Assembly (NCBI RefSeq): GCF_004010195.1
Contig: NC_057744.1
Span: forward strand, 5,428,360 to 5,492,359
Source: Chiloscyllium plagiosum
Lineage: Eukaryota
Reading direction: 5' to 3'
DNA length: 64,000 nt
The notes beneath the pieces were generated by a model. It was not told the DNA's origin, ran no database searches, and worked only from the letters and a program-made list of their open reading frames with translations. Shown piece by piece: positions 1-64,000 of this stretch. Every line of letters starts with the position of its first letter. Position 1 is the first letter of the stretch. The position numbers and the translations under genes were made by a program.

Positions 1-111
1 TGTGGCATCAGCGATAATGTGAGGGGCGGAAGTGATGTCACGTGTGATGCATGAGGAATTGTGAGGGGCGGAAGTGGTTGTGGGAGTGGCCGTGATGGGG
101 GCAGAAGTGAC

Positions 112-410
112 CCATCAAGTCCACACCAACCCTCTGAAGAATACCCAGACCCATTCCCCTCCCCTATTATTTTACATTTTCCCCTGACTAATGCAAGTAA
201 CCTACATATCCCTAAACTCTATGGCAATTTAGAATGGCCAATTTACCTGACCTGCACACCTTTGGACTATGGGAGGGAGCCAAAGCACCGAAGGAAACCC
301 ATGCAGATACAAGGAGAACGTGCAAACTTTACACAGACAGTCACCCGAGGCCAGAATTGAACCTGGATCCTTAGTGCTCTGAAGCAGCAGTGCTAACCAC
401 TGAGCCATTG
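112..410 (-). mobile_element. HE1-like V-SINE (diverged)
   Basis: Reverse complement of tRNA-like head (gtggttagcactgctgc) plus V core. Confidence 0.8.
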
Positions 411-598
411 TGCTTTGAGGGGCTGAATGGCCTCTTACTGTGCTGTACTGTTATGTTATTCTGTGATTTATACAATAACATCCCTGACCTCAGGATGCCT
501 TGAAATACTTTACAGCCTTTGAAATACATGTTGATGTAGCTGCTATTAAATACAGAGGAATTCATGTTGCAGAGTTCAGAGAGGTTGGGAGTACATAC

Positions 599-759
599 CA
601 CATTCAGGATCGCATAAACCATGACGTCAATGGCCACTGTCGTTGTTTTCCTCCAATCTCGTACAGGGCGGACTCCCTTGGAATAGTTGGTCATGAGATA
701 GTTCGAAAGCTGGAGTAAACTTGGTCTTGAACCTGCTGTTCGGTTTCCACTTCTCCGTC
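599..759 (-). CDS. HTR3A: 5-HT3 receptor subunit A, coding exon 2 (161 nt); gene continues beyond the left edge
   Basis: Encodes RRSGNRTAGSRPSLLQLSNYLMTNYSKGVRPVRDWRKTTTVAIDVMVYAILNV, matching the 5-HT3A GVRPVRDWRK..V.IDV.VYAILNV motif. Acceptor tttgtcag, donor gtatgt, phase 1 to 0. Confidence 0.93.
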
Positions 760-1272
760 CTGACAAAGCAAAACTCTGAATTGTAGGTGTATCATTAAGA
801 AAAAGAGAGAACTTACAGAGGGGAAGAGAAAAATACACAGTTTTGGGGGAAGAGCTGGAGTGTGAAATGAACTGCACTGCAGTTCAAAAGATCCAGCACA
901 GACCTTGAAGGGCTGAATGGCTTCTTTCCGTGCTGTACTGTTGTGTTATTCTGTGATTTATTCAATAACATTCCTGACTTCAGGGTGCCTTGAAATGCTT
1001 TACAGCTTTTTAAATACTATTTGAAGCAGTTACTATTAAATACAGAGGAAACACGGTAAATCTCCCACAGCAGCAATGAGATAATGGCGAGGTAATCTGT
1101 TTGGCTCAGGGATAACTAATTAAATGAATTTAGAAATATAACTCTAAACATGCTCAAAAATGGAGTACTCTGTGGAATGGTAAAACACACGTAGAGGGAT
1201 CTTCACATTTTCTGACTCTATTGAATAATATTATTGTGTGATTATTAGCCACAATCTCTGTCACAATCTGTG

Positions 1273-1572
1273 GGTTGCACGGTGTCACAGTGGTTAGCAC
1301 TGCTGCCTCAGAGACCCGGGTTCAATTCCTGCCTCAGGCGACTGACTGTGTGGAGTTTACACCTTCTCCCCGTGTCTATGTGGGTTTCTTCTGGGTGCTC
1401 TGGTTTCCTCCCACAGTCCAAAAATGTGCAGGTTAGGTGAATTGGCCATGCTAAATTGCCCGTAGTGTTAGATGTAGGGGAATGGGTCTGGGTGGGTTGC
1501 TCTTCGGAGGATCGGTGTGGACTTGTTGGTCCGAAGGGCCTGTTTCCACACTGTAAGTAATGTAATCTAAAA
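1273..1572 (+). mobile_element. HE1-like V-SINE
   Basis: A box gtggttagcactg, B box ggttcaattcc, V core ccacagtccaaa..ggttaggtgaattggccatgctaaattgccc, LINE-type tail gaagggcctgtttccacactgta. Confidence 0.88.
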
Positions 1573-3269
1573 ACCTACATTCCTGCTGTTTTGTAATCTC
1601 ACTGCTAACGGTCTCTGGGAAAATCACTCTGGATCAGTCATATGTGCTGTTTTAATGCTGTTTGTTTGGATAATATTTTTGGGAGTGTTTAACGTAATTA
1701 ATATTGAGTGCCTGAGGTTGAGTTGATGGAAAAAGTAACAATACTTTGAAATTTGCCAGTTCACCAGTCGCCAACAATTAAAACCAAGAGTGCCAGAGAT
1801 AAACCTGTTGAAGTTAGATAATTGTCCATCATAAATCATTGGGGTGTCTATTTATATTTTATTGTTTAAAAACAGTCAGCAAAAATGCAATGGATCTCTG
1901 CAGGTCCATCAAACTCCACACATTATTTTTTGCCTCGCGATAACTTAAATCACAGGAAATAAAAGATCCTATAATATTGGAACAAGTGCCTACAGTACTA
2001 GCAGAAGTTGTATTCCAAATGGAGTTGTAAATATGCAGTAGAAACCAGGTACTTCATAAAACATTATAAGTTAATAAAGTCTTCCTTCCACTCAATCAGC
2101 CAGCAAAGAAAAGTCTTTCGAAAGCATGGACTGAGAAACTATCAAAAGAGAATTTTCATTAATAGGTGGCATAGTGATCATGTTTCTGGACCAGTAGTCC
2201 AGAGGACTGGACCAGTTCTTCCCAAGGAATCTGGGGAATTTAAATACTGTTCATGAAATGATTCTGGAAAGAAGTTAGATATTAGAGTTCTTGTGGTGCA
2301 GTGGTAATGTCCCTTGTTTGAGCCAGGAGAGGCCCAGGTTCAAATCCAACCTGCTCCAGGTGTGTGTAATAACATCCCTGAACAGGTTTATAAGAAAATA
2401 TAAAAAGTGGGTACCAGTGATGTGCATGGATTGCCATTAAAAAATCCCCCAGGTTCACTAAGTCTTGTGTGGAACATAATTTGCCATCTTTACCCAGTCA
2501 GGCCTCTTTAATACGTAAAAAAATTCCACATTTCATTTCACACTGTCAAAATTACCCTGGTGAGGATACCCGTCAAGAAATGGATGATAGAGAATTGGCA
2601 GCTCACTTTACACTGCATCCATCAATCCAGCCCTGAAATTTTCTTTCTCTTTGAAGTCAATTAGATAGATAGTTACTCAGGTTTTTAATATATTCAGAAG
2701 TGCTCTTACACACAACTGAATATTTTTGTTTCCCCATCACCAAATGACCCATGGTCTTTTTTCATCTACTAACTACACCAATAAAAAGTGACAGTTAACT
2801 GCAACTTCTGTAGCATGAGTACTTCAATCAACTTGGTCAGACGTATTACTACAAGCCTTCTAGAACATAGAACATTACAGCGCATTACAGGCCCTTTGGC
2901 CCTTGATGTTCCACCACCCTGTGGAACCAATCTGAAGCATATCTGTCCTACACTATTCCATTTTCATCCATTTGTTTACCTAATGTTAATCCAATGCCTT
3001 CTGGACAGGTGGAACTTGAACCTGGATCTTTTGGCAGTGAGGTAGGGACACTACTACTTTGCTCAGGTTTGAAGGTGGACTGTTAGTTCACCATCATTGA
3101 TGATCAATGTCACCCTTTCTTTAGCCTCCACCTACCCACCAATGTGGGTTTGGCAGTCTGTCAGAGAGCTGTGTGCATAAGGTCATGAAGCTGAAGATCA
3201 GCTCCCAAGGAAACAAGGAGTCCATTCTGTCTAATCTGGGCTGTGTCCAGCTCCATCAATACTGCAGTC

Positions 3270-3925
3270 ATACAGCACAGTAGAGGCCCTTTGGCCCATC
3301 AAGTCTGTGCAAACATATCCAGCAGTTGGCCCATATCCTTGAATGTTGTGAAATGCTCATCCAAGTACTCTTTAAAGATTGTGAGATTTCCTGCCTTCTG
3401 CTACCCTCCCAGGCAATGCATTCCCACCACCCACTAAGTGAAAAATGTTTCCTCAAATCTCTGCAAAGTTCTGCACTGTTCCAACATAACCTCCCTGCTC
3501 TTATAATCTATACCATGACTGATAAAGACAAGTGTCCTGTATACCTTCTTAACTACAGCCACCTTCAGGGATCTGTGGACAAGAACCCAAGGTTTTTCTG
3601 CTCCTTGGAGCTTCTAGTTTTTTTGCCATTATTCGAGTACTCCTTTGGTTTGTTACATCTTCCAAAATGCATCACCTCACACTTTTCAGGGTTAAATGCT
3701 ATCTACCCATCTACCTGTCTGTATCTTTCTGTAAGTTAAGAACTTCTTCCTCACTATTAACCACTTGATCATTTTCTATATCAGCTGAAAACTTATTTAT
3801 CCCCATATTCTCTGCAATGTCATTTATATTTATCATGAACAATAATGGACCCAGCACTGATCCCTGTGGTATGTAACTGGACACTGGCCTACAGTCACAT
3901 AAACAGCCTTCTCCTGTCAACCCTG
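3270..3925 (-). mobile_element. CR1/HER1-like LINE remnant
   Basis: RT motif PQGSVLGPLLF.I.INDI in ORF 3711-3920, plus 3' tail. Confidence 0.85.
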
Positions 3926-5319
3926 TGCAATATTGGGATCAATGTGTAACAGTGTGAGAATTGGTCAATTTTTCTCTATCTAGCCCAGGGATAGTCAGCC
4001 TCAGCCGATAACAGCTAATCCAGCTCGGAAAATGAATGAATCTTGATCTTCCATCGCACACTGATCAACATAGAGCCTTTGGTAGTTGGATTAATTGGAT
4101 TACCTTCCTTGTTACATATTTATTGTTATTGAAGTGATTTTGCAGTAATGTTCATGTACCAAATCCACCAACAGTGTTTGGAAGAGAGAAACTGCCAATA
4201 AATTGATAGCTGCTGGAACCATTCCTGGCATATTAAACTCCAGAGGGAAAATAAATGCAATTGGAGTTCAATTTAGACTGCTACCTTGTATCAACATACA
4301 ATATTGCAGTAAATTGCCAAACATACATCACAGATGAAGTGCATCTTGTGATGCACTGGTAGTGCCCCTCCCTCAGGGACAGAAGTTCCAGGTTCAAGTC
4401 CCAGCTGCTCAGGAGGTTTATTTCAGCAGGTTGATTGAAATACCTGTACAGCAGGGTTGACTGTCACTTTTCTTTGTTAAAGTGGATCCATATTTATATC
4501 TCAAGAGGGAAGTGAGCAGAAAAACCATGTTATAATCAAGGTGAATGTTGTGGACCAGCTCAAAGTAAAATGACTGCTATTTTACCAATCACCATTAGTT
4601 GGTGACTTTAACCTCTGCAAATGGTCAAATCTAATTTTATCATGGATTGTTGAGTCGCATGTATTGGTTACCATCTTCGGTAACAATCTCTGCTGAACAA
4701 ACTCTAAAACTAAAATTTCACATAAAGCTCAAGTAGTTTAATTACACCAAGGATTCCAACACTTCTCGCCAATCTTTTATTTATCTGTTGCCTAGAAATC
4801 GATCGTTATTCTGCATACAGAGTGTGATTGAAGTGTATCACAGAACCATATAGTTGTGACTGTGCAGAAGAAGCCATTTAGCATTATGAGTTTGGACCAG
4901 CTTCTTGAATCAGCGTGTTGCTTTAAAGCCATCTCCTGCCTTTTCCCCATAAACCTGAATATTGATTCTATTTAAATAAGCATCTAACAGTCTCCCGAAG
5001 GCATCAAATGAATCTGCCTCCCACACATTTCCAGACAATGTGTTCCAGATCCTGATTACTCAGTATGTTAAGGCTTTTCTCTCACACTACGTTTAATTGT
5101 TTTGCAAATGATCTTATTTCTCTGCCTTCTTATTTAAAAATGGGAACAGTTTCTCCCAATTTATTCAGTCTGGGCCCTTTGTGATTTTGAAAACTTCTTT
5201 CAAATATACTCTTTGGCTTGTCCTCTCCACAGAGAATAGTCTCAACTTTCTTCGCAACTGAAGTTCCTCATTCCAGGAAGTATTAAACATTTCAGACGAA
5301 TGTCAGCAAAGACTTTGAT

Positions 5320-5612
5320 GGTAACACTGTTGTCTCGGTCAGGAGGTTGTAGCCTCAAGTCTCACCTGAGTAACTTCAGTACAAAATGTAGGCTGATACC
5401 CCTCCACTGTGTTTTTGAGGGAAGTGAGGTCTCTGTGTAAGATGTTAAACAGTCTAGTCAAGTGGATGTAAAAGATCCCTTAGCACTATTCCCTAGCATA
5501 GTGAAGTTCTTTCCAGTGCCCTGGCAACATTTACCGCTCAACATAAAACGGGTAATCCATTCATGATTGCACTGTTGTTTGTGGGAACTTGCTCTGTGCA
5601 AATTGGCTCTCG
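5320..5612 (+). mobile_element. Deu-core SINE (SacSINE1/AmnSINE-like), old
   Basis: gatgtaaaagatccc..gcactatt..tgtttgtgggaacttgct..caaattggct core. Similar copies near 18620-18930, 23560-23910, 34760-35030, 37240-37530, 38620-38960 (+) and 13640-13815, 50330-50600 (-). Confidence 0.65.
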
Positions 5613-5979
5613 TTTTTAGAATCATACCAGATCCACAATGCATGTGTTTGCAATTATTATTTTATTAAACCGGGAAATGTATAATTATCCCATAGCAATG
5701 AAATTAACACAGCTTTGCTAGTTCTGATGTGTACTTGTTATTCAAGTTTACTGACTCGACAAATTATCAATGAATGTGCTTGGTCTCTCGGTGGGTAGGT
5801 CAATTGCTACGAGATTGTTATTGTTGTTGCTCTGGAGTTACCAGGAGGGTGATGCTCCTACCTTGGGAGAATACACAAAGATTGAGAATCCATGTGTAAG
5901 GAACAATGGGCTGAAATCATCCGTTGTGTCAATCTATAGCTTGCTTCACTGACATAATATCCTCTAACTGTGCGCCATG

Positions 5980-6167
5980 ACATGGAGGTGCCGGTGTCGG
6001 ACTGGGGTGGACAAGGTTAAAAATCACACAACACCAGGTTATAGTACAACAGCTTTATTTAGAAACACAAGCTTTCTGAGCACTGCTCCTTCATTCACTA
6101 CCTGAAAGCTAGTGCTTCCAAATAAACCTGTTGGACTATAACCTGGTGTTGTGTGATTTTTAACTCT
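5980..6167. mobile_element. Fold-back Penelope-like terminal-repeat fragment (family 2)
   Basis: Inverted arms aaaaatcacacaacaccaggttatagt / actataacctggtgttgtgtgattttt. Relatives at 22080-22280, 28720-28855, 60758-60945. Confidence 0.6.
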
Positions 6168-6327
6168 GGAGAAAGTGAGGACTGCAGATGCTGGAGATCA
6201 GAGCTGAAAAATGTGTTGCTGGAAAAGCGCATGGCTGAAGAAGGGCTTATGCCCGAAACGTCGATTCTCCTGCTCCTTGGATGCTGCCTGACCTGCTGCG
6301 CTTTTCCAGCAACACATTTTTCAGCTC
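6168..6327. mobile_element. Penelope-like fold-back insertion (family 1) with 14-bp TSD
   Basis: tgatttttaactct at 6154-6167 and 6328-6341. Perfect 34-bp inverted arms at 6198-6231 and 6297-6330. Confidence 0.75.
6235..6262 (+). ncRNA. Minimal hammerhead ribozyme core
   Basis: CUGAAGA-A-GGGC-UUAU-GCCC-GAA-ACGU-C. The 5' strand of helix I is lost at the inversion junction. Confidence 0.6.
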
Positions 6328-6479
6328 TGATTTTTAACTCTAACTGTGAGAAGAGAGAGTGGAGAACTGACCTCCCAATAAATCCATTTGTCAGTCTTGT
6401 TCCACATATATTTGTCCACAATGATTTCATTTTTATTCTGTTCTATTCTGGCACTAATGGTTAAGAATAAAGAACAAGG

Positions 6480-7312
6480 AACAATTTAGCACAGGAGCAG
6501 GTCCTTACCTACTAAAGTCTACACCGACACATGATGTCTTTCTAAACTGAAAACCTTTGCCTCTATGCAGTCTGTATCCTTCTATTCTCTGCCTATCATG
6601 TATCTGCCAAAATGCCTATCATGTATCTTAAATATTGCTATTGTACCTGTCTCCACCACCTCCTCTGGCAGCACATTCCAGGTATTTATCACCCTCTGTA
6701 TAAAAAAAAACCTGCCTACCCCCTTTTACTTTACACTTATGTCCCCTAGTAATTGACAGCTCTATACTGGGAAAATGACTCTGACCATCCATTCTATCTA
6801 TGCCTCTCATAATTCTGTAAACCTCTATCCGGTCAGCTCTCATCCTTCGATGCGAAAAGTGTAAACAAACAGAGTTTATCTTATTTCTCAAAGCTAATAC
6901 ATTGCAAACCAGGCGACATCCTGGTAAACCATTTCTACCCTCTCCAAGGCCTCCCAACCTTCTGGTAGCATGGTGACCAGAACTGTACACAATATTCCAA
7001 ATGTGGCCTAACTAAAGTTCTATACAGCTGCAGCATGACTTATCAATTTTTATACTCTATGCCCTGACTGATGAAGGCAAGCATCCTGAATGTCTTTTTG
7101 ACAACCTTATCCACTTCTTTTGCCACCTTCAGTGAACTGTGGACCTGTATATTTAGATCTCTCTATTTGTTATTACTACTAAGGGTTCTGCCATTTAGTG
7201 TATATTTCCCTCTTGCAATAGATCTTCCAAAAATGCATCCCTTCCCATTTGTCCAGATTAAACTCCATTTGCCATTTCTCTGCCCATGTCTCCAGCCTAC
7301 CTATATCCTGTT
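6480..7312 (-). mobile_element. CR1/HER1-like LINE 3' remnant
   Basis: WAEKWQMEFN and RRMRADRIEVYRIMRG motifs, frameshifted. Confidence 0.85.
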
Positions 7313-7874
7313 GTTTAAGAGCAGTCTGGAAAATGCAATGGAATAATTCATTCATTTTGCATTGTTGATTATCAACTTCACTATTGCTAGTGAAAACTAT
7401 CAAATATAAACAAGTGATTCATTATTTTGGAAGTACGTGCAAACATCTGCGCTCCAATTTTAAAGATCTTTTAGTTGAAGACTCAGAATGGGCCACTTGC
7501 CAAGACTAGCTGGACAGCTTATTTATCCAAAAGCTGTGATTTTCTTGGTGGATTAAGAGGACCACAATGGACCATGTGTAATCTCATATTGGCATGTCTC
7601 CTTTCTGCTAAATCTGCTAATGACCAATCATGGCAGCAAAGTCCATTTAAGTTTTAGATCACAAAGTGGCATTTGAACGCATTACATGGCAGTTAAAATT
7701 GATTTATACTATCCAATTTAAGGACGAGCATTACAAATATTCAGATCTAAACAGGCCCTATGGAAGAAATTTGTCAGGACACTTAACAAGCAGTATATCC
7801 AGCTGGATAAGGATGGGATATAAAGGGGCAATTGTACACATTTGATTTCAAAGGAATAGTAAAGATGGACCTAC

Positions 7875-7938
7875 CTTCAGAAAGCAACAGTGCTGTGAAA
7901 ATCAAGGGAACAGATGCCCAGAAAGAGTAGAAGTTCAT
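7875..7938 (-). CDS. HTR3A: 5-HT3A coding exon 1 (signal peptide MNFYSFWASVPLIFTALLLSE-G)
   Basis: ATG, 21 mostly hydrophobic codons plus 1 nt, then donor GTAGGT. Phase 1 fits the exon 2 acceptor. Not in the ORF track. Confidence 0.75.
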
Positions 7939-10900
7939 CTTTGTCTTTCTGAATTCCACAAAGCAATGTTAACCAGTGACTTTCTCAGATGCCTCTGTGC
8001 AGCAGTGATGGCAGGTGGACCTAAAACTCTCTGGGACTTATGGTCTTCTCTTTCCATTAAAATGAAGCTCAGCTCATATCCTCAAATCCGTGGGCAATTT
8101 TTCTTTTGCCTGCCCTCCTCTTGTGTCTTGCAGCTTCGGATGATTAATTGTCTACGTAATCAGATATGAAAGACAGATCTGCATCGGGTTTCAGTCCATA
8201 CTGCTGGCTGATGTCATTCCTGTGCTCTGACTCTTCTGTACTGCCTAAAAGCCCCACTGACTCCTGCAGCAACAGCTAGCTCACAGAGCAACAACCAAGA
8301 TAGAAATCACATTCAAATAAATGGTAGCGGACAGACATAAAAACAACTGGGCCGAAGATAGAGCGATGACATTTAATGGACTATGATTGGATCAATATTA
8401 TAATTTGTGTGGATAATAGTTCCTTATGACCCGACAGTAGAGGGTTTAAAATGTCGAAAATTTCATTAATTTGTAGAATCTTTTTATTGAACAATTGATT
8501 AGGTCATAAACAAAGGAACCAAAGATTCATGATAATGACATGCTTTCCAGTTTTATAGACGCTGTCACTGAGGGGAGAAGTAGGATCTAATACATGGGGT
8601 TAAACATATCACTGTTAATTGGTGACCACGAGTCTCTCCCCTTTGCCTGTGTTGTAGTCTTCCACAGACAACACTAAACCAAATTCATCTTCTCTGTCAA
8701 TGTTTCACAATAAATTTTCCAACAAGGAAATAATTCATACTACATCTCAGTTCTTCAGAAGCCGTCTGGAAGGAGGTATAGGGGAATAGTTTGTTACGGA
8801 GACAGGGAGAAGGCAAGAAACAAGAGACAGACTTAATCCAATTGTCTAACAGTTTACTAATGGTGCTAATGGGTCGGCCTGCCTATCTTCATAGTTGTCT
8901 TCTTTCAATAATGTAATAAAACAGAGTCACTTAGCATCACATTTCATACCGAGAGGGAAAATGTAATGATGTGTGTTTGTCTGTCTGTGCTCTGCACTTG
9001 ATATTTTCCCAAAGGAATCTCTTCCTTCCAGCCTGGAAACAATCGAGCCTACTCATAATCAGGTCAAATGACTTACAGCAAATTTACAAAGTAGATCAAC
9101 TGTAACCAAATCGTATTAAAATGACCAGAAGTATGATCAGTTTCTTCATGAATTACTGTCAATGCTGGGATTCATACACTTAGAAAAGAGCACTTTCTTA
9201 AAAACAAAATAACAATATTAATTAAATTTGATCCAAAATTATTGTGAGATTTTTCATTATCAATAACACACAGGAGAATGTGATACTATTAGCAGAGATT
9301 TAATATCATTTAAGTGAGTTATTAAAACATTTTCTTTCAATGTCTGCTGTCAAATCTTAACTCCTCTGACTCCTGAACTGAAACAGAGCTACTGTCAGCA
9401 GTAAGCTTTTCCATTTCCATTTTTCTGAAAATCTGATAAAATGCCCTCTTTTGCATTCCATAGCTAAATCATGAGGAATTATGTGGAGGGGTAAATTTTC
9501 ACCTGACACTTACACAATTGACACCTGAAGATCCACCAAAAAGTGAAGCTTTGAGGAATGCACATTTTGGCCACTCTCTTATTGCCACAGATCCTGCCTC
9601 ATGTGACACAGTGAATAGACAGATTCTGGGATAGTTATAGGACTCTTTCTGTAATTCTCAGGTCCCAATGGTAGAGTCAGATACTGGTGCCACCAGCCCT
9701 TTTCCAATCATAAATCAGAAGAAATTCTTGATTGAGCACAAGAATAAGTTATAGTCAGATGGAGCACACTCACCCATTCGTACACATACCAACTCATTTC
9801 GTTTTTAAGTGTCACTTTTGTTTCAATGCCTCAAGTGAAGAAGGTGCTCAGCTATGAAACTGAATTGGAGAAAACTGGGGCTGTTCTCCTTCGAGATGGT
9901 TGAAAGGAGGTTCGGTAGAGATGTTCAAAGTCATGAGCAATTGGAGCAGTGCAGATAGGGACAGTCTATTCCCATCGGTGGAAAGACACTGATCTCAGGT
10001 AAGCGAGGAGCAGTGTTCCATCTGAATAAGGAAGACACAACATTTGACATATGTACCTTTGTCATAAGGCTCTCCAGCTGAAAGTGATGATCATTACAAC
10101 AATAAACTCTCATGTGAAAACACTCCAATAAATAAGATGGCAGTGTTCGACGTGGAGTGCACACTTTCTCATCCAGGAATTATAGTGGAAGAGTACATGG
10201 AAAATTTCCTTTGTTTTAGTCTTATTTTACATGCATTGAGGTGCTTTTTCATTTTTGACATTTTCTCCCAAGTCTTCTTCTTCCGGAAAATCGCAGACAA
10301 TGAGATGGTGCAGTAAAGATATACAAGGATGATGCTAGAACCTGTGATGATATTATGGGTTTAAGATGTGTATTTGTCCTGATTTGTTTTATGAAAAGAG
10401 GTTGAGACAGAGGTCCAAGCGGACTGCTTCAAGTCAATAAAGTAAACAGTTTGTAAGGTCTTGCATTTTCTTTTAAAGTTGGAACAATAGAAGAACAGGT
10501 GGAGTCAAGCTCCCAATCTATTTTGCTGAATTTGCCTTTGTCAAGGGTGTGTTTTTGGGATATTACTATGTTGGAACAATTAGTGTTTAGTAGTTAAATA
10601 ATCTATTCTTCTGTTAAATTTTCCAATAGCGTAAGATTATTCCAGTCCTTCTTTCTTTGTATTTTAAATATAGTGTATGAATAAAGTTTGTTTGAACACC
10701 TTTATCACAGTTTGTCTTGATCTTCTGTGTGCTACTGGACTAAAGCTTACTTGCCTATAACTAAAAACACCCATCTGAAACATTAAGTCAATAAACCTAC
10801 TTTTAGCCTCATTGTGACCTTGACATGCTTCCTAAGGTAGAGGTGCTCAAAATTGGATCTTATATTCTAACTAAAGTTGAAACAATTATTTTAACAGAAT

Positions 10901-11449
10901 GTTTAAAAAAAGCAGAGTAGACCAGTCAACATTTCAGTCTTGCCTTACACTCAAAATGCTCATAGCTGAATGTCTGCCTCAACTCCACTTGCATATTATT
11001 CAATTCCATTAGACCTCAAATCCATCCATTTTGGTAGGTGTTTGGATACTGAAGTCTCAGAGAATATTGGGAATAAAATCTCTGTTGTCTGTAAAAGCCC
11101 TATGTGTAATTAATTTTGGCAGTCTCAATCCAGCTTTCACCAAGCATTTGTGTGAAGTGTCAAACTATCCCTCATAAGACTTATTAATAATAACATTCAG
11201 ACAGTCTGACACTGGTTTGGTGCTCTTCCTAGTATTGGAGAGAAGCCAATGGTTGTTGGTGGTGCAGATATTACTTGCCCGGTCCATACCTGACCTGTAA
11301 TTGTTTGCCGTGACACTTGATTTGGAACTGAAAGTGTTCCGTTCCTCATTTATGCTCACTTTCACTTCAATGAGCAGAACCAACTCCACTAAACTGCTCC
11401 CCTTTCCCTTGCTAAATTTTCTCACCTGATGTTGACATGATATTCCATC

Positions 11450-11568
11450 GCTGAAAAATGTTTTGCTGGAAAAGCGCAGCAGGTCAGGCAGCATCCAAGG
11501 AGCAGGAGAATCGACGTTTCGGGCATCAGCTCTGATCTCCAGCATCTGCAGTCCTCACTTTCTCCTAG
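11450..11568. mobile_element. Penelope-like family 1 insertion with 13-bp TSD
   Basis: atgatattccatc at 11437-11449 and 11569-11581. Internal inversion. Confidence 0.75.
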
Positions 11569-13866
11569 ATGATATTCCATCACTGTCCACCATCCCCTCA
11601 CCTGCAATCAGCATTCTATTTCACAGTTTAGAATAACAATCTCAGTCTGACAGCTATGGGAAATGACAAGGAAAAGAAAAATCAAAGGAAAAGAGATTTT
11701 GTCCTTCCTAACTCAACCCCTGATGGAGCACACTTCATAAACATAATTAGCTTCTGCCAGAACATTCCTTTGACCTTCAAAGCTTTGGCTCCTGTTACCT
11801 CTTATGTTCAATGTTATTTGACCTGTTGCCTTTCAAATTACCTGAAGCCTGTTGGTAATCATGTCTTAAATTTGCCATGCAGCCAATTCAATTGGAAAAT
11901 GATATCCAAATTGCTCCAATTTAGTTGTTCATTGGTTTTAATATGTTTAGCCCTGATTAGATCAGTTCCCGTCTCCCTTGCTCAGTTGTCAGATCACTTG
12001 TCTATCCTGTAAGGGGATGGGAGACTTAATACCTGCTAGGACTGGTCAGAATTATATTGCATACTTTTAAAAATTACAAATGTTAAAAGCCTTACTTAAA
12101 TGTTAAGTCAATCCTCCAACTCACATCTCCCCATAAAATGGTTGGGATCCAGTTAGAATGAGTTCATTTTATCCAGGACCCTTCCTGTGTCAGAAAGAGT
12201 CACAGAGGTATCATGGTGCAGAAGGAGATCATTCAGCCCATCGTGTCTGCTCTACTATCCTACCAGTGTGTGAACAGCAACCTGCAATGATGTATTGTCT
12301 TCAACCTAGTTAACTAATCTGAAACACATCACAGAAAGGATATAGGTTAGCAAGCACAGGGAGAGGGGGCAAACAGGTTAATGTGAGTGAGGACATGGTT
12401 AGGATATAGGTAAAAGCCATCATGATCCCAAAGGCTGCTCTCTCATTAGAGAGAGAGAGAGAAAGAGAAGGAACAGTTGATAAATACATCCTGAGGGTCA
12501 CCGCACCTTAAGGAAGGAGGAATATTGAGAAGGTAGGGTCCTTATAGTGACCTCAGCTACTATGGAAGTTGAACTGCCCTGTTGCCATCAGTCTGCATTG
12601 AAAACCAGCTGTCCGCTTAACGGAGCTAACTAATCCTCAAAGTGTGATTTGCAGGGTCCTGGATGAGCTAGAGTTTTCGGACATGTAGTTTAGTAACTTA
12701 TCGAGGCAACCACATTAAGTTCAAAATTTGGTCAATTCATTAACATCAACTCTCAGTTAAAGCAAACACAAAAAAAAATAACCATTAACGAGCTGTTGAT
12801 AAACTGTGCGGCCCCACATTGATGTCAGGTGTGTTGATGTTGCTGACTCTTTCTGAAACTAGCCTCAATCCACATCCTGTTTTTACACCTGTCTTCCACC
12901 GTAAATATACCAATCATTAACAGTCACAAAATGGAACAAATTTCTTTCTGAACAAGTTCTTAATTTATCTGCTGTTGGAAAAGACATTACCTCAGGGTGC
13001 TCTAAGAAAAGTTGCAAAAATCACATGAAAGATATTGACAAAGATGATCCAATTTAAATGTTCATCACATTGAAGGGTCCAACTGCTAGAATCAAAGTCA
13101 AATGAGGAAATAGTGGAAGATGTGTTGCTCAGTGCTTGGCATTTACAGCATAAAAAGTTGAGGAATGAGTTATAAAGTGAACTGTATTGGCACTTCCACA
13201 TCTTGTCTAATCTGGTTAAGTGCCAATTTGGCCACTTCTATGTTTAAAATCCATTGTTGACTCTCTCTCTCTAACTACCCAAGTTACCTTTCTAGTGGCT
13301 GTGGTGGCCCACGTTTTGCTTGTCTTATGAATTACTATGTAATTTGTCAATTTCACTTTTGCCCAGTGATAGGAAAAGATTGGCATTGTCTGGTAATTTT
13401 GATGAGAAAGTCCATGCCTGGCATAGCCTATAGGAGCAAATTACTGCAGATGCTGGAAGCTGTACTGAAAACAAAAATGCTGGAAATCACAGTGGGACGG
13501 GCAGCAACCATGGAGAGAGAGAAAGCTACCGTTTCGACTCTTCATCAGAGCATTGCATAGGCTGCCCCCATTGAGATTGGCACTGTAATCTGTAAGTACA
13601 TTCAGATACATTTCTGGAGGAAGAAGTGAAATACAGTTTCTCTTGTAACGTAATAAACGCAGCATTTAATTTACACACAGTAATCGTAACAATGTGGCAG
13701 TGACCAGATAATCTGGTTTAATGATGTTGCTTGAGTGGTTAAATATTAACAAGGATATCAAAGTTAACCGAGATGCTCTTATCTAAAATAACGCCAATGG
13801 ATCTTTTATGTCTCCACCTTCATCTAACAATGCTCCAAGAGACCATGTCCCAGAACATCCAACAGG

Positions 13867-13922
13867 AAAAATGGGGGACATCATGGTTAACAACAAAAAT
13901 GGGGGACATCATGGTTAACAAC
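13867..13922. repeat. Perfect 28-bp tandem duplication
   Basis: aaaaatgggggacatcatggttaacaac x2. Confidence 0.9.
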
Positions 13923-13964
13923 AAGTGAGAGTAGTAATAGATCAGAGGGGGAGTCTTATAAAGT

Positions 13965-14291
13965 TTAGATTAGATTTGATTCGATTCCCTATAGTGTGGA
14001 AACAGGCCCTTCGGCCCAACAAGTCCATACCGACCCTCCGAAGAGTAACCGACGCAGACACGTTTCCCTCTGACTAATGCACCTAACAACTATGGACAAT
14101 TTAGCATGGCCAATTCACCTGACCTGCACATCTTTGGACTGTGGGAGGAAACCGGAGCACCCGGAGCAAACCCAAGCAGACAGGGGGAGAATGTGCAAAC
14201 TTCACACAGACAGTCACCCAAGGCTGGAATCAAACCTGGGACCCTGGTGCTGTGAGGCAGCAGTGCTAACCACTGAGCCACCATGCTGCCC
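13965..14291 (-). mobile_element. HE1-like V-SINE
   Basis: Full-length reverse copy with an attag-like tail. Confidence 0.88.
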
Positions 14292-14344
14292 CACAAAACA
14301 GTTTTAAGTCTGAGGATTGGGAGAATTTTAGAGTTTAACAAAGA

Positions 14345-16022
14345 AGGTCCAAGAAATTTATAGACAATAGAATATGAATGTAAGCTAGCAAGAAATATAA
14401 AAACAGGTTGTTAAAGCATCCATAGATATGTAAAAAAAAGTAAAGATTATAAAAACACAAATAAAGCAAATTACATGCAGAGATAGGAGAATTTGTAATA
14501 GGAAATAGAGAAATGGTAGAGAAGCTAAGCAAATGATTTGTGTCTGCCTTTATTGAGCAAGCCACAAAAGGTTTTCCTGACATTAATAAGATCCACAGTT
14601 AATGCAAGAATGTGAAACTGGAAGAAGTATTAGTTATAACATGTAGTATTGGAGAAATTAATTGGGCAGAAGGTTGTCAAATACCTACGTCCCAATGTCC
14701 TTCATGATTTGGAGTTGAAAGAGATAGTTATAGAGATAATACATGCATTGGTGATCATCTTTCATAACTCTATTAATTTTGGTATAGTGACTGTAGATGA
14801 AAAAGTTGCAAGTGTAACCCTATTGTTTAAGAAAGGAAGGAAAGAGCATACAAATAATGGTTCATCTAAGGTCAAGAATAGTGAAAATATTAAAATATAT
14901 TATAAAGGAGATGATTCCTGTAAACTTAGAAATTAATTATTGTTTGGACAGAGTCAACATTGATTTTTAACTGGGAAACTATGTGCGATAAACCTGGTAG
15001 ACTTTTCTGAGAGTGTTACTTGCTGACATGATAAGGATCAGCCAGTGGGTACAGTGTATTTGGATTTTCAGAAAGTTTTTAATAAAGTCCCATACAGGAA
15101 GTTAGTAACCAAAATTAAAGCACATAGGATTGAAGATAATGGTAGAAAGATTGATTAACAGGCAAAAATCAGAGATAAATGGTTCATTCCCACATTGAAA
15201 GTCTGCGAACAGTAGGGTCAATGCTTCGGCCCCAATTGTTCACTATCTATATCAATAATTTGGATTTGGTGCCACCAATTGTATTATTTCCAAATTTGCA
15301 GATAATACAAAACTTGCAGAGAATGTGAGTTGTGGGATAGATATAATAAGGCTTCAAGAGGATTTATACAGGCTGAGTAAATGGGCAAGAGAGTGTAGTG
15401 GTGGTAAGTAGAAGAAACAGAAGTCCATTGTCTTTCTTAAATAGTGAATGAACAATTGGAAAGGGTTGCAAGAGTCCTTGTTCATCAGTGACTGAAAACT
15501 AGCATACAGGTACTGGAAGCGATTTGAAAAGCAAACAGTATGTTTGGATTTATCACATAAGGATTTGAATATGGAACAAAGAAATCTTGCTTCAGTTATA
15601 TAGAAGACTGGTGAGATTGCACCTGGAGTATTTTGAGAAGTTCTGGTCTCTTTGCCTAAGGAAGGATTTAGTTGCCATAGAGGGAGGTTCACCACATTGA
15701 TTCCTAGGCGTGGTGGGATTGTCCTATGATGAAAGATTGAAGAGAATGGACCCATTCTCTCTGAAGTTTAGGAGAATGAGAGGTGATCTCATAGAAACTT
15801 AGAAAATTCTTAAATGTTAGACAGAGTAGATGCAGAAAGGATGCTTTTCCTGGCTGTGGGGTCTAGAATTAAGGGACATAGTCTCAGAATAAAAGGCAAG
15901 GCTTTTAGGATTAATTTGAGGAAGAACTTCTTCACTCAGAGAATGGCAAATCCTTTGAATTCTCAATCCCTGTGGAAGCTCAGTCATGGAGCAAATTCAA
16001 GCTGGAGATCAGTAGATTCTTA
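14345..16022 (+). mobile_element. CR1-like LINE ORF2 remnant (RT)
   Basis: VASVTLLFKKG, LDFQKVF.KV and KFADNTKL motifs with many stops. Confidence 0.85.
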
Positions 16023-18243
16023 AATAAAAATCGCAAGTGCTGGAGAAACTGATGTAGTAGGATTTATGTAGAAAGAAACTGAGTTAACATTTTGAATCTA
16101 GTATAACTCTTCTTTGGAAGTTCAGAACAGTTCCAAACAAGAGTCATACTAGACTTAAAATATTAATTCTATATATAGAGTTGTGGAGTCATACAGCTGT
16201 ACAGCACGGAAACAGACCCTTCGGTCCAACTTGTTCATGCTGACTAGATATCCTAAATTAATCTTGTCTCATTTGTCAGCATTTGGCCCATATCCCTCTA
16301 ATCTCTTCCTGTTCATGTGCCCACTCAGATACCTATCAAATGTTGTAATTTTACCCACCTCCTCTGGCAGCTCATTCCATACATGCGCCAGCCTCTGCAT
16401 GAAAAAGTTGCCCCTTTAACGTCTTTCCCTCTCACTTTAAACCTATGCCCTCTAGTTTTGGAGTTCCTCCACAGTTTTGGCTGCCAGACCTGCTGAGTTT
16501 CTACAACACCTTCAGTTTTCATTTCATATTTCCTGCATCTGCAGTAATTTGCTTTTGTTTGGCATGTTTCTTGTAACAATTGACATCAATGGATATGAGG
16601 ATACCATGTGAATACGGCATCGAGGTAAATGATGAGCCATGATCTGGAATGGTGGAGCATGCTGAAGGGGCTGAATGGCCTACTCCTCTTGTTCCAAAGG
16701 TGAAATGCTCCCTTATTAATGCTTTGATGCGTCAATCTAATTTTTGTAGCACAACTGCCTGAAATGGGATTTGAACCCACACTGTTTGTGCTCACAAGGT
16801 GACAGTGCAACACATTTAAACCACTAAAGTGAATGAAGCGAGCCTCAACCCTTCATGGCTTCACTACTTTTGGACGTTGATGCTTGCCTACTAGAGGCAC
16901 AGCCTTTTTTCAAAAATTAATTTGGCTTTTCCTGTTTCTAAGCAGTTTTGCATTTCAAAGTCTGGTCAATAATAAAGGTACATCCGTTCAAGTTCATTCA
17001 CATCTTCTGTGAATACAGCCATGGAACTGAGTCAAAGGGAAAGGTGAGAGCTAAGCACAATCAGCAAGGAATGACAGAAGAAAAATAACATTTACTTCAA
17101 ACTGTCTCTAATTCAAATTGACACTTCTAAAAAGGTCAAAAAATTATCATAATTTTCTCTCCTGACCTTTTTTAAGTGGAACAATTTAAGTAAACTGTGT
17201 GTTTATCCAATGTCATGATGATCTTTTTGAAGTTTAATGATGGCCATGAACTGCATTTGAAATTGCATGTGAAGTAGTTGATTGTTCATTCATCCTTTTC
17301 CCTCTGTGTCATTCAGGTTCAGAAAGAAGTGGATTTGAATGGATCCAAGATGCAGTTAACCTTCATTTATAGATTAGAGACCTACGCTATTTAACTAATT
17401 GTGCACAGACGCTCTCATGTCAATGCAAACATTTTTTTTCAATCCCAAGGCAGGATGCAGCAAGATAGACACATTTCCCCGTGTATAATTACGTTATCTC
17501 TGCTGCCAGTCAGAATGGCTGTAGTTATTCAAAGAAAGTTAGCCACTTTGGCTCCCAAGTTTTCTTTTTAATTTCCAATGCAGCTTTATTTTAAGAACTC
17601 TTGAGAATTTATGTCACTACCTCTGTGCCACCTTACACTTAACAGCTGAGGAAGCAGGAGGTGTGTGTTTAAGAGGAACATATGACATCGTTCCGTTGTT
17701 TTCTCCCTCTAGTTGCTGGCTACAGAGAAATGCCCACCTTGCTGAGCATTGATAATGAATGGATTTGATGTCATTTAACCCTATATTTTGGCGCATCATT
17801 GAATTTAACACTCATCCAACTTACTCTGCGGTTAAATTTAGGAATAGTTCTAAGCTGTCATAAAGACACCCTGGCCTTTATTTGAAAATACAGGTAACCC
17901 TTTTTATGTTAGCTTAATCATACAACATCAGTTTTTTATATGTTTATTGCATTGGTATTAAAGTGCAGTTGGACATCCTCAGGTCAAGAAAGGTGCTATA
18001 GAAATGCAAGTTCTTTCTTTCATATCCTTACTATTCTGAAACAAAAGCCAAGTTAGTTGCACCACCTTGTAATTCAAATTATTCAGCCCAGAAGGAAGCC
18101 ATTTAGCCCATCATGTTTGCACCTGCTGTCTGAAAGCATAATTCCATATTTTTTTCTGGAGTAAAACACTGCAACAAAATCAACTTATACTATTGTTCAT
18201 CCCATATCAGGAATACTAGCCCACAATTTCTCCTGCTTTCCAG

Positions 18244-18338
18244 GAGAAAGTGAGGTCTGCTGACGCTGGAGATCCTGGGAGCAGATGCGGCGGAGACGAA
18301 GGAATTGGGAGAATGGGATGGCGTTTTTACAGGGGGCG
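18244..18338 (-). mobile_element. Penelope-like RT fragment joined to the family 1 terminus, between 34-bp direct repeats
   Basis: Minus-strand PAPCKNAIPFSQFLRLRRICSQD, the conserved C-terminal RT motif of Penelope-like elements. Confidence 0.75.
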
Positions 18339-21300
18339 GGAATACTAGCCCACAATTTCTCCTGCTTTCCAGACCAAGGTACATGACTAAACCTGGTGTT
18401 TCTCGGAGACATCTCCGTCACCACTACCCTCCAATTTTACCCTGTTTTGTCTCCTTCAGTTTTGTGACTCTTGTTCTCTTCATTGCAGCCATCACCAAAA
18501 TCGCTCTCTTTGTTAAACATGGCTCAGTTCCTTGGCTTTGATTCAGCAAGGCTGTGTCATCAAGTCCGACTGTAGAGATGCAAGTATCCTGGCTGATACT
18601 CGCATGCACTACTGAACAGGTGTTATGCAGTTGGAGGTGCTGTCTTTCATTTGAGAAATTAACACATCTGTCTTCTTGGTTAGATGTTCAAAAAAATCCA
18701 ATGTCACTGTTTTAAAGAAATGATAATGTCGTGGTCAATGGTAGTACCCCTCCAAAAATCAGTGTCTGTTCATCTATCATACATTGCTGAGTATCAGAGC
18801 TTGGGAAGTGCATATTGGCTGCAGGATTTCATATAATATAGAAACACTTCAAAAGTATTAGTACTAAAGTGCTATGGGATGTCCTCAGGTCAAGAAAGGT
18901 GCTATAGAAATGCAAGTTCTTTCTTTCATATCCTTAATAACAAAGGCTAATTTAGTTGAACAACTTTGTAATTGAAATTATTCATCCCAGAAAGAGGCCG
19001 TTCAGCCCATTGTGTTTACACCAGCTCTCTGAAAGCGTCAGTCCCTTCGCATCATTCTCTTGCCTTTTCCCCTTTAACCTTGCACATTCTACCTTTTTCG
19101 ATAATAATTTCATTTCATTTTGAAAGCCTCAATTGGTACTAACTCCATGATATACTCAGACAGCCCGTTCTCGGCCCAAACTATTTTCTGCATGAAAATG
19201 TTTTCTCTCATGTTGCTTTTGAATTTTTTTTCCAGTTACTTTAAATCTGTGTTCTCTCATCATCCATTCTTCAGGAATGAGGATTTTTTTTTCCTGTCTA
19301 TTCTGTCCTGCTCCCTCACGATACTATGTGTCTCCATTCCATTGACTGAAGTGACCCTTTCCTGAAACATTCTTGGAAATTTCTTCTGCACTCTCCCCAA
19401 TCGCCTGCACATTTTTCCTGAAGTGTGACCTCCGAGAAATGAACACAGCTAAGGTTGAGTGAGTATCTTATACAAGTTCAAACAAAATGTTTTTGTTTAC
19501 AAGATCTCAGACGTGCAGAATTGTTTATCTTCCTCAATCTTCCTCCAGCAAACCTCAATCTTTTAAAACTCAAACTTCACCCTCCCCAATCCCTAGTTCC
19601 TGATTTATTTTGTGTCTTCTCTGATACCTTTCACCCTCAGAGTTGGACTGCAGACTACTACTTTTTTCAGGGCAAATAGGGATGGACAATAAATGCTGGC
19701 CTACCCAGTGATGCCTGTATCCCATGAACTAATGAAAACTGTTGTCATCGAATAGGATGTCAGCCCAATACTGATGTTTGTCAATGGACAAGTCAGATAA
19801 AAGATTGTATTTAATTTAGAACAAGTTTATTTTTTTCCCATATATTTAGTTAACACATGAGAGTTCCTTTACAAAGGCTAGAAGTGTACATGCAAGCAGG
19901 GGTACTCATTTAATACAGGAACATGAGAACATGCCGGATGTGGAAACAACATTGGGGTCAATCTGGCCAGATGCAGTGAGCACAGAGGACTAATCCAGAG
20001 TCACTTTTCCTCCCACATCAACACTGAAGCTCTCTCCAATTGTCATATGGGATCTTCCTACAATTTGATTTGATTTGATACATTGTCACATGTACTCAAG
20101 TACAAAAGTACAGGAGTTATTTGCTCAGAGGGATATGAACATTTGATACATATATGTTTTTCTTAGCATGAATTGACTCTAAATGAAATGATTACTTCCC
20201 AAACCTCTGCATATGATTCAGTTTTGATTTGGTTTCCACCTCACAGTAAAAAATGATGACTAGATATTTAAGGTATTTCATATTTGTTTTATCACATGCC
20301 TCACATAAACACCCAGACAGACTATTCTCTGACTGGAGAAATCCCAATTCATCATTTCAGATTTCCAGATCTGAAAACTGAAACACCAAAATCTCAATTG
20401 GAATTTGGAAAAAAAAAATTTTGTGACTGAATTTCCCTTGAGGCTGAATGTCAAAAATGGGAAATTCCACAAATTAAGTATTTAAATACAACTATGTTGC
20501 AAAAGGTTACTTTACAGAATTGATTGGGAGCAAACCTTAGAATCTAATCTCCTGACTCTAGAAACACCCCCAGCACCATAAGTCTTCCAAGCTCATATAT
20601 CAATCTTCTTCTTTTAAGATGTCATCTAAAACTTATTTCTTTGACCGAAAGGTTTTGTAACTTGCCCTAATATTTCATAATATGCTTAATGATAACACTC
20701 CGTTGTGAAACACCTTAAGATATTTTTACTGTATCAAAGCTGCCACATAAATGCAACCTGTTGTTGCATACTAATGGTGTATGTTGTTAACTGAATATCT
20801 ATTATACTTAATTATATGCAGGTGGAAGCATAAATTGGGGTTTCACATGGGCATGTATAAAGTTACACTCATTAAAATGTCATGTAAGGAGATATATGCT
20901 AGAATGTTTCACTTTGTGGATAAGTACAAGACTGAATAAAAGTTGGCTTGTGTTGTATTGTTTAATTGGCTGGGTTTCCAGATTATAGCGTGGGTAGGTA
21001 GCCACAGGCACATCTGTGTTTTACCTGCTGCAGTCACAATGCACCAGAGCTACAATGTGTTTCATCCTAGTACTTCCCCTTACACTGAGATGTGCTGCAG
21101 CTACATGATTGGTTTGTGATGTTATTGGTTACATCATCTTTGACCACTCACAAGGATACAGGTGACAGCTAGAATTTGAGACTGAAAAGAAAATCAAAGC
21201 AAGGCAAAGCAAATTGGTTTCAAGATAAATGTAAGCACTTTTAGCTGAATTGACTTTAAATTTTGGAATTACCTCCATGATTTTCCTCATATTTCTCGTG

Positions 21301-21703
21301 TCCATTAAAATGCTTGTTAAAAGTAGTGTCTCTGACCAGGATTTTAGTCACTTGTCTTTCAGTGAAATGCTTTGGGATGTTTCACGATATTAAAAGTGCT
21401 GGAGAAATTGACTTATTTGGTGTCATTGTTATACTGGCTGATCTCCAATGAGATGAAAAAAGAAACGTGCAAATGCCTAACCAACTTCTCAAATCATCTT
21501 GGGGTCTAATCACAAATGGACTATTTGGACTGAACACATTCTTCACTCAGCAGCAGACCCTTCCTCTTTCAAGTTAGCTTCCTCCCAAAATCCCAGGTAG
21601 TCCAAATTTTAGCAAACAGAACAAGAAACATTGGAAAGGGGCAAATGCAGAATGACTGTTTTGGTGGTTCAGCCTGCAGTCTCTGAGCTTTAATACTTCA
21701 GGT

Positions 21704-21987
21704 CTAAGGGTTACTCCATATCAGCCAGAGGGTACTCATTGTAATGGTGTAAACTCCAAGTATCACCAAATACACACGGAAAAGAAATGTATCAAATCTG
21801 TAACAAAATGTCAGCCAGTCATTCTTAGGATTGGTCGGATCTTCTAGCTGATACAAGTAGAATTTGATTGAAGAAATCTCCTTTAGTATCTCTTTCACAG
21901 GGAGCTCTTTGATCTGCAAAGCTTGGGCCTCTTGGTTGAGAATTTTATCTTGATGTTGTCCAGGAGTTTCGGTATCGCTGTCAGAAA
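21704..21987 (-). CDS. HTR3B: 5-HT3B exon 9 (MA helix, M4, stop)
   Basis: ILKEISSIKFYL..DWLTFCYRFDTFLFRVYLVILGVYTITMSTLWLIWSNP*. Pyrimidine tract plus aag acceptor, phase 1. Confidence 0.9.
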
Positions 21988-22700
21988 CTTGGTTATAGAG
22001 GAAAGACAAGAACAGTTAAGCACGTTTTAGATTCTGTAGAAACAGAAGGGCACCACTCGCCCCCTTGAATATCATGCAAGTGGAAGTGTTGGTGTTGGAC
22101 TGGGGTGGACAAATTCAGAAGTTACATGGCACCAGGTTATAGTCCAACAGGTTTATTTGAAATCACAAGCCTTCAGAGCACTGCCCCTTTGTGAAGTGAA
22201 GTGAAAGGAAGCACCTGTGCGCTGTGACTTCAAATGAATCTTTTGGACTATAACCTGGTGTCATGTGACTTCTGACTTTGAATAGCTTCCGCTTGACATT
22301 GAGGTCATGCCTGTTGTGCCTATCTCCACCACTTTACCTGCATTGATTTCATAGCATTCCATACATTTTCTAAACACAAATGACATCCAGAGAAATCAGA
22401 GTTAACATTTGGGATGAGTGACCCTTCTTCAGAGTTCTAAGAAAGGGTCACTCGACCTGAAAGGTTATCTCTTATTTCTCTCCACATATGCTCTAAGACC
22501 TGCTGAGCTTTTCCAGCAAATTCTGCTTTTGTTTCTGGTTTTCAACATCCGCAGTTCTTTGAGTTTTTACAAATGTTATCAATCTTCATTTTGAAGTTTT
22601 CAATTAACTCCTGGCCATAACAGCTTCCTGGAGGAGAGATTTTCACCTACTCCTTATCTGAGGAAGGGCTTCCTGACCTTACCACTTTGCTTTAATTTTA

Positions 22701-23012
22701 ATTAGATTAGATTAGATTAGATTACAGTGTGGAAACAGGCCCTTCGGCCCAACAAGTCCACACCGACACGAAACCCACCCATACCCCTACATTTACCCCT
22801 TACCTAACACTACAGGCAATTTAGCATGGCCAATTCACCTGACCCTGCACATCTTTGGACTGTGGGAGGAAACCGGAGTACCCGGAGGAAACCCACACAG
22901 ACACGGGGAGAACGTGCAAACTCCACACAGTCAGTCGCCTGAGGCGGGAATTGAACCCGGGTCTCTGGCGCTGTGAGGCAGCAGTGCTAACCACTGTGCC
23001 ACCGTGCCGCCC
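22701..23012 (-). mobile_element. HE1-like V-SINE, young-looking copy
   Basis: CpGs retained, (ATTAG)n tail at about 22701-22723, intact A and B boxes. Confidence 0.9.
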
Positions 23013-24789
23013 ACTAATCTTTTGCCTCTTTGTTTGGGACCCCCAATCCATCACAAGAAATCTTTTCTCTTAGTTTATTCTAATATTTAATTATGGGTAT
23101 GTGCCTATTTAAAGGCATTGCTTTTATGACTCTTTTGACATCTTCTGAAATTTCATGAGCTAGTGAAGTAGACAAATGAGAGATAGGCTTCAGGCTGTTG
23201 GGCCAAAGCTTCCTCAGCAATGTAAATTCCATTTACCAGTGCTTCAACCAGATCAGTACCAGTGCTGAATGTCAAGTATGGTTCTATTGGTAGCATTTCT
23301 TCTGTGAGCTAGAAGGTTATGAGTTCAAATCCCATTTCCACTACAGAGAGCCTGATTTATAGAATGCCTGTTCTAATGAACATGATCTCACACAGATTTT
23401 AAAGGCTCAACATGTAAACATTTCCTGTGCTTACGAATAGCTACTTTACATCATTCTGCATTCTCCAAGTGCACACAAATCGACCTGTGAATGGACTCTG
23501 GAATGGAACCCATTGCCAATCTGCGGACTGCCTGTACTTAGCACAAAATCTTGGTTACACTGTTTTGCAGTATAGAGGGCTTGCTGCACACTGTCAGAGG
23601 TGCTAGCCTTTAGTCTAAACATTAAGTGGATGTCCTGACTGCCCTTCCAGGTAGACATTTTGAAGAGGTTTTCCCATGTACTTTGATGAGGTACAGGAAA
23701 ACCTTCCCTAGAGTCCTGGTCACCATCTATCCTTCAGTTAACATTTGATAAAATAGCTCAGCAGATCATTTGTCACAATTTGTTTGTGGGAGGTTGACAT
23801 GTGCAGGGTCACAGTTACATTTCCCTACATTACTTCAAAATTACTTTGTTGTCCTAAAGGCCTCTAGGAAATTATGAGGATGTGGAAGTGGCTATATAAA
23901 TGCAAATACTTTTTGAAAATGTCTGCTTTTTTGACACTCAAACTAGGTGGAAGTAAAGTTCCAAATATTTATTCAACCAGTGGTTACTAATCTTCCAGGA
24001 TTGTGCAGAGATTGTTTTCCAGGGCCCTGGTACAAGCAAACGCCAGGATAATCAAATGACAGGGAGACTAAATCTCCGAAAGAAATCTCCTTGAGCAATT
24101 ATTTATTCAATAATGATCAGGCTCTGAATTCTGGGTTGCCATTGTAGTCTTCTCATTTTGAAGAGTGGAGGAGAGCTCATCTTTTAACTATAAAGCTGTG
24201 CCTGTCCAACCTTTCTGCTGGCAGGTATGAAGATGACAATGGAAAGAGAGAACATTTCATGACCTCTCAGTTTATTCATCCGCTTGTGAATCCTTTCATT
24301 GCAACTCTAAGAGGGAAAGTGCGAAGATAAAGAAATGAGATGTCCTTTGACTTGGCAAGATAGTCCCAAGAACCCAGCTCCACCCAGCTTTAGGAATGAT
24401 TCAATCTCTTGCACAGCTTCCTCAAAGACAATTCCCTGGAATGTCTTGGCTTTGGATGTAAACTGCCACTGGGACTACCTTTTGAGAGTACACATGTCAT
24501 GACAAATCTGACACCTGTTTTCATTCTCACACCCTCTGGGAAGTAATTGTTTCAGAGATTTTCCAGAGTTGCTTCAAGTTCTAGGAGAACATTGGTCTCT
24601 GGTAATTTAGCTCTCAAAATGAGCAGTAGTGGAAGTCTGACAAGCTGTCCAAGCTCTTCCCCCACCTGAACCAACTCCCCCACTCCCATTTTCCTTCTCA
24701 GCTCTGCCACCATTATCCTACGGGGTTAAAGAGAGTTAAATATCAGGCAAGATTCCTGCTCCTAATTCCAATCCAAACAGCCCTGATAG

Positions 24790-26095
24790 TAATATCCAAT
24801 CCTGCCAATTACTGCTCCATCTGTTTACTCTCGATTATCAGGCAAGTGATGGAAATTGTTGCCAATAGCGCTATCAAGCAGCACATGTTTAGTAACAACC
24901 CGCCCACTGATGTCCAGTATGCGTTCTGCTAGGACCACTAAGCTCCTGACCTCATTACAGCCTTGGCTCAAAAATTGAATAAAAGAGCTGAATTCAAGAG
25001 GGAGGTGAGAGTGACAGTCCCATGACATCAAGGACACATTTAACTGAGTGTGCGGTCAAGGAGCCCTAGCAAAATCAGAATCAATGGCTATCATGGACAA
25101 ACTGTCTGGTGGTTAGAGTCCTATTTGGCACATAGGAGGAGGATTGTGGTTGTTGGAGGTCAGTTATCTCGGGTCCAGGACATCACTACAGGAGTACTTT
25201 TGGGAAATGACCTAAATAATCTTCCTTCGGACTAGTTGGACCGAAGGGTCTGTGTCCGTGCTGTACATTTGTATGATCATGACTATGACTATGACTCTAT
25301 GAAGTCGGAATTGGGGATTTTCACTGATGACTGCACAACGTTCAGTGCCATTTGCAATTCCTCAGCTATTGAAGCTGTCCATAGCCAAATGCAACAAGAC
25401 CTGGACAATATCCAGGTTTGGGCTGACAAGTGGCAAGTAACATTCATACCATACAAATGCTGGGTAATGACCATCTCCAATAAGAAAATCGAACCATCAT
25501 CCCTTGATATTCAATGGCATTGCCATCGCTGAGTGCTACACTATCAACATTGTGGGGTTTACCATTGACCAGAAACTGAATTTAACAAGCCATATAAACA
25601 CAGTGGCTCCAAGAGCAGGCCAGAGCTGGGAATTCTGCAGCAAGTAACTCACCTCCTGAAGCCCCAAACCTATCTACCATCTACAAGGCACAGATCTGGA
25701 GTGTATTAGAAGACTTGACAGCACTCAAGAGGGACAAAGCTTCTCACTTGATTGATACAACATCCATAAACATTCAGTTCCACTGATGATACTCAATGGC
25801 AGCAGATAGACTATCTATAAGATGCATTGCAGAAGTTCACCAAGGTTCCTGGGCAGCACCTTCCAAATCAATGACCATTATAATCTAGAAAGACAAGGGC
25901 AGCAGATAAATGGGAACATCACCAGCCGCAAGTTCCTATCCAAGTCATGCACCATCCTGACATTTGAAATATATTGTCGTTCCTTCAGTGTCATTGGGTC
26001 AAAACCCTAAAAGCATTGGTGACCTACCTATAGCATATAGACTCATTACATTCTCAAGGGCAACTAGGATGGGCATAGCCAGTGATGCTTATGTC
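24790..26095 (+). mobile_element. Non-LTR retrotransposon remnant (second LINE family)
   Basis: WLESYL and IFTDDCT (degenerate YADD) ..QQDLDNIQVWADKWQV. Related pieces at 27600-28430 (-), 41560-42470, 47820-48090, 55980-56290. Confidence 0.8.
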
Positions 26096-26542
26096 CCTAG
26101 TTAGATCGGAACTTGGATTGTATTTGTGATGACTATAACAAAACAATAGCCAGTTGACCCACCCAAGGGTACAGAGAGGATGGATGGTATGAGCTGCCAG
26201 CGGAAGTGGTTGAGATGGGTACATTAACAACATTTGGAAGGTATTTGGATAAATATGTGGATGGAAAAGGTTTAGAAGGATATGGGTCAAGTGCAGGGAA
26301 ATGGAGTTGGAGTGGATGAATATTGTAGTCAGCATGGACCAGTTTGGGCCAAAGGGCCTGTCTCCGTGCTGTATGACTCAATGAGTGATAGTAGTCACTT
26401 GTGGGCAGTCGTAAAGAATAAGTGGGCCACATAGCTCAGGAAGAAGACAAGAATAGGGACAAAAGTGGATAAGTTGGGAACTTGTGTGGAAACTAGGAGC
26501 AAAGTAAAAGACAAATTGTTGAAACAGTATAAGAGTTCTCAC

Positions 26543-26752
26543 CACTGTCATCACAGATGCCCTCTTGGGTCTTAAGTGAAGTGCAGAAACTGTCTGTGGT
26601 GCTCCGATTTGAAGAAATCAGCTTCGAGACACAACACTTGGAGACAGCAGTCATGGGTTCAGCTTCCTCATTCATGCTCAGGAGCTTGGTAATTAGAATC
26701 GATTCAATCAAGCTGATCACAAGAAGGGCCATACAGACAGCAAAGAACACAC
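26543..26752 (-). CDS. HTR3B: 5-HT3B exon 8 (M3, start of intracellular loop), 210 nt
   Basis: GVFFAVCMALLVISLIESILITKLL. Acceptor ttctcag, donor GTGAGA. Confidence 0.92.
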
Positions 26753-27057
26753 CTGAGAATGGGAGATCAAAGGCAGATGTTTGGGTTTAAACAAGTATAG
26801 GAATATACATGCTCATAATTTGGCATTTTTATTTCCTGTTACCTCATGGATATGCAGATGTAGGTTTTAACTTTAAATTCATTTCAGTGACCCTCCTTCC
26901 TGACAGTCAGAAGGAGTTTGGGAGAGACTGCTGTCTGGTGAAGATGAGTCTAGGGAACCGAAGGAGAGATTATAAAGGGAGCAAGGTGGTGGTCAGGTAA
27001 GTATGTGTGGTTACAGCAGAGGAAGATACCACAGTGTCTCCAGGTATGCTTGGACCA

Positions 27058-27256
27058 CAAGGAGGAAGTGAGGACTGCAGACGCTGGAGATCAGAGGTGC
27101 TGGAAAAGCTAAGCCGGTCAAGTAGCACCTGAGGATCAGGAGAGTCGATGTTTTAAGCATAAGCCCTTCATCATTCCTGATAAAGAAGTTATGCTGGAAA
27201 CATTGACTCTCCTACATCTCGAGTGCTGCCTGACTGACTTGTGCTTTTTGACTCTG
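27058..27256. mobile_element. Older family 1 fold-back copy
   Basis: gtgaggactgcagacgctggagatcagag head and degenerate back-to-back hammerheads. Confidence 0.65.
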
Positions 27257-27599
27257 CTGTAAAGAGATTCATATGAAAGATCTACAAAGTTTCTTCCACC
27301 TGTTTTTCCTGAGGCCTACGAGCCTGGGCTATCATCAGCTACAAATTAAAATCACGCAAAAATGGAGTTACACAACCTCCCTTCACTGACTGACCAACAC
27401 CCTAGCAGTCTATGCAGTCCTCAGATTGTGAACGAGTTCTGTTCTGGAGTCTGCTCGCAATTTGATTTGTACGCAAGACAGAATATTATGCAGAACAATG
27501 TAAAGCAGCTGTTTATAAGTACAGGAGATGTTTGTATGTCGGGTCTTCAATATTACTTCCCTGTATGGGATCATATTTGTAAGTATGAGTCCTTACTTA

Positions 27600-28430
27600 T
27601 TCATTCATGGGATGTGGGCATCATTGGCTGGGTTAGCATTTATTGTTCGTCCCTAGTTGTCCTTGAGAATGTGGTGGTGAGCTGCAGTCCAAGTGCTATT
27701 GACTGATTGACCCACAATGCCCTGAGGGAGGAGATTCCAGGGTTTTGACCCAGTGACAGAGGAGGAACGGTGATATATATCTGAGTCAGAATGCTGAGTG
27801 GCTGGAGGGGATACCTGCAGGTGGTGGTGTTCCCATGTATCTGCTGCCTTTGTCCTGCACCCTGGAAGTGGTCATGCGTTTGGAAGGGCTTGTGCAAGGA
27901 TTCTTGGTGAGTGAATCGTATAGGTTGTACACACTACTGGTACTGAGCGTCGGTGGTGGAAGGAGTGGATGCTTGTGGATGTACTACCAATCAAGCGAGC
28001 TGCTTTGTCCAAGATGGTGACAAGGTTCTTGAATGTTGTTGGAGCTGCCTCTATCCAGGCAAGTGGGGAGTATTTCATCTCTCTCTCTCCTGACTTGTGC
28101 TTATAGGTGTTGGACAGGCTTTGGGGAGTCAGGAGGTGAGTTACTCGCCCACAGTATTCCCAGTCTCTGACCTGCTCTTGTAGCCATTGTGTTTACATGG
28201 TGACCCCAGGATGAGCTTCTGGGCAATGGTGACCCTCGGGATGTTGATAAATCAAGGATTCAGTGATGTAACACCATTGAATATCAAGGGGCAGTGGTAA
28301 GATTGTCTTTTTTTGGAGATGGCCATTTTCTTGCATTTGTGTGACACAAATGTTACTTGCCACTTTTCAGCCCAAGCCTGGATATTATCCAGATCTTGTT
28401 GCATTTGAACTTGGGCTGCTTTGGTATCTG
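27600..28430 (-). mobile_element. LINE remnant, same family as 24790-26095
   Basis: Reverse-complement similarity. KYSPLAW..AAPTT..DKAARLIG motif. Confidence 0.78.
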
Positions 28431-28891
28431 AGGAGGGTAGCTACGGGTGGGAAATAATAGATGGCTAGCCAGCGATACTCACATCCCATGTATGAATTAA
28501 GGAAATGGAAATTGGGGAACCCCTGTACTATGGCGACCTGTCTGCCAACTAGGGTTTTCCATTCTCATTTCATCTGAATATTTGGGTTGAATTTGAGGAG
28601 GAATCTGGGAGGTGAAACGCTAAGAGGTGACTTGCTTCCATGTCCCAAAGTCCTTAATGTATCTGAATGTGGATGTAGAGTGCTCCTTTCTAACTGCCTT
28701 TTCATTTTAAAGAATGGCGTGGACTAAGTTAAAAATCACACAACACCAGTGCAACAGGTTTATTTGGAGGCACTAGCTTTCGGAGCACTGTTTCTTCATC
28801 AGGTAGTTGTGTGATTTTTAACTTAGTCCGCCCCAGTCCAACACCGGCTCTTCCAAATCATTAATGTGTGGAAAAGACAAGAGCATATTAC

Positions 28892-29102
28892 CAATGAGGG
28901 GCGTAGACATTGCAGTAGCAGGGAGGTCATCACTCAGGTTCATCCGGAACACCGTGTATCCAAGCAGGATGCTGGATTTGAACGTTATTCGCCCACTGCT
29001 GTTCGGAGGCAGGAAGTAGCTGGTCACGTCTACCAACATCAGAAATATGCTGGGCAGCAGCAGGCTGACCACGTAAAGCAATGGCCTTCGTCTTATTACG
29101 AC
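28892..29102 (-). CDS. HTR3B: 5-HT3B exon 7 (M1, M2), 211 nt
   Basis: VVIRRRPLLYVVSLLLPSIFLMLVD..LPPNSSGRITFKSSILLGYTVFRMNLSDDLP..TPLIG. The M2 GYTVFR motif is B-type. ttgcag / gtaata boundaries. Confidence 0.95.
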
Positions 29103-29837
29103 CTGCAATGCAAAGGGTGCTGAGTAGTTGTAATTTTTGCCACCCTCTTTAACAAAGGGAGGAGGGAAGATTTGCAGAGGTAGCCCCAGGGCCCTGTGGA
29201 AATGACCTCCTGATCCCAACCTGTCATTGCAATTTGGATGAGGGCCCATTCAGTGGATCAAAGAATCAAATTTTCTTCAAAAATACACAGCTATTTGCTT
29301 TTAATTCTGTCACAGAATGCTGGTAAGGCCAGCATTTTATAGCCAGTCCCTAATTGCCTTGAACTCAGCAGTTTGCTCAGCCATTTGAAGGGCAGTTAAG
29401 AGCCAATCACATTACTTCAGTTGCAGTAGGCCAGGCCAGGTAAGGAAGGCAAATGTCCCTTCCCTAAAAGGGGCATGAGTGAACCAAATGGGTGTGTACA
29501 ACAATTATTTAATAGTCACCATTACTGAGACTAGTCAATTCCAGATTTAATTAGTTGAATTTAAGGTCCATGTGCTACCAGGCTGAGATGAGAACCCATG
29601 ACCCAGGTTTGCTAGATTACTAGTCCAGTGGCAACACCATTAAGCCATCATCAACTCCACACTTATCCTCACCTGGATTAATTATTTAACTGGTAAAATA
29701 TTTGGAGACCTTTAGACGTTCTGAAAGAAGACTCAAGCCAGGACTCCATGGAGGCTTCAAGGGGATAAAGGAAAGGGTTCCCTGGGGAAGGTTTGGGAGA
29801 ACATCCTTTCCACTCTAAAGCAGTCCCTAAGTAGGTA

Positions 29838-29980
29838 GGTGTGTGAGCATGTGTGTGTACATGCCTGCAGGTGTGTACGTGCACATGTGTCCACACGCAT
29901 ATCTGTATGTGCGTATGTATACGTGTGTGCATGTCCCTGTGTGTGATAGTACATATGCATATGTGTGTGTCTGTGCATAT
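29838..29980. repeat. Degenerate (GT/AT/GC) alternating purine-pyrimidine microsatellite
   Basis: gtgtgagcatgtgtgtgtacatg..; explains the spurious His/Thr-rich ORFs here. Confidence 0.85.
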
Positions 29981-30279
29981 GGGTTGACTATTGCCCATGT
30001 CTCTCCCTCAGCCATCCACTGTCAGCTCAAAGATGAAAATGAAGTAAAATCCTGTTGGAATGGTATAAATTCTTGTTGTAGTGGCTCAGTTACACCATCT
30101 CATGGCCAAGGACTTCTATAGCTTCCCCGCTCTCCACCCCCCAACTCCCCAGCAACCCCTGTATTAATGGGAGATTTTGAAATTGTTCAAGGTGAATGCA
30201 TTAAGTTCAGAATAATAACTAAGTAGTGTCTCCAGTTTTTCTGCACACAGCGTGACCATGAACGCTCACATTCACTTAC

Positions 30280-30437
30280 ATTAAACTGAATTTGAGCATA
30301 TTCCCTCCCTTCATTATACAACGTCTCATATTTGGATGGTACAGAGAGGAGTTCCCATTCACCGTCATCTACAAACGCACTGGTGTTATTCTCAATCTCT
30401 TCATGGCTTCTCCAAAGCTTGAGATTGATGTCATTTA
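30280..30437 (-). CDS. HTR3B: 5-HT3B exon 6 (loops F and C), 158 nt
   Basis: Hand-translated: NDINLKLWRSHEEIENNTSAFVDDGEWELLSVPSKYETLYNEGREYAQIQFN. EWELLSV and AQIQFN are B-type. ttttgcag / gtaagt boundaries. Confidence 0.93.
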
Positions 30438-30962
30438 CTGCAAAACAAAAGGAGAGAGAGGTGGCAGCTGAGTGAATATCCTATGAGGAAATATTGTCAG
30501 GGCTACAGGGAAGTGGCATCAGACGGATTACTCTTTTAGAGAGCCATTACAGGCGCAATGGGCCGAATGACCTCCGTCTGTACCGTAAACGTTCCGTGAA
30601 TCTATAACTGAACTGAGTTTGCACAGTGACGAGAATGACTGTTGCATAATCTAAGTGTTTTCTTGAGGGAGCAAAATAACCAGAGTCAAGACTTCTAATG
30701 AAAAGAAACCCCTGTGAAGACATTCCTGGACATGAAACCTTTAAAGAAATGGTTTAATGTCTCTTTCTGAGTCAGCAGAGTATCCTATGTTCATTGCTTC
30801 TGGTTGTTGAAAGGAGCAGAAATAAATCCGATATCATTCTTAAGCAATAGGAAGCAGCTGTCTTTCGAAAGATGGTGCTGCAGGATGCAAAACAAAATAC
30901 TCTATGCAACAATTTTTTTTTAAAAATGGTTATTTAATGTGAAGTTGGTCTCTTCCTTATAG

Positions 30963-31016
30963 GAGAAAGTGAGGTCTGCAGACGCTGGAGATCAAAGCTG
31001 AAACTTTATTGCTGGA
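30963..31016 (-). mobile_element. 54-bp Penelope-like family 1 terminus with 15-bp TSD
   Basis: gtctcttccttatag at 30948-30962 and 31017-31031. Confidence 0.75.
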
Positions 31017-31284
31017 GTCTCTTCCTTATAGCATCCCTCTCTCTCTCTTTCTCACTTTCCAATCAGCCTCCCAATCTTTCTCTAATCTTCCCGTCACTCC
31101 CAGGAAAAAAAGGATGCTGGTTCCCAGTGAATACCAGCACCCATTCCCGGTACATGGGTGGCCCTTTCTTCTGGTCCAACTTTTGTCTTACTCCTGTTGG
31201 GACCCCAGCCTCTGCCTGAACTTCCTCATTGGCGGTGTATTTGCTGCTGGTAACTCTCGGCATTTATCGCGAAAGTAAACTTAC

Positions 31285-32712
31285 AGGGTATTGTTGCTGC
31301 AACTGCGCAAAGCATTAGGGAGACTGCATCTGGAATATTGTGGACAGTTCTGACTCACCTTACTTGAAGAGGTGCTTTGGAGTTGCTTTGGAGGCAGGTC
31401 AGAGCAGGTTCACTAGATTGGTTCCAGAGATGGGAGATTTGTCTTATGAAGAGAGATGGAGCAGTTTAGCCCTACACTCTCAGGGGTTTGGAAGAATGAC
31501 AGGAGATCTAATTGAGATACATAAGATGCTGAAGGGAATTAGCAATGTAGATGTAGAGAGGATGTTTTGCCAAATGTGGCAAGCGAGAACGAGGCGTCAT
31601 AGTTTTTTTATTTATTGATTCATTCATGGGATGTGGGTGTTGCTGGCATTTGAAGATCTAGGACCCCTCAAGAGTGGCCTCTTGGTTTGAGATCGGTCAA
31701 AAGAATCGACAAATGCGGTCTATTCAAGTTAGCAAGGGTCATTAGTTTATTGAATTAAGGTACCGTGACGCAATTCTATCCAGCAACACAGAGATTGAAC
31801 CTTCTGTGTTCCTTGGTGAAGTTGTGCAATTATATTTGAAAATTACAAATTATTTATATGTTTCTTTAGTAATAGTACAACCTTAATCACAAGAAAGACC
31901 AATCACATATAATAAGGTGATATGATTTACAGCAAGTTAATCCAATGATGTTTACTGGGAAAGGGTTCTTAATTACAAAAAAGTCCAATCAACTATAATA
32001 TGGTGATATGATTGAAGACAGGCTAATCCAATGGTATTTTCTTTAAGAAGGATATCTGATTTATGTAAATTGTCATGCCATGTATTAGTTGAAGGTTAGT
32101 TCAAATGGTCAATTAATGTGTCAGTATTCATCTTATGAAAACTCTATTGTCCTCTTAGTAGCATTTATTGCAAATCCCTAACTATCAAGTTAAGTATCAA
32201 CCACATAGCTGTGAGTCTGGAGTCATATGTAGGCCAGACCAGGTAAAGATGGCAGTTTCCTTCCCTAAAGGACATTAGTGAACCAGATAATTGCTTTCGT
32301 GGTCATGTTAGACTCTTCATGCCAGATTGTTTTTATTGAATTCAAATTCCACCATCTGTCATGGCAGGATTTGAACTTGGGTCCACAGAACATTACCTGG
32401 GGTCTTTGGATTAACAGTCCAGTGCTAATACAACTAGGCCATCACCTCTCCACAGGCAACTTAAAATTGAGATGAGTGCGAGTTACTTCTCTCAAAGGGT
32501 CGTGAATCGGTGGAACTCACTATCGCAGAGTGTGATGGATAGTGACACACTGAGTAAATTTGAAGGAGGAGAGAGACATATTTTCAACTAATGAGTTGAA
32601 TAGTTATAGAGAACAGGCCGGAGAGTGGAGGTGAAGTGGCGATGAAATCAGCCATGATCGTATTGAATGGCAGAGCAGACTGGAAAGGCTGAGTGGCCTG
32701 CTTCTGTTCTTT
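31285..32712 (+). mobile_element. CR1 3' remnant interrupted by nested insertions (about 31610-32452)
   Basis: RFTRLVPEM..LSYEER..GDLIEI.KMLKG, then resumes near 32455 with FFSQRVVN-type sequence. Confidence 0.7.
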
Positions 32713-32989
32713 GCACACAGAAAGCTGTGATGTCACCGCCCCATGTGCAGATCCTCACTGAGGCCTGTCCTGTGCTGGTCAGCTGACCTCTTGGGGCCCT
32801 ACCTGCCACTTTAGACATTATGAATAATCACTCCGTTCTATATATAGTAGCAATGTTCTCTCATTAAAATCTAGATGGGCTTTTCATCATTCATTTGCCA
32901 CGGAATAGTTGTCCTTTCTCTCAATCATAAAGGTCTGACAGGAATAAGTTGTGGCATTTTTTAAAAAAAGTCTGTATTCCTCATAAGTG

Positions 32990-33362
32990 CTGATAGAAGT
33001 ATATGAAATTATGAGAGGCATGGATAGGGTGGATAGTCAGAGTCTCTTTCCCAGGTTGGAAATGTCAATTATTAGGGGGCACAGGTTTAAGGTGAGAGGG
33101 AGAAATTTTAATGGAAATGTGTGAGGCAGTTTTTTTTAAATGCGGAGGGTGATAGGTGCCTGAAATGTGTTGCCCGAGGAGGTGGTAGAAGCATATAAAT
33201 GTCTACATGTTTAAGGCATATTTTGACAGAAACATGAATATGCAGAGAATAGAGGGTGATGGACCATGTACAGGTAAATGGGATTAGGTCAGAACAGCAT
33301 CATGGTCAGCACAGGCATGGTGGGCCAAATGGCCTGCTCCTGTGCTGTACTATGTTCTATGT
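32990..33362 (+). mobile_element. CR1/HER1 3' end
   Basis: IEVYEIMRGMDRVD coding remnant and tail. Confidence 0.8.
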
Positions 33363-34008
33363 ATTTTAAATCTGGTTATTGATCCACCTGCTAGTGAAAG
33401 CAGTTTCTCCCTGTCGACTCAATCTAAACCCCACATTACTTTCTAAAAAGATGTAGCAATTCCAAATTCAATTTAAAGTCCCGATTGGACTTCGATAGAA
33501 ATCTTTACAACAATGTGACATTGCTGATCCAACTATAGGCTGGTTTGAGGATCTACTATTTGCCTCTGCCCAATGACAATTGATTAAAGGCTTCAAACAA
33601 CTCTGCATTATCAACTTCCAATTTCACACAGTCTTAATTTCTTATTTACTTTTGACCAAAAGGTACACGCTGTTGTTGCTCGGTAAAATAACAAGTCCTT
33701 CAGAAATGGAGGGTTTGGAAAGGTACTGATTAACCACATGCATTTCCTTGAGAGTGTGAGGGAACAAGGCTTGAAGCACAGCTGTGGGAGATTATATGAT
33801 AAAAGAATGCTGAAACTCTGGAATTCCCTTCCAAAACCTCTCCATCTCAGTTCCCACTCTTAAGTTGCACCTTAAAAATTATCTTTGATTGAGTTTCTGG
33901 TCAGCTCAGCATTAAATCTTGTCTGATAATGCTCCTGTCATGTTTAGCTATGTTAAAGACACAATGTAAATGCAAGTTGCTGTTGATTATTTTTTCCTCT
34001 CTGCTCAC

Positions 34009-34178
34009 CTGTATGCAGCCAGCTACAGAATGTGAAGGTGCAGTTCTGTTTGTCAAATGGGAATGCATATATCTCCAGTCTGCAGGCGGAGACGACTTGT
34101 ATTGGTTTGTAGTTCTTAATATGCCCCGAGGAATTCACATACACGTAGGGCATGTAAGGTGATCTTCCCACATCAATA
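34009..34178 (-). CDS. HTR3B: 5-HT3B exon 5 (Cys-loop), 170 nt
   Basis: IDVGRSPYMPYVYVNSSGHIKNYKPIQVVSACRLEIYAFPFDKQNCTFTFCSWLHT, containing the C-x13-C Cys-loop. cacag / gtgag boundaries. Confidence 0.96.
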
Positions 34179-35788
34179 CTGTGTGAGGAAAAGAACAGGA
34201 TTGGGTCAATGCATATCCGGCTTACTAATGAATGCCGACAGAAAATCAGGGTATGAGAAACAGTTACAAATAGAGAAACAACGCATGAAGGTGAAGCAAA
34301 TCAAGAGGCCATAAGAACAACTGTTGAGAAGGAATTAAAAAAAAAATCATTTAGGGGATGTGGTTGACACTGGCCAGGTCAGCAGAGTCACCTCATTGCT
34401 ATGGCCTGGAGTTATGTGTAGACCAGACTGGATGAGGATGATGGTTACTTTCCATAAATGATGTTAATGAACCAAATGGGTTTTATGGTCAGCTTTAGAT
34501 TCTTCATTCCAGATCTTAATTGAATTTGAATTTCACCATTTGCCACGGCAAGATTCCGCAACATTATCTGGGTCTCTGGATTAATAATCTAGCAATAACA
34601 TTATTAGGTCATCCCCTTGAATTGTGATGGATCAAACTTTGCCCTAATGAAGTTTATAATCTGTCACTCAAAATGTAAGTGGCAGGCACAATAAACGTAG
34701 AGATAGTAAGCAAGGATCCTAGTGTATTGATGATTGACAATTAGGAAAACTATATTTTTGGCTCAGTGGTTGAAGCTCTTAATGATGAGTCAGAGGTTGA
34801 GGGTTCAAGTCCTCTTCCCGGAACCTGAGTAAAATATTGAAGTTGACTTCAATGTTTTACTGAAGGAATGGTGCTCTCTTAAGTAGAGGGGAAAGATCCA
34901 ACAGTACTTCTTGAAATAGTCACATGCGTTCTCCCTGGTGTCCTGGTCAATAGTTACCATGCAACTGGCATCAGAAGGATAGTTTGTCTGGTCATTATCA
35001 CGGTACCATTTGTGGGACCTTGCTACTTATCATTCAAATGCTGAGGGAGGTCTTGTGGCACCATGGTAGTTCTCTGCCTTGTAGACAGATACACTGTGGG
35101 TTCCAACCCCACTCCAGGATGTGATCGCTGCAGAAGGTGTTTAATAACATGACAAAACAGGTTGACCATGAGCTTGGTAAATCCTTCTGTTTCCTGGCAA
35201 CTCAGAACTGTACAGGTGCAGCAGCCTCCCTGTGGTAAAAAGATTCATGGAGTCCTGAAGGTCTACAGCACCAAAAAAAAAGCCCTTTAAGCACATTGAA
35301 TCTGTGCTGGTCAAAAACAGTCCCTAACTAATTCTAATCCCATTTCTCAGGACTTGGCCCCCAACCTTATATGCCTTGGTACTTTAACAGCACGTCTAAA
35401 TACATGTTAAATGTGGGGAGGGTTTATGCCTCCACCACCCTTACAGTCAGTGAGTTCCAGATTCCCACTATGCTCTGGTTGAAAAACCTTTTCCTCTCAT
35501 CTCCTCTAAACTCTCATGAATGCTCCTGCTACAGGCCGTACTTTGTGGAAAGGGTCTGCCTCTCTTCATGCAGCTGCTGGTGTCAGATCCTGCCTGAGGT
35601 TCCTACTTTACAACACTGACCGTGCATTAAAGCTGACCACCAAGTGCGTTGGGATGTCGTGAAAGGTACTATGTAATTACACATCTTCCTTTTTGATTAA
35701 CTTGTTCAAAAGAAAAAAAAGCGCTATTCAATAATAAATAATTAGGGATGAACTTCTTATCTGTTATGCATTATAAACTGTTACTCAC

Positions 35789-35898
35789 AATTCCTGGATT
35801 AATACATCAGGGATCCAAATAGATTCAATGGGCAGAGAGATTTCATTGATGCCATCAAAACTTGTAGGATTCCACTTGAGGAACTCATCCATCCATAT
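35789..35898 (-). CDS. HTR3B: 5-HT3B exon 4 (loop A), 110 nt
   Basis: IWMDEFLKWNPTSFDGINEISLPIESIWIPDVLIQE, with the WxPD motif. caacag / gtgagt boundaries. Confidence 0.94.
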
Positions 35899-36209
35899 CT
35901 GTTGCAAAAATCAAGGAACCCATGTGAGGAAGCTATGAAATCTTTCTTTACAATAAACTAATGAAGAGCAGAAACTGCAGGGCATTGTGTTGGAGATATC
36001 AATAGCCCCATGTGTTAGTCTGGATTTCAAAGGATTCCAATGCAATTCCTGGCTCATGTTCTCTATTATTTCATCTTTCAGGGCATAGGGTGACAATTGA
36101 CCTTGAGTTCGTGATCTTGATCACCATACACTGAAAATTCTGTGGCTCAGAGACCTCAGCACATGTAGATTGTCACTAAGGTTCAGTACTGAAGGAACCC
36201 TGCACCATT

Positions 36210-37225
36210 CATAGATTCAGGCAGTACAGAAAAGGCCCTTTGGCCCATTGAGTCGACCACAAAAGTGTGTTAATCCCAATTTCCTGTACTTGTCTCATAT
36301 TCTTGAATGCTATGATATCTGAAGTGCTCATCCAAATTTTTTTTTTTAAAGTTTGTAAGGTTTTCAACCACCACTACCTTCCCAGGCAATGCATTCCAGA
36401 TGCCCACCTAAAAGGCTTTTTCCCAAATCTCCCAAGTCCCTTATCCTAAACTATGCCCTCTTGTGATTGACCCCTCCACCAAGGAGAACAGCTACTCACT
36501 TCTCATCCTAACCATACCCCTCATAATATTATACACCTCAATCATGCCCCCCCTTCAGTCCTCTTTGCTCTAAGGAAAACAATACAAACCCATCTAGTCT
36601 CGCCTTCTTGCTCAATTTCTCCTTCTCAGGCAACATTCTGGTGAACCTCCTCTCTACCCCTTCTGATGCTTTCACATCCTTGCTGTCATAAGGTGACCAG
36701 AACTGCACACAGTACTCCAGCTGTGCCCAAACCAATACTCTGTACAACTCCAACATTACCTCTTTGCTCTTATATTCTATGCCACAACCATTAAAAGTAA
36801 GTGTCCCATATGCTTTCATAACTATTCTATTCATGTGCTCTGCCAACTTCAGGAATCTGTGAATAATTACCTCAAGACCCCTCTGTTCCTCTGAGTTACC
36901 CAGTGTCCTGCCATTCGTTAAGTACTCCCTTATCTTGTTTCTTCTTCCACAGTGCATCACTTCACACTTATCAGGTTTAAATATCATCTGCTACATCTTC
37001 TTCACTATTAATCATTCTACCAATCTTGGTGTCATCTGAAAATCTGCTTAACATCCACCCCACATTTTCATCGATATCATATTTGTAAAAAAAAAATAAG
37101 GGTCCCAGGGCTTATCCTTGTGGTACACTACTGAACATTGGCTTCTACCACTAACCTTTTGTCCGATTATTAAGCCAGTTTCTGATCAATCTTGCCAAGT
37201 TTCCCTCAATTCCATGTGCTTTAAC
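36210..37225 (-). mobile_element. CR1-like LINE remnant
   Basis: [28 protein letters not shown]. Confidence 0.88.
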
Positions 37226-38196
37226 TTTCACATTGGAGACATTGTCTTATGGATGGAATGTTAACTTGAGGTCTTGTCTGCCCTCTCAGATCCAGGCACA
37301 TTTTTTCAAAGAAGTTGAGCTGTTTACTTTCCCCTGACTAATGTTTATCATTCTACCAATGTCACAAAAACAGATTATCTGGTCATTATCACATTCTTAT
37401 TTGTCAGAGCTATCTCTATGCAAATCAGCAGCCATGTTTCCTACTTAATATTAATAGCTGCACTTCAATTTGGACTGTAAGATACTTTGAGACATCCCGA
37501 GACTCTGAAAGACTTTGTACAACTCAAATCTATCCCACTATCATGTAGTAATGTTATATTTGAGGAGGAGAAGTGGTTAGGAAAAAGAGATATAAATGAG
37601 AAATCATGAAGATGCCGAGTGTCCATAATACTATGGTTTTGAGGGCCTAATATTATTGACCAGACTGGAGACTTGAGGCTTATTTGTGTGCAATGCACAC
37701 ATTTTGTTCCTGATATTGACGATCCAGTTTAGGACTGTTTATTAAAGATGTAACCTAAATGAAAATGAGGCAGAAACACATAATTGCAACATAGGATAGC
37801 TGAACAGTGCTACTGACACCCACTGTTCATTAGCAATGGATTCCAGTGCACAAGGAGAGAGGAGTGGGTACTCAGTTTTATAATTAGCATCTGTCCGCTG
37901 AGAAGCCCTCTCCTTTGAACAGTCAGCCCTAAGAATTTGCTTGTCAGCTCACATCCATTTCTTTGCAGGACCTTTTGTTTCTTAAAGATGAAATCGGAAA
38001 TATCGGGAGCTTTACTGAGAGAAAGTAATCCTATCATTAATGCTGGCATCTGTCATTCTCAGCCCTCTGCTGCTCCAGGAATATAAAGCTTCAAGCATGA
38101 GGAGCACTGCAGGAACATTTAGCTTATTACATTATGTATTTTATGGGTCTGATAGAGATCTCTCGATTCATATTGAATGCCTGATGCTGTACATAC

Positions 38197-38241
38197 CTGC
38201 TGGTACCAGATATTTGTCCTCAGCTTTTGGTTCTGGCCATC
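38197..38241 (-). CDS. HTR3B: 5-HT3B exon 3 (loop D), 45 nt
   Basis: DGQNQKLRTNIWYQQ. aatag / gtatgt boundaries, phase 0-0, typical 45-nt exon of this family. Confidence 0.92.
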
Positions 38242-38384
38242 CTATTTGAAATAGCAAATAAACAGGTTTTTGTTAAGAGCAGAGAAATTTATTCAGATCA
38301 ATATTTCTGCATATGTTTAATGAGATTCTGTGAGAAAATCAATCAATTTTTTTTTAACCTTACCAGTCAAAATCCAATAACAGT

Positions 38385-38546
38385 CCAAAAAAATGTGCAG
38401 GTTAGGTGAATTGGCCATGCTAAATTGTCCGTAGTGTTAGGTGTAGGGGAATGGGTCTGGGTGGGTTGCTCTTTGGAGGGTCAGTGTGGACTTGTTGGGC
38501 TGAAGGGCCTGTTTCCACACTGTAAGTAATCTAACCTAATCTAACC
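38385..38546 (+). mobile_element. HE1-like SINE, 3' half
   Basis: Nearly identical to the 3' half of the 1273-1572 copy. Confidence 0.85.
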
Positions 38547-39163
38547 TGGCATTGACAGAGTTTGATGTGATTGGATTATAGTAGTGTCTTCATCATGGAC
38601 TCTTTAATGCCAGCCAAGGTTCAATGGGTCTTGCCTTTGCGCCAGAAGAATCTGGGTTCAAGCCTATTTCCAGAGACCTGTGCACACAGGCCATTAACCT
38701 GAGAGCCCTATCTGCCCCTTCAAAATATTCCCATGAGATTATTTCAAAGAAGGTGTTCTGCCTGGTGTCCAGGCCAGGACAAACACCTCGGTCAACATTA
38801 CAAAAACAAATCATCTGGTAATTATCACTTGGCTGCTCATGAAGATCAAATTAGCTGCCTTGTGTCATTTGTTATACCCATTAAATACACTTCTACACTA
38901 TTTTATTGGCTGTAAAACATTTTGGGACATCTCAAGGCTTTGATGTGAGGACTTCAAGAAAATGGAGATGTTCTTTGTAAGCAAAATAACTACACCTTAC
39001 CTCACATATATAAGAATGCATCTCACCCGAAGATGTTACCTAGTATGGTGACGAAACGTCTGGAAGTGAACCTTCCAGCTCAGTGAGCAAACCTCAACCT
39101 GAGCTACAAATCTTAACAAAACTCACATCTTGAGTATAGTTATTTTTAAAGATGAACACTTAC

Positions 39164-39321
39164 CACTTCCAGCACAGCATGAAGGATGAAGTCAATGTAT
39201 ATGGTTGTAGGTTGTGTCCAGTTTTTGACTGGTCGGACTCCCTTGTTATAGTTTGTCAGTAGTTTCTCCATCAGCCGTAGTAGTGTTGAGTTTTGAAGGG
39301 ATGCAGTATAAGCAAACCCTC
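39164..39321 (-). CDS. HTR3B: 5-HT3B exon 2, 158 nt
   Basis: GFAYTASLQNSTLLRLMEKLLTNYNKGVRPVKNWTQPTTIYIDFILHAVLEV. ttttcag / gtaagt boundaries. Confidence 0.94.
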
Positions 39322-41744
39322 CTGAAAATATGCAACATGATAAAGTGATTGGCAAAAGAATGACAGGACAAATGAGGAAAATATGTTTTATGCAGAGAGT
39401 CATTAGGATCCTGAATACACAAAGTGAAAAGTGTAGAGGCAGCAGGTACAATACTAAGGTTCAAAGGAGAATAAGTTAATATTTGAAAAGCTAAAAATAC
39501 TTTTGGCTTTTGGGAAGAAAGGTGGTAGGGGGACTAATTATTTAACTCTTTCAAAGAGCTGACAGCAGCATGATATGCTGAATTTATACACTATTTATTT
39601 CACAATTTGTGATGACCCTGATTTAGAAGCAGTACAATAAGGAACATTTGTAGCTGTTTTGAAGTGCCTGCCTTTTAAGACAATGTATCAATTGTCCACT
39701 GATCAATTGTGATTTTCTTGGATATTAAGAAATACTGGACCATATGATTTGATGATCATTGGCCTGGAAGCAATGCCAATATAAAAGGAGGCGGTGTTGA
39801 GCAGGGACAAAGGAGTGCAGCAGACAAACTTTTCAGAGACAGCAGGAGGAGAGTTGAAGGGTGGAGCTACAGCTACTAACATGATGAGAAAGCAGACAGA
39901 GACAGAAGGTGCAACACAGAGAGTCTTTGTGTGGATCAGACACAAATCACTCCCAGAAAGCATATGGCTTTACTTGGAGGCTATGGACCAGCCGGTTAAA
40001 ATGGTCTTAAACCTGGAAAACTGTGTGATTAGGTCAGAGGTAAAGAGTTGTCTGTTTTCCTAGAAATGGCTAAACCATGAACCAGAGTGTTATTGGTTCA
40101 TGACTTGAAAAAGAATGTTAGAAAGCTATACCATCATGATAATTGTGACCTGAAGGACAGACCATGTGCCCTGCTGATGATATTCAGACCTGTGAAACAT
40201 GAAGCTTAAAGCTATTGAGTATTGCTGAAAAAAAAGACCCATTTTGTCAAAGGTTTTGTCTTACACTTATTCGAGTATTTGCAAGAATACAGATGTAAAC
40301 AGCAAGAGCATTTTTTTTTCCTTTTCTTCTTTTTTTCTTTCTCCCACACTACCGCCTAATTGTGGTAGTGCTTATATTTTCCCCAGCACCCATGGTGTGT
40401 GTGTGCAGGTGTGAGACACAGTGAAAGACACAAGGTGCATGAATCTTTATTCAAATTTCCACCACCAGGAAGAAAGGAAACACCCGAGTGGGCAAAAGCA
40501 TTTTATAGTGTATGGAAGAGAATGCTGAGTGGGTGGCAAGTGGACAATGACTGACAGAGTCATTATCATGGTGAATTGACCAGTTAGGTAATGAATGACA
40601 ATTAGCTGCCAATTTTGTTTAAATTTAAACCATGCAAGTTGACTCTAATTAAGGCATTGCCCTGTGAAATATCCAAGTTCTGCAAGACTAAACGGTTACA
40701 GTTGGACAGGATCCCTGACTTACCCTGTAAGAATGAAAAACATCACTTTATAGAATGTGATGCCATACATGAAGGGGAGTGCTTGCAATTGTAAAAGTTC
40801 TCTCTTTGTTGGACCAACTATTTAAAATGAAATCTACCTTTGAATCATTTTTCTGTTAATCATCATATATAACCATGAATTCAAATTCATACTAAACTAA
40901 AAGTTAAGTGAAATCTTGATAATATCTTCACTGTGACTAAGCTGGTAAAATTGGCTATTTAGGTTTAGAGTCTCCCTGTAGTGATTGTAACAGATCTATG
41001 ATCCCAAATGACATGAGAAAATATTGAATTATGGCACAAATAATTTGTGGAATTTGATTAACTTTTACAATTAGGATATGGACTCAGAATTTCTTCTGCA
41101 GCGTTACCAACAGCTTAATTTGAATAGAGCTGAATACTGACAAAATGTGATACCACACCTTACCTTACATATAGTTTACCTAAGAATGCATCTTGAGGTG
41201 CAGTTACCTTTAAAGGTGAACACTTTACTAAACACCTACACAGTAGTGCCCCTCCTGCATGATCTGATGTACCTTTAAAATTCCTTCTGTTTCAACCACA
41301 AATACTGCCCCAACAGAGTGACATAACCACTACATACATTGACTAATTGAGTTGCTCCTGTCCCAATAACCAACAGATAATGATCAATAGAGTACTCCCT
41401 TTCCTAACCATTAATTGATACTTATGAATGGAGCACTAGTCATAGGGATGGAAAGGAATTTCTTTCAGTTCCAAATACCAATAAATCTTTATGATCCAAT
41501 TAAAGACCATTGGAATAAAAGCTGTGACCAGAAACTGTACTGGATTAATACTGATCTTACAAGTGAACGTCAGAGGCTAGGAGTTGTGCAACGCATCTTC
41601 TGACTCCCCAGAACCTGTCCACCATCTACAAGTAACAAGTCAGAAGTGTGATGGAATACCACACACACACACACCCCTTGCCTGGATCTGTGTAACTCCA
41701 ATTACACTTAAGAAACTTGATACCATCCAAGGAGCCAACTCGAT

Positions 41745-42088
41745 TGCATGGTAGCTCAGTGGTTAGCACTGCTGCCTCACAGCGCCAGGGATCCTGGTTT
41801 GATTCCACCCTTGGGCAACTGTCTGTGTGGGTTTGCACATTCTCCCTGCGCCTGTGTGAGTTCCCCCTGGGTGCTCAGATTTCCTCCCACAGTCCAAAGA
41901 TGTGCAGATTAGGTGGATTAGTCATGCTAAATTGCCCCATTATGTCAAGGGATATGTTGGTTAGATAAATTAACCATGGGAAATACAAGGGAATGGAACA
42001 TGGGCCTGCATGGGATGCTCTTTGGAGGGTCAGTTTGGACTCGATGGGCTGAAAGGTCTGATTCCATACTGTAGGGATTCTATGATTC
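41745..42088 (+). mobile_element. HE1-like SINE inserted into a LINE remnant
   Basis: Head and V core present. LINE sequence continues on both sides (41560-41740, 42090-42470). Confidence 0.8.
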
Positions 42089-42479
42089 TAAACATCCATT
42101 CGTTCCACTACCATTGCTCAGAATCAGCAGTGTGTACACACTACAAGATACACTGCAGAAATTCACCAAGACTCCTTCAACAGCATCTTCTAAATCCCAA
42201 CGTTTCAATTTCAAAGGACGAGGGTGGCAAGTGGTAGGAAAACAATCACTTGTTCCCTTCCAAGCCACTCATTATCCTGACTTGGACATATATCACCATT
42301 CCTTCACTGTTACTGGGTCAAAATCCTGGAATTCTGTCTTTAATGGCATTGTGGGTCTACTTATGACACATGGACTGGATAAACTCAAGAAGGCACCTTT
42401 TCAAGAGCATCTAGGCATGGATCAGCAACTAATGGTGGTCAAGCCAGCATTGCCATGTCCCATGAATTAATAAAATAAC

Positions 42480-43392
42480 TGGGGGATGGACAAGAGGCAG
42501 AAAATCATTGAGGAATGATTGTTTTTTCAGATTGGAAGAGGGTATTCAATGATTTTCCTCAGGACTGGTTCTAGGTATACTGTTTTCTGTTCGTTACGTG
42601 TTTATCAGTTTGCCTTGGCTATAAAGTGCATAATTGTGAAGTTTGCAGGTGACACAAACCTCAGATATATGAGGAGGAGGACTGTTGTAACCTTAAGGTG
42701 GAGATAACCAAACTGAAGAAATGAACAGACACATGACAGGCAGAACTTAATACAGGGAAGTATGGTCATGCAGTTTTCAAAGGAAAAGTAAGGAGAGACA
42801 ATACAAACTAAACAGTTGGTCTTCAAGAGAGTGAAGGAACAAAGTGAACTATGAAGTTGTCAGGGAAAATAGATAAGGCTGTTAAAAAAAATCTTTAGTT
42901 TTATCAGCAAATATGGTGGGATTTAAATGCTTTTAAAGCCCATCAGTATTAGTTACCATGGAACTAATAACTGAAGGAAATATTTTGTCCTTTGAAATTG
43001 AAATGGTTGGGGTTTGGAAGGCAACCTGAGTGAAACAAATAGGATTCTGAGGGGAATTGACAGGGTAGATACAGAAAAGTCATTTGCGTATGGGACATTC
43101 TAGGACCAGAGGGCATAACTAGAGTAATGGGTCGCACATTTACAATAAAGGTGCAGAAGAACGTCTTCACTCAGAGGGCAGTGAATCTGTAGAATTCTTT
43201 ACCACAGAGGACAGTTGAGGTTGGGTTGTGAAGTACATTCAAGAGGTGGACAGATTTTTAATCAGTGGGAATCAAGGGTTATGGGGAAAAGGCAGGAAAG
43301 TGGAGTTGAGGATTATCAGATCAGCCATGATCTTATTAAATGGCAGAGTAGATTTGATGGGCTGAATGGTCTACTTATGCTCATACATTATG
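42480..43392 (+). mobile_element. CR1-like remnants
   Basis: KFAGDT motif and 3' tail. Confidence 0.65.
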
Positions 43393-45487
43393 GAGAGTTT
43401 TTTTTTAACCAAATAAAAAATCACATGTTGCTATGATCTGGGATGCACCACCTGAAAGCGAGAATGAAGCAGATGTCAGAATACATTGCTTCCCAAACGT
43501 TTTCACACCGTCAACTTACTTTGAGGCTTGAAAATGATTGTGAGCCTCACGCTAGAGCAGGGGCCTTGCTAGTGCAGGAATTAAAACTCTTCAAACTTCC
43601 CTGACACCCATTGCTGCTTCAAAGCTTACGACTCCAGAGTTTTAGTTTGCAAGCTCATTCTCCAGCACCTTTCAAAAACACAATGGAATATGCAAACAAA
43701 TTTTGCAGTGAAGAGTAGAGGGGAATTATTTTAATAGCTGTTTCAGACAAAATTCTCTTTGTTCAAATCATAAACTGGTACCTGTGCTGGTTTATAGCTT
43801 TTCCTATCTCAAACTGTAATAAATTAACCAAGAGAGCCTTTCTTACACCCGCCCACCAATGGAAGATAGTGGGGAGCGGTGAGACTGATCTTTTTTTAAT
43901 TGCTAGACTGATTTTTGCTTTCAAGTCTTCAGGTGATCATACTGGCCTCATTTACGATGATATTAATGATATCAGTTGATGGTTATGACATTATCCTTGT
44001 TTTAGATTCTCATTTAAGGCCTATCTCTTTCAAAAATCAATTCTCAGCCCTTATTCCCGTACCACAATGGCTTCTTAATGGCTGTGTATTAAGGGCCTGA
44101 TTTCCAAAGTAATTATGTCTCTGAAGGGCTGTTTGTAAAAAGGGCACTTACTGTGTAAATGATCACTGTAGAGATTTTCTACTTGGTAATTAATGCTTCG
44201 ATCATGAGGTTGCAGGACTGTGTAACATTTTCCAATGGAGAAAGAACATGAAGGCCAAGATCTTCTTAAATGCAAGTCTCTTTCTGCCTTGTAGTGTTAA
44301 CCTTTGAATTACTTTTTATTAAACTGGGGAAGGATGGTCTGTGTGATATTCTGTCTGTTTTAAATATTCTATAGTGTCTATCAGGCAAGAAAGAATTTAT
44401 GACCTTAAATTCTCTTTGGGCATAAACAAAATGAAAAACATGAAAAACCTGAGAGTGAAACTCTGTGCTAATGAAATCCATTTTGGAAAAACTCATTAGG
44501 TCTGGCAGCTTCTGTGAAGAGACAAACAGAAGTAACATTTCAAGTCCAATTAGAAGATTCATAGACCTGCTGAGTTCCTCCAACACTCTCTTTTTTTATT
44601 ATAATTAAGCTTGATTATATTTAAATCCAACAGCATTGCAAATATGTGGAGATTACAAGTTAACCAAACAATATCAACACATTATTAAAACAGTTCATTA
44701 TCCTTGTTTCTGAGAAACTTGGGGAAAGGCGAAGTCTCAAAAGAATATGAAAGATGATAAGAGAATTCAAAAATTGGTGAAGCGGCCAAGTGTGGGTTTC
44801 ACATGCCTTGAGATTGTAGAAAGAAGTGATGACTGGAAATATAATAATGATCATACAAACAACATTTTGAACAATTTGAAATGAAGATTTCAGTTCATTG
44901 AACAGAATGACAGAGAAGTACTTTCATATTTTCAAATACCTGTAATATTTGCAGGTATTGAACCAATTTAGATAGAAACATAAAAGTTGTTGCCTTTAAA
45001 ATGTGGTCTTTGTCTGAATTTTGCATAGTCTCAAGAACACAAAGAAGACCTGAAAGTCTAAAGACTTTGCCATCATCTGTTTTAATTCAAATTTCTCTAA
45101 TGTAGAATTGGAAATAAAATCACAGACAGAAAGTTTTACCAAAGTCTTCAATGCAAATATTGCAATCACCTATTAATTTCAAAGCATTAATAATCAGGAG
45201 GTTTATGTAAGAATTTTGGGCTAATAGTGTCAAATATATTTGGGCCAAAATCTTTTCATTTGTACATTTTTCTCAAAAAAATACCAATAACCTTATAGAT
45301 TAAAAACAACACTTTATTGCTATAACAGAAGCATTTTGTACTCTTCAGTGGTGTGACTGTTCAACTAAAGGAAGTAAATTGGTTGCAGATTTTTATAAAA
45401 ATTATTTTTAAATGCATCTATTTCATGTACACAACTTAATGCATAAGCTTCAGAGATAGACAAAAAGTAATTGTGATCAGAACTTAC

Positions 45488-45524
45488 CTGAAAGCAGGTA
45501 GAGGAGGAAAAGATGCGAGACCAT
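45488..45524 (-). CDS. HTR3B: 5-HT3B coding exon 1 (signal peptide start MVSHLFLLYLLS-G)
   Basis: ATG with an upstream in-frame stop, a hydrophobic run and a perfect CAG|GTAAGT donor in phase 1, matching exon 2. Completes a 1383-nt open frame. Confidence 0.72.
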
Positions 45525-45624
45525 TTCCACACTGTCAGAGTTCGGTCCAAATCAGTGTTGCTTTATCTAGACTGAAACCAGATGAAAATTACTTAGCAAT
45601 CCTGGCAGACTAACTTTCATGAGG

Positions 45625-45632
45625 TTTAAATA
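45625..45632 (-). promoter_or_regulatory. Candidate TATA-like box (TATTTAAA) of HTR3B
   Basis: About 100 nt upstream of the proposed ATG. Motif and position only. Confidence 0.3.
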
Positions 45633-48099
45633 GCAGCCTGGTTAATTAATCCCAAGTTTTAATGTTAATATTATTTGTCTCTTACTTTCTGTGAGAATAT
45701 GATTCGTGACAGTACCTTGATGCAAGAAGCCAAAGCGAGGAGAGATTTCTTGAAAAGATTGTAACTTGGATCCCAGTTTTCTGACTACAGATTGCAATTT
45801 CATTTTATTGTGACTGAGAGATGCTAACAAGATAATGGTTTAATGGGAATGAATCTCCTGGGGTTTATAATACCTACAGCATGCAAATGTAAACACATTT
45901 AATGCATTCTCACAACTGGCTGTATCTGACATTATTTGCTCCTCACATGACTCACGCTCTTGCACTTTTTATCTGGATTTGGAGCAGAGAATTCAGTTTT
46001 CTGGTGAACTGAGTCATTATAACAAATGGTCAAGGGTAGATGGTTGATGTTAATTGATTAAATGACTCCGCATATGTAAACAGGAATAGTTGTCCCCTCT
46101 TTCCCTATCTCTTCCTCACCTTTGATGGTCTGCATTGTCCTTAGCGGCCTTTGTGAGTAAATTATTCAATTGGAAAACTTTACCGGTGGTGGTTAATGGA
46201 TGGAAAAAATACCATGGGTGGTTCGGTGATGGGTTGCAGTTGTTTGTAAGGCCACTTCTGGATACAAAATTAAATAGAGATTAGAGTGGCTCTTGTGATG
46301 CAGTGGTAGTGGTGCTCTCTCTGAGGCAGGAGGCATATATTCAATTCCCATCTGCTTTGGATGTGTGTAACAACATTTCTGAACAGATTGATTTGGGAAA
46401 ACAAAGGGGAAACAGATCCTTGATGGGGTTTTAAGGGCAGTAGGTACCACAGGGTGAATTATTCCCCCACCCCACTTACTCCATTTTTATTTAGCCTCCT
46501 CTCTTGTTTTTCCCATTATGTGATTTGTTATTTGTTAATTGGATGATCTGGTTAAAAAACATAAATCAAAAACAACATGTCTTTTTAGGAGTCTTGTTGT
46601 GTAATGACAATATTCCTACCTCTGGACCAGCAATCTGGGTTCAGGTTCCAACTCAGGATATGATGATCATGAGCATGCAATGGCCAAACATACTGATTTT
46701 AAAAAACAGAGGGAAAGAGATGGGGCTGATGTGTGTAAGGAGTTGTAAGACTGAGTAGTTAATAAACTCTATTTTCATTTTGGTTTCACTCACTGACTTG
46801 GATTCAGTTTGGTAAATTATCCAGGTACTTCAAGAATGTAAGGTCAAATACAACTTCCCTCAGAAATGTCCAAGTAAGCTCTCAAAAATATGCAAAGTTG
46901 TCCTTTCCCTTACCTTTCACATCCCATGAATGAATGATTGTAAAATGACTGTGAATTAAGAATCATCGCTGATCACCTTTTGCCACAGACTCAACTGGCA
47001 GAGACTTTACTGAATTTCCTTCAACTGTTATTGCCACCTGTGCAACATCAGTAAGGGCAGTGTTAGCCAGAAAGCAAGAAAACATGGGCTCGTTTGTTAT
47101 TACGCTTTTCACAAAGACACACTGCCTTGCTGCTGGTTTTCCTGTCTGGGCATTCATTGGTCAGTAAGAAATGTTCATCCACCACGCATAAGGTACACTG
47201 TGACCAATAGTTTAAAGGAATTCCTGGATCAAAATCCATCCAGGGTCTAGATATCTCTAATCAACTGGTCAGAGATGTTATTTCACACTGCTGGAGCAAC
47301 TAGGACTTACCCAGGACTCCTGGTCCATAGGTATGGATGCTACCACTATGCCACAGGAGTCTCTCATCAAGCGCATATTTAATATTTCTTCAAACAGCTT
47401 GACAGGCACATGATGCAATAATAATGGATCGACAAATTAAGCAATCAATCTTAATCAATTAATCTACAATGGACATGGACAGGAAGCCCAATTATGGAGA
47501 TCTTTGAGAACCATATCTCAATTTCTTGTAACCCAAGGCCACTTGTTTTTGTGGGAGTATGCTGCATTCACGACATACCCAGCTTTTATTTTTGCATTCT
47601 TTTAACATAAACAAGGGATCACAAGGGATTACAGTGAGTTTGTTTATAAAACTTGCCAACTGACATAGAGAAGGATTGAAGCACTTGCAACGTTAGTTTA
47701 CGAGAAATAAATCATGTTGCTATTGTCCAGTAATCAAGTGAACTGACTATATTAAAATATGAAATGACTGTTATGTATAAGACCAATGATAATCTTAAAG
47801 TGATAGTGTGATGCTCAGTCGCAGCAGTGTCTCCAACTACAAAATGCACTGCAAAATAAAATCACCAAGGCTCTTTAGACAGCACTTTCCAAACTCATGA
47901 CCATTTCTATCTAAAAGGACAAAGACATCAGATACATGGGAACACCACCATTCTGACTTGGAAATATATCACCGTTCCTTCACTATTATTGCATCAATAT
48001 CCTGGAACTCCCTCCTTGTTGACATTATGGGTTTACTTACAGCATATGTACTGTAATGGTTCAAGCAGACAGCTGACCACCAACTTCCTGAGGATATGT

Positions 48100-48815
48100 C
48101 AAATTTGTTAAACTTGAAAGGGTTCAGAAAAGGATGTTGCCAGGTTGGAGGGTTTGAGCTATAGGGAGAGGCTGAACAGGCTGGGGTTATTTTCCCTGGA
48201 GTGTTGGAGGCAGAGGGATGACCTTATGGAGGTTTATAACATCATGAGGGGCATGGATAGGGTGTATAGTCAGGTATTTTCCCTCTGGTAGGGAAATCCA
48301 ATATTAGACGGCATAGGTTTAAGGTGAAAGGGAAAAGATTTAAAAGGGACCTAAGGGGCAACTTTTTTATGCAGAGGGTAGTGTGTGCATGGAATAAACT
48401 GCCAGAGGAAATGGGTCAGGAGTGCAGTGCTGGAAAAGCACAGCAGGTCAGGCAGCATCGAAGGAGTAGGAAAATTGACTTTTTGGGCAAAAGCCCTTCA
48501 TCAGGATGAAGGGCTTTTGCCTGAAACGTCGATTTTCCTGCTCCTTGGATGCTGCCTGACCTGCTGTGCTTTTCCAGCACCACACTCTTGACTCTAATCT
48601 CCAGCATTTGCAGTACTCATTTTCGCCTGCCAGAGGAAGTGGTGGAGGCTGGTACAATTACAACATTTAAAAGGCAACTGGATGGGTATATGAATAGGAA
48701 GGGTTAAGAGGGATATGGGCCAAATGCTGACAAATGCTAGATTAAATTAGGGTGTCTGGTTGGCATGAACGAGTTGGACCGAAGGGTCTGTTTCCGTCTT
48801 GTACACCATTATGAC
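48100..48815 (+). mobile_element. HER1/CR1 3' end carrying a fold-back insertion
   Basis: KGKRFKRDLRGNFFMQRVV..WNKLPEE, interrupted at 48411-48626. Confidence 0.85.
48411..48626. mobile_element. Penelope-like family 1 fold-back insertion with 12-bp TSD
   Basis: ctgccagaggaa at 48399-48410 and 48627-48638. Inverted arms of about 90 bp. Confidence 0.8.
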
Positions 48816-49465
48816 TTTGTTACACTCTAAATAGGGACAGGCAACAAATGCTGACCCAACCAATGATACCCACATGAATTAATTAACAAGATTCACAGCC
48901 TGTCTACCAGCACTTTCAATCACTCATTAAAGATCATGCTTTGTGGAAACTTATTGCACTCAAAATGGCTGTTGTGTTTGTTGCTTAATGATAATTATTA
49001 CATTTCAGAACATACTACCTTCTTTTTGATTGAATATTTTGTTGTAAAGCTTAATGGAGATTGTTCTGGCTGCCCAGTGGCCAGATACCAGCACACGTGC
49101 AGATGTACTCTCCTGTTCAAACAAAGCCATCCCTCAGGCAGCTTTGTTGCAAGCCAAAAGGAACAAGACCAAACGTGTGGTATCTGCACACTCCCAGCCA
49201 AATAGCATCACTACTATTTGCAGAACTGACAAATGCTCCTTTGTGCACATTTTTAAATGGTTTCTACAAGCTTATGATGGACAATTGTGTTGTCTTTGTT
49301 TTGACCTGCAGATTCATTGACTCTGAATAACATTAACATCATTCACTTTGATAGAGTCCCACTCTGTGACTGTATAGACAAGTACTTATCAGGGTAATCT
49401 GGAGAACTGGGTCATTATTTAGCATATGCAGAAAATAATCAAAAAAGGCTAATCTGCAGACTTTT

Positions 49466-49749
49466 AGACTAGATTCCCTACAGTATGGAAACAGGCTATT
49501 TGACCCAACAAGTCCACACTGACCCTACATTTACCCGTGACAAATGTACCTAACACTATGGGTAATTTAGCATGGCCAATTCACCTAACCTGAACATCTT
49601 TGGATTATGGGAGGAAACCGGAGCTCCTGGAGGAAACCCATGCAGACACGGGGAGAATGTGCAAACTCCACACAGACAGTTGCTTAAGGCGGGAATTGAA
49701 CCCAGGTCCCCGGTCCTGTGAGGCAACAGTACTAGCCACTGTGCTGCCC
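49466..49749 (-). mobile_element. HE1-like V-SINE
   Basis: Same head, core and tail in reverse orientation. Confidence 0.85.
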
Positions 49750-51957
49750 ATTTCTTAGTTCTTTATTTTTCTAACCTTTATTTCATAAAGAGCTTGTATT
49801 GGAGAAGCTGTACCTAGGTACCTGGCGCTGTGAGTGGCGGCTTGTAAACGTTTCATTGTACCCATTTGTGTACATGTAATAATGAAGCCAATTCATTTAT
49901 TCATAATAGAATGTTGACCTTTTTCTCCAAGGGTGACTAGAATACAAAGGGGTGTCATCCTTCAGTTGTACAGGGCCCATCTAGAGAAGTGTATTCATTT
50001 CTGGGCACCTTATCTCAGGAAAGATATATAGCCCGCATGTGATTTTTACCAATGTGATTTGCCTACTATACAAAGTGGCTCGTACATGTTTGTGCTCTTT
50101 AATGATCCTGCTACGTAAGACCAAATACCACCGAGGAATTTTAATTTCCAAAGCTTTCCTGTGAATTAATTTATTCCAACAGTCTTGAGGAGCATTACAG
50201 TCAGTATATTGGCAAATCCATCAACTTTGCGTTGAAACAAAAGCTCTGGAGCAGTTTAAGAGCTGGTTAAGTTATGATAAGATAGACTGAAGATGACCTT
50301 GAATGTGAAGTAAAACATGAGTTACAGTAAACTTGCTTTGATGTATCATCTTTAGGATGTCCCAGTGCACATTACAACAATTCTGGATTGTAATCTTGTG
50401 GTAATGTAGAAAATGCATCAGCCAATTTCAGCATAGTATAAAGCAAGCTTTGAGGTAAATTACCCATCAGTCTTACAGTAATTTTGGTTGAGGGATCAAT
50501 ATTGGCGAGGACATTGGAAAGAGTTCATGCACTCCTCTTCACAATAATGCCGTAACGTCGTCTAAATACACCTTTGATGGTACATCAGGGCCTCAATTTA
50601 GTGAAAAACAGAACACGACAAATGCTGGAAATGTGAAATAAACTTAAATTACCCAGCTGGTCAGGCAACATCTGTGCAGACAGGGAAACAGAGTTAAAAT
50701 TTCAGATCTTAAAGCAGGGGCTAGTTTGACTAACAGGCATAGTTTTGGAAGTGCCAGTGAGGGAAAAAGAGAAAAGAAGGGGAACAAAGTAAAGGAAGTG
50801 AGGGAAGGCTTGATTGTTGGCAGTGAACAAAAAGGATGACTGCCTTCCAACAGACAATAGAGAGATAAAGACAGGGCTAAATTGCACATTTGTATATGCA
50901 CGGAGTATAGTGAACAAAATTGGGGAACTGGGAAATTGCACTATGGGGACATGACATAGTGGCATTGACAGAAACATGACTGAAGCCAGAATAGGATTGG
51001 ATTCTTAACATCCTGGGTTATATGATTATTAGTAGAAACAGGGTGAGTAAAAAGGGAGGAGATATAGCAGTCTTGGTAAAAGATAGTATCATAGTCCTTG
51101 AATGAGATACCGTTCCTGAATGAGAATCTGTGTAATTGGAGATGAGTAACAGGACGGGAGCAGGTACCTTGTTGAGTATTTATTATAGACCTCCTAATAG
51201 TGAGGTGGAAGTAGAAGGGAGTACTTGCAGGCAGATTATGGTAATCCGCAGGATACACAGCATTATGATAGTTGATGACTACAATTACCTGAGAGTAAAT
51301 TGGGAAAAATGTAGAGTGTGTGGCATAAAATTCTTACAATGTGCGCAGGAGAACTTTCTGGAGCAGTACATTTCCAGTCTTACCAGAGAAGGAGCTGTGC
51401 TGCATCAGGTCCTAGGAAATGAGACCAGCCAAGTGGACAACATTAGAGTGGGGGAACATTTGGAAAATGATGATCATAATATTATTAGGTTCAATATTAA
51501 GTTAGAAAAGCATAAAAATCAGTCAAAGATTAAGGTCCCAGAGCGGAAAAGGGCAAGTTTTAGAGGTCTAAAAGGTGAACTGGAGCAGGTTCAAGGAACA
51601 AGCAGGGGTAAGCTACTCACTGAAACAAACGGTATGGCAGAATATAAATTAATACTTTGTTTCTATCTTCACCAAATTAGAGGATGTTAAAAAGACTGGA
51701 AGAACTCCAGGTAGAAAAGTCATCAGGCCTGAATGTGATGCATCTGGGATTGCTGAGAGGGTTAAGGAGCAAATCATGGAGCTGCTGATAGAATTTTCCA
51801 GGCCTATCTGTACACTGGGTTAGTTCAAGGGAACTGATGGATTGCAAGTGCAATGCTATTGATAAACAAAGGGGCAAAGGATAATCTGGGACCTGTCAAC
51901 TTGACATCAATAGTGGAAATCTGATGCAGACCATAATATGGGGTAAGGTAAATATTC

Positions 51958-51985
51958 CTGAAGAAGGGCTCATGCCCGAAACGTT
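51958..51985 (+). ncRNA. Minimal hammerhead ribozyme core in a 91-bp insertion (51956-52046)
   Basis: CUGAAGA-A-GGGC-UCAU-GCCC-GAA-ACGU-U. TSD taaggtaaatat at 51944-51955 and 52047-52058. Confidence 0.65.
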
Positions 51986-52361
51986 GATTCTCCTGCACCT
52001 TGGATGCTGCCTGACCTGCTGCGCTTTTCCAGCAACATATTTTCAATAAGGTAAATATACACTTAGAGAAAAAAACAATACTAGATCGTCAACATGACTT
52101 TAAGGGCAGATCATGTCTGACTAATTTAATTGAGTTCTTTGACAAGGTGACACAGGCAGTGAATAAGGAAATTGAGCTTTCAATTCAATTAATTCCTCCT
52201 TGGAGCTGAGAAAATCAAGAGGCGACCTTTTTGAGGTGTTCTAAATTGTGAACAATTTTGACAAGATAAAGAAGGTTTCCATTATCACTCAAAGAAAAAT
52301 TCTGTTTCCATTACTGATATGTCAGTAACTAGAGGTCACAATTTCAAGATTATCAGCAAGA

Positions 52362-53030
52362 GAGTCATAGAGTCATAGAGATGTACAGCAGGGAAACAGA
52401 CCCTTCAGTCCAACTTGTCCATGCTGACCAGATCTAGTTCCACCTGTCAGCACCTGGCCCATATCCCTCCAAATCCTTCCTATTCATATACCCATCCAGA
52501 TGCCTTTTAAATGTTGCAATTGTACCAGCCTCCACCACTACCTCTGGCAGCTCATTCCACACACGTACCACTCTCTGATTGAAAAAGTTGCCCTTTAGGT
52601 CTCTTTTATATCTTTCCCCTCTCACTCTAAATTTATGCCCTCTAGTTCTGTACTTCCCCACCCCAGGGAAAAGACTTTGTCTATTTCCTAACGAATGTCC
52701 TGTACAGCCGCAACATGACCTCCCAACTCCTGTACTCAATACTCTGACCAATAAACAAAAGCATACTAAACACCTTCTTCACTATCCTATCTACCTGCGA
52801 CTCCACTTTCAAGGAGCTATGAACCTGCACTCCAAGTTCTCTTTGTTCAGCAACACTCCCTAGGACCTTACCAGTAAGTATATAAGTCTTCCTAAGATTT
52901 GCTTTCCCAAAATGCAGCACCTCACATTTATCTACATTAAACTCCATCTGCCACTTCTCAGCCCATTGGCCCATTTGATCAAGATCCCGTTGTAATCTGA
53001 GGTGACCTTCTTCGCTGACCACGTCACCTC
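52362..53030 (-). mobile_element. Younger HER1/CR1 3' fragment nested in the older CR1
   Basis: LQRDLDQMGQWAEKWQMEFN.DKCEVLHFGK, with (gagtcata)n tail at about 52362-52380. Confidence 0.88.
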
Positions 53031-53519
53031 TAATTTTAGAGCTACAACAAACTTCTTTACTCAGAGAGTTGTTGGGATTTAGAATGTGCTCCCTGTGAGA
53101 GTGATGGAGGCAGATTCCACGGGAGATTTCAAAAGAGAGCTGGATATATATTTGAAAGGGATGGATTTAGAGGGCTGCAGAGGTGGGGCTGGAGAGTGGG
53201 ATTAGCTGCCTAGCCCTTTTGGGAGCTGATAAAGATACAATAGATCAAATGACCTCCTTCTATACTGTAAATTCTATTATTCTAGATCTGTGAGCATTCT
53301 TCAGAACTGGTAAAAGTTAGAGACATAATGGATTTGAGACAAGGACAACTGGGATGGCATTGAAGCCAGAAGAGATGAAATTCTGGAAATGTTAGTTCAC
53401 CAGTAGTAAAGAGAATGGAGAAGGGACAAGAAAAACAAACAAAGAAACAAAATTTGTGTCTGGGGCATGAGTACTGCCGGTATGAAGGAAAATAAAAAAT
53501 TATCAAAGGAAAGGAAAAA

Positions 53520-54135
53520 AAAGTGGGGACAAGAGGATTTGAGTACAGGAGTACTGCAGTTTTGCTTCAGTTGTGTAGGAGCTTAGTGAGACTGGACTTG
53601 GAGTACTGTTTGATCTCCTTATCTCAGGGAAGATATTGTTCTAATAAAAGGAGTGCAAAGATTGTTCACCAGACCTGTTCCCAACATGGTGGGACTGTCC
53701 TATTAAGAGAGATTGGGAGATCTGTGCCTGGATTCTCTACAAATTTGAAGAATGAAAGGTGATCTCATTGAAACTTACAAAATACTTAAAGAGATAGACA
53801 GGGTAGATGCAGGGAAGAGGTTTTCCCTGGCTGGGGAGTTTATAACCAGGGGTTAGTTTAAAAATAGCGGGGGATGCCATTTACACTTGAGATGAGGAGG
53901 AAACTTTTTATTCAGAGGGTGGTGAATCTTTGCAACTTTCTACCACAGAGGGTTGTGGAGGCTTAGTCTTTGAGTATGTTTAAGGCAGAGATTGATAGAT
54001 TTCTGATGGCCAGTGGCATTCAGGGCTATGGGGGTGGTGTGGATAAAAGGCATTGAAGTGTTTGATCAATTGCGGTTGCGTTGATTGGCAAGGCAAGGTC
54101 AATGGGCTGAATGGCAACCTCCTGTTCCTATGCCC
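53520..54135 (+). mobile_element. CR1 3' remnant
   Basis: RGFEYRS..LVRLDLEYC and tail. Confidence 0.8.
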
Positions 54136-54627
54136 TCAGGAGTTTACGGTCTGATGATGTCGAACTCAGAGTCAAGTCCAGCAGTGTTTAAAGTGCTAGG
54201 TTGAAGGATGAGGTCTGTTCCTGAAGCTTACATTGAGCACACGGGCACTTTACAACACATAAAGAATGTGAGTGTGAAAGCAAGGCAGAGAGTTAAAATG
54301 AGAGACCACCTGAAGCTTTTGTCATTGTTGCAGGCTGAAGTGACATGCTGATTAAAGTGGCCATCAAGTCTTTGATTCCTCAGCATAGAGGGGGTCACCT
54401 TGTGAGCAGCAAATACTGCAGACTCTATTGAAAGGTACACATAAAATACTGCTTCATCTGGAAGGAGTGTTTGGCAGCATTGGACGGTGAGAAGAGAGGA
54501 GGCAGAAGGGCATTCTTTTTATTAATTCATTGGATGTTGGCATCATTGGCTAGGCCAACATTCATTGCCCATCCCTAATTACCCTTGGGAAGTGAGATCA
54601 CTTCTTGAACTGTTCAGTCCTTGAGAT

Positions 54628-54972
54628 AGCATGGTGGCTCAGTGATTGGCAATGCTAGCACACAATGCCAGGGACCCAGGTTCAATTCCAGCCTCAGGCA
54701 ACTGTCTGTGTGGAGTTTGCACATTCTCTCTGTGTCTGCGTGGGTTTCCTCTGGGTGCTCCAGTTTCCTCCCACTGTCCAAGGGTGTGTAGGTTAGGTGA
54801 ATTGGCCATGCTAAATTGCTCATAGTGTTCAGGGATATGTAGTTTAGGTGCATTAGTTAGGGGAGATGTAGAGTAATAGGGTGGGTGAATGGATCTGAGT
54901 GGGTTATTCTTCAGAGGGTCAGTGCAGACTTGTTGGGCCGAATGGCCTTTTTTCACACTGTAGCAATTCTAT
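54628..54972 (+). mobile_element. HE1-like V-SINE
   Basis: Head, V core and tail present. Confidence 0.85.
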
Positions 54973-57329
54973 GTAGGGACACTCATACTGCTGGTAGGGA
55001 GGGAGATCCGCATCCAACGACACCGAAGAAATGGTGATATCTTTCCAAGTCAGGATGTTGAGTAGCTTGGAAGTGTTACAGTAGATTATTTTACAAAATA
55101 ATTTCAGGAGTCTCAAGGTACAGGTTAACTGCCATTTAATGAGCCAATGTTGGCAGAGGATTCTGAGGTAGTACTCAAATTCAGGGAGCATTCATCAGAT
55201 ACTTACACATTGTAAGTCACAGAGGCAGCACATCACCCAAATTTTAGAAAACACCTTGTTTTTCACATATCAAAAATGCCAGGGGTGCCTAAACTCTCTG
55301 CTCTTGATCTGCTCCCCCTATCTTCTGTGCTACTCTCTCAGTTGTGAGTTCCCCATACCTGTGTCTGGCCTGACAATATCTGCAGCATTTCGATCTTAAT
55401 TGCCTGTTTTAATTCTTCTCAACCTGACTACTTTTCCTGAATTAAAAAAAATGAAAAAAAACGAATCTTAAATTATTGTTTACTCAGCTAATTAAAACTC
55501 ACTACTTTTATTCTAATTCCAGCTTGAGACTGGTGTGGGATCAATTGGGAGAAAGTGAGGACTACAGATGCTGGAGATCAGAGTCGAAGAGTGTGGTGCT
55601 GGAAAAGCGCAGCCGGTCAGGCAGCATCCATTTATGTCATACCCAAAATTTTCCCTAATAGAGGATAACTTGGTGTTCCCATATATCTGTTGCCTTTGTT
55701 ATTCTCGGTGTTTGCTTACTGTATTTGCAATGGAACGATGCTGTGGGAAAGGGATGGCCATGTTGGGGATGACTAATCTGACAGGTAGGAGTTCCAACAA
55801 TGCAGTTCTCCCTTGATATTCTGGGAGAGGGGGAGACTAATTTGTACGTTCAAGTTTCTCAAACACTACTTGAAACCCCCCAACATTAGATTTAAGAACC
55901 AAAAAGATTACCTCCTCAGACATGGCCAGGACTGTAAAATAAATGCATTCCTGTTTTAGAGTTTCTGATACTTCAGATGAATTTTTGTCAAGACTCTTTG
56001 ACAAACCTCCCCAACCTGTCACCTCTACTATTGAGAATGACAAAGGCAGCAGATAATGAGAACACCACCTCCTGCAAGTTCCTCTCCAAATCACACACCA
56101 TTCTGACTTGGAAATATGTCTGTGTTCCTCCACTGTCACTGGATCAAAATCCTGGAATTCAGCATTGTTGGTGTCCCAGCACCACGTGGACTGCAGCAGT
56201 TCAAGAAGGCAGCTCCCCATCACCTTCTACAGGGCAGTAAGGGATGGGCAAGAAATGCTGTCCCAGCCAAAGATATTCATATCCCTTCATACAAAAAATT
56301 GACAAGGTCTGTGTAAACCATATTTGTGTTTAATTATGTGTTCTGTTTGATTTTATATTTGATTTGACAAGGCCTCAGATTAATGCCTCTGCCTTTCACT
56401 TTCTGTTGTGCAGTAGGGAGTCCAGAATGAATTGTAATTCAGAACAGAGCCATAAGAGGGCGATAAAGGCCAGAGGCACAGTTACTTAGAAGGGAGTGCT
56501 ACAGGTATAACAGAGCAAAGTATTTGGCAATAGTTTTTTTAAACAGGAAGCTTGTATCAATTTTATCACAATTACAAGAACATAAGTGAATTTCATGTTT
56601 GAAATAACTCCACAGAAGCTGGTATCATGTCACTAAATCACCCTTTATTTACACATGCTCAGTATATGGACTCTGACCAGCTAAGTCAAAGCCAGTCCCT
56701 CGAGTGACCAGAAGCCTTGTCACTCCTGTTTATTATTGTCAACCAGAGTCCCTGACTGGCCCAGGTTAACAGCCACAATCAGGGATCTCATACTCAATGA
56801 GATCCACCTGGTCCGTGTTCCAATCACTACAGTGTTCAGATTCATAAAGAAAATAAAACTCAACAAAACTTGTTTTTAAACAGCAAAGTTCTTTTAAAGT
56901 TGCACATTTAGGTTTTAAGATATACAAGATAAATCTTCCATGTGATTTGGTCACTGACAAATTCAGCAATGATGAGGCCATACCTGCAGGACTCTGTGAA
57001 GTTTTATTGTCCCAGGGAAAGGAATTTTTCCCATTAATTCTTCATGGGACATGTCCTACTCTGGCAAGGCCAGAATTTGTCACCCATTCCTGGAACTGCG
57101 TGATTTATGCTGCCTGGAGTCACAAGTACACCAAACCTTTTAGAAACAGATGGGACAAGCAATAGCAGCAACACAGTCACCTTTACTGAGCTTTATTCAG
57201 ATTTGTTAATTGAATGCCATAGTGGGATTTAACCCAATGCTGTGAAGCCTAGGCCTCTGAAATATTAGTCCCTTCCCCTATAACCAACATGATTCAGACA
57301 TATTATGACATATCTTTAGGCAGATGGGG

Positions 57330-57357
57330 CTGATGAAGGGCTCATACCCGAAACGTC
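57330..57357 (+). ncRNA. Minimal hammerhead ribozyme core at the start of a family 1 insertion (to about 57454)
   Basis: CUGAUGA-A-GGG-CUCAUA-CCC-GAA-ACGU-C. Near-TSD cag(a/g)tggggct at 57321-57331 and 57455-57465. Confidence 0.6.
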
Positions 57358-60300
57358 GATTCTCCTGCTCCTCGGATACTGCCTGACCTGCTGTGCTTTT
57401 CCAGCAACACTCTCTCGACTCTGAGCTCTAGCATCTGCAGTCTTCATTTACTGCCAGGTGGGGCTTGAATCTAGATTCCAAAACTCAGAGATAGGAACTC
57501 CACCACTGCACCACCAATGTTTCTATGGAAGTCTGTGAAAACATTGTAGATGTCCTAACCACAACCTGCCAATGTTTGTTGATTCTGAAATTATTCTGTT
57601 GGATTGGACATTTTCTAATCCACGTGTTTAGAAATGTTATTATGCACCCACAGGAGCAGATGAGATGTAAAACTGGGCCTCCTAGATCAGAGGTATGTTA
57701 CCACTTCACCACAACAGCCATCAACATCCGCCCACATACTCATCAGAGAGACAGTCCCATGTATGGATTCTCTACTAAATTGGATAGTTGAGATCTATAT
57801 TCACAGGGAGTTTTAAAAAAAAGGTGATCTCATAAAATTCTTAAGGAAAATGACAGCATAGATTGTGAGAAACTGTTTTCTCTGCTTTGGGAATTTAGGA
57901 CAGGGTCTCACAGGCTCAAAATAAAGGGTCTGTCAATTATGACTAAAATAAGGAGAGATTTCTTCATTCAAATGGTTATGAAGTTTTACAATTCTCTACC
58001 CCAGAGAGCAGAGCTCAGTTTTTGAGTCAATTTAAGTTAGAGGTCAATAGATGTTTAGGTACCTCAGGAGATATTGATGAAATGTGTAGCTGAAATAAAA
58101 GATCAGCAAAGACCTTGTTGAATGATACAGCAACTTGGAAGGGCCAAATGGCTTACTTCAGCTCATATTTCTTGTTATATCTAGAAAGACTCATGATGTT
58201 TATAAAATGCTTTCTGGCTAACCAATGCCCATTCCTGACAATTCATTGTAGGAACTCATGCTCTTAGGAAATATTATTCCTACTGACAATCTGTAAGTAG
58301 ATAAACATTGAGAAGCAAGTCATGTGATTGAACTTTACTGGACATCACTTTAACCCAAAAAGACAGTGATTCACTCAGAATAGAAGTTTACCTCAACAAT
58401 TGTAACTTTATTCCTGCTGCCTGATATCTTTAGAAGTTTGCAGTAATAGTGCAGTACTCCCTTGGTATCGCAGTATGGTGTCGGTTAAGCTTAAACAGGA
58501 TCTGAATTGATACATTTTAACATACAGGCAGGAATGCAATAACTGAGTCATACTGACAGCTTGGGACAGGTTTACTGTCACCTGTGAACCCACTGCTATC
58601 ATTTGCTAAATACAGCTAATTGCACTATCAAATGCTATCACTCCAGTCCCTAATCATCAAGTTAGTGGTTATCTCAAACACATTTTCACTTAGCTCACAG
58701 GACAAGAAATCTACTGCAGCAAAGTATATTCCATAGAGTTTCTTAACTCTTTGAAGGTGAATTATTGTGATGGTCAAATCATGATATATTTTGTAGTGTA
58801 CAATTTATACAAAATTTGTATATTACATGCCAGGCTCTTATTATCAATACAACTATGATTATGACTAAAAAAAATTAATTTAGAATTAAAATATTTATTG
58901 AATGTGACCTACCCCCACAATAATTTACTGTTCTGTTCTCATACGTTCTCTCCTACTCTTTTCAACTTCATGCTGTGAAGATCATCAGGTGAAAAGAAAA
59001 TCCACATAGATTGAAACATACCATTGTTAAATATTACTTGATTTTGAATGAGGATGGCATCTGATCAAGTGTCTCGGCTCTTTATATAAATCTTGATAAA
59101 TATTGTTCTGTAAATCTAGTGTATGGCTACAACTGTAATAAGTTTATGAATTAATTATTAGGGACAGAGTTCCAGGGTTTTGACTGCATGAAGGAATGGT
59201 GAGAGCATTCCAAGTCAGGATGGTATGTGACTTGGCAGGACATTTGCAGTTGGTGGTGTTCCCATGCATTTGCTGTCTTTCTCCTTCAAGGTATTAGATG
59301 TCATGGGTTTTGAAGATGTTTGTTAATGGACAGGACTGAGGCAAACACCATCTAATTCATTAAGGTCTTGTAAAGGAGAAAATCTGCCATCATTATTTGG
59401 TCTGATGTAGGTGTGACTCTTGTCCCCTCAGCAAGGTGTTTGTCACCTAATGTCCCATTGAAGTTGGGGGGGGTGGTGGGTGGAGGGCTGGGGCATGATA
59501 CTTAATTGATCAAACTATGGACAAAATAGGGATTAACAATTTTGTCACAACAGAAATATTATCCACATGTTAAGATTTATTTTTTTAATGTTGAGAGAGA
59601 GAGAGTGCAGGAGTGATTTACTCCAAAGGTACCAAGGCGGAGAGGCTTAAGTTATGTAGAGACACTAAAGAAGTTCTCCTTTGAGCAGAGAAGATGAGGA
59701 GGAGATATAATAGAGATGTTCAAAATCATACATATACAAGTACATTTATAAGGACTCTTACAGCACGTGGTACTGTACCTACCTCCGAGCCTGGAGGCCT
59801 GGGCTCAAGTTCCACCTGCTCCAGAGGTGTATAATAAGATCTCTGAACAAGTTTATTAGAAAATATCTATACAAGTAAGGAACAGGAGGGCCACAAAGTC
59901 TCCTTCTGCAATTAGTTTGTCTAGCCTGCTGTGTCATTCAGTAAGGTTAGGGCTGGTCTGATGACTTCACATTTGTGTCCACCATTAACTCATAGATAAT
60001 AACAATAATAATATTTCACCTTCCTGCTTATCAAGAATGAATCTACCTGTGCCTTAAAAAAATCTAGAGTTTCTGCTTCCATCACCTTTGATTCCAAAAG
60101 CTCAAGACACTGTGTGACAAGAGAAAAAGGATCACAAGCAGTCTCACGGGAATAAATAAGAAGCTGTTTCCAAGAGGTAGAAGGGTTACAACATTTAGAG
60201 ACATTTGGATAAATACATGAATAGGAAATATTTGGAGGGATATGGGCCAAATGGAGGCAAGTGAGACTAGTTTGGTTTGAGAACATGGTCAGCGTGGAAT

Positions 60301-61065
60301 GGTTGCACCGAAGGGTCTGTTTTTATCCTGTATTCCTTTTTAACTAAAAGAGTACAATTTAAGATAATTAGCAGAGATTTGAATTTTTTTAAACGTTACA
60401 ACCTTAAATCAGTAGGAACTTTGAGAGAGGAAACTGGTACGTGAAAGGGAGGAAAAAAATATTTGGTGTATGGGCAAAAATGAGAGTGGGAAACAGGAAC
60501 CTTTCTTTCAAAGACCTGGCCATGGACCCCATGAGCTGAATCTACAAAACTGCAGACGCTGGAGATCTGAAATAAAAACAGAACTTAGGGGAGAAAACCC
60601 AGTGGGTCTAACAGAGAGAGAAAAAGGAATTCAAGTTCTTGTCCCGAGTCCTGAAGAAGTCATATTGGACTCACAATATTAACTCTGTTCCTGTCTCCAC
60701 AGAGGCTGCCAGTCTCCAGGAACTTCTTGTTTGATTTGTATCCAGCTTTTTGTGATATGGAGGTACCTGTGTTGGCCTGGGGTGGAGAGAGTGAGGAGTT
60801 ACACTACACCAGGTTATGGTCCAACAGATTTATTGCAAATCACAAGCTTTCGGACTCTTCCCTCTACTTCACTTGATGAAGGGGCAGCCCTTCAAAAGCT
60901 TATGATTTCAAATAAACAGTTGGACTATAACCCGGTATCATGCCACTTATCCCTCAATCTATTCAGATGCAAACCTTGACACGGGTAGGACTTGAACTCA
61001 GGCCTTCAGATCCAGAGGCACTTTCAGTTTTTAAGGTCAACGTTGTTTTCAATCAATTGATTCAC

Positions 61066-61083
61066 ATATATATATATATATAT
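61066..61083. repeat. (AT)n microsatellite upstream of the CpG island
   Basis: Directly visible. Confidence 0.85.
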
Positions 61084-61189
61084 GGAGGAAGTGGGACTTG
61101 AACCCGGTCCTCCTGGCTCAGGGGAAGGGACACTACCACTCCAGCACAGCAGCCTTCAAATCCTTTCTCAGCCTCTCAACAGCAAAACC

Positions 61190-61570
61190 AAGCCTCCATC
61201 CGCGTGCCCGGGAGCGCGCCGTCTGGGGGTCAGCGGTGGCGCGCGGCGTGCGCGCCCCCTGCAAGGATGGTGGGCTGTCCCTGGGGGTGGGGGTGAGAGC
61301 TGTGGGGGTTGGGTTGGGTTGGTGGGGGGCGTGTGCTGTATTGTCGCTGAGTCCCGCCGTGTGGAGGGCGGCTGTCGCTCCGCTCCCCCGCTCTGTGCCG
61401 GAGAGAGAGAGAGAGATAACGAAACTACAGAAAATCGGGGCCGTTTTAAAAGAGAGATCCGACTCAAACTTCTCGTCTTTTGAAGGAGGGATGATGACAG
61501 CGGGAGAGAGTGAAGCCGGAGTGGGGAGCGAGGAGAAGGTAACAATGTAGCGGGCCACCATGGCGGAAGA
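61190..61570. promoter_or_regulatory. CpG island promoter
   Basis: Only strongly GC- and CpG-rich stretch in an otherwise CpG-depleted window. Includes GCGCGC/TGCGCGC (NRF1-like) runs and surrounds an ATG and splice donor. Confidence 0.85.
61491..61538 (+). CDS. USP28: First coding exon (MMTAGESEAGVGSEEK), probably ubiquitin-specific peptidase 28
   Basis: ATG in the CpG island with a phase-0 donor AAG|GTAACA. The short MTA-starting exon resembles USP28/USP25 exon 1. USP28 is divergent from HTR3B in mammals, so the assignment is largely by synteny. Confidence 0.65.
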
Positions 61571-62564
61571 TACTTTGTAACACTTTCTCCCCCAAGAGAC
61601 GGGGATTTCCCAAGAATTTTAAAAAGGCAACAAATGTTTCATTGTCAACACTTTTGTAAAGTTCTCTCCCGGGCTCCCACTCCAAACTCTCAGCTCTGAG
61701 AGTCACTGGACTCCAAACGTTAACTCCATTTCAAAAACAAAAACAGAATTTGCTGGAAAAGCTCAGCGGGTCTGGCAGCAATCTGTCTGGCAACAACTTC
61801 TGTTTTTTACCCCTGATTTACAGAATCTGCAGTTCTTTTGGTTTTTATTGAGTAGTTAACTATGTTTCTGTCTCTCCACTGCTGCCAGAGTTTCTCCGGC
61901 AAATTATGTTTTTGTTCCTTATTTTCAGCACCTACATTTCTTGCGGTTTTTATTGGGTAGTTAACTATGTTTCTGTCTCTCCGCTGCTGCCAGAGTTTCT
62001 CCAGCAACTTATGTTTTTGTTTCAGATCTTCAGTTCTTTGATTTGTTTTGCCACCTGGCCGCTCTTTTCACGTTTGTTTTTCAAATCACATTTCTTTTAC
62101 ATGACGGCTTCTGTTGACAAATTGCCTCCCTTCCTCAGGATTCAGAGTATAGATTTGTTTGTTTGTGAAGGTGGGCTAATGGATGCTTGGAAATGGTGGG
62201 ACTGGAGCTAAGGGTTTAAAGGTCTGCCCTCTGTCCCCCCTCCCCATTGTGTGGGGTATGGGGAAAAGGAGGAGGTCTTTCAGCCCCTCACAATCATTCT
62301 CTGTTATGATCTGCTGTCACTATCCTGACTTGGGACTGATGTAATCCCTCTAGTGTCGCTGGGTTAAATTCTGTCATTCCCTTTATACTAGTTCTGTGTG
62401 TGTACCTACACCCAGAAGAATGCATTGGCTCAAGTTGATGGCTCACCACGATCTCAAGGGCAATTAGGGATGGGCAATAACTATTGACCTAGCCAGTGAT
62501 GCTCACTTCGCATTAATTTAAAAACAAATCAGTTGGAGCATAGATGACCTATAACTTAAGTCCA

Positions 62565-63680
62565 TGGTACATGTGTGGAATAAGCTGTCGGAGGAGGTGG
62601 TGGAGGCTGGTACAGCATTCAAAAGTCATTTCGATAGGTACATGAATAGATCAGACAGCATCTGAGGAGCAGGAGAATCGATGTTTCAGGTGTAAGCCCT
62701 TCATTAGGAAGTCCTGATGAAGGACTCCTGCCCGAAACATCGATTCTCCTGCTCCTTGGATGCTGCCTGACCTGCTGTGCTTTTCCAGCACCGCAATCTC
62801 GACTCTGATCTCCAGCATCTTCAGTCCCCATTTTCTCCTGGGTACGTGAATAGGATGGGTTTAAAGAGATATGGGCTAAATGCCAGCAAATGGGACTAGA
62901 TTAATTTAGGATATCTGGTCGGGCGTGGACACGGTGGCCTGATGGTTCTGTTTCTGTGCTGTACCACTCTGGCTCTGTGACCTCTCACTTGCTGGTGTTA
63001 TGGACAGATTTGGAAAATAACACAATGAGTTGGAGGAGGCCCTGCAGCTGTCTGAGGTCTGCTTATATCTTATCAGGAATACTGTGCTGTTACCTTATAT
63101 AAAAAATGCAGATATGTTGGAAACTATTCAGAAAAGGTTCACTTACCTAATGGAATGAATGAATAAATAGGCTGTCTTATTGAGGAAAAGTTGGACAGTT
63201 TAGGCTTGTATCTGCTGGATTTTAGAAAAAAATCAAAGGGGATTTGGTTGATAGATAAAAGTTATTGATGGCTCTTGTCAAGGAAGAGCTGAAGAGGATG
63301 TTTACTTTTTTAGGGACTGAAGAACTCTGGGTCACCATTTAAAATAGAGATTAGGTGAATATTTTGAGGTTCATGAGTGTTTAGGACTTTTTCCTGGAAA
63401 GATAGTCATAGAGATGTGTAGCACAGTCCAGCTATCCCTGCTGACCAAATATCCTAAATAAAGCTAGTCCCATTTGCCATATCCATCTAAACCCTTACCA
63501 ATCAATTACCTAATCAGATGCCTTTTAAATTTGTTATGGATGGATGTCGGGCAGAAAGGTTATTGGGGGTAGGCAGCACTGCAGTTTTGAGGTTATAATT
63601 CATCTTGTGCCTTAAGTACATGATCTTATTGAATGGCAAAGTAGCCTTGAGGGGTCTGAATAGTCTACTCCTACTCCTCA
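62565..63680 (+). mobile_element. Cluster of CR1/HER1 3' remnants
   Basis: WNKL.EEVVEAG and LSY.E.L motifs plus tails. Includes a minus-strand tail at about 63405-63530. Confidence 0.7.
62650..62840. mobile_element. Penelope-like family 1 fold-back insertion with two degenerate hammerheads
   Basis: TSD ggtac(a/g)tgaatag at 62637-62649 and 62841-62853. Confidence 0.72.
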
Positions 63681-64000
63681 TTCATATGTTTGTGAAAGAT
63701 CATGACTGATCCAAGTTCCTACACTGTCTCCATATCCCTTGATTCGTTAGAGCCCAATAACCAATCAGGGCTGAATTGATGAAATGGCCTCTTCCTGTGC
63801 TATAAGCTCACAGTAGCTGATTGTTACTGGCTGTGTGGGCTGGAACATTTGTGAGATTCACCACCCTTTGTCAGAAGAAATTTCTCATCTGTCCCAAGAT
63901 GCTGACTCCCTTATAGTGAGATAAGCTTGAGAACACTCCAACCAGAGAAAGAGGCTGGTAGCCTCAGGCCAAAGGCCTTCTTGGAGGTTAAACTTCCTTT

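What the first reader, a model, noticed from the sequence alone, without database searches (positions are those of the whole stretch)
30280..34178. This 5-HT3B keeps the principal-face agonist residues that human 5-HT3B lacks
Seen: loop B reads TFCSWLHT, loop C reads GREYAQIQF, loop A (exon 4) keeps E, loop D keeps W and loop E keeps PYVY..NYKP. Known: in 5-HT3A, loop B Trp183 (cation-pi with serotonin) and loop C Tyr234 form the principal face. As I recall, human 3B has SILHT and FAQIQF there and is thought to contribute little to binding. Inference: this B subunit may be ancestral-like and able to form B+/A- or B+/B- agonist sites.
Basis: partly seen in the sequence, partly recalled or inferred. 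Interest (0 to 1): 0.7.

Follow-up and report, generated by a model that had tools for sequence, protein, structure and literature searches.

The report
Shark 5-HT3B keeps ancestral serotonin-pocket residues
An intact shark gene for the B subunit of the serotonin-gated 5-HT3 channel keeps two serotonin-contacting aromatic residues that nearly all sampled fish B subunits keep and nearly all sampled land-vertebrate B subunits lack, but four other pocket residues differ from the A subunit, so it likely forms at most a weak or modulatory site rather than a full serotonin site.

Summary
The motifs are real. They lie in an intact nine-exon HTR3B gene (45524-21704, minus strand, 460 aa) that groups with human 5-HT3B (100/100) and sits directly upstream of HTR3A. 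Human 3B has Ile and Phe where this subunit has Trp (3A W183) and Tyr (Y234). This is not special to this shark: Trp in 94 of 96 and Tyr in 95 of 96 fish 3B rows, against 1 and 1 of 137 tetrapod rows. Tyr and the M2 9' gate leucine changed at the tetrapod base; Trp was lost later, probably twice (a newt keeps it). Only 4 of 95 comparable columns behave so. Loop A Glu, loop D Trp and loop E Tyr141/143 are also kept in mammalian 3B and distinguish nothing. Against a full B+ agonist site: F226 and E236 differ from 3A in nearly all 3B rows, N128 and T181 differ here, and ray-finned 3B carries an Arg where nicotinic beta subunits block their own pocket. Most likely an accessory subunit with a conserved but incomplete pocket; a working B+/A- serotonin site is about one in three. 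Granisetron is a poor probe here. No functional study of a fish 3B was found.

The parts
45488..45524 (-). HTR3B exon 1 (ATG, signal peptide start)
39164..39321 (-). HTR3B exon 2
38197..38241 (-). HTR3B exon 3; loop D Trp77 (3A W90) at 38208-38206, Gln79 (3A R92) at 38202-38200
35789..35898 (-). HTR3B exon 4; loop A Gln115 (3A N128) and Glu116 (3A E129, 35793-35791)
34009..34178 (-). HTR3B exon 5; loop E Tyr128/130/140, Cys-loop, loop B Cys168 (3A T181, 34027-34025) and Trp170 (3A W183, 34021-34019)
   Evidence: spliced to exon 6 in one contig of run X1
30280..30437 (-). HTR3B exon 6; loops F and C, Leu213 (3A F226, 30321-30319), Tyr220 (3A Y234, 30300-30298), Gln222 (3A E236, 30294-30292)
28892..29102 (-). 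HTR3B exon 7; M1, M1-M2 loop, M2 with Gly at -1', Leu9' (28964-28962), Arg15'
26543..26752 (-). HTR3B exon 8; M3 and start of the intracellular loop
21704..21987 (-). HTR3B exon 9; MA helix without the portal arginines, M4, TAG stop
599..763 (-). HTR3A exon 2 (limits approximate); exons 3-9 of HTR3A lie beyond the window's left end in L001/L002

Best explanation
This is an intact shark HTR3B gene whose product likely serves as the accessory subunit of a 5-HT3AB cation channel with the neighbouring 5-HT3A, and whose principal face keeps the inferred ancestral loop B Trp and loop C Tyr in an incomplete pocket that likely binds serotonin weakly or not productively, so that gating would still be driven mainly from A+ faces. 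Shown: gene structure, orthology, residue states and their distribution. Inferred: after the A/B duplication the B lineage early replaced F226 (Leu/Met) and E236 (Gln/His), the -1' Glu and the MA-portal arginines; fishes kept Trp/Tyr under constraint (a structural, low-affinity or modulatory pocket; in ray-finned fish likely holding their own loop B Arg); tetrapods changed Tyr to Phe and the 9' Leu to Val at their base and lost Trp later in frogs and in amniotes.
For: Nine canonical exons, 460 aa, identical to P0005; B clade with human 3B 100/100; tandem HTR3A downstream on the same strand with a complete A-type pocket. B-type pore: no -1' Glu, Arg15', Asn17' and Leu/Thr/Asn where A has Arg/Arg/Lys in MA. 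F226 and E236 are invariant in 12 A rows but absent from nearly all B rows: Phe in 1 and Glu in 1 of 231 B rows; the F226 column changes 11 times among 62 fish rows, i.e. is unconstrained. In serotonin-bound 5-HT3A simulations the amine contacts Glu209, Thr154, Asn101 (E236, T181, N128) through water and Phe199 (F226) is a stable apolar contact (PMC7655109): all four differ here. E129, T179, S182, H185 stay almost invariant in mammalian 3B, whose B+ face does not bind serotonin (PMC3504740; PMC8584345; PMC3898987), so retention alone does not show binding. Nicotinic beta2/beta4 keep loop B Trp and loop C Tyr without binding agonist, with an Arg two residues before the Trp in the pocket (PMC11965388); ray-finned 3B has Arg there in 78 of 78 rows.
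Against: Trp changes once and Tyr never among 62 dereplicated fish rows (mean 4.3 changes per extracellular column) but 12 and 6 times among 91 amniote rows (mean 6.2); tetrapod 3B folds and works without them, so a purely structural need is doubtful. Sharks have Cys/Gly and lobe-fins Ser at 181, so the Arg explanation does not apply to them. Teleost A subunits have Gln at 181 and a hagfish 5-HT3 subunit has Gln at 236 and a B-length loop C, so those differences need not be fatal; T181A shifts serotonin EC50 only about 6-fold; N128 and E236 are described as gating or assembly residues more than contacts (PMC4220016). No binding or current was measured.
Confidence: 0.55

Rival explanations
1. 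The shark B+ face forms a working serotonin site with A- (and perhaps B-) that helps gate the AB channel; tetrapods lost this, together with the B gate leucine.
For: W183, Y234, E129, T179, S182, H185 all kept; E129 and T179 are named as the residues that give serotonin selectivity (PMC4006026). Of 95 columns invariant in A and kept in all fish B groups only 4 are lost in frogs, sauropsids and mammals: W183, Y234, L9' and one M3 Leu; the reverse pattern has 0 of 84. The easy Tyr-to-Phe change is seen in 0 of 96 fish rows but 128 of 137 tetrapod rows. No Arg blocks the shark pocket. mCPBG is reported to bind all five interfaces even in mammalian AB (review PMC8584345).
Against: F226, E236, T181, N128 differ and loop C is one residue shorter than mouse A and 3 shorter than this shark's own A. 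The Trp/Tyr pair was picked because it differs from human, so the enrichment (P 0.02 for six principal-face residues) is post hoc. Nicotinic beta subunits show retention without binding.
Confidence: 0.33
2. Shark 3B forms functional homomers (B+/B-), being an A-like, self-sufficient subunit.
For: Complementary-face W90, Y141, Y143, Y153, W195 kept; Leu9' and Asp20' as in A; the M1-M2 stretch reads SSGR in 16 of 16 chondrichthyan rows, not the CRAR of human 3B (60 of 93 mammal rows), whose role as ER-retention signal is recalled (Boyd 2003, only its title seen).
Against: No -1' Glu, and Arg15'/Asn17' in M2, the same B signature as in mammals; mammalian B forms no functional homomer; R92 is Gln in this species; HTR3A is present beside it.
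Confidence: 0.07
3. The retained cage recognises another small amine or modulator rather than serotonin.
For: The aromatic pair is kept while the polar amine contacts (N128, T181, E236) and F226 are altered; B-containing interfaces bind VUF10166 (A+B-) and mCPBG in mammals.
Against: No ligand is known; position 181 differs between sharks (Cys/Gly), ray-fins (Arg) and lobe-fins (Ser), which fits no single ligand.
Confidence: 0.04
4. The gene is a misnamed A duplicate, a chimeric model or a pseudogene.
For: Its extracellular domain is nearly as close to ray 3A (56.7%) as to human 3B (58.7%).
Against: Tree 100/100 with 3B; separate intact-looking HTR3A next door; open frame with canonical splice sites; one spliced exon 5-6 contig.
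Confidence: 0.01

Closest known systems
Human/rodent 5-HT3B (HTR3B, NP_006019.1)
   Same: Ortholog; upstream of HTR3A; loop A Glu, loop D Trp, loop E tyrosines; no -1' Glu; basic residue at 15'; no MA-portal arginines; Leu for F226, Gln for E236; same loop C length.
   Different: Trp/Tyr instead of Ile/Phe at 183/234; Leu instead of Val at 9'; Trp at 195; Cys instead of Lys at 181; SSGR instead of CRAR.
5-HT3A principal face (mouse, human, shark)
   Same: W183, Y234, E129, T179, S182, H185, Leu9'; same fold.
   Different: F226 Leu, E236 Gln, T181 Cys, N128 Gln, shorter loop C, B-type M2 and MA.
Neuronal nicotinic beta2/beta4 subunits
   Same: Non-principal subunits that keep loop B Trp and loop C Tyr (PMC11965388).
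   Different: They carry Arg two residues before the Trp; ray-finned 3B does too (78 of 78), this shark has Cys.
Fish 5-HT3B of databases (zebrafish htr3b and others)
   Same: Same Trp/Tyr/Leu9' state; zebrafish htr3b is expressed in gill (PMC12645548).
   Different: Ray-finned rows have Arg181; none found functionally characterised in the searches made.

Membership tests
HTR3B orthologs | Groups with human 5-HT3B to the exclusion of A and C/E types | tested here: met
   28-row clade, 100/100
HTR3B orthologs | Tandem with HTR3A on one chromosome | tested here: met
   A and B linked in human and fishes per PMC9977066
HTR3B orthologs | Intact Cys-loop subunit: ligand domain, Cys-loop, four helices | tested here: met
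HTR3B orthologs | B-type pore: no -1' Glu, basic 15', no MA-portal arginines (portal numbering recalled) | tested here: met
Mammalian-type 5-HT3B | Loop B Ile and loop C Phe (degenerate principal face) | tested here: not met
   Trp170, Tyr220
Mammalian-type 5-HT3B | CRAR motif in M1-M2 loop (ER-retention role recalled) | tested here: not met
   SSGR in 16 of 16 chondrichthyan rows
Mammalian-type 5-HT3B | No functional homomer; raises conductance with A | not testable with these tools
   needs electrophysiology
5-HT3A-type principal face | W183, Y234, E129, T179 | tested here: met
5-HT3A-type principal face | F226 and E236 (invariant in 12 A rows) | tested here: not met
   Leu213 (Thr212 in the HMMER register) and Gln222
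5-HT3A-type principal face | N128 and T181 | tested here: not met
   Gln115, Cys168; teleost A has Gln at 181, so T181 is not strictly defining
5-HT3A-type principal face | Binds serotonin and gates | not testable with these tools
   no ligand assay or serotonin docking available
Nicotinic beta2/beta4-type self-occupied pocket | Arg two residues before loop B Trp | tested here: not met
   Cys in this shark; Arg in 78 of 78 ray-finned 3B rows

The most novel reading that the evidence does not exclude
In cartilaginous and lobe-finned fishes 5-HT3B is a true agonist-binding subunit: B+/A- faces bind serotonin and help gate, ray-finned fish plugged the same cage with their own loop B arginine as nicotinic beta subunits do, and tetrapods dismantled it stepwise (Tyr and the 9' gate leucine first, Trp twice later), so the A+A- only rule of mammalian 5-HT3AB is a derived state.
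Probability: 0.3. Interest if true: 0.68.

Novelty: new variant of a known kind. Interest (0 to 1): 0.42.

Why it matters
The rule that serotonin acts only at A+A- faces of 5-HT3AB comes from human and mouse subunits. Fish 3B offers natural test subunits for why B became non-binding: open cage (sharks, lobe-fins), Arg-bearing cage (ray-fins), Trp without Tyr (newt), neither (frogs, most amniotes). If the shark face works, site number, stoichiometry and drug action in fish 5-HT3 receptors, zebrafish models included, may differ from mammals. If not, it is a tidy example of how an accessory subunit decays.

Tried and rejected
Primary papers on the AB binding site (Lochner and Lummis 2010, Thompson 2011, Miles 2015), the alpha4beta2 structure paper, Boyd 2003 and the 2006 review were not held; their content is taken from reviews or marked recalled. 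No 5-HT3B chain among PDB hits. No RNA holder was listed on record; of 4 runs laid, X6 covered repeats only, X7 nothing, X8 showed no exon piece in the rows printed: no evidence on expression level or tissue. The AlphaFold monomer (pLDDT 71, pTM 0.58) confirms the fold only. 34 long ORFs upstream (of 209 listed) gave no Pfam hit beyond two weak retroelement matches, so upstream gene order was not established. One search missed W183 because a chimeric bat model was in the A set; it was dropped and the count redone. Three look-ups of earlier scan findings returned nothing. No complex prediction was run: it cannot place serotonin and would pass by likeness to solved pentamers.

Full report
Observation. 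A search for GT-AG borders gave one solution: nine exons from 45524 to 21704, 461 codons with the stop, 0 mismatches to P0005, which its source names 5-HT3B of Chiloscyllium plagiosum. Pfam finds the ligand-binding and membrane domains, and the predicted monomer has the 5-HT3 fold. One 209-base contig of run X1 (guessed RNA, depth 2.6) joins 34083-34009 to 30437-30304 without a mismatch, exactly at the predicted exon 5-6 borders; it covers the Trp codon and ends 4 bases short of the Tyr codon. The other three runs gave no exon evidence.

Identity. In a 51-row maximum-likelihood tree the window's protein lies among shark 3B rows inside a 28-row clade with human 3B (100/100), apart from A (96/93) and C/E-type rows. 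HTR3A follows on the same strand: exon 2 at about 763-599, exons 3-9 beyond the window's left end, 68-100% identical to ray 3A and with the full A pocket. The gene has B hallmarks: Gly for the -1' Glu, Arg15', Asn17', and Leu/Thr/Asn where A has Arg/Arg/Lys in the MA portals (portal numbering recalled).

Distribution. Three searches (the last two list the best 120 of 602 and of 748 hits) gave 252 proteins; 10 fused models and 5 fragments were dropped (one fragment has Leu for Trp), leaving 231 B and 6 A rows, to which platypus and human 3B were added. Trp183: 16 of 16 chondrichthyan, 76 of 78 ray-finned, 2 of 2 lobe-finned, 1 of 1 newt, 0 of 25 frog (Cys), 0 of 17 sauropsid, 0 of 94 mammal rows. 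Tyr234: 95 of 96 fish rows (one gap), 1 of 137 tetrapod rows (a crocodile). Leu9': 95 of 96 fish rows, 0 of 137 tetrapod rows (all Val). A, two hagfish rows, a tunicate row and alpha7 all have the Trp, so it is ancestral. The simplest reading is Tyr to Phe and Leu9' to Val at the tetrapod base and two later Trp losses; this rests on a single newt sequence. Rows are not independent species (several isoforms and carp duplicates), the ray-finned group was defined as the remainder and holds a few rows that sources label 3A, the first search used a Trp-bearing query and favours such rows, spiny-rayed fish are thin, and birds, caecilians and lampreys are missing.

Constraint. Of 195 columns invariant in 12 A rows, 95 are kept in all three fish B groups; only 4 are lost in frogs, sauropsids and mammals: W183, Y234, L9' and a Leu at the end of M3. 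The reverse pattern has 0 of 84. The chance of two of four falling among six principal-face residues is 0.02, but the thresholds are mine and the pair was chosen for differing from human, so this is descriptive; the independent point is that the third column is the gate leucine. After dereplication at 97% (62 of 96 fish rows, 91 of 111 amniote rows), Trp changes once and Tyr never in fishes (mean 4.3 per extracellular column), against 12 and 6 changes in amniotes (mean 6.2). So the pair is constrained in fishes and released later.

Against a full site. E129, T179, S182 and H185 are nearly invariant in amniote 3B, although serotonin is held to act only at A+A- in human and mouse AB (PMC3504740, parts 1-2 of 5 read; PMC8584345, passages). 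F226 and E236, invariant in A, are Leu/Met/Ile and Gln/His in B of fishes and tetrapods alike; here also N128 is Gln and T181 Cys, and loop C is one residue shorter than in mouse A. Simulations of serotonin-bound 5-HT3A name exactly these four as contacts (PMC7655109, passages), and F226 and Y234 are both aromatic-box members (PMC4220016, PMC3537142, passages). Nicotinic beta2/beta4 keep the same Trp and Tyr in non-binding faces, with an Arg two residues before the Trp reaching into the pocket (PMC11965388, passages); query residues 15-55 of exon 5 match beta2 113-153 at equal length, placing shark Cys168 on beta2 Arg149. Ray-finned 3B has Arg there in 78 of 78 rows; sharks have Cys (14 of 16) or Gly, lobe-fins Ser.

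For a site. Tetrapod 3B works without the pair, so a purely structural need is not obvious. The shark pocket has no Arg. Teleost A has Gln at 181 and a hagfish subunit with an A-type M2 has Gln at 236 and a loop C of B length (its function is unknown). T181A shifts serotonin EC50 from 0.24 to 1.38 uM, though T181S gave no response (PMC2599823, tables). E129 and T179, named as serotonin-selectivity residues (PMC4006026, passages), are kept. A review states that mCPBG binds all five interfaces of mammalian AB (primary paper not seen). I recall that single B-to-A substitutions in mouse 3B did not alter granisetron affinity (Lochner and Lummis 2010, not seen).

Mechanism. Most likely (0.55) shark 3B co-assembles with 3A, raises conductance through its neutral portals as mammalian B does (inferred), and presents an incomplete B+ pocket of structural, weak or modulatory role. 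A working B+/A- serotonin site is a serious rival (0.33); functional B homomers are unlikely (0.07), although the human CRAR motif is absent (role recalled).

Novelty. The gene is annotated. Six searches of the held library for fish 3B function, B-subunit evolution, B+ sites or an AB structure (listings only) found no report of this pattern; the one phylogenetic study analyses the binding site of A only (PMC9977066, abstract and passages; its supplements were not opened and may hold B alignments). Subscription papers are not covered. Verdict: a real, lineage-wide ancestral variant of a known subunit, with a testable but unproven functional meaning; interest 0.42.

Noticed in passing
window 28964-28962 (M2 9'): Fish 3B keeps the gate leucine (95 of 96 rows) while all 137 tetrapod rows have Val; it changes on the same branch as Tyr234.
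   Followed up: yes
position of window 34027-34025 in ray-finned 3B proteins (e.g. P0016, P0027): Invariant Arg two residues before the loop B Trp, as in nicotinic beta2/beta4; possible convergent self-occupied pocket.
   Followed up: partly
L003 (G000:C13:63360001-63370000), minus strand: A third, C-like 5-HT3 family gene in this genome whose loop B appears to have Ile at the Trp position; not modelled fully.
   Followed up: partly
P0256, P0257, P0310, P0323: Frogs carry extra, diverged 5-HT3A-like subunits with altered loops C and D; one has Arg before the loop B Trp.
   Followed up: no
P0223 (crocodile 3B): Has Tyr at 234 and Glu at 236, unlike other tetrapod 3B; reversal, conversion from A or model error.
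   Followed up: no
P0095, P0108, fragment P0078: A catfish and an anchovy 3B row, and one unnamed fragment, have Leu for the loop B Trp: independent losses or errors.
   Followed up: no
P0001, P0002, P0003, P0040, P0222, P0225, P0226: Database models that fuse HTR3B and HTR3A exons; the bat model P0222 is a B/A chimera and can mislead alignments.
   Followed up: yes
L004:2800-4140: About 1.2 kb open in all six frames without a Pfam match, probably a tandem repeat.
   Followed up: no
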